Positions 1 to 64,000 of a DNA stretch of 64,000 nucleotides are shown here, one piece after another. The stretch lies in assembly GCA_964106915.2 (NCBI GenBank), contig OZ066916.1; one strand, 5' to 3'. Made by a program: the position numbers and the translations under genes. The notes below the pieces were generated by a model. That model had not been told where the DNA came from. It searched no databases and saw only the letters and a program-made list of their open reading frames with translations. The DNA comes from Podarcis gaigeae (Eukaryota). The stretch's first letter is position 1, and each line of letters starts with the position of its first letter.

Positions 1-1834
1 ATGACCATAAAAGCCTGTAAAGGTAAGAATAAGGATCTTATGCTGAATGTGGAAGTAGGTAGAAAGCCGGTGAAGGGATTTAAGAAAGGTTTTCATATGA
101 TCAGAATTACAAGATATGTAAATGAGTTTGGTACCAGAATGCTGGGTGGAAATGGAGGACCAGATGAGGCAATGAAGGAGTAGAGAGGTCACCCTCTGGG
201 TTCAAGTACACTTCCACTTGTCCCACTGCTTTCTTCCAGGGAAACCCACTGTTTACCTCTGAATTGGCGCAGGGGAAAGGAAAACTGTGAATGAACTATC
301 AGTCAGCCTAACGTGTCTCATAAGTGTTATTAGAATAAAGTGGGATATAGGTGGTGGTGGTCAGTAGAGAATTTATATAAGCTGTGTTGAGCTTGAAAGA
401 GTGGGGGGGATAAACTTTTGTTATGATATTTTGTCCTTTCTGTTAACGTGTTGCATCATTCCTATTCTCCTCCTCTGCCAAATGTGGGATTCTAGTTGGA
501 GTATTTGATCAGTAGGCCATCTTTTGAATGTTCGCATCAGTTTCCATTACTATGAATTGAAAAAGGAATATGAGTTACAGATTAGTTTATAAACTCATTG
601 TGCTTCTTACTGAGCCACTTCCAATTGCTAAAAAACATTTATGTTGCAGGCTGCATTTATCCAGATTGTCTGAGCCCACAAAATGCTGCTGGAAGCAGAC
701 TGTCAAATAAAGCATGATTTGAGATTCTAGACCACCCCTTCTCTTGCAGTCTCTGTTGCTGCAGCAGAAAGTGGTGGCAGGCTGTTTCTCTTAACCTCTT
801 GGTCTAGTGTTCTAGCCGTAATCCTGCAATAGGAAACAGGCTGAAAGATTTGTATGGATCACCTTAGGTGTGTTTGGTAAGACAATCCCTCTACTTCCCT
901 GAGCCAGTGTTTACCTGATCTTATGACAGGAAGGTGGCATTATGTGGCATCCTCTCAAGCTGTCTGTACACCTGTCATAATGCATGTTGCCAGCTGTTCC
1001 ATCATTGCATCTTGTGCCAAGTGCACATAATGCACCTGAGAATGCACACAAACGTCTGCATGTTGCCATCTGTTCTCACCATTGGACTTTGAACACAATT
1101 CTGAGAATCAATGTAGTGTACCAATACTATTCGAAAGGTGTCTGACTTGTGAGCCGAGTAAAATATTGTTATTGAGTAGCTCAGTTCAGCTGAAACCACA
1201 TACGTGTCCCAGAACTATGTGTATGAATTGGCTTTATTCTGAGAAATGTGTGTTGTCATTGTGCTAGATAGGGAAAGCCCCTAAGGTTCATGCTAGCCCT
1301 GATCCTATGAATGTCCGCTGGCAAACACATCCTATACCCTTATTAAATCAAGTGCTCTTTTTGCATTTCCTGAAGAAAGCCAAGCTTGCCCATTATCAAG
1401 AATGGCAAGGTCATTCTTAATAAAATAAGATTTTGCTCTTTGGCATGATATTTAGTTGATATGATTATTTTATTGTAAATAAATAGTAGAATGGCAACCC
1501 TGATGCAGTTATTGCTAGTTCATAGGACCAAGCACACAGTAATAATCATTTTCGCTGATCACTGCTAAATTGCTCTGTTTGGCAAGGTGCATATGACCAT
1601 TGCAACTCCCAAGTAGTATTATCAATTCCCCAAATTAGCACTTTCAGAATATATGCAGATCTGGTAATAAGAAGTTCAGATAGCGTATCCTTTATCTTCC
1701 TAGCTCCTTTAGTTCAGTGTCTTTGCCCATAGATTTAAGTTACAGATAGGTAGCCGTGTTGGTCTGCCATAGTCAAAACAAAAAAAAATAAATCCTTCCA
1801 GTAGCACCTTAAAGATCAACTAAGTCAGTTCTTG

Positions 1835-1872
1835 GTATGAGCTTTCGTGTGCATGCACACTTCTTCAGATAC
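1835..1872 (-). ncRNA. Hammerhead ribozyme motif, mirror copy in left pLTR
   Basis: Exact reverse complement of 2431-2468. Confidence 0.78.
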
Positions 1873-2425
1873 ACTGAAACAGAAGTTTCCAGACCCTTCT
1901 ATATAGTGAGAAGGTGGGGAGGGGTATTACTCAGAAGGCTGGTGGGAATGGGTGATTGGCAGATAGCTGTGATGAGCCTGTTGACGACTCTTAACGACTG
2001 CAATAGGTCTTACAGGAAGAAAGAAAAGGTGAAAAATGGCTTTGTCATGTATAATGGGATAAGAATGGTTTTAAGTTTGGTGATAAGTTGTAATTCAGCA
2101 GCTTCTCTTTCCAGTCTATTTCTGAAATTCCTTTGTAGTAAAACAGCTACTTTGAGATCTTGTATAGAATGTTCTGGGAGATTGAAGTGTTCTCCTACTG
2201 GTTTCTCTGTATTGTGATTCCTGATGTCCGATTTATGTCCGTTTATTCTTTGGCGTAAGGTCTGGCCTTTTCATCCCTTGCTTCTTCCTGTAAGACCTAT
2301 TGCAGTCGTTAAGAGTCGTCAACAGGCTCATCACAGCTATCTGCCAATCACCCATTCCCACCAGCCTTCTGAGTAATACCCCTCCCCACCTTCTCACTAT
2401 ATAGAAGGGTCTGGAAACTTCTGTT

Positions 2426-2478
2426 TCAGTGTATCTGAAGAAGTGTGCATGCACACGAAAGCTCATACCAAGAACTGA
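2426..2478 (+). ncRNA. Minimal type I hammerhead ribozyme motif in PLE pLTR, sense to EYA4
   Basis: GUAU-CUGAAGA-A-GUGUG(CAUG)CACAC-GAAA-GC-UC^AUAC; stem I extended by UCAGU/ACUGA. Confidence 0.78.
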
Positions 2479-5400
2479 CTTAGTTGGTCTTTAAGGTGCT
2501 ACTGGAAGGATTTTTTTTTGTTTTGACATAGATTTAAGATTTAGGCCCAGTTCAGACATAACAATTGTTTCCTGTTCCATGTCTACTAGCAGATCTCCTT
2601 TTAAATACACCACAGTTCCTGGTAATCACGAAAGCCAGTTTAACTGTCATTTGTTCAAACTATGATGAATGAGAAAAATACAGAATCAAACAATGTTTTC
2701 AAATCCTGGCTTGATCTTAAGCCATAGTTTAAACAAGCCTCAAAACCTTCAGTTCAGATATGGGGAACTGTGGTTTGTTTAAAACAGTTGTAGAGGACCT
2801 TTCTCCCAGCATGCCAGATCTATATCTGCCCTATCCTTTACAAGCTAAATTTGACAGGTGAGTGAGGGCACTCACCTGTCAATCACCTGACATCACAATG
2901 GTATCAAGTGACAAGGCTCTTTGAGGGGTCACTCCTAGTGTCCCTTCAAAAAAAGCTTGCTCCACATTCACAAAGGGGTTTGCATTAAAACCCCTGTTAA
3001 AACAGGATTTTTGCTCCATTTTAGCAGTCATTTCAATGCAAACCATGATTTTGGAGCAAGGTATGTTCCAGCCACCTATCAATTATTGGAGTGGGGAGTG
3101 TACCTTTATTCAGCAATAATTTGGAGCTTATTTTAAGCTCCTAATTGTTCCTTTAGGACCACGATGGTATTCGCTCTACCCCAACATCACATATGACATT
3201 AGGTATGGGGCAGGTGGGTGTGGTTTTCCAGGAATGGCCTGGTAGGTCAAAGTGGGGCAGTGGGCTAGACATTCTCCACTTCTGGTTTAAAAGCAAAAGC
3301 AAAAGCTGCTGATCTTCTTGCATATGCAAATGAAGGGAGTAGGATGGAGAAACCTGACTCTTCAGTGGCTTCTGTTTACAGATCTGGTAAATTAAATTGC
3401 CCTTTTAATCAACAGAATGTATAAAATACCAGTTTCAACTCTTTTAAATAGTAGAGGGTTCCTAACTTGTGTGTATCCTAGAATAACTATTTCTAAACAT
3501 ACATCTTGATGTCCACTTTTACTGCTGTAAGTAGAAAGATTTAGGGGATATTAAAGGGGAGCCATGTTTTGCAGAGGCTGCAGTTTGTCATAGTAAAGGA
3601 GAGTAAAATAGTCTGATGCAAATACTCACTACACTCTGTTGCCAAGACATACAAGAGGAAAAAGCCTCTGCTAAAGGCACCAGAGCCTATGCTACTCCAG
3701 CTTATGCAGGGTTAAATTTGTGCTTTTATAAAAATCACCTTTGAATGGAATCTCTGCAAGTCAGATTGATCTGTAGAGGAAGAAATGGAAGATACTTCCC
3801 ATGTGATGGGGTCACAGAGGAGGGCTACATTCCCCTGTGCTAACTTTCTGGGAGCCACATGCCAGCAGTAGGTGAGCCCCAAACCAAAGTGGATGACCTG
3901 AGCTGACAAAGTGCTCTTGCTCTCCCACTCCCTGTAACAGATTCACACACAGGCACTTACTTATACAGCCTCCCTCTGCTGTTGCTCAGATGACTTAGAA
4001 ACAGCTGAGCAGTAGAAAAGAAAGATGCTGCAGAAAGGGCAGGCATACACTCACTACATCTCATACACAGACATATGGAATTGGCTCCCTTGTCTCTCAC
4101 CCTTCCAGTCCTTGATCAAGTGATCTACTTATGAACTCCTTGGACCTTTCCAGCCAGGAATTACTAAGATTCTTATTCTGGAAGGTCTGGGACCCTGACA
4201 GCCTTCCCACTAGTTCTGCATTCATTTTCCCCTTGGAAAGTCAAAGGTAAGGGAAGCCTTCAAAAACTGCTGCCTCAGCGCACTCTGACAGAACCACCAC
4301 CTCACACTCAGAGCTGGCTGGAGTGGGAGGAGAGCCATGGTCTGCTGGAAAAAGACTATGAATAGCAGACTGGCTGGAAAGGTTCAATGACTTCATCATG
4401 TACAATGAGTTTGGTCATAATAGATGGTAGCAAGTTTAAAAACTTGAACATTCAGTCTCCTCCATGTGGATGTGAAAGAGGAGAAGACGGAACAGGGAGC
4501 ATTGAAGCCCAAGGTTTTCCACACATTCTAATAGTAGGATCCTGTGGTTTATTGTTAAGTGGAACCCAGCCAATAGATATTGGATATGAGCCTGGAACTA
4601 GGTGAAGTTCCCGTTTTTTTGTATTGGACCACTCTTGGCAGATCACTATGCCTCGTCCTCTGTTATCCCTCCTGTAACATTGCCACATATTGCAAAAATG
4701 AAGGAATTATGTTGGGTTTTTTAAATTTTAAGTAATTAAGATTATAAAGTATTTTATACCAAATGTTCTGTATAAAACACAGCTATAATTTATTTAGGAG
4801 TTTAAAGGACATACTGATAACAATTGATCCAGTTTCGATTAAAACGCTGTAAGCATCTAATAGGAGGTCATACTGCATATGAGATTCAGAAGACACAAAC
4901 GCTATGCAAAATGTGGAAAATCAAATTTAATAAATATTTTATGTTTGCTCATTCCATGATAAACATTGAGTTATTGCGCAGATTGAAAAGACAAAGTACA
5001 TACTAGATTATAGATACATATGGATAATACTTGCAAAATATTTGAACTGGAGCAACACACATTAAGTATACCGGATTTAGAAGATGAAAATTAATGTATG
5101 AATTATTTAGCTAACACTGCACTTTTGCCACAGAATCTGGTGTTTATTATTGTGAGCTTTAGCAGGAAACAGAAGCCGTATCAGTTGGGAAAACATTTCT
5201 TTACAAAATTGAGAACAGTTTGGCTTTCTCGTTTTTAAGCAGGGAACCTGGTTCTTTGGTTTCTTTGTTCCAAGTCAGACTACTCCCAAACTATTTTAGC
5301 TGAACGTTTTACATACTAGCGGAGTCAGGGGAAGTTAAGTTGGCAGCTGTTCGTGGGATAATAATGAAGCACACTGTTTAGTATTGCATATCCGCACTGT

Positions 5401-5544
5401 AAAATGTGAGAAGTATTTTATAGAGACCATGGTGAGCAGGGCTCTGTCCATTTTGTGTGATGTAAGTGCATGAACTGTAGGTGAGGAAACTTTTCTGTTT
5501 CGTTGTTTCATGGGAAAGTAACTGGCAATCATACTCTGTTGCAG

Positions 5545-60467
<54,923 letters not shown>

Positions 60468-61230
60468 CTGCTGTCACATAGTTGACAAATACTTTTTATA
60501 TTTCAAAGTACACTGATATTTTTTATGTGTGATCCAGTGCCTCTGGCTTTTACACATATGTATGGTCTTAAGAAGGAAAAGCAATATTTGGAATGAAAAT
60601 TCCATTGTGAAGAATTGAGATCACTGATTGGTGGAGTTACAAGTTTTAATTCTACACAAGGATGTTCTACATGGTCTTATACACACAACATTTTTGACGA
60701 TTAAAGAACTATAGAAGAAGGTTGCTGGTACACACCAATGAGCCCTAGCCAGAGTGAACAGCTTTTGCAATGGACTCAGACTGGGAAAGCAATGACACGC
60801 GTTTACTGATCAACAAAGGGTGGTATTCAACAACATTCCTCACTATGGGATATATTCTCAGCACTGAGGTTTGAATCAAACTTTAGTCTACCTAGCCCAA
60901 AAAATCTGAATTGGAATGTACTCAAACTGTGCATTGACAATCCTGTCTAGATCTGTAATATGTGTAAATTATTGATGAAAATAATTTACTGTGACTTTTA
61001 TTAACAGCTGACTTTGGAAGTGGATGCAATTTCTTTTGTTTTGGAGGTGTGTGGGATGGGGGTATATAATAATTATTATTGTCTCTTTTATAAGTTTGGC
61101 AAACAGAATGTGCATAATGATGTGTTGTGCCTTAAAAGACAAGATCTTGTTTGTGTGTTACAATGTAACATTGGTTTAAAATAATGTAGATAAAAGAAAT
61201 AAACCTTTGTGATAATTTTTGACATGACCA
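60468..61230 (+). other. EYA4: EYA4 proximal 3'UTR (may extend further)
   Basis: Follows the stop; AU-rich with no recognisable TE; AATAAA at 61198. Confidence 0.7.
61198..61203 (+). terminator. Candidate polyadenylation signal AATAAA (alternative ATTAAA at 61951)
   Basis: First canonical hexamer seen after the stop; U-rich sequence downstream. Confidence 0.5.
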
Positions 61231-63589
61231 AATTTCAAATTCAAATAATCAAAAGACAAGCACTTAAAAGTTTGTTGCAGTAAGGGGTGAGGGAAGTATA
61301 ATAACTGACAGCTGGTGCTTTTATTTAGTTTCTTAATAATTCCACAGATTGCAGGAGGCAAGTAACTTAAGAGAATGTCAAGAGGCTGAAGTGATATTGG
61401 GCACTGTGGGATTAATAATTAAAATGGCTGATTACTTGAGAAACATTTCTCTATTTTCATCTTTAAAGGAAAAAAACAAGTACTTGCACTGCAAGGAGCT
61501 TGATTTGATCAAGTACATATAAGGAGCAGGAAATTATTTCCCATTTACCAAGTCTCAAATTGTTAGCCAATAGGTTACATGAAAATATGGTTGATTCCTT
61601 CGAAAAAATATACAATGTGCCCTCTCCTTCCTTGTGTGCTGTTCTGGGGGATTCTCCCAACCCACCCAAGCCAATTTGGGAAGTGTGTACAGGGGAAGAA
61701 GAGTGAGGAACTCTCTTTGAGCAAGTGGAAATCCTTGTGTGGGCTTCTCGTAGTGGAATCAGTTATCTGGCCCTTGGTAGCCACAGTACAATTCAAAAGT
61801 GACTCCCCATTGGCCATGTTGGCTGAGGCTAATAAGACTTATAGTGCAGCAACATTGGGGGGACGGGACACTATGTTCACTAGTCCAACTGTAGGTTGTT
61901 CACAGTATGTTGTAGCCAACAGTCCAGGAATTTCCACCAGCATGTTGTTTATTAAAACATTTTCTAATTAATTTTAAGCATGGAGAAAAAGATCAGCATA
62001 GCACTCAATGGAACTCTTTCCTTTTCCCCCTCTGTGGTCAGCCCTTTACCACACATATCACGCATGCTAGCCATTACTTTCAACAGTAGATCAGTGTGTG
62101 TGTCCTATATTCTTACCATCTCCATGGCTCCAGCTTGCAAGTTACTCTGTGCATGTGTAGCCACTGTGTGCGTGTGCATGCCATTGCTCACAATGGCGGG
62201 ACAGGATGTGCTTTCCATATACCTACCCAGCCATTATATGCTCTGCTTTCTAGCTCTCTGCCTACCAGTTACACCTTTTGTTGACATGTAGCTTGTGGAA
62301 TGGATGCTTGGGAAGGAGAGAGGTAATACTGGGGCAGCTATAGATCAGCCCCTTATTAATGCCTGCTGCACTATGGTATGCATGCATGGCAAAGGGCCAG
62401 CTGGATACAGACAGTGCTCCATGGAACTGTTTTCAGATGCCCTCTTACAGACACAACTGCATTTGTGTAGGGTGAATAATGTACTTAATTTTCTATTTTT
62501 TATATTGAAATTCTAATTACTGGAGTAAATTTATGTCATTTTATTTCTGAAAAAAGTTTATCTTTAACAACAGCACTGGTGTAGAATAATTCAGTGTGAT
62601 AATTCGGTTTCTGGTTTTCTTTCTAGTAATGTTCAAGGAAAGAGAATTATATATACTTGTCCCTACACTTGTTCTCTACTTTGCAGTCCCAGTGTTTTAA
62701 TTAATCTCAAATAACAAGTTCTCCAGTATCGACTTTTGGTGCAAAAGATCCTTAAAATAGTGTATGATGAGCCATATGCCATCCCACTATTCAGTGGGTA
62801 CATATATACTGTTATTTGGGAGGATGAAAAAACTTCAGGTTTTGTAGCTTCAAAGATAAAAAGGCACATATGCAGTTATGTCATAAAAATCAGTTCAGAT
62901 CATCGTGTGAAATGTAACCCATTCCTGTTTTCCCATTTGTAAGGTTCTTTAGTAAACGCACAACCTTTACAATAACTGATGTGCACAGAAATCAGTATTT
63001 TAGCTCCCTAGGGCACAGAAAAAGAGGGCAGAGGAACAGGCATTAAGTGAATCAGATTATAATGTGAATGTAAAACCTGTGCTACCTGAAATTGACATAT
63101 GCAGCACAATCCCACACATGGTTATGCAGGAGTACATCCAACTGTGTTGAGTGTGGCTTATTTCTAGGAAAGTATGCACAGAATTGCAGATTCAGATTTT
63201 CTGCTATGCTGTGTCCTGCATTAACAATATTTGTAACCAGCCAGACAGAGGGTCAGTGTTGCGACTTCTTAGGCTAATGTGTAAAAGTGTTTTTCACTGA
63301 TGCAACAATAGCCAGGAAGGATGGGATATATAGTCAAAACTATCTGGAGGGCTCCATATGGGCTGACCCTGCCCTAATCTGTGCTGGATTTTGCCCCTGT
63401 GGACATACCAAAAAGGAATACTTAAATTATCATATCAGATAATGAAGTTCCTTGCTCTGCATTGATGCACTCAGATGCATAAATCTGAGTGAGATGTCTC
63501 TTTGATGCAACTACTTACAGGCTATTGATTCAAGGTTTTTTGTTTTTTGTTTAAAGGAAAAGTATTTGGCGTATATACTTTTTTAAAAA

Positions 63590-63712
63590 GGCAGCCATGT
63601 TGGTCCATAAGGGAAAACTCCAAAATCTGCAGTTTGAATGTGTTTTTAGGACCAACCAAAATGTCACTAAATAGGAGAATTTTGAGTTCCCTGAATTTGT
63701 CATCAAGCTAGA
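63590..63712 (-). mobile_element. Old PLE terminal remnant with decayed hammerhead
   Basis: ggcagccatgttggtc...taggaccaacc...tttgagttccctgaatttgtcatcaag; layout like 1750-1872. Confidence 0.4.
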
Positions 63713-64000
63713 TTCGTCTTATAAATGTAGATTTCTTGCAGAGTTTTTTTTTCTTCAACCATTTTTTAAAGAGATATATTCCAATGACACACAGAGAATG
63801 AAAACCAGCTTATGTTGACAAAACTATAGAATACCATTAATGCATACTTTATTCATTCAGAAATAGTGTGTAGTTGACAATATGATGTGGTCACAACAGA
63901 TACACAGTTCTGATGTGGTCTGTATTCATTGACACCCCCCCCCCCATATTTCCATTAATATTCTGATTCACAAAAACTCATATAAATGATGTTGATGCTG

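Follow-up and report, generated by a model that had tools for sequence, protein, structure and literature searches.

The closest described systems are the minimal type I hammerhead ribozymes (min-HHRs) found in Penelope-like elements (PLEs); these ribozymes are defined in the main text of Cervera and de la Pena (2014; PMC4209133) by an extra nucleotide, a G10.1-C11.1 pair and a palindromic 15.2-16.2 segment. The same text describes metazoan min-HHRs as lacking detectable activity when single and as weakly active when dimeric, and also notes opposite-strand motif pairs 100-700 bp apart and occurrences of the motif in turtle and snakes. For the anole, the cited passages of PMC11167929 report a PLE hammerhead that cleaves only with the element protein, identify uncut RNA as the main template and report the cut site to be free of RNA-seq read ends; the corresponding passages of PMC6765202 agree. 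Inserted PLEs have a published layout consisting of an inverted 5′ copy, a one-sided tail (30-40 bp in PMC8557442) and a target-site duplication (TSD), as outlined in parts of PMC8557442 and PMC3846280, and the role of hammerheads in endonuclease-bearing PLEs is stated as unclear in the relevant passage of PMC8557442. Intronic hammerheads conserved in amniote genes (RECK, CTCL, DTNB) are portrayed in the cited part of PMC6155905. According to a 2026 preprint (10.64898/2026.07.22.740005), Xenopus introns are depleted of retrozymes, and one of nine dimers was active.

The window analysed here comprises 64,000 nucleotides of Podarcis gaigeae DNA, in which an intact-looking hammerhead had been predicted at 2426-2478 on the pre-mRNA strand of EYA4. 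Every part listed in this original prediction was found in place on the plus strand. Nucleotides 2431-2468 constitute a min-HHR with a stem I of 4 bp (GUAU 2431-2434/AUAC 2465-2468) and a stem II of 5 bp (GUGUG 2443-2447/CACAC 2452-2456 around CAUG). In standard hammerhead numbering, the core residues C3 to A9 (CUGAAGA, 2435-2441) are followed by the extra nucleotide A2442 between positions 9 and 10.1 and by the G10.1-C11.1 pair (G2443-C2456). GAAA at 2457-2460 provides G12 to A14 (2457-2459), and the palindromic AGCU at 2460-2463 (A15.1, G, C and U16.1) precedes C17 at 2464, after which the cut is predicted. The motif thereby displays the core pattern CUGANGA...GAAA...UH with helices I and II of PLE min-HHRs as well as the extra nucleotide, the G10.1-C11.1 pair and the palindrome 15.2-16.2 of the feature list in the main text of PMC4209133, and it is located in the pLTR of an element with RT and GIY-YIG. 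In the window copy, stem I is extended by pairing of UCAGU (2426-2430) with ACUGA (2474-2478) around a CAAGA bulge (2469-2473).

The isolated 53-mer is computed to adopt the predicted stems at -10.6 kcal/mol, a stability that is unexceptional compared to shuffled sequences (z -0.67; 46/200 shuffles fold as well). However, a descriptor of the min-HHR core and both stems matched the window three times (2435 on the plus strand, 1868 and 13959 on the minus strand), in each case within one family, against a mean of 0.015 matches across 200 first-order Markov simulations, and the motif is therefore not a chance occurrence. The covariance-model check that had been proposed along with the prediction, and whose failure was to form the first half of a disproof, matched no Rfam hammerhead family at the gathering score in the window or at E<=10 in 1600-2700 and 2415-2490. 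We ascribe this silence to models which presumably do not cover forms devoid of helix III and, since helix III is absent from the motif, give it little weight. Weak Rfam matches to snoRNA, miRNA and lncRNA models (E 0.47-7.4) were dismissed as chance.

The hammerhead is embedded in a 787-bp, 5′-truncated Penelope-like insertion with a 12-bp TSD, a one-sided tail and a GIY-YIG remnant. The left (1728-1739) and right (2527-2538) TSD copies are 100% direct repeats, and the duplication is confirmed by empty sites in relatives, which carry one copy. Between them lie a 32-nt tail representing the 3′ end of the element (1740-1771, minus strand), the main pLTR arm (1772-2035, minus strand, antisense to the host gene), the C-terminal remnant of a GIY-YIG endonuclease (2013-2267, minus strand), which is 5′-truncated and carries an internal deletion near its end, and the inverted 5′ pLTR arm (2268-2527, plus strand, sense to the host gene). 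The inverted arm lacks the tail and is 96.2% identical to the main arm over 264 columns; the 232 nt in the middle encode the end of the endonuclease on the minus strand. A second min-HHR in the main arm (1825-1877, minus strand) matches 2426-2478 at 53/53 nucleotides. The arms, the TSD and the antisense remnant bear out the claimed Penelope-like origin with an antisense main copy, and the arm alignment confirms that a 5′ inversion flipped one intact min-HHR to the host sense strand. Non-LTR retrozymes are built of non-coding tandem repeats that each bear a hammerhead, and the insertion does not fit this description, its arms being inverted rather than tandem and an ORF remnant being present.

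Pfam revealed nothing significant for the 86-aa endonuclease remnant by itself, which is 88-96% identical to at least 149 other places in the genome (150 scored of 2,543 candidates). A longer copy, L066, contains a 762-aa frame with an RVT_1 domain (E 2.7e-12), a CX4CxxC linker and a GIY-YIG domain (E 4.2e-5). Its linker conforms to the CX2-5CxxC motif between RT and C-terminal GIY-YIG that characterizes Neptune and is shared with Nematis, and as the sole basis of the assignment it points to the Neptune clade in the definition given in the cited part of PMC8557442. The inverted pLTR, the one-sided tail and the TSD are the hallmarks of endonuclease-bearing (EN+) Penelope-like insertions. A third, short family copy resides at 13875-13964 (minus strand) in a later intron; it is antisense only and has one stem II mismatch.

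A motif scan with EYA peptides located EYA exons on the plus strand from 5546 to past 57400; the next host exon downstream of the insertion is the second coding exon at 5546-5595, and a later exon matches EYA2/EYA3 structures (E 6.5e-17). Upstream of the window start, at a distance of ~26.7 kb, lies the ATG exon with its GT donor. As the ATG exon lies upstream and the next coding exon downstream, the insertion sits in the intron that follows the ATG exon, and the nearest known exon is ~3 kb distant. Farther upstream, 43-45 kb from the window start, a CpG island probably holds the EYA promoter. The claimed position in EYA4 intron 2 thus stands with regard to an EYA gene and the intron following its ATG exon, while paralogue and intron number are putative: we take the gene to be EYA4 rather than another EYA paralogue on the basis of the N-terminus of EYA4, and the number 2 presumes a single non-coding first exon. 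Blastn over 264 kb around the gene detected three further family insertions; all four main copies are antisense, a number too small to mean anything, and no other intact sense copy was found in the span that runs from the CpG island to 20 kb beyond the window. One of these insertions, an inverted stump ~45.2 kb upstream of the window start (L035:4753-4979), adjoins the CpG island on its upstream side; its sense-arm core is broken and lacks C3-U4. Another inverted stump, 77 kb further upstream and outside the gene (L043:7701-7928, ~122 kb upstream of the window start), has intact cores on both strands ~12 nt apart. A literature search for hammerheads in EYA4 returned one unrelated-looking review, and orientation bias was mentioned in none of the papers listed by a separate search.

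For an estimate of age, five of 23 listed sequencing runs were compared. In three related organisms from one study (runs X4, X5 and X6) the insertion site is empty in 3/3 cases. Each run provides one contig whose left flank extends to 1739, 1738 and 1739, respectively, and whose right flank starts from 2527, so that the flanks overlap by 12, 11 and 12 nt, corresponding to one TSD copy; the left- and right-flank records were matched by run, length (5,902; 2,330; 5,212) and depth. The left flanks differ from the window at 3/610, 7/1,010 and 6/1,040 places and are thus ~99% identical. In run X1, the organism best matching the window, a contig enters the element by 26 nt, a weak signal below the 31-nt bar. 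Conservation at the orthologous site, as expected for a domesticated hammerhead of the RECK/CTCL/DTNB type, is not seen in these three relatives, and from these flanks the insertion is judged to be recent and lineage-specific. Some further irregularities were recorded around the site. In run X2, which bears the same organism label as the best match, the left-flank contig diverges after 1661 where it ends, leaving 1662-1698 without contig cover, which may reflect a local variant or a filter effect. Run X5 contains 28 extra letters at window position 730, composed of a 19-nt flank duplication and ~9 nt resembling the end of the element tail, which may be a separate, ultra-short insertion by this family, 1 kb away from the window copy. 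In the right flank, depth is raised in 4/4 runs over two short patches of low-copy repeat (2860-2930 and 3185-3230).

The 1.51-Gb genome contains 11,151 exact copies of the 34-nt ribozyme, 5,575 on the plus and 5,576 on the minus strand, whereas the reversed sequence used as control gave 0 matches; for a 22-mer taken from downstream of the cut site, the count is 16,158. The insertion in the window is young, absent in three relatives and one of 11,151 exact copies, so that host gene and orientation are both nothing special; a ribozyme on the sense strand of an intron requires no special event, and thousands are expected. Arms were sampled from the first 100 listed places of the 22-mer (C1, 85 kb-5.24 Mb) and from one further place, giving 101 arms in 73 insertions from one chromosome end, which is not a random sample. 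In this sample, 44/73 insertions have the head-to-head layout and are inverted the same way as the window copy, 42/101 arms retain the core and both stems intact, and most 3′ ends lie at the tail end or fail to reach it by some 30-40 nt. A search for stem I variants gave 404 matches; among the 100 that were listed, 98 appeared to be single mutants or tandem slips within this family. A second search pattern with 23 matches yielded an older, decayed PLE family (L184, L186, L187, L188, L191, L194, L196, L200 and L201) whose core reads CUGAUGA, whose stem II is of the 7-bp type and whose stem I contains a C-G pair.

From these 23 matches, with copies near-identical to the window left out, 12 were chosen by the core pattern (nine of the older family and three variants) and aligned with the window motif, the core and two stem II pairs being fixed by the pattern. 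In the resulting 13 sequences, 86.5% of the stem I cells and 86.2% of the stem II cells are paired, stem I showing a swap from U-A (4) to C-G (8), whereas only 33.8% are paired in the UCAGU/ACUGA extension. Changes on both sides of a pair number 18 versus 9.9 in shuffles (2/500), based on few events that lie between two families. Within the young family, 54 arms were compared and 47 left out as shorter or gapped; position 2477 is G in 27/54 and A in 27/54 of them, with no compensating change at 2427. The low pairing and the uncompensated variation led us to reject the stem I extension as a conserved element; the pairing described for it in the original prediction is real in the window copy but not a feature of the family. 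As judged from the alignments, the hammerhead fold is kept at the element level and the extension is not. The commonest core change affects G12 (window 2457), which is A in 6/54 arms and at ~12% of the family depth; this decay is likely attributable to methylation, the position being in a CpG.

On the host strand, the antisense arm (1772-2035) is followed by the 232-nt loop and the sense arm. Since the inversion that produced the sense ribozyme also placed a near-perfect antisense copy upstream of it, masking is predicted. In ViennaRNA calculations, which omit proteins, kinetics and hammerhead tertiary contacts and under-rate hammerhead folds, the ensemble of 1740-2530 in which stems I and II are enforced and the core is kept open is 69 kcal/mol less favourable than the free ensemble, in which the core bases of the ribozyme pair with 1838-1868. 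The arm duplex amounts to -493 kcal/mol and corresponds to a predicted hairpin of ~260 bp. When the transcript end is set at 2425, prior to the ribozyme, 153/158 nt of the right arm are computed to be already paired to the left arm. With the left arm removed, the open-core fold has a probability of 0.02-1.1% in 7 contexts, and an AGCU helix III dimer in trans contributes -3.9 kcal/mol. A domesticated hammerhead would be expected to fold alone in the pre-mRNA; the penalty of 69 kcal/mol and the zero-loop helix III argue, as computed values, against such behaviour here.

Very probably, as far as the folding models hold, the locus is a recent, dead, 5′-truncated and 5′-inverted Penelope-like insertion whose sense min-HHR would be masked by the antisense arm and is probably inert. 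The polymerase, proceeding from left to right, would make the antisense arm before the sense arm, which would zip onto it before the ribozyme emerges and thereby form the 260-bp hairpin. Even if unmasked, a min-HHR with a zero-loop helix III would need a second copy or the element protein, to judge from other elements, and here it would find no sense partner and no sequence past the tail. The effect on the host would likely be none, or that of any long intronic hairpin. The in vitro activity data behind the masking view come from other elements; moreover, A-to-I editing or helicases could open the duplex, and transcription that begins within the right arm would bypass the antisense arm.

The original prediction had gone further and proposed that the intron could cleave itself co-transcriptionally, a step that is not supported: the upstream antisense arm is predicted to mask the ribozyme, and no sense dimer partner was found in the gene. 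Cleavage of the EYA4 intron by the flipped ribozyme during transcription, assisted by a trans dimer or a protein and affecting splicing or output, appears extremely improbable. The intact core and stems, the location on the host sense strand within the intron that follows the ATG exon, the covariation of stems I and II between two families of this genome and the precedent of conserved amniote intronic hammerheads described in part of PMC6155905 would suit it, but they are opposed by the 69 kcal/mol masking by the first-made arm, the weakness of the helix III dimer, the missing insertion in three relatives and a published activity which is low (main text of PMC4209133) or protein-dependent (cited passages of PMC11167929). 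If the window copy did cleave EYA4 RNA, a developmental gene would harbour a ribozyme that is lineage-specific and very recent.

The insertion might instead act as a long dsRNA hairpin, by way of ADAR editing, small RNAs or slower splicing, or through a splice-acceptor-like TTTCAG at 2424-2429 (plus strand), and not by catalysis. Nearby inverted repeats in introns undergo editing, and the predicted 260-bp duplex and the acceptor-like sequence would be suited to such roles. This modelled effect is nevertheless unlikely, as the nearest known exon is ~3 kb away, thousands of such hairpins are tolerated in the genome and the acceptor is itself within the predicted duplex.

The 5′ ends of the family were surveyed in the 101 arms, which were selected only by sequence downstream of the cut site. 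In 91/101 the arm extends past the cut site; the start lies at 2416-2434 in 36 arms, at 2435-2462 in 28 and at 2463-2468 in 2, with 8 arms starting downstream of these intervals and 27 upstream. The two cut-site starts are no excess (p 0.39). Sister copies (L071-L149) pile up with their 5′ ends at window positions 2429-2431, along the 5′ margin of the ribozyme rather than where it would cut, and in four DNA runs the best-supported left loose ends, among the 24 of 1,088 rows listed, lie at 2429-2432. Nine arms begin at stem II, whose palindromic sequence leaves fold-back junctions ambiguous. In the older family, too, several copies start directly at this 5′ margin. For the pile-up, an origin by spliced leader was discarded, as the sequences upstream of the junctions have no common leader. 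By eye, a TATA-like motif is discernible at 2397-2404 and an Inr-like TCAGT at 2426-2430, 31 nt below it, both on the plus strand. Junctions starting at 2431 carry a G replacing the reference T in 12/20 distinct cases (p 0.003 versus an assumed 0.29), a weak hint of a copied cap. From the sequences, the pile-up likely marks the start of the element's own transcript. In the simplest reading, short copies span the element from the tail to this transcript start and were templated by uncut RNA; alternatively, cut RNA may simply not be copied, which would likewise make cut-site starts scarce. The cited passages of PMC3846280 argue for antisense templates.

A promoter in the right arm could start a sense transcript at ~2428-2431, in which the ribozyme would be 5′-terminal and free of the antisense arm and which could splice to the next exon. 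The spacing of the TATA-like and Inr-like motifs and the clustered 5′ ends of the sister copies would agree with it, as does a putative TATA plus Inr in a rotifer pLTR according to part of PMC3846280. We nonetheless consider such a transcript, deduced from sequence features, highly improbable, because the Drosophila Penelope promoter is internal and TATA-less in the account given in the cited part of PMC2377424 and the RNA would still adopt the hammerhead fold at just 0.2-1.1%, with no partner.

Finally, the 11,000-copy family might constitute a genome-wide set of latent intronic ribozymes, sense copies cutting host RNAs when the element protein is present in the germ line or early embryo. Solo copies without an antisense twin would be the foremost candidates, and the window copy might participate via a transcript of its own arm. 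Since integrated copies start at the 5′ edge of the ribozyme and almost never at the cut site, the ribozyme would occupy the 35-37 nt with which the capped RNA of the element begins and might serve as a decapping switch. This scenario is very unlikely at present. If the family does cut pre-mRNA in vivo, intact solo sense copies in introns should be depleted relative to broken or masked ones, and its thousands of young copies, intact and broken, solo and inverted, make it useful for a direct in vivo test of cleavage. The window copy, probably masked and inert, is as it stands a typical Penelope intron footprint and matters little.

Among known systems, the insertion most closely corresponds to the EN+ PLE units (Neptune-like) depicted in the cited parts of PMC8557442 and PMC3846280, with which it shares 5′ truncation, an adjoining inverted 5′ copy, tail, TSD and the order of RT then GIY-YIG with the CX4CxxC linker seen in L066; no structural difference from these descriptions was noticed, the clade being assigned from the linker motif. 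PAc of Anolis carolinensis, in the cited passages of PMC11167929, likewise is a reptile PLE with a hammerhead by the ORF start and the tail and with copies made from uncut RNA, but it belongs to the Poseidon clade, and protein dependence is demonstrated for PAc and only inferred for the window copy. Compared with the schistosome families, whose helix II has 7-8 bp, that of the window min-HHR has 5 bp; this comparison relies on the main-text description of PMC4209133, whose supplements may already list the reptile family. The intronic hammerheads of RECK, CTCL and DTNB, as presented in part of PMC6155905, share the type I form on the intron sense strand; their conservation spans amniote lineages, and they are depicted with tertiary contacts. 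In contrast, the hammerhead described here is of minimal form, lineage-specific and present in many copies; it has an antisense twin and is not matched by Rfam.
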